Origin: a bacterium
Lineage (GTDB): Bacteria; Zhuqueibacterota; Zhuqueibacteria; Oceanimicrobiales; Oceanimicrobiaceae
Assembly: GCA_046757025.1 (NCBI GenBank)
Contig: JBHHXN010000170.1
Span: 1-11,115 of the forward strand
Length of the DNA stretch: 11,115 nt
Reading direction: 5' to 3'
This document shows, piece after piece, positions 1-11,115 of the stretch. The translations under genes were made by a program, and so were the position numbers. Numbering within the stretch: the stretch's first letter is position 1; each line of letters opens with the position of its first letter. The notes below the pieces were generated by a model that saw nothing but the letters and a program-made list of their open reading frames with translations, was not told the origin of the DNA and searched no databases.

Positions 1-193
1 GACCACAACAAAGCAAGTCATTTAAACATTTGCGGCTCCGCCGCGCTAGGAATCAAGTAGGTTCTCCAGTTCTCTTTAAAGTCTATTTTAACAAATTTTG
101 AATGAATTCATGATTGATGAGAGGTGGGGTTTCACTATGAAACGAATACGCGGCAGAATTAACCGCGTTTGCATCCCCATTCCCAGCACGTCT

Positions 194-889
194 TTATTCC
201 AGCCAGTCCGGGATTGATTCTGCAACCGGCCAGTGCGATTCAAGCCACGATCGATATTCGTTGTCAGAATGGACGTACAAAAATCCCCGCATGGTGTAAT
301 GCCCGTACCCGCACAGCTCCGCACAAGCGATCTCATATTTGCCGGTTTCCGTGGCTTCGAACCAGGCTTCGATTTCCCGACCGGGCACCAGATCCTGCTT
401 GAGCCGCAACACCGGCACGAAAAAACTGTGGATCACGTCTTGAGAAGTCAGGACGACTTTCACCACCTGATTTACCGGCACATGCATATCGTTTTCTTGC
501 GTGAGATCATCTTCGGTGCCGAAAGCGCCGTCGGGCCCCGGGTAGGTGATGATCCAGTTGAATTGCTTACCCTTGATTTGCACGGTCACATCGCTGACGG
601 GCACATCCCCTTTTATTTTGTCGTACGCTTTTGCACCTTCAAAGTCAATCCAGAGATCCAGCACCAGAATGATGGCCGCCGGCACCAGAATCCAGGCGAC
701 TTGCGCCCAGCTTTCTCCTCTGACAAACGAGGCTTTTTTGCCTTCGCGTTTGCGATAGCGAAACAAAAAATAGATGATGGCGCCTTCGCCAAGCAGAAAG
801 CCGATTCCGACTATATAAAATATTAAATAAAATACCGAGTCAATGTCGGCTCCATAAGTCGATATATTTTTCGGAAACCAATCAAACAT
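194..889 (-). CDS. coxB: Cytochrome c oxidase subunit II (CuA-binding), 231 aa, two N-terminal TM helices, no fused cytochrome c domain
   Basis: Complete CuA ligand set DVIHSFFVP...CAELCGYGHYTM (H, C-x-E-x-C-x3-H-x2-M); GKQFNW electron-entry strand; two hydrophobic helices; AGGAGG RBS (899-904, minus strand) 9 nt before the ATG. Confidence 0.93.
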   Translation of the reverse strand: MFDWFPKNISTYGADIDSVFYLIFYIVGIGFLLGEGAIIYFLFRYRKREGKKASFVRGESWAQVAWILVPAAIILVLDLWIDFEGAKAYDKIKGDVPVSDVTVQIKGKQFNWIITYPGPDGAFGTEDDLTQENDMHVPVNQVVKVVLTSQDVIHSFFVPVLRLKQDLVPGREIEAWFEATETGKYEIACAELCGYGHYTMRGFLYVHSDNEYRSWLESHWPVAESIPDWLE

Positions 890-1008
890 TTAGATTTTCC
901 TCCTCATGACGGTACTTAATGATATATTACACTATTAAATCAAAAGGAAATAATTTGAATTATTCAAGTTTGTGGGGAGTAACCAGAAAAAACTAAAATA
1001 ATTGTATT

Positions 1009-1036
1009 AATTTAATTTTTTTTCGATAAATGTCAA
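1009..1036 (-). promoter_or_regulatory. Putative sigma70 promoter of coxB
   Basis: Minus-strand TTGACA (1036-1031), 16-nt spacer, TAAATT (1014-1009; 4/6 match to TATAAT) in an AT-rich region about 120 nt upstream of the coxB start. Confidence 0.5.
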
Positions 1037-1041
1037 GGATT

Positions 1042-1062
1042 TTTAGACTATTTTATCCGAAT
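1042..1062. promoter_or_regulatory. Putative Rrf2 operator, copy 1 (TTTAGAC-TATTTT-ATCCGAA)
   Basis: AGAC(1045-1048)-N7-TCCGA(1056-1060); same spacing as the copies at 2311-2326 and 3185-3200; the 10-mer TTATCCGAAT (1053-1062) is identical to 3201-3210. Confidence 0.5.
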
Positions 1063-1268
1063 GTCTTATTATGTCACAATCCGGAATGAGTATTGAAATT
1101 TGACAAGTTAGGTGGTGAAATTCGAAAGACTTGCCGCGAACAGGGATAGCGCCGTTCAAACCTTTGGTAAAAATCGGCAGGCTGCGTTTACCGACCACGC
1201 ATGGTGATTTGGCGATTTGTTTTTCGGTCTGGAAATTTATGGTTTGAATCGCAAATGAAGCCAAACAG

Positions 1269-1616
1269 CTAAGAGCGAATCATGGTCAGCAGCATTTTGA
1301 AATTGTCCGTGGCCGTGAGGGCATGCGGCCGGTTTGCCGGTAAAATAATCATCTCACCTTCCTGCAGGTGAAACGATTGGCCTGCGATGATGACTTCTGC
1401 CGCTCCCTCGAGCAGATGCACCAGCGCATCAAATGGGGCAGTGTGTTCACTCAATCCCTGACCCTTGGCGAAGGCAAATAGTGTCACCGTCCCCGTGGGC
1501 TTTTTGATGATGGTTCGGCTCACCACTGAGCCATCCTGATAATTTATCAGCTCGTTTAGGGGAGCGACTTTGCTCGAAAATTCGTTCACCGTATTTTCCG
1601 TTGATTTATTTTGCAT
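1269..1616 (-). CDS. Cupin domain protein (HP0902-like small cupin), 115 aa
   Basis: Cupin motifs LFAFAKGQGLSEHTAPFDALVHLLEG and GEMIILPANRPHAL; AGGA RBS 6 nt before the ATG. Confidence 0.88.
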   Translation of the reverse strand: MQNKSTENTVNEFSSKVAPLNELINYQDGSVVSRTIIKKPTGTVTLFAFAKGQGLSEHTAPFDALVHLLEGAAEVIIAGQSFHLQEGEMIILPANRPHALTATDNFKMLLTMIRS

Positions 1617-1821
1617 AAATTTTCCTGAATTTAAATGGGAATTATCATACCTGATTAATTCACAAATTCACGGTTTAAGTTCATCGGTCATGAATCCGGT
1701 TGTCACTCAGGAGGCGTCTTTTTATTAAAGCCAGCTGTGGTTAATCACTAATTAACATTTCTCACTTCGTGACGTGATTCATAAACCAACTGTTAATTAA
1801 GAGGTTCCTGATTGTTCTACT

Positions 1822-1871
1822 TTCACCCTGAGCCCTTCGACAAGCTCAGGATAAACTGCGTCGAAGGGTGA
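1822..1871. repeat. REP-like composite palindrome (TTCACCCTGAGC...TCGAAGGGTGA with an inverted CCTTCGACAAGCTCAGG copy inside)
   Basis: Stems TCACCCT(1823-1829)/AGGGTGA(1865-1871), CCTGAGC(1827-1833)/GCTCAGG(1844-1850) and CCCTTCGAC(1833-1841)/GTCGAAGGG(1860-1868); the 12-mer TTCACCCTGAGC recurs at 3779-3790. Confidence 0.75.
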
Positions 1872-1887
1872 CTAGTTCTGGATGTAA

Positions 1888-1916
1888 TTCATGCTTCGAC
1901 TCCGCTCAGCATGAAG
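1888..1916. repeat. REP-like palindrome of the same family (minus strand TTCATGCTGAGCGGAGTCGAAGCATGAA)
   Basis: 8-bp stem TTCATGCT(1888-1895)/AGCATGAA(1908-1915); CTCAGCATGAAG (1905-1916) is the exact reverse complement of 3738-3749. Confidence 0.75.
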
Positions 1917-1994
1917 TGAACCTGTCGTATCTAATTATTTAATATGAACATAGTTGCATGACTTAAAGTGACAAATGTTAGTCACTAATTAAAA

Positions 1995-2034
1995 GGATTC
2001 CTCCTGCCGGTCCTGTGAAACGGGGAATGACAAA
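1995..2034. repeat. Degenerate GGATTCC...GGGAATGAC REP-like hairpin
   Basis: ATTCCTC(1997-2003)/GGGGAAT(2022-2028) stem with one G-U pair; ends in GAATGACAAA, also found at 2965-2974. Confidence 0.45.
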
Positions 2035-2307
2035 GATGTTGTGAATTATTCAGGTATAGAACTTTTTATCTTATCAATTTGAATTCATCCTTTCTTCAAC
2101 CTCGGCCAAGAAAACGACCTGTTCGACAACGACACTCCCCAAAAGTCACAATCAACCCATCAAACAATTCCAGGCCTATCGGTTTGGTTCGTTCCTCAAA
2201 GGACCATTGTTTCTAATAATGGATCTTGAACTGGAATAAATGTGAAACGGTTTTCTTAAAAAATCAAGAACGGTTGTAGGCCTGCAGCGACCGCAGCCAT
2301 ACCTATT

Positions 2308-2327
2308 ATCAGATTTTAATATCCGAT
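2308..2327. promoter_or_regulatory. Putative Rrf2 operator, copy 2 (ATCAGAT-TTTAAT-ATCCGAT)
   Basis: Near-perfect 7-6-7 palindrome (6/7 arms); AGAT-N7-TCCGA core; upstream of the first rrf2 gene. Confidence 0.55.
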
Positions 2328-2330
2328 TTA

Positions 2331-2359
2331 TTGCTTTTTTACTTTTTCTTTTTTATCTT
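2331..2359 (+). promoter_or_regulatory. Possible sigma70 promoter of the first rrf2 gene
   Basis: TTGCTT (2331-2336), 17 nt, TATCTT (2354-2359); weak matches in a T-rich tract. Confidence 0.3.
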
Positions 2360-2483
2360 CATCCATTTCAAGTCAAATATGGTGAAATCATTTTCAAGAT
2401 CCGATGGTCAGCGGAATGTAATAAAAAAAGTTTGCGATTGCAATACATAACCACCCGAACTAATTTGAAGGAGCCCTAATCCC

Positions 2484-2900
2484 ATGCCGGTACTTTTTAG
2501 TCGAGCTTGTGAATACGCCATACGCGGACTGGCAGAGATGGCCAGCCAACCAGAAATAACTTCCTGGACCATTCAAGAATTAGCGAAACAAACGGATACG
2601 CCGGCGCCCTTTCTGGCGAAGACGTTTCAGACACTGGTGAAATCCGGCATTCTCAACTCCGCCAAAGGCCGCCACGGCGGGTTTTCCTTTGCACGCCCTG
2701 TAGATAAAATCTATATCATGGAAATTGTAAATATTTTAGATGGCCCGACTCTCGCCAATGATTGCGCTCTGGGATTTCCTGAGTGCAGCGGAATCAATCC
2801 CTGTCCTTTTCATGCCCAGTGGGGTGAAATCCGCGAAACCATTATCCACGCTTTAAGCAGTCAATCTCTCATCGAATTTGCTCAACAGCAGCGTGGATAA
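2484..2900 (+). CDS. Rrf2 family transcriptional regulator (Fe-S binding type), 138 aa
   Basis: FSRACEYAIR N-terminus, PAPFLAKTFQTL recognition helix, SAKGRHGGF wing, C94-x6-C101-x5-C107-x2-H110; AAGGAG RBS at 2468-2473. Confidence 0.93.
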   Translation: MPVLFSRACEYAIRGLAEMASQPEITSWTIQELAKQTDTPAPFLAKTFQTLVKSGILNSAKGRHGGFSFARPVDKIYIMEIVNILDGPTLANDCALGFPECSGINPCPFHAQWGEIRETIIHALSSQSLIEFAQQQRG

Positions 2901-2928
2901 TTCACTTCCCTCGGCACCATGGTTTTTG

Positions 2929-2974
2929 AGCTATTGCCGCCTTCTAATTTGGCAGTAGGCCTCAGAATGACAAA
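2929..2974. repeat. Hairpin/REP-like remnant downstream of the first rrf2 gene (possible terminator)
   Basis: CTATTGCC(2931-2938)/GGCAGTAG(2951-2958) stem with one G-U pair, followed by CTCAGAATGAC (reverse complement GTCATTCTGAG, resembling TTCATGCTGAG/TTCACCCTGAG); no U-tract. Confidence 0.35.
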
Positions 2975-3149
2975 ATACTAAGTTTTCGTTCAAACACTAA
3001 ATAACCAGGCTTTCCTACCTAAAACAAAATAAATCCCCAAAAACTAATTTTTTTGTTTCGAACATTTATCACCGAATGTCGCTGCGTGGATTGAATTTAC
3101 TGTAAAATTCTGCCTCCTGAAAAAAATTGTTAAAAAATTAACAAAAGCC

Positions 3150-3178
3150 TTGACAGAGAAAAAAAGATTTATTATTAT
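3150..3178 (+). promoter_or_regulatory. Near-consensus sigma70 promoter of the second rrf2 gene and probably the downstream operon
   Basis: TTGACA (3150-3155), exactly 17 nt, TATTAT (3173-3178); A-rich UP-element-like tract upstream; predicted transcription start near 3185. Confidence 0.8.
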
Positions 3179-3181
3179 TAA

Positions 3182-3210
3182 ACAAGACAATAAGCTCCGA
3201 TTATCCGAAT
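3182..3210. promoter_or_regulatory. Putative Rrf2 operator, copy 3, plus an extra half-site, overlapping the predicted transcription start
   Basis: AGAC(3185-3188)-N7-TCCGA(3196-3200) immediately followed by TTATCCGAAT (3201-3210). Confidence 0.55.
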
Positions 3211-3217
3211 TAATATC

Positions 3218-3673
3218 ATGCCTATCATTTTCACAAAAGGATGTGAATACGCCTTGCAATCGGTTTTATATCTCGCATCAATGCCTGATTGCACGCCTGT
3301 TTTTCAAAGGGATATTTCCACCGCCTTGATGATTCCGCCGCATTTTTTAGGCAAAGTTTTGCAAGCGCTGGCACGTAACGGATTGGTAACTTCCCAAAAA
3401 GGTAAAACCGGAGGTTTTGTTCTCAGCAAAGCGGCGAAAGATATTTCACCGTACGATATCATCGCAGCCATTGATGGTCCGGCGTTTCTTAATAAATGTG
3501 TAGTGGGCTTTCCCGGCTGCGATGACGCCACGCCCTGTCCGATGCACGATCAGTGGAAAAAGATTAAACAAGAAATCGTTCACATGTTAAAAAATAAAAA
3601 CCTAGAACAACTCAGTAAGGAAATGGACATCAAATTGGAGTCCATCAAAAAACTCAATCCGCGTTCTGATTGA
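3218..3673 (+). CDS. Rrf2 family transcriptional regulator (Fe-S binding type), 151 aa
   Basis: FTKGCEYAL, PPHFLGKVLQAL, SQKGKTGGF, C-x6-C-x5-C-x2-H (CVVGFPGCDDATPCPMH); aligns without gaps to the upstream paralogue; no obvious Shine-Dalgarno sequence. Confidence 0.93.
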   Translation: MPIIFTKGCEYALQSVLYLASMPDCTPVFQRDISTALMIPPHFLGKVLQALARNGLVTSQKGKTGGFVLSKAAKDISPYDIIAAIDGPAFLNKCVVGFPGCDDATPCPMHDQWKKIKQEIVHMLKNKNLEQLSKEMDIKLESIKKLNPRSD

Positions 3674-3737
3674 CTTCAAACAAGAATGAATGCTCTAACT
3701 ATGTATTCCATTTCAAAATTGATTGTCGGGGACCTGT

Positions 3738-3804
3738 CTTCATGCTGAGTCCCAATTCAAATTCGGGAAACCATGATCTTCACCCTGAGCGGAGGGTGAA
3801 GATC
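3738..3804. repeat. Two REP-like copies; the second forms a perfect 12-bp hairpin
   Basis: CTTCATGCTGAG (3738-3749); GATCTTCACCCT(3775-3786)-GAGCGG-AGGGTGAAGATC(3793-3804); same family as 1822-1916 but lacking the internal TCGAAG. Confidence 0.7.
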
Positions 3805-3902
3805 GGTAGCTGCCATTATCTCTTGTGAACCCTACAACCATTTCTGAAATGGAGCATTAAGCGTAGATAGATAACTCAAATCAACAGCAATTCACCAGGA
3901 AA

Positions 3903-5786
3903 ATGTTTATGAATTCAAATTTGTTGCAAGTTGAAATTCCGGACGTGGAGTACTGGAAAAGTCAGATCAAATGTCAGAGTGGCTGCCCCGTGCATACCGA
4001 CGCACGCGGCTATGTGCGCGCCATTGCGGAGGGCGATTATGAAAAAGCCTATCTCATTGCGCGCGCGCCCAATCCGCTGGCGTCCATGTGCGGTAGAATT
4101 TGCGGGGCACCGTGCGAAGCCGCCTGCAGAAGAGCCGATCTCGATGAGGCGGTTTCCATACGTGCATTGAAACGTTTTGTCACGACAAAATTTGGTCCGG
4201 AGTCGGGAAAGCTCGCCAAAAGTCCGCTGGAAACACTGCAAAACTTGTTCAAAAAAAGCCTGCGAGAATGCGAAGGCATGGAAGGGCTGATGAATTTTCT
4301 AACTCATTTTAAAAATCCCACCTTTCCTGCAGATGCGCCCACGGTGGGCATCATCGGTTCGGGGCCGGCCGGACTGGCAGCGGCACACGACCTCTGTCTC
4401 ATGGCCATTAAACCTGTCATTTACGAAATGGAACCCGTTGCGGCAGGCATGCTCTATCTGGGAGTGCCGGAATACCGTCTGCCCCGCGACCTGATCAAAG
4501 CCGAGGTGGAAGTCATCAAGGCCATGGGCACGGAAATTATCTGCAATGTGCAGATCGGCAATGACGTGACGCTGCAAGAACTACGGCAAAAACACGACGC
4601 GGTGCTGATCGCGGTGGGGGCGAAAAAGTCCCGCAAGATTCCCATCCCCAACATCGACGCCAAAGGGGTGTTAGGGGGGGTCGATTTTCTGCGCGATGTG
4701 GCTTTAAACCAGTCGGTGGAGCTGGGAAAGAAACTCGTGGTCATCGGCGGCGGCAACGTGGCGTACGACGTGGCCAGAACCCTGGTGCGGCAGACCGAAT
4801 ACGATGTTTCGCGCACAGCCCTGCGGCAGAAAGGCGTAAAGGAAGTGCACCTGGTTTGCCTGGAATCGCTGGAGGAAATGCCGGCCGACACCACCGAGAT
4901 CGTGGAAGGCGAGGAAGAAGGCGTCATCCGGCATAATTCTCTGGGTCCGAAAGAAATTCTGGTGGACGACCAGGGCCGGGCCTGCGGCGTACGATTTGTC
5001 AGATGCCTGTCGGTTTTCGATGAAAACAAACGTTTCGCGCCCAAATTCGACGAAAACGAAACCGTGGATTTACCGGCAGATAATGTTATTCTCTCCATCG
5101 GTCAGGCCACTGATTTGTCGTTCATCGACAGCGAGGATGTCGCCCTGACCGACCGCGGTCAATTAAAACTGGACCCGACTCTTAACCAAACCGAGGCTAC
5201 GGGGGTGTTTGCGGCCGGCGATGTGGCTACCGGGCCGGGCCTCATGATTCAAGCCATTGCCAGCGGTAAACAGGCGGCGAGAAAAATTTTCACTTATCTG
5301 AAAAACCAAAATCTTTCTGCGAAAACCAGCAGCCAGCACCACGATATTCCGGCTTACTCCAAAGAAAGCGGCTACGAATCCCTGGCGCGCGAAGGCGTGC
5401 CGGCCATGTCGCCCGAAGAGCGCAAGCGGGCCATGAACGTGACCGTGGAGAAGGGATTTTCAGAGGCCCAGGCCGTTCGCCAGGGAAGCCGCTGCTTTAA
5501 CTGCGCGGTCAACACCATTTTTGACAGCGAAAAATGTATTTTGTGCGGCGGATGTGCCGACGTCTGTCCGGAAGCCTGTCTCAAACTGGTGCCCCTGGAA
5601 GTACTGCAGGGCAATGCGGATTTTGAACAACTGCTTAAAAATCGATATAATGACCAACCGCTGACAGCGGGCGGCGCCATCATCAAAGATGAAACGATTT
5701 GCATTCGATGCGGATTGTGTGCGGAACGCTGTCCGGTCGGAGCCATTACCATGGAAGCTTTTAATTTTAAGGAGAGTTTCGTATGA
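3903..5786 (+). CDS. FAD-dependent NAD(P)H oxidoreductase of the GltD/NfnB/DsrL-like superfamily with a C-terminal 2x[4Fe-4S] ferredoxin domain, 627 aa (start may be the ATG at 3909)
   Basis: CQSGCP...CGRICGAPCEAAC N-terminal Fe-S domain, IIGSGPAG (FAD), VIGGGNVA (nucleotide), VFAAGD, RCFNC, CILCGGCADVCP and CIRCGLCAERCP; no signal peptide; AGGA (3897-3900) is better spaced to the ATG at 3909. Confidence 0.9.
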   Translation: MFMNSNLLQVEIPDVEYWKSQIKCQSGCPVHTDARGYVRAIAEGDYEKAYLIARAPNPLASMCGRICGAPCEAACRRADLDEAVSIRALKRFVTTKFGPESGKLAKSPLETLQNLFKKSLRECEGMEGLMNFLTHFKNPTFPADAPTVGIIGSGPAGLAAAHDLCLMAIKPVIYEMEPVAAGMLYLGVPEYRLPRDLIKAEVEVIKAMGTEIICNVQIGNDVTLQELRQKHDAVLIAVGAKKSRKIPIPNIDAKGVLGGVDFLRDVALNQSVELGKKLVVIGGGNVAYDVARTLVRQTEYDVSRTALRQKGVKEVHLVCLESLEEMPADTTEIVEGEEEGVIRHNSLGPKEILVDDQGRACGVRFVRCLSVFDENKRFAPKFDENETVDLPADNVILSIGQATDLSFIDSEDVALTDRGQLKLDPTLNQTEATGVFAAGDVATGPGLMIQAIASGKQAARKIFTYLKNQNLSAKTSSQHHDIPAYSKESGYESLAREGVPAMSPEERKRAMNVTVEKGFSEAQAVRQGSRCFNCAVNTIFDSEKCILCGGCADVCPEACLKLVPLEVLQGNADFEQLLKNRYNDQPLTAGGAIIKDETICIRCGLCAERCPVGAITMEAFNFKESFV

Positions 5787-6253
5787 AAAATCATCGTGAT
5801 GAAACCAATGAAATCAACCGTCGAGATTTTTTAGGGAAATTAGCGGTTGGCTCCTTAATCGGGGCCGGCTCCATGGCGTTCATCGGGGTGATCCAGTTGC
5901 CCCTGCCCAAAGTGCTCAACGAACCGCCTAGTGTATTCAAAATCGGATTTCCAGCCGAATTCCAGCCGAATACCTTTAAAACCATTGCTGATAAAAACGT
6001 TTTTGTGTTGCGGGATACCGAAGGGTTCCGAGCTTTGTCTGCGATTTGCACGCATCTCGGTTGCATCGTGTCGCAGGTTGAATGGGGTTTTGTCTGTCCC
6101 TGCCACGGCTCGAAATTCGATCAGCAAGGTCAGGTCACCGGCGGCCCGGCCCCGAAGGGTCTGGAATGGTTAAAAGTGAGCTTGAGTCCGGACGGTCAGT
6201 TAACCGTGGATCTCGACAAAAAAGTAGCCGCCGATGTGGTATTCATCGTTTAG
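5783..6253 (+). CDS. qcrA: Rieske [2Fe-2S] subunit of a Rieske/cytochrome b complex, 156 aa
   Basis: Tat motif NRRDFLGK plus TM helix; CTHLGC and CPCHGSKF boxes; GPAPKGL; ATGA overlap with the upstream stop; AAGGAG RBS at 5769-5774. Confidence 0.93.
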   Translation: MKNHRDETNEINRRDFLGKLAVGSLIGAGSMAFIGVIQLPLPKVLNEPPSVFKIGFPAEFQPNTFKTIADKNVFVLRDTEGFRALSAICTHLGCIVSQVEWGFVCPCHGSKFDQQGQVTGGPAPKGLEWLKVSLSPDGQLTVDLDKKVAADVVFIV

Positions 6254-6370
6254 GCGGCGAGCCGTTCGATTCAGCCGGACGTCAACCAAATTGAAATTGT
6301 ACAGCGCAACAGTAGCGGTTTTGGCAATTATTCTGATTAAAAATTTGACCTTTCATTTGGAGAAAAGCTG

Positions 6371-7933
6371 ATGGAAGAAAATGGATTGAAAACATTTGCA
6401 GACAACGTGAAGGAAGTGAAACGCACCTTAAAAGAGTCCGTGCGCCGATACGAATGGCCGCCCAAATCCGACCGAGAAAAATCCCAGGCCATATTTCAGA
6501 ATTTCTTTCTGCACATTCAATCGGCGCGTATGCACAAATTCAGCCTGAAACCGCTCTACACCCTCGGGCTGGGTTTGATGACCTTTTTCCTTTTTCTTAT
6601 CCTGTGTGTCACCGGCATTTTGTTGATGGTGTATTACAATCCCACCACCAGTCTTGCTTATGACAACGTTCGCGACATTAGTTTTGTGGTGGCTGCTGGC
6701 AAGTATATGCGCAACATTCACCGCTGGGCGGCGCACGGTATGGTGCTCATGGTGATTCTGCACATGGTGCGGGTATTTTACACCGGCTCCTACAAAAGAA
6801 ACCGCAAATTTAACTGGCTCATCGGCATGGCGTTGCTGGCGATCACGCTCATGCTCAGTTACACGGGTTATCTGCTGCCCTGGGATCAGCTTGCATACTG
6901 GGCGGTGACCATCGGCGCCAACATCGCGGCCTCGCCGAGGGAGCTCACCGACGCACTCGGTATCACACAGTATATCGATTTCGGCGGTTTTCAAAAACAA
7001 TTGCTCATCGGCGGAAACACCGTGGGGCAGGAAGCCCTGACCCGCTTTTATCTTCTGCACGTAATGATCCTGCCCATTGCCGCCATCACCCTCATCGGAG
7101 TGCATTTCTGGCGGATTAGAAAGGACGGCGGATTGAGCCGGCCCGACAACGCGGATGAAATCATCTTGAAGGAAGAAGGAGTGGAAATCGACAAAGATTT
7201 CTACCAGAAAGGCGAATTCAACCTGAACAAAAATAAAACTTACGGTTTGATGGCGCTGGTGAAAGACCGGTCACCGCAGTTAAATGCCGGTCCGGACAAC
7301 ACAATCATGACCTGGCCGGTCGGAATATGGGCTGAAGTCGCGGTTTTCATGTTGACCCTGGCGGTGATGACGGTTCTGGCGTATTTTTTCGATGCGCCCC
7401 TCAAAGAGATCGCCAATCCCGCCATTCCGGAAAATCCAGCCAAAGCGCCCTGGTATTTTTTGGGTTTGCAAGAGCTGGTTTCCTATTCCGCTTTTATGGG
7501 CGGCATCGGCATCCCCACCATCGTCATCGTGGGTCTCATGCTCATTCCGTATTTAGACAAAGAAGACCGGCATTTTGGCGTGTGGTTTTCCGGAACGGAA
7601 GGCAAGCAGGTTGCCATAAATTCGCTTATTTTTTCAACGGTCTTTTTGGTAGCCTTGTTGGCGTTCACGGTGAAGTTTGGCTGGCTGAGAAACTGGTTTC
7701 CTGCCATTCCACAGATCGTCATCGTGCTCATCAATCCCGGATCGTTCATCGTACTCATGTTTGCCTGGTGGTCGCTGCACACGCTGAAATTCACCGGTTC
7801 TACCCGGCTGGCGGCCATTGCGCTCTTCACCTGTTTTTTGATTGGATTTATTATTTTAACCATCATGGGCACCTATTTCAGAGGTCCCAACTGGGATTTT
7901 TACTGGTCTCCTTCACAATGGCCGGTACACTGA
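6371..7933 (+). CDS. qcrB: Cytochrome b subunit (cytochrome b6-like N-terminal half fused to a subunit IV-like C-terminal half), 520 aa
   Basis: RNIHRWAAHGMVLMVILH and LLHVMILPIAAITLIGVH heme-b His pairs, TGYLLPWDQLAYWA, TRFYLLH, NPAKAPWYFLGLQE (PEWY-equivalent), terminal FRGPNW; GGAG RBS at 6359-6362. Confidence 0.93.
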   Translation: MEENGLKTFADNVKEVKRTLKESVRRYEWPPKSDREKSQAIFQNFFLHIQSARMHKFSLKPLYTLGLGLMTFFLFLILCVTGILLMVYYNPTTSLAYDNVRDISFVVAAGKYMRNIHRWAAHGMVLMVILHMVRVFYTGSYKRNRKFNWLIGMALLAITLMLSYTGYLLPWDQLAYWAVTIGANIAASPRELTDALGITQYIDFGGFQKQLLIGGNTVGQEALTRFYLLHVMILPIAAITLIGVHFWRIRKDGGLSRPDNADEIILKEEGVEIDKDFYQKGEFNLNKNKTYGLMALVKDRSPQLNAGPDNTIMTWPVGIWAEVAVFMLTLAVMTVLAYFFDAPLKEIANPAIPENPAKAPWYFLGLQELVSYSAFMGGIGIPTIVIVGLMLIPYLDKEDRHFGVWFSGTEGKQVAINSLIFSTVFLVALLAFTVKFGWLRNWFPAIPQIVIVLINPGSFIVLMFAWWSLHTLKFTGSTRLAAIALFTCFLIGFIILTIMGTYFRGPNWDFYWSPSQWPVH

Positions 7934-7990
7934 TGAAGGGATTCAATCCAATGAAAAAAACAGACGCACGCTATCGCGATATTTTTCTAA

Positions 7991-10045
7991 ATGGAGAACA
8001 AAATGAATCTTGAAAAGCATTACGATCGATTCTACAAAATCATCACCATTGTTTCCAGCCTGGTTTGTATGATCTTTTTCGGATTCGCAGCCATCGAGGA
8101 AAACTTTTTACGTGAATGGAAAAACTACCAGGCGGACTTTAAAGATATTTTGATTGCCAGTGCTGAAAACGACCAGCAAAGACAAGCGGCCGAAGAATTT
8201 CCAATTGAAATACGGCAGGTGCTTTTGCCCGATTTCAAACGCGTGGATAGATGCATCAGCTGCCACAACGGCATAGAGAACCCCAACATGGCTGATGAGA
8301 ATATTCCACATGCCGCACATTCGGGTGATTACGTCCAGAACCATCCCGTGGAAAAATTCGGCTGCAGCATCTGCCACGGCGGCCAGGATCGGGCGCTGGG
8401 CACCAAACACGTGTTTGCGATGGAAGAAGACGTGCACTGGCAGTATCCGGTGTTGCCGCTGCAATACGTGCAGTCGTCCTGTGGAAAATGTCATCTGGCG
8501 GTTTTCGACGACACGCAAAGCCTGACCGGTGCCGAAGTCTTGATGCAGGGTAGAAAGCTGTTTTACCGCGAAGGATGCCTGGGATGCCACAATGTGCGCG
8601 GCACCGGCGGTAGCGTGGGGCTGGAGCTCACCGACCAGGGACGCAAAACCAAACATGAATACAGTTTTAAATTCGTGGAAGGCGAGCACACTGTGCAAAA
8701 CTGGCTACGGGAACATTTCATTTCCCCGCAAAAAGTGTCGCAGGTTTCAGAAATGCCGGCCATCGACCTAAACCCGGAAGATATGGACGCGCTCATCACC
8801 TTTACCATGAGTTTGTACTCGCCGGAATATCCCACGGATTACTATACCTTCGAGGCCATTGCTGAATTTAAAGGAAAGCGGAAAGAATTCAATGGCACCG
8901 AAGCCTACGGCCTCTTCTGTGCGGTGTGTCACGGTGAAAACGGCCAGGGCAAAGATTACCGCGTGTTTCAAGCCAGCGTGCCGGCGTTAAACAATCCGGA
9001 TTTTCTGGCTGTAGCTTCGGAGGATATGATCCAATTTTCCATCCGCAAAGGACGCAGCGGCCGTAACATGTCGCCCTGGTCGGAGGCTTTTGGCGGACTC
9101 AAGGAGGAAGAGATCCATGGTCTGGTAGAATTGATTCGAAGCTGGAAAACGCCGCCGCCAACCTTTGCGGAAGTGAAAACAACCCGCGGCGACGCGGTTT
9201 TTGGAGAACAGCTTTACCGTTCGCGTTGCGGCACCTGCCACGGCCTAGACGGCGAGGGAGGGATTGGTCCTTCTCTGAACAATCAGGATTTTCTGGCCAT
9301 TGCCTCCGATGAATTTCTTTACAAAACTATCGTCCACGGCCGAAGAAATACGGCCATGCCTTCCTGGTCGCGGCTTTCGAAAGAAGAAATCGCTAGTATC
9401 ATCGCGGTGCTGCGCAGATGGCAAAAAACGCCGCAACGACGTCTTTCATCTCAAAAAATCACGGGCAACATCGAAAACGGCCGGCAATTGTTTACTTCCA
9501 TGTGCGTCGGTTGTCACGGCAGATATGGCCAGGGCTCGGTGGGGCCGGCGATCTTGAACAAAGATTTTTTAATCGCCGCCACGGATCAATTTATTCTTCA
9601 TTCCATTTCGCGCGGCAGGGGGCAGAGCGCCATGCGCTCCTGGGCGAAAGAATTTCAGGGGATGGAACAGCTCAGCAAACAGGAAATGAATGACATCGTC
9701 GCTTTTATGCGCGGCCAGGAAGACGTCCAGCCGGAGGGCATTTACACCAACATTTCGCCGGGAACGGTTTCCAAGGGCAAAGAGCTTTACGAAGGCATGT
9801 GCAGCGGCTGCCACGGAAAAAACGGCGAGGGCAAACACGGACCGGCTTTGAACAATCAGGAATTTCTCAACGCGGCCACCAATGGCTTTATCCAGGCCAC
9901 CATTGCGTTGGGCCGGTCGGGAACCGCAATGCGTTCCTGGGCCAAAGGCGCACAAGGTTATGAAGAGCTCAGCGCCGACGAGATTAACGACATCACCACT
10001 TATATTCGTTCGTGGCAGAAACAGGTCATGAAAATCAAAAATTAA
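7991..10045 (+). CDS. Membrane-anchored octaheme cytochrome c, 684 aa (start may be the ATG at 8003)
   Basis: N-terminal TM helix; 8 CxxCH motifs (CISCH, CSICH, CGKCH, CLGCH, CAVCH, CGTCH, CVGCH, CSGCH); GGAG at 7993-7996 suits the ATG at 8003. Confidence 0.92.
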   Translation: MENKMNLEKHYDRFYKIITIVSSLVCMIFFGFAAIEENFLREWKNYQADFKDILIASAENDQQRQAAEEFPIEIRQVLLPDFKRVDRCISCHNGIENPNMADENIPHAAHSGDYVQNHPVEKFGCSICHGGQDRALGTKHVFAMEEDVHWQYPVLPLQYVQSSCGKCHLAVFDDTQSLTGAEVLMQGRKLFYREGCLGCHNVRGTGGSVGLELTDQGRKTKHEYSFKFVEGEHTVQNWLREHFISPQKVSQVSEMPAIDLNPEDMDALITFTMSLYSPEYPTDYYTFEAIAEFKGKRKEFNGTEAYGLFCAVCHGENGQGKDYRVFQASVPALNNPDFLAVASEDMIQFSIRKGRSGRNMSPWSEAFGGLKEEEIHGLVELIRSWKTPPPTFAEVKTTRGDAVFGEQLYRSRCGTCHGLDGEGGIGPSLNNQDFLAIASDEFLYKTIVHGRRNTAMPSWSRLSKEEIASIIAVLRRWQKTPQRRLSSQKITGNIENGRQLFTSMCVGCHGRYGQGSVGPAILNKDFLIAATDQFILHSISRGRGQSAMRSWAKEFQGMEQLSKQEMNDIVAFMRGQEDVQPEGIYTNISPGTVSKGKELYEGMCSGCHGKNGEGKHGPALNNQEFLNAATNGFIQATIALGRSGTAMRSWAKGAQGYEELSADEINDITTYIRSWQKQVMKIKN

Positions 10046-10057
10046 GGTACGGGGAGC

Positions 10058-10102
10058 GGCTGCTGGCAATTGGCTGTTAGCTGTTGGCTATTAGTAGTTG
10101 GC
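10058..10102 (+). repeat. Heptamer tandem array (consensus RGCTRTT), 6 units
   Basis: GGCTGCT GGCAATT GGCTGTT AGCTGTT GGCTATT AGTAGTT GGC. Confidence 0.8.
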
Positions 10103-10123
10103 CTTTGTTCTGAAATGAGTCGT

Positions 10124-10205
10124 ATGACGTTTGAGATTTAAAAATTTGCATATTTGGTATAAAAGCCAAAAAACATCTATGGGCAAACTAAAATCCAATA
10201 GCTAA
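10124..10205 (+). pseudogene. Remnant of a four-helix-bundle (23S rRNA intervening-sequence protein-like) gene
   Basis: Removing one base after ATG ACG TTT gives MTFRFKNLHIWYKSQ..., resembling the family's N-terminal F-x-x-L-x-(V/I)-W-x-K-(A/S) motif; the frame ends KLKSNS-stop inside the right heptamer array. Confidence 0.45.
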
Positions 10206-10224
10206 AAGCTAACAGCCAATAGCT
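10190..10224 (-). repeat. Heptamer tandem array, 5 units, inverted relative to 10058-10102
   Basis: Minus strand AGCTATT GGCTGTT AGCTTTT AGCTATT GGATTTT; 10207-10220 is the exact reverse complement of 10069-10082 (14/14). Confidence 0.8.
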
Positions 10225-10291
10225 GAATTTTCACAAATCAAGTAATCAACATTTTAGCATTATCAATGATAAATGGATGAAGGAGCGCAAA

Positions 10292-11115
10292 ATGAATCCT
10301 GATAAAAACAAAAAGCACTGGACGTTAACCCGACGCAAATTTCTGCAGGCGTCGGCAACCATGTCGGCCGTCACGGCGGCCAACGTCATCGGGTGTAAAG
10401 GCCGGGAAACGGAGATCAAAATGGTGAAAACCGCCCCCCCGGCTCAGACCAACAATTTCCTGTCGGCGTGTCCTTACTGCGGCGTGGGCTGCGGCACCAT
10501 GATTCAGGTGGAAAACGGCAAGATCGTCGGCATGGTGCCGGATAAAAATCACCCCACCAATCGCGGCATGCAATGCATAAAAGGTCTCACCGCCAACGAG
10601 CCCATCTACATCGATCGACTCACCAAAGTTTTGGTGCGTAAAGACGTTTGGGCGGAATGGCAGAAGCCCGGCCACGGCGATCTCGAATTTACCTCAAAAA
10701 CCAAAGACGCCTTCGACGACGATCTCTGGGAAGAAGTGTCCTATGACGAAGCCAGCGAAATGACCGCCCACAAAATCGCCCATCTGGTCCAGAAATACGG
10801 CGGAAATTGCATCGGGCTTTACGGTTCCGGTCAGTTGACTTTTGAGGGCCAGTACCTGGAAAACAAATTCATGAAAGCGGTGCTGGGTTCCAACACCATG
10901 GAAGCCAATGCCCGCATGTGCATGACCAGCGCGGTGACCGCTTATTTTAAAACCCTGGGCTCGGACGCGCCGCCCACCTGTTACGAAGACACCGAAATGT
11001 GCGACTTCATTTCCTTCTGGGGTCACAACCCGCGCGAAGCTCATCCCATCATTTTCTGGCGGGTAGCGGATTACAAGAAAGCCGCCAACATTCCCACCCT
11101 GGTGGTGGATCCGCG
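10292..11115 (+). CDS. napA: Tat-exported molybdopterin nitrate reductase catalytic subunit (NapA/NasA family), 5' partial, 274 codons, runs off the window
   Basis: Hand translation: MNPDKNKKHWTLTRRKFLQASATMSAVTAANVIGC...CPYCGVGC...QCIKG...GSGQLT...NARMCMTSAV...GSDAPPTCYED...WGHNPREAHP...VVDP; open to the window end; AAGGAG RBS at 10280-10285. The napA symbol is tentative. Confidence 0.85.
   Translation, partial: MNPDKNKKHWTLTRRKFLQASATMSAVTAANVIGCKGRETEIKMVKTAPPAQTNNFLSACPYCGVGCGTMIQVENGKIVGMVPDKNHPTNRGMQCIKGLTANEPIYIDRLTKVLVRKDVWAEWQKPGHGDLEFTSKTKDAFDDDLWEEVSYDEASEMTAHKIAHLVQKYGGNCIGLYGSGQLTFEGQYLENKFMKAVLGSNTMEANARMCMTSAVTAYFKTLGSDAPPTCYEDTEMCDFISFWGHNPREAHPIIFWRVADYKKAANIPTLVVDP

What the first reader, a model, noticed from the sequence alone, without database searches (positions are those of the whole stretch)
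3903..11115. NAD(P)H-oxidoreductase + Rieske/cytb + octaheme cytochrome c wired to an exported nitrate reductase: candidate novel nitrate-respiration module
Seen: five co-oriented genes, namely a cytoplasmic flavo-Fe-S oxidoreductase, Rieske (ATGA-coupled to it), cytochrome b, octaheme cytochrome c and a Tat nitrate reductase; no napB/napC/napGH lies upstream within the window. Established: periplasmic Nap normally draws electrons from quinol through NapC or NapGH/NapB without a Q-cycle, while Rieske/cytb clusters containing an NAD(P)H oxidoreductase and a multiheme cytochrome c are known from anammox bacteria (Kuenenia), where they were proposed to couple quinol oxidation to NAD(P)+ reduction. 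Inference: here the high-potential branch (Rieske to octaheme c) could end at nitrate, while the low-potential branch exchanges electrons with NAD(P)(H). That would make Nap energy-conserving or a driver of reverse electron transport.
Basis: partly seen in the sequence, partly recalled or inferred. Interest (0 to 1): 0.88.

Follow-up and report, generated by a model that had tools for sequence, protein, structure and literature searches.

The report
NAD-linked bc complex feeding unnamed molybdoenzyme
A conserved gene cluster puts an anammox-type Rieske/cytochrome b complex, with its own NAD-binding flavoprotein, directly in front of an exported molybdenum enzyme from an unnamed sister family of the nitrate reductases; it likely splits quinol electrons between a probable nitrate-reducing enzyme outside the membrane and, possibly, NAD inside, which would make a long-untested proposal about such complexes testable.

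Summary
The five genes are real, co-oriented and conserved. The same order occurs in 15 distinct loci; 11 show all five genes, and contig ends cut the other 4. The linked cytochromes b are not one clade (AU test rejects it), so the pairing arose or was swapped in more than once. (1) The reductase is not NapA. It belongs to an unnamed, widespread Tat-exported clade outside NapA, NasA and Fdh, with the nitrate-reductase catalytic core but an altered funnel; this genome's canonical napA lies on another contig. (2) napG/napH-like genes follow on two other contigs, though napB, napC and napD do not. (3) The octahaem is not HAO-like: it is a trihaem plus five class-I domains, sitting where the family normally has a dihaem cytochrome. 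The flavoprotein-Rieske-cytb-multihaem cassette is modular and also sits beside NosZ, Idr/Aio-like and Nar/Nxr-like enzymes. Most likely menaquinol electrons bifurcate, one branch to the molybdoenzyme (probably nitrate) and one to NAD. Substrate, direction and co-transcription are untested. This scan noted the same system before on other DNA (e1-5048663, e1-4921389, e1-1126018).

The parts
2484..2900 (+). Rrf2-family regulator, first copy (Cys94/101/107)
   Evidence: PF02082 and TIGR00738 over cut-off; cysteines; role in this operon inferred
3218..3673 (+). Rrf2-family regulator, second copy; an Rrf2 gene also precedes the oxidoreductase in L042, L043, L149, L193 and L195
3903..5786 (+). Cytoplasmic GltD/NfnL-type FAD and Fe-S oxidoreductase, 627 aa, with a C-terminal 2x[4Fe-4S] domain; VCLES where the three best PDB matches have YRR, suggesting NAD rather than NADP (inferred)
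5783..6253 (+). Rieske [2Fe-2S] protein, 156 aa, twin-arginine leader and one helix, Ser/Phe type (CPCHGSKF); ATGA overlap with the oxidoreductase
6371..7933 (+). Cytochrome b, 520 aa, b6 and subunit IV fused, about 8 helices; haem ligands His117/131/230/245; extra conserved His48; Thr64 where b6 has the haem c(i) cysteine; Qo motif APWYF
7991..10045 (+). Membrane-anchored 8-haem cytochrome c, 684 aa: N-terminal helix, trihaem, then five class-I domains; the C-terminal repeats resemble the dihaem cytochrome that precedes this molybdoenzyme family elsewhere
10066..10223 (.). Small inverted-repeat element (27-nt arms) in the 246-nt spacer, with similar pieces on 7 other contigs; contains one weak terminator-like hairpin (10086-10103)
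10292..11115 (+). N-terminal 274 aa of a ~906-aa Tat-exported Mo-bisPGD enzyme (possible lipoprotein, VIGC) of an unnamed clade beside NapA and NasA; the rest lies on G000:C355:1-1584, and napG/H-like genes on G000:C178:10410-4844 (minus strand)

Best explanation
The window holds the front of one conserved respiratory gene cluster in which an anammox-type Rieske/cytochrome b complex likely oxidises menaquinol and splits the electrons: one branch would run through the Rieske centre and the eight-haem cytochrome to an exported molybdoenzyme that probably reduces nitrate, and the other would cross the membrane through the b haems to the cytoplasmic flavoprotein, which is predicted to reduce NAD+. 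Shown: the genes, their order, their cofactor motifs, the repeated pairing, the separate clade of the molybdoenzyme, and the napG/H-like genes behind it. Inferred: co-transcription; electron transfer from the cytochrome's class-I repeats (standing in for the family's usual dihaem cytochrome and for NapB) to the enzyme's [4Fe-4S] cluster; nitrate as substrate (about 0.7); NAD reduction rather than NADH oxidation (about 0.5). NapG/H would give a second entry from quinol without bifurcation, so the cell could choose between a plain route and one that makes NADH and moves charge across the membrane.
For: Conserved order in 15 distinct loci, 11 with all five genes in view. Among 167 genomes of the phylum, 5 had the molybdoenzyme at E<=1e-150, and in all 5 it directly follows this cytochrome. 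Cytochrome-to-enzyme spacer is -4 to 44 nt in 10 of 13 other linked loci. Linked cytochromes b are not one clade: 6 changes on the tree, at least 3 forced by starred branches, p-AU 1.4e-49. A class-I cytochrome ends directly upstream of the enzyme in 75 of 76 loci with upstream DNA (51 of these built the profile used). That profile's best hit among 146 CxxCH ORFs of this genome is the window cytochrome, 152 bits against 44 for the next. Lys98, Cys211, Met212, Asp226, Gln426 and Arg433 are kept in 21 of 21 family rows and 16 of 16 NapA-type rows; 13 of 13 Fdh rows have His at 212. The orthologue's model (pLDDT 87.7) is closest to D. desulfuricans NapA. NapC/NirT precedes or flanks the operon in 17 loci and napG-like genes follow in 64 of 66, which points to a reductase. 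menB and menD are over cut-off. The Rieske protein is Ser/Phe type like Kustd1480, measured at +335 mV, and closest to 9rk4/9rk3. His48 is present in 56 of 57 oxidoreductase-linked cytochromes b (1 gap) and absent from the 5 canonical ones. With MK -70 mV and NAD -320 mV and nitrate +433 mV, my arithmetic gives about +1.0 eV gained against 0.5 eV plus about 0.3 eV of membrane potential (recalled value) spent per nitrate.
Against: napG/napH-like genes in the same cluster offer a route that needs no bc complex, and only 6 of 80 kept family loci have a cytochrome b upstream (3 more downstream), so the family usually works without the cassette. The cytochrome's repeats are not specific to this enzyme: 17 related 8-haem cytochromes with no molybdoenzyme nearby score 114-153 bits on the same profile, overlapping the window's 152 and the 149-178 of 7 linked ones. 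His48 is also kept in 14 cytochromes b with no oxidoreductase nearby. The funnel differs from NapA: Ile388 for Met (21 of 21 against 16 of 16), no Glu at 227, and Leu/Phe/Met at 434 where all 77 NapA- and NasA-type rows have Glu or Asp. The genome already has a canonical nap locus. Unlike the Kuenenia models, this cytochrome b is unsplit and lacks the haem c(N) cysteine. The window's spacer is 246 nt with a weak terminator-like hairpin. The genome has two complex I-like nuoL genes, so a need for another NADH source or sink is not obvious.
Confidence: 0.45

Rival explanations
1. Same wiring, opposite low-potential branch: the flavoprotein oxidises NADH and feeds electrons into cytochrome b to re-reduce quinone, so the assembly acts as a self-contained NADH-to-nitrate chain or redox valve.
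For: Sequence cannot tell direction. The b6-type Arg five residues after the last haem His is kept in 55 of 57 linked cytochromes b, so a cytoplasmic-side quinone site may survive. This genome carries at least three such cassettes, which would suit acceptor-specific NADH disposal. Hauser et al. raise this mode themselves.
Against: It would waste most of the NADH-to-nitrate drop in a genome with complex I-like genes, the objection Hauser et al. make. The haem c(N) cysteine is missing. The Ser/Phe Rieske of Kustd1480 is high-potential.
Confidence: 0.2
2. The molybdoenzyme is fed only by NapG/H through the class-I repeats; the bc cassette is co-regulated but sends its high-potential electrons elsewhere, for example to an oxidase.
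For: napG-like genes follow in 64 of 66 and napH-like in 61 of 66 family loci, while 71 of 80 show no cytochrome b nearby. A divergent coxB lies at 194-889. Similar 8-haem cytochromes occur without the enzyme.
Against: In linked loci the only cytochrome before the enzyme is the chain that also carries the bc-type trihaem, so Rieske and enzyme would share one haem wire. The pairing recurs on separate branches. coxB was not seen beside the orthologous cassettes.
Confidence: 0.15
3. The wiring is as proposed, but the substrate is another oxyanion or oxide (chlorate, bromate, selenate, an N- or S-oxide), not nitrate.
For: Family-wide funnel changes at 227, 388, 432 and 434; separate clade; three of five genomes also hold a canonical NapA; paralogous cassettes sit beside Idr/Aio-like and type II DMSO-reductase-family enzymes.
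Against: The Cys-Met, Asp, Gln and Arg core of nitrate reductases is kept. No chlorite dismutase was found in this 95%-complete genome. None of 88 flanking proteins scanned pointed to another substrate. The family is common in marine genomes.
Confidence: 0.17
4. The enzyme works oxidatively (for example nitrite to nitrate) and drives the bc complex in reverse to make NADH.
For: Class-I haems with a candidate distal Met are typical acceptors of oxidases (recalled; sequences). One paralogous cassette lies before a 1160-aa Nar/Nxr-like gene.
Against: NapC- and NapGH-type quinol dehydrogenases accompany the family. Both characterised Cys-ligated sister families, NapA and NasA, are reductases.
Confidence: 0.03

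Closest known systems
Kuenenia stuttgartiensis NAD(P)-linked Rieske/cytochrome b complexes Kuste4569-4574 and Kustd1480-1485 (Hauser et al., bioRxiv 10.1101/2025.06.25.661457, also PMC12954380)
   Same: NAD(P) oxidoreductase, Rieske, b6-like cytochrome b and multihaem c in one cluster; menaquinone; Rieske closest to 9rk4/9rk3 and Ser/Phe type like Kustd1480; a conserved N-terminal His in cytochrome b.
   Different: Cytochrome b is unsplit and lacks the haem c(N) cysteine; no HAO-like octahaem; the next gene is a molybdoenzyme, which supplies a candidate high-potential acceptor that the paper says is not proposed for Kustd1480-1485; the host is not an anammox bacterium.
Periplasmic nitrate reductase Nap (D. 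desulfuricans NapA 2jio; NapAB with NapGH or NapC)
   Same: Fold (TM 0.91 by target length), Tat export, [4Fe-4S] motif, Cys-Met ligand, Asp/Gln/Arg core, napG/H/F-like neighbours.
   Different: About 27% identical; far below the NapA cut-offs; separate clade; funnel residues changed; no napB or napD in the cluster; a class-I cytochrome is the partner; here joined to a bc complex.
Assimilatory nitrate reductases NasA/NarB/NasC
   Same: GQPNAMG motif, Cys ligand, same fold family.
   Different: Exported, not cytoplasmic; ER[L/F] instead of GRE; below cut-offs; respiratory neighbours.
Haloarchaeal Rieske/cytb-Nar cluster (PMC3509893) and bc-to-cytochrome c4-to-SerABC of Thauera selenatis (Lowe et al. 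2010; title only, seen in the reference list of PMC3735179)
   Same: A bc complex feeds an outward-facing molybdenum oxyanion reductase through a high-potential cytochrome.
   Different: Those are NarG/type II enzymes, and no NAD-linked flavoprotein is described with them in the passages seen.

Membership tests
NapA | Score over the TIGR01706 / NF010055 cut-offs | tested here: not met
   Full-length orthologue 287 of 930 and 312 of 904 bits; the genome's C12 gene passes with 1008
NapA | Tat signal and N-terminal [4Fe-4S] motif | tested here: met
   TRRKFL and CPYCGVGC; RRxF/L in 115 of 120 homologues
NapA | Cys ligand followed by Met; conserved Lys, Asp, Gln, Arg | tested here: met
   21 of 21 family rows, as in 16 of 16 NapA-type rows
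NapA | Funnel Glu after the Asp, Met of W.MG.NQ, acidic residue after the Arg | tested here: not met
   Ala/Thr227, Ile388 (WGIG[YF]NQ in 120 of 120), Leu/Phe434 with Glu moved to 432
NapA | Groups with NapA in a tree | tested here: not met
   The family lies outside a 119-row NapA+NasA+Fdh group, FastTree support 0.949; midpoint root, long branches present
NapA | napB and napD in the cluster | tested here: not met
   PF03892: no hit in the genome; the only napD is at C12; 0 of 80 family loci matched the C12 NapB-like protein, a weak single-query test
NapA | Reduces nitrate | not testable with these tools
   needs enzyme assay
NasA/NarB/NasC | Cytoplasmic, GQPNAMGGRE motif, over the NasA/NasC cut-offs | tested here: not met
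   Tat leader; GQPNAMGERL; 275 of 1000 and 228 of 1100 bits
Formate dehydrogenase (FdhF type) | His after the Cys/Sec ligand | tested here: not met
   Met212 in 21 of 21; His in 13 of 13 Fdh rows; 321 of 666 bits on TIGR01591
Anammox-type NAD(P)-linked Rieske/cytb complex | NAD(P) flavo-Fe-S oxidoreductase, Rieske, cytochrome b and multihaem c in one cluster | tested here: met
Anammox-type NAD(P)-linked Rieske/cytb complex | Split b6 + subunit IV with covalent haem c(N) | tested here: not met
   One 520-aa chain; Thr or Ser at the Cys position in 56 of 57 linked sequences, 1 gap
Anammox-type NAD(P)-linked Rieske/cytb complex | His for the proposed extra b haem at the dimer interface (Kuste4571 His43, Kustd1481 His62) | tested here: inconclusive
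   His48 is conserved, but no Kuenenia cytochrome b sequence was in hand to align, and it is also kept where the oxidoreductase is absent
Anammox-type NAD(P)-linked Rieske/cytb complex | Quinol-driven NAD(P)+ reduction | not testable with these tools
   still a proposal in Kuenenia too
HAO/OTR-type octahaem cytochrome c | HAO-family multihaem domain | tested here: not met
   Pfam gives Cytochrom_C and CBB3 repeats plus a c7-like trihaem, no HAO family

The most novel reading that the evidence does not exclude
A portable, quinol-bifurcating Rieske/cytochrome b module makes NADH by coupling it to whichever high-potential periplasmic reductase is plugged in behind its multihaem (here a third, unnamed class of soluble nitrate reductase; elsewhere NosZ, iodate-reductase-like or type II enzymes). 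Periplasmic nitrate reduction by this enzyme would then be electrogenic and NADH-generating, and nitrate-reduction surveys would be missing a widespread marine family.
Probability: 0.3. Interest if true: 0.88.

Novelty: new variant of a known kind. Interest (0 to 1): 0.68.

Why it matters
NAD(P)H formation by a Rieske/cytochrome b complex has been proposed for anammox bacteria but not shown, and for one of their two complexes no high-potential acceptor has been proposed. Here such a complex sits in front of a defined terminal enzyme, repeatedly, and its paralogues sit in front of others, which gives natural comparisons (with and without the flavoprotein, different acceptors). Separately, the molybdoenzyme family is widespread (185 matches in one genome scan), misses all curated nitrate-reductase cut-offs, and has a member in a named Thiohalobacter strain (P0053), so its substrate can be tested and would bear on marine nitrogen or oxyanion budgets.

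Tried and rejected
Complex prediction of the orthologous molybdoenzyme (residues 54-760) with the last three cytochrome domains gave no answer (score 0.01, mark 0.32); not used for or against. No RNA holder listed, so co-transcription is untested. Promoter and terminator scans were at or below chance (7 against 6.0, and 7 against 11.8). No single Logan contig met the tool's 31-letter rule for bridging C170 to C355: a 447-base record has 30 letters on the window side. A Pfam scan of 88 flanking proteins (85 taken from the 148 drawn out of 172 candidates or from named families, 3 added) gave no substrate clue at E<=1e-15. The plasmid search gave only ~30% matches. The idea that His48 marks oxidoreductase-bearing complexes failed as a strict marker. 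A unique dihaem fusion was weakened by controls. The 'NosZ' label for G000:C103 is probably a cupredoxin-domain match and was not counted. The oxidoreductase motif pattern missed 21 of 52 sequences; 31 of the 31 found lack the RR pair. Futalosine (PF02621), NrfA (PF02335), NapB (PF03892) and chlorite dismutase (PF06778) families were not found in this 95%-complete genome. Rejected: chance neighbourhood, canonical NapA, NasA, Fdh, HAO-type octahaem. Paper searches that found no description of this enzyme clade or this pairing; the library lacks most subscription journals, so this is weak.
Full report
Observation. The window is the whole of contig C170 of a 5.96-Mb, 374-contig genome. The five genes lie on the + strand as described: oxidoreductase 3903-5786, Rieske 5783-6253 (ATGA overlap), cytochrome b 6371-7933, cytochrome c 7991-10045 with eight CxxCH motifs, and a Tat-leader molybdoenzyme from 10292 to the contig end. 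Two Rrf2 genes precede them. Close relatives carry the submitters' label 'uncultured Calditrichaceae' (L059, L084). The DNA is held in hydrothermal-vent metagenome runs of one study, which may be its source.

The locus continues. Orthologous loci (cytochrome b 84-87% identical) give the full order: oxidoreductase, Rieske, cytochrome b, octahaem, 906-aa molybdoenzyme, napG-like, napH-like, second napG-like, a 187-aa protein of no family, napF-like, and a 511-aa membrane Fe-S protein. In this genome residues 380-906 lie on C355 and the rest on C178. A 447-base contig at depth 8.38 in run X3 lies on the last 30 bases of the window and, by its length and depth the same record, on the first 107 of C355; this implies a 310-base gap, the length that the orthologue predicts, but it is one letter short of the tool's bridging rule. 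C355 and C178 overlap by 55 identical terminal bases, inside repeated DNA. So napG/H-like genes do follow. NapB was not found in the genome, napD only beside a canonical napA on C12, and the three weak NapC-family hits lie on other contigs.

The molybdoenzyme. The orthologue misses every curated cut-off: NapA 287 of 930 and 312 of 904, NasA 275 of 1000, NasC 228 of 1100, Fdh 321 of 666. It is 27% identical to the canonical NapA of this genome. Relatives at 53-63% occur in Alpha- and Gammaproteobacteria, Myxococcota, Entotheonella and others: 185 matches, the best 80 examined. In a tree of 147 proteins the family lies outside a group of 119 NapA-, NasA- and Fdh-type rows (support 0.949; FastTree, midpoint root, long branches; 18 rows were checked against NCBIfam, the other labels are by motif). 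It keeps Lys98, Cys211, Met212, Asp226, Gln426 and Arg433 in 21 of 21 rows, as 16 of 16 NapA-type rows do, while 13 of 13 Fdh rows have His at 212. It differs at 227 (Glu in NapA), 388 (Ile against Met) and 434 (Leu/Phe/Met against Glu/Asp in 77 of 77), with a Glu at 432 in 20 of 21. The predicted fold is closest to D. desulfuricans NapA. Its usual operon has a class-I cytochrome directly upstream (75 of 76 loci), napG-like (64 of 66) and napH-like (61 of 66) genes downstream, and NapC/NirT in 17 loci. I read it as a periplasmic oxyanion reductase, probably for nitrate; that is inference.

The cytochrome. Residues 1-290 match the 5-haem cytochromes of paralogous cassettes; residues 300-680 are four class-I repeats that match the stand-alone dihaems at 30-41%. 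A profile of 51 dihaems scores the window protein at 152 bits, against 44 for the next of 146 CxxCH ORFs in the genome. In linked loci the multihaem occupies the dihaem's position. The control weakens the case: 17 related octahaems in a clade with neither oxidoreductase nor molybdoenzyme score 114-153, and some hexahaems before type II enzymes score 94-106. A shared class-I output module is better supported than a unique fusion.

Is the pairing chance? Of 167 genomes of the phylum, 5 have the enzyme at E<=1e-150, and all 5 have it behind this cytochrome; they are kin. Beyond them the pairing occurs in L081, L103 and L115 (of 80 loci picked by the enzyme) and in 7 of 80 metagenome loci picked by the cytochrome (of 525 matches). 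Counting L059, L060 and L084 once with L041, L042 and L045, that makes 15 distinct loci, 11 with all five genes in view. Spacers are -4 to 44 nt in 10 of 13 other loci; the window's 246 nt holds a small inverted-repeat element. On a 38-row cytochrome b tree (a chosen subset of the 91 sequences) the 13 linked rows need 6 changes, at least 3 forced by starred branches, and one clade is rejected (p-AU 1.4e-49). Some 'unlinked' rows are cut by contig ends, which could inflate the count of changes.

The cassette is modular. The same four genes sit beside an AioA-family gene with a Rieske and two peroxidase genes (G005, G009, G013, G014; the idrABP1P2 arrangement is named in the listing), a clade II NosZ (G005, G021), Nar/Nxr-like and other type II enzymes (G003; 9 metagenome loci) and a cbb3-type oxidase (G037). 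This genome has at least three copies (C170, C12, C103). The Rieske protein's best solved relatives are 9rk4 and 9rk3, the Kuenenia proteins. It is Ser/Phe type like Kustd1480, measured at +335 mV. Cytochrome b keeps four haem histidines and His48 (56 of 57 oxidoreductase-linked sequences; absent from 5 canonical ones; kept in 14 without the oxidoreductase), but is unsplit and has Thr at the haem c(i) cysteine position. The oxidoreductase has VCLES where its three best PDB matches have YRR, which suggests NAD; the role of those arginines in binding NADP is recalled. menB and menD are present.

Mechanism. Menaquinol would be oxidised at the APWYF site. One electron would go by Rieske, trihaem and class-I repeats to the enzyme's [4Fe-4S] and molybdenum; the other by the b haems, perhaps a His48 haem, four Fe-S clusters and FAD to NAD+, as modelled for Kuenenia. 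With -70, -320 and +433 mV this is downhill by about 0.5 eV per nitrate before the membrane potential, and about 0.2 eV after (my arithmetic, with a recalled potential of about 150 mV). NapG/H would be a parallel entry. None of the transfer steps, the substrate or the direction is shown. Rivals are NADH oxidation through the same parts (0.2), another oxyanion (0.17), NapGH-only feeding (0.15) and oxidative operation (0.03).

Comparison and novelty. The cassette works like the anammox complexes but fails two of their structural features. The enzyme works like Nap by core residues and neighbours but is not a NapA member. A bc complex feeding an outward-facing molybdoenzyme has precedents in haloarchaea and, by title, in Thauera. 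Eight searches found no description of the clade or the pairing, in a library that lacks most subscription journals; I recall that reviews of multiple Rieske/cytb complexes mention oxidoreductase-bearing clusters outside anammox bacteria, but could not check. What I saw of each paper: Hauser et al., parts 1, 3, 4 and 5 of 5 of the text (supplement not seen; it may bear on the His48 equivalence); PMC3509893, PMC3735179, PMC10100899 and PMC10609526, passages; iodate-reductase papers, search listing only; Lowe et al. 2010, title only. Earlier notes of this scan describe the same system on other DNA; they agree but are not independent support. Verdict: a real, conserved new variant of a known kind, interest 0.68.

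Noticed in passing
window 194-889 (-): Cytochrome c oxidase subunit II (TIGR02866 over cut-off), divergent from the cluster, with no subunit I in the window; not seen beside the orthologous cassettes.
   Followed up: partly
window 1-55, 1640-2040, 3700-3860; G000:C355:1640-2199: Interspersed repeat elements with many copies in the genome (116 matches on 88 contigs for 1617-2483; 51 on 40 contigs for 3674-3902); they probably explain the fragmented assembly.
   Followed up: partly
G000:C12:20000-53000: Large respiratory island: a second oxidoreductase-Rieske-cytb-pentahaem cassette, an 827-aa molybdoenzyme with Fe-S and membrane partners, two octahaems, canonical napD-A-G-H with a small dihaem that PF03892 does not recognise, and another Rieske/cytb with a nonahaem.
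   Followed up: partly
L047, L048, L051, L053: The cassette directly follows two dihaem peroxidases, a Rieske and an AioA-family gene, the arrangement of iodate reductase clusters; a possible bc-fed iodate respiration in this lineage.
   Followed up: partly
L055, L056: The cassette directly precedes a Sec-dependent (clade II) nosZ.
   Followed up: partly
L150-L167, L171, L052: A derived clade keeps Rieske, cytochrome b (with His48) and the octahaem but has no oxidoreductase nearby; a divergent ~780-aa octahaem with TPR repeats stands in its place in most of these loci.
   Followed up: partly
L105, L106, L117: In three Gammaproteobacteria a canonical Rieske and cytochrome b pair lies just downstream of the same molybdoenzyme operon, a possible independent link to bc complexes.
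   Followed up: partly
L041:10933-11496; G000:C178:7270-7839: A ~190-aa exported protein with an N-terminal HH motif and C-terminal anchor, in 37 of 80 family loci, with no Pfam or NCBIfam match; possibly a maturation or metal-binding factor.
   Followed up: no
L193:12774-15493: The molybdoenzyme gene appears in two overlapping ORFs (282 and 624 aa): a frameshift, an assembly error or a natural split.
   Followed up: no
window 1269-1616 (-): Small cupin; similar cupins lie near two other cassettes (L046, L226).
   Followed up: no

Follow-up and report, generated by a model that had tools for sequence, protein, structure and literature searches.

The window analysed here (the whole stretch of 11,115 nt) is the entire contig C170 of a 5.96 Mb assembly (94.8% complete), and it carries a respiratory operon that breaks off in the gene of a molybdenum enzyme. 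The operon, all on the forward strand, encodes: an Rrf2-family regulator (3218..3673), a similar gene preceding the module in two related loci (L003 and L004); a GltD-like NAD(P)-binding flavoprotein with 4Fe-4S domains (3903..5786); a Tat-bearing Rieske protein (5783..6253); a b6-type cytochrome b with a fused subunit IV-like part (6371..7933); a cytochrome c with eight CxxCH motifs (7991..10045); and the 5' part, 274 codons, of a Mo-bisMGD catalytic subunit (10292..11115), cut by the contig end. The four genes from flavoprotein to cytochrome c were assigned by domain searches, complemented by the Tat pattern for the Rieske protein and by a motif count for the cytochrome c. Upstream of the operon lie a second Rrf2-family regulator (2484..2900, forward strand), a cupin (1269..1616, reverse strand) and a cytochrome c oxidase subunit II (194..889, reverse strand). 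The cytochrome c and enzyme genes are separated by 246 nt (10046-10291), the corresponding distance being 23-137 nt in L001, L002, L005 and L006; within this gap are a terminator-like hairpin (10086-10103) and an inverted-repeat element to which seven other contigs have short matches; one sequencing run lacks 7 nt at 10080, and the element is likely a small dispersed repeat.

The ATG at 10292 was preferred over the in-frame ATG at 10277 as the start of the enzyme gene because a Shine-Dalgarno-like AAGGAG (10280..10285, forward strand) sits 6 nt upstream of it. From either start the open frame runs beyond the contig end, and we would guess that this is why the gene is missing from the list of open reading frames. 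The translated fragment has Fe4S4 and molybdopterin domains in Pfam. The 3' part of the gene was found on contig C355 (positions 1-1581), corresponding to residues 380-906 of the closest full-length homologue at 87% identity; about 104 codons between C170 and C355 are unassembled, C355 shares a 55-nt overlap with contig C178, and no other contig overlapped the window end over the 21-55 nt tried. Contigs from four runs of one study (two of them possibly the source) span the stretch and continue past the window end; for the signal region they list no variant. No RNA data set was listed as carrying the stretch, which speaks neither for nor against its expression. From both gene ends and the full-length relatives we infer that the gene is intact in the source genome. 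C178 carries, in the gene order of L001, a napG-like and a napH-like gene, two more ferredoxin genes, a gene for a His-His, YtkA-like protein and one for a membrane Fe-S protein; the respiratory role proposed by the first-pass annotation is, as far as context goes, in keeping with this setting.

Signal peptide and catalytic site

The predicted enzyme begins with a twin-arginine motif, TRRKFLQ (residues 13-19, 10328..10348, forward strand), present across the family, followed by the lipobox VIGC (residues 32-35, 10385..10396, forward strand), in which Cys35 (10394-10396) is the predicted lipidation site. By pattern this is a Tat lipoprotein signal: a Tat motif, an h-region (mean hydropathy 1.1) and then a conserved lipobox Cys. 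By chance, a strict lipobox turned up in 12 of the 3284 internal 22-residue segments taken from the genome's open reading frames, and in 3% of shuffles of the protein's own signal region. The window fragment used as a query matched 1371 longer proteins, and the best 120 of these, mostly of 880-913 aa and 62-94% identical, were inspected: the signal region of 10 contains a lipobox-like Cys, 108 have no Cys there and 2 lack the N-terminus. Loss of Cys35 among close homologues had been named in advance as evidence against the anchor; it is kept in all 10 relatives of at least 77% identity with an intact N-terminus within these 120, seven with the strict lipobox and three with Thr at -3. The 108 Cys-less leaders are all twin-arginine, four of them on visual inspection of a variant motif; export, the other half of the proposal, is predicted for the window protein and across the family. 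A lipobox was also found in three of four deeper family members and in 16 of 44 loci from species genomes (26 without, 2 cut).

On this sequence evidence the lipid anchor is probably real. The description of a membrane-tethered lineage holds for the close relatives and fails for the 108 matches without the Cys: the predicted anchor marks one subclade; it does not define the family, nor is it out of the ordinary in this organism for an enzyme of the Nap type. The canonical NapA of the source genome, encoded on contig C12, has itself a Tat leader with a lipobox (and the motif NARMC), so that the anchor is the least surprising part of the protein; the lipobox pattern fits 3 of the 22 Tat-pattern proteins of the genome.

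The catalytic motifs were located as first described: CPYCGVGC (residues 60-67, 10469-10492), GSGQLT (residues 178-183), NARMCMTSAV (residues 206-215) and GSDAPPTCYED (residues 223-233). CPYCGVGC belongs to the [4Fe-4S] site CxxCxxxC, with the fourth Cys and a conserved Lys in CIKG (10469..10585, forward strand; Pfam, motif and alignment), and the stretch 10907..10990 (forward strand) encodes the Mo-ligand Cys210 (at 10919), the Met following it and a funnel Asp equivalent to D155 of Desulfovibrio desulfuricans NapA. NARMCMTSAV had been called intermediate between the NapA and NasA types; it is where it was said to be, and it is not peculiar, since the genome's canonical NapA has NARMCMASA. 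The insertion of about 25 residues was borne out, the spacing between CxKG and SGQ being 82 residues in the window protein, 58 in the genome's NapA, 65 in Escherichia coli NapA and 54-60 in three NasA-clade proteins, a surplus of 17-28 residues. This family-typical insert (residues 118-144, 10643..10723, forward strand) is well conserved in the main clade and short or absent in P0123, the deepest member examined.

All 51 aligned members share the ligand Cys with Met after it, the Lys and the equivalents of Q346, D155 and R354, and the residues encoded in the window and on C355 agree with a site of the nitrate-reductase type, which has Met after the ligand Cys where formate dehydrogenases have His. 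The family departs from NapA in the substrate funnel: the position of D355 is hydrophobic (Phe, Leu or Met) in all 51 members and Glu or Asp in all 21 NapA and NasA rows, the equivalent of E156 is lost, and 49 of the 51 members have an extra Glu directly before the funnel Arg. M308 of NapA, a position which we take to be of functional importance, is Ile in 49 of the 51. The accessible text of a 2026 review (PMC13223375) gives R354, D155, E156 and D355 as the charged channel residues of NapA. The AlphaFold model of P0002, a full-length homologue (pLDDT 85.1, pTM 0.87), had D. desulfuricans NapA as its best solved match (E 4e-52, TM 0.90 on the target, 27% identity), and the same enzyme was the best PDB match of the family profile; domains, Cys ligand and predicted fold place the family in the Nap/Nas/Fdh branch of the MopB (DMSO reductase) superfamily.

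Distribution and two operon architectures

The family was found at 44 loci in 44 species genomes of several phyla. The closest loci come from metagenome-assembled genomes labelled Calditrichaceae (88-89%), and further carriers belong to Spirochaetia, Myxococcota, Acidobacteriota and the Alpha-, Beta- and Gammaproteobacteria, including the cultured Shewanella gelidimarina, S. benthica and S. abyssi. Distribution is patchy, with 4 carriers among 151 genomes of the source phylum and 5 among 148 Shewanella genomes; in one gammaproteobacterial order used for testing (75 genomes), the family occurs in 36, NapA in 26 and NarG in 5. Deeper members came from searching representatives clustered at 50% identity; one of them belongs to Microaerobacter geothermalis, an organism that respires nitrate and also has Nar genes (PMC9119079), which makes it uninformative on the substrate. 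Names given to the family in databases are inconsistent (NapA, assimilatory nitrate reductase, 'selenocysteine-containing dehydrogenase').

The presence of the lipobox Cys goes with the upstream genes. Flavoprotein, Rieske and cytochrome b genes precede the enzyme in all 13 lipobox loci with at least 5.9 kb of upstream sequence and in none of the 23 Cys-less loci with at least 4.1 kb; conversely, among loci with 9 kb downstream, NapC was present in 0 of 8 lipobox loci and 19 of 22 Cys-less ones. Counts of multihaem and dihaem cytochromes from the same survey were set aside because repeated matches had inflated them. The 13 lipobox loci in the tree form one subclade (support 89), so the pairing of the anchor with the Rieske/cytochrome b module may have been a single event. 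The operon of the Cys-less subclade has a stand-alone dihaem cytochrome, which in Shewanella precedes the enzyme, and mostly NapC. Downstream genes are common to both architectures: all 30 loci with at least 9 kb downstream have a napH-like gene together with a napG-like gene, and 29 of them have the His-His gene. No napB-type gene was seen at the family loci, and napD had no match in the 44 loci, a weak test made with one NapD query, NapD being short and divergent. The stand-alone dihaem cytochrome from Shewanella has its best match in the source genome in the window's 8-haem cytochrome, to whose C-terminal half it is homologous (36%, E 3e-30); we infer that the dihaem unit stands in for NapB, free in one subclade and fused to the Rieske/cytochrome b complex in the other.

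The His-His protein (C178:7270-7839; L001:10933-11496) is conserved, of 190-200 aa, with His-His right after the predicted signal peptide and a C-terminal membrane anchor. It has no Pfam or NCBIfam match, its nearest Atlas cluster being 'YtkA-like' (0.96), and it is possibly a metal chaperone specific to this operon. Related modules occur elsewhere in the source genome: a third flavoprotein/Rieske/cytochrome b/8-haem module on C103 (8705-18370), with no molybdoenzyme seen, has in front of it a membrane Fe-S protein paralogue and two genes of cupredoxin/cytochrome c appearance, and further cytochrome b paralogues are present on C38, C292 and C365. On C12 (24104-52886) there is a canonical napD-napA-napG-napH-napF run, with NapA over its cut-off. 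Its flanking genes comprise two Rieske/cytochrome b pairs, two 8-haem cytochromes, an alternative-complex-III-like set and a GltD-like flavoprotein.

Two published systems resemble parts of this arrangement. As described in the accessible part of PMC5317091, the Nap cluster of Caldithrix abyssi has no NapB, contains napM and the octahaem eHao, and combines napGH with a Rieske/cytochrome b pair proposed as quinol oxidase; compared by gene content on that description, it is nearer the C12 cluster of the source genome than the window locus. The Rieske/cytochrome b complexes of Kuenenia stuttgartiensis (Kuste4569-4574 and Kustd1480-1485), which include an NAD(P) oxidoreductase and are proposed in the consulted portion of PMC12954380 to generate NAD(P)H through bifurcation, share with the window module, in a comparison of domain content from that portion, the Rieske protein, b6-like cytochrome b, multihaem cytochrome c and FAD/Fe-S NAD(P) oxidoreductase, whereas the window cluster ends in a molybdoenzyme and NapGH-like genes.

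Placement, probable function and alternatives

The placement of the family was analysed with FastTree on 156 rows and with IQ-TREE (LG+G4, no mixture model) on 44 of the 156; proteins below 650 aa were left out, the filter on open reading frames dropped 19 of 26 loci of the source phylum, and groups were labelled from E. coli and Rhizobium NapA, E. coli FdhF, two nirBD-linked NasA and motifs, with no labelled NarB or Bacillus subtilis NasC. The family is a single clade (100/100) in both trees, and NapA (100/99) and NasA (100/100) are separate clades, the branching order among the three groups being unresolved; in the IQ-TREE tree the family lies inside the nitrate-reductase radiation (100/100), apart from the formate dehydrogenases. 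AU tests rejected a clade with five canonical NapA (p-AU 0.0044) and nesting within NasA (p-AU 0.0138), and did not reject a sister position to NasA (p-AU 0.30). The first-pass annotation had named phylogeny with NapA, NasA and FdhF references as the check on its claim of a distinct exported lineage, and the claim stands because the family falls within neither canonical NapA nor NasA. No description of the clade was found in a literature search that took in few subscription journals, nor in PMC9119079, nor in the accessible parts of PMC3475470, PMC12780646 and two studies by Wells (2020 and 2023), whose sequence lists may hold members labelled NapA or NasC; it is, apparently, an undescribed and widespread lineage beside NapA and NasA.

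We consider it probable that this separate Tat-bearing molybdoenzyme lineage is an anaerobic, quinol-fed periplasmic respiratory nitrate reductase, here predicted to be lipid-anchored. The folded enzyme would be exported by Tat and acylated at Cys35; quinol would be oxidised by the NapH/NapG-like module, joined in the lipobox subclade by the Rieske/cytochrome b complex; the 8-haem cytochrome, its C-terminal haems replacing the missing NapB, would relay the electrons to the 4Fe-4S cluster and the Mo site, where nitrate would be reduced to nitrite. The lipid anchor would keep the enzyme beside the membrane-bound 8-haem cytochrome, and the Cys-less subclade would use the stand-alone dihaem cytochrome and usually NapC instead. 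Unlike in typical Nap, the route through the Rieske/cytochrome b complex could conserve energy. The nearest characterised system is NapA, above all the NapB-less type of D. desulfuricans (PDB 2JIO, 2NAP), with which the family shares the Tat signal, the 4Fe-4S site, the Cys-Met Mo site, the R354, D155 and Q346 equivalents, the predicted fold and NapG/NapH-like neighbours; it differs from NapA in being about 27-31% identical, in its own clade and about 150 residues longer, in the replacement of D355, E156 and M308, in its cytochrome partner and in two extra conserved genes.

Genomic context offers some support for nitrate as the substrate. Of 20 dihaem-type operons, 11 have FNR-like boxes upstream (0.71 expected), and no such box was found in the two promoter regions of the window tested. 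Among 16 loci whose neighbours were scanned, most have unrelated neighbours, and nitrogen-oxide respiration genes adjoin the operon in four. In L088 (2751-19643, one strand) a gene with a PilJ/NarX-type sensor domain is followed by the operon described here and then by a complete canonical napFDAGHBC-like run, the clearest physical link to nitrate respiration seen; in L011 the operon comes directly after nirS...nirN, and in L014 nnrS adjoins. In L089 a second Rieske/octahaem/NapA cluster lies about 10 kb downstream of the operon. NapA over the cut-off is present in 16 of the 44 carriers and in the source genome, three Shewanella carriers having two NapA genes apiece, and NarG gave two matches among the 44 carriers (one over the cut-off), being equally scarce in non-carriers of the control order. 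In the test order, where all counts rest on incomplete metagenome-assembled genomes of related, not independent, taxa, 20 of 36 carriers have neither NapA nor NarG detected. There the family showed no exclusion with NapA (13 of 36 carriers vs 13 of 39 non-carriers) or with NarG, nor did it track cd1 nitrite reductase genes (16 of 36 vs 23 of 39; 6 of 20 vs 12 of 24 among genomes without NapA and NarG); cd1 nitrite reductase does track NapA in the same order (20 of 26 genomes with NapA vs 19 of 49 without).

These patterns also leave a smaller but appreciable likelihood that export and wiring are as proposed and that the substrate is another oxyanion or an N- or S-oxide (for example chlorate, bromate, iodate or selenate), nitrate being at most a side activity. 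The funnel changes, family-wide and absent from the NapA and NasA rows, point this way, as do the retention of the enzyme beside one or two NapA genes, the lack of association with NapA absence or nir genes, the patchy distribution (many source records being marine) and the conserved pair of His-His and membrane Fe-S proteins, which NCBIfam and Pfam do not assign to Nap. Against it stand the nitrate-reductase type of the core Mo site, the linkage to nap, nir and nnrS genes in the four loci mentioned, and the far lower scores of P0002 with profiles for arsenite oxidase and for selenate, DMSO and tetrathionate enzymes.

The assimilatory origin first suggested, in which a NasA/NarB-type enzyme gained a Tat lipoprotein signal and was recruited to respiration, was not upheld and appears improbable. 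The family does share CPYCGVGC, GQPNAMG and the lack of an acid at the E156 position with NasA/NarB/NasC, and the sister position to NasA is compatible with such a history. CPYCGVGC is, however, present in formate dehydrogenase rows too, so that the 'assimilatory' look is most simply ancestral and not specific to NasA, and NasA is a clade without the family. Furthermore, the family differs from NasA/NarB/NasC in its Tat signal, present already in the deepest members, its respiratory operon, its NARxC (NSRLC in 11 of 11 NasA rows), the FNR-like boxes of its dihaem subclade and the absence of nirB, which had no match in the 44 loci and none over the cut-off in the source genome. Identity is 31% to E. 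coli NapA and 30% to Ensifer NasA. According to the part of Wells 2020 that could be consulted, NapA is monophyletic and derived from NasC/NasA.

Even less probable is an oxidase, which would take electrons from a periplasmic donor (such as nitrite or formate) and deliver them through the cytochrome and the Rieske/cytochrome b complex to NAD(P)+. The operon does contain an NAD(P)-binding flavoprotein, and the formate dehydrogenase model TIGR01591 scores P0002 slightly above the NapA models (321 vs 312 bits); this ranking is uninformative because the same model outscores the nitrate models on NasA-clade proteins as well. The family has neither the His after the ligand nor a score over the cut-off that mark FdhF/FdnG, and its larger subclade lacks the flavoprotein and has quinol dehydrogenases of the NapC/NapGH type. 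A divergent but otherwise ordinary NapA is hardly tenable: NapA is the best NCBIfam match of the fragment and the best PDB match, and NapA and NasA were inseparable in one tree of metagenome-assembled genomes in the available portion of Wells 2023, but P0002 scores 312 and 287 bits with the two NapA models (cut-offs 904 and 930; NasA/NasC models 275 and 228), the clade with canonical NapA was rejected and a true NapA is encoded elsewhere in the source genome. The missed cut-off is in itself not decisive, since basal NapA (five rows, 557-765 bits) and NasA-clade proteins miss theirs too, though scoring much higher.

A bolder extension of the nitrate reductase reading, which we put forward tentatively, is that the family might be a third, overlooked class of soluble-type nitrate/oxyanion reductase, outnumbering NapA in at least one order, and that its lipid-anchored subclade might serve as terminal module in a membrane supercomplex whose Rieske/cytochrome b part bifurcates quinol electrons to the molybdoenzyme and to a flavoprotein making NAD(P)H, as proposed for anammox bacteria. 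Marker surveys rely on profile cut-offs to count napA and narG, and this family falls below them; if its members reduce nitrate, nitrate respiration is undercounted in groups such as the gammaproteobacterial test order, and if they reduce another compound, they are markers of an unknown respiration. The cultured Shewanella carriers make the question of the substrate directly testable.

Two further sets of sequences were noticed in the trees. Four Tat proteins of 930-960 aa (P0176, P0212, P0232 and P0244), of unusual composition and with no recognisable Mo-ligand Cys motif, attach to the family by a long branch in the FastTree tree and were excluded from the IQ-TREE tree. Four other Tat-bearing nitrate-reductase-like proteins (P0128, P0133, P0154 and P0162; the P0128 cluster from Nitrospinota) fall outside NapA, NasA and this family, which suggests more unnamed exported lineages.
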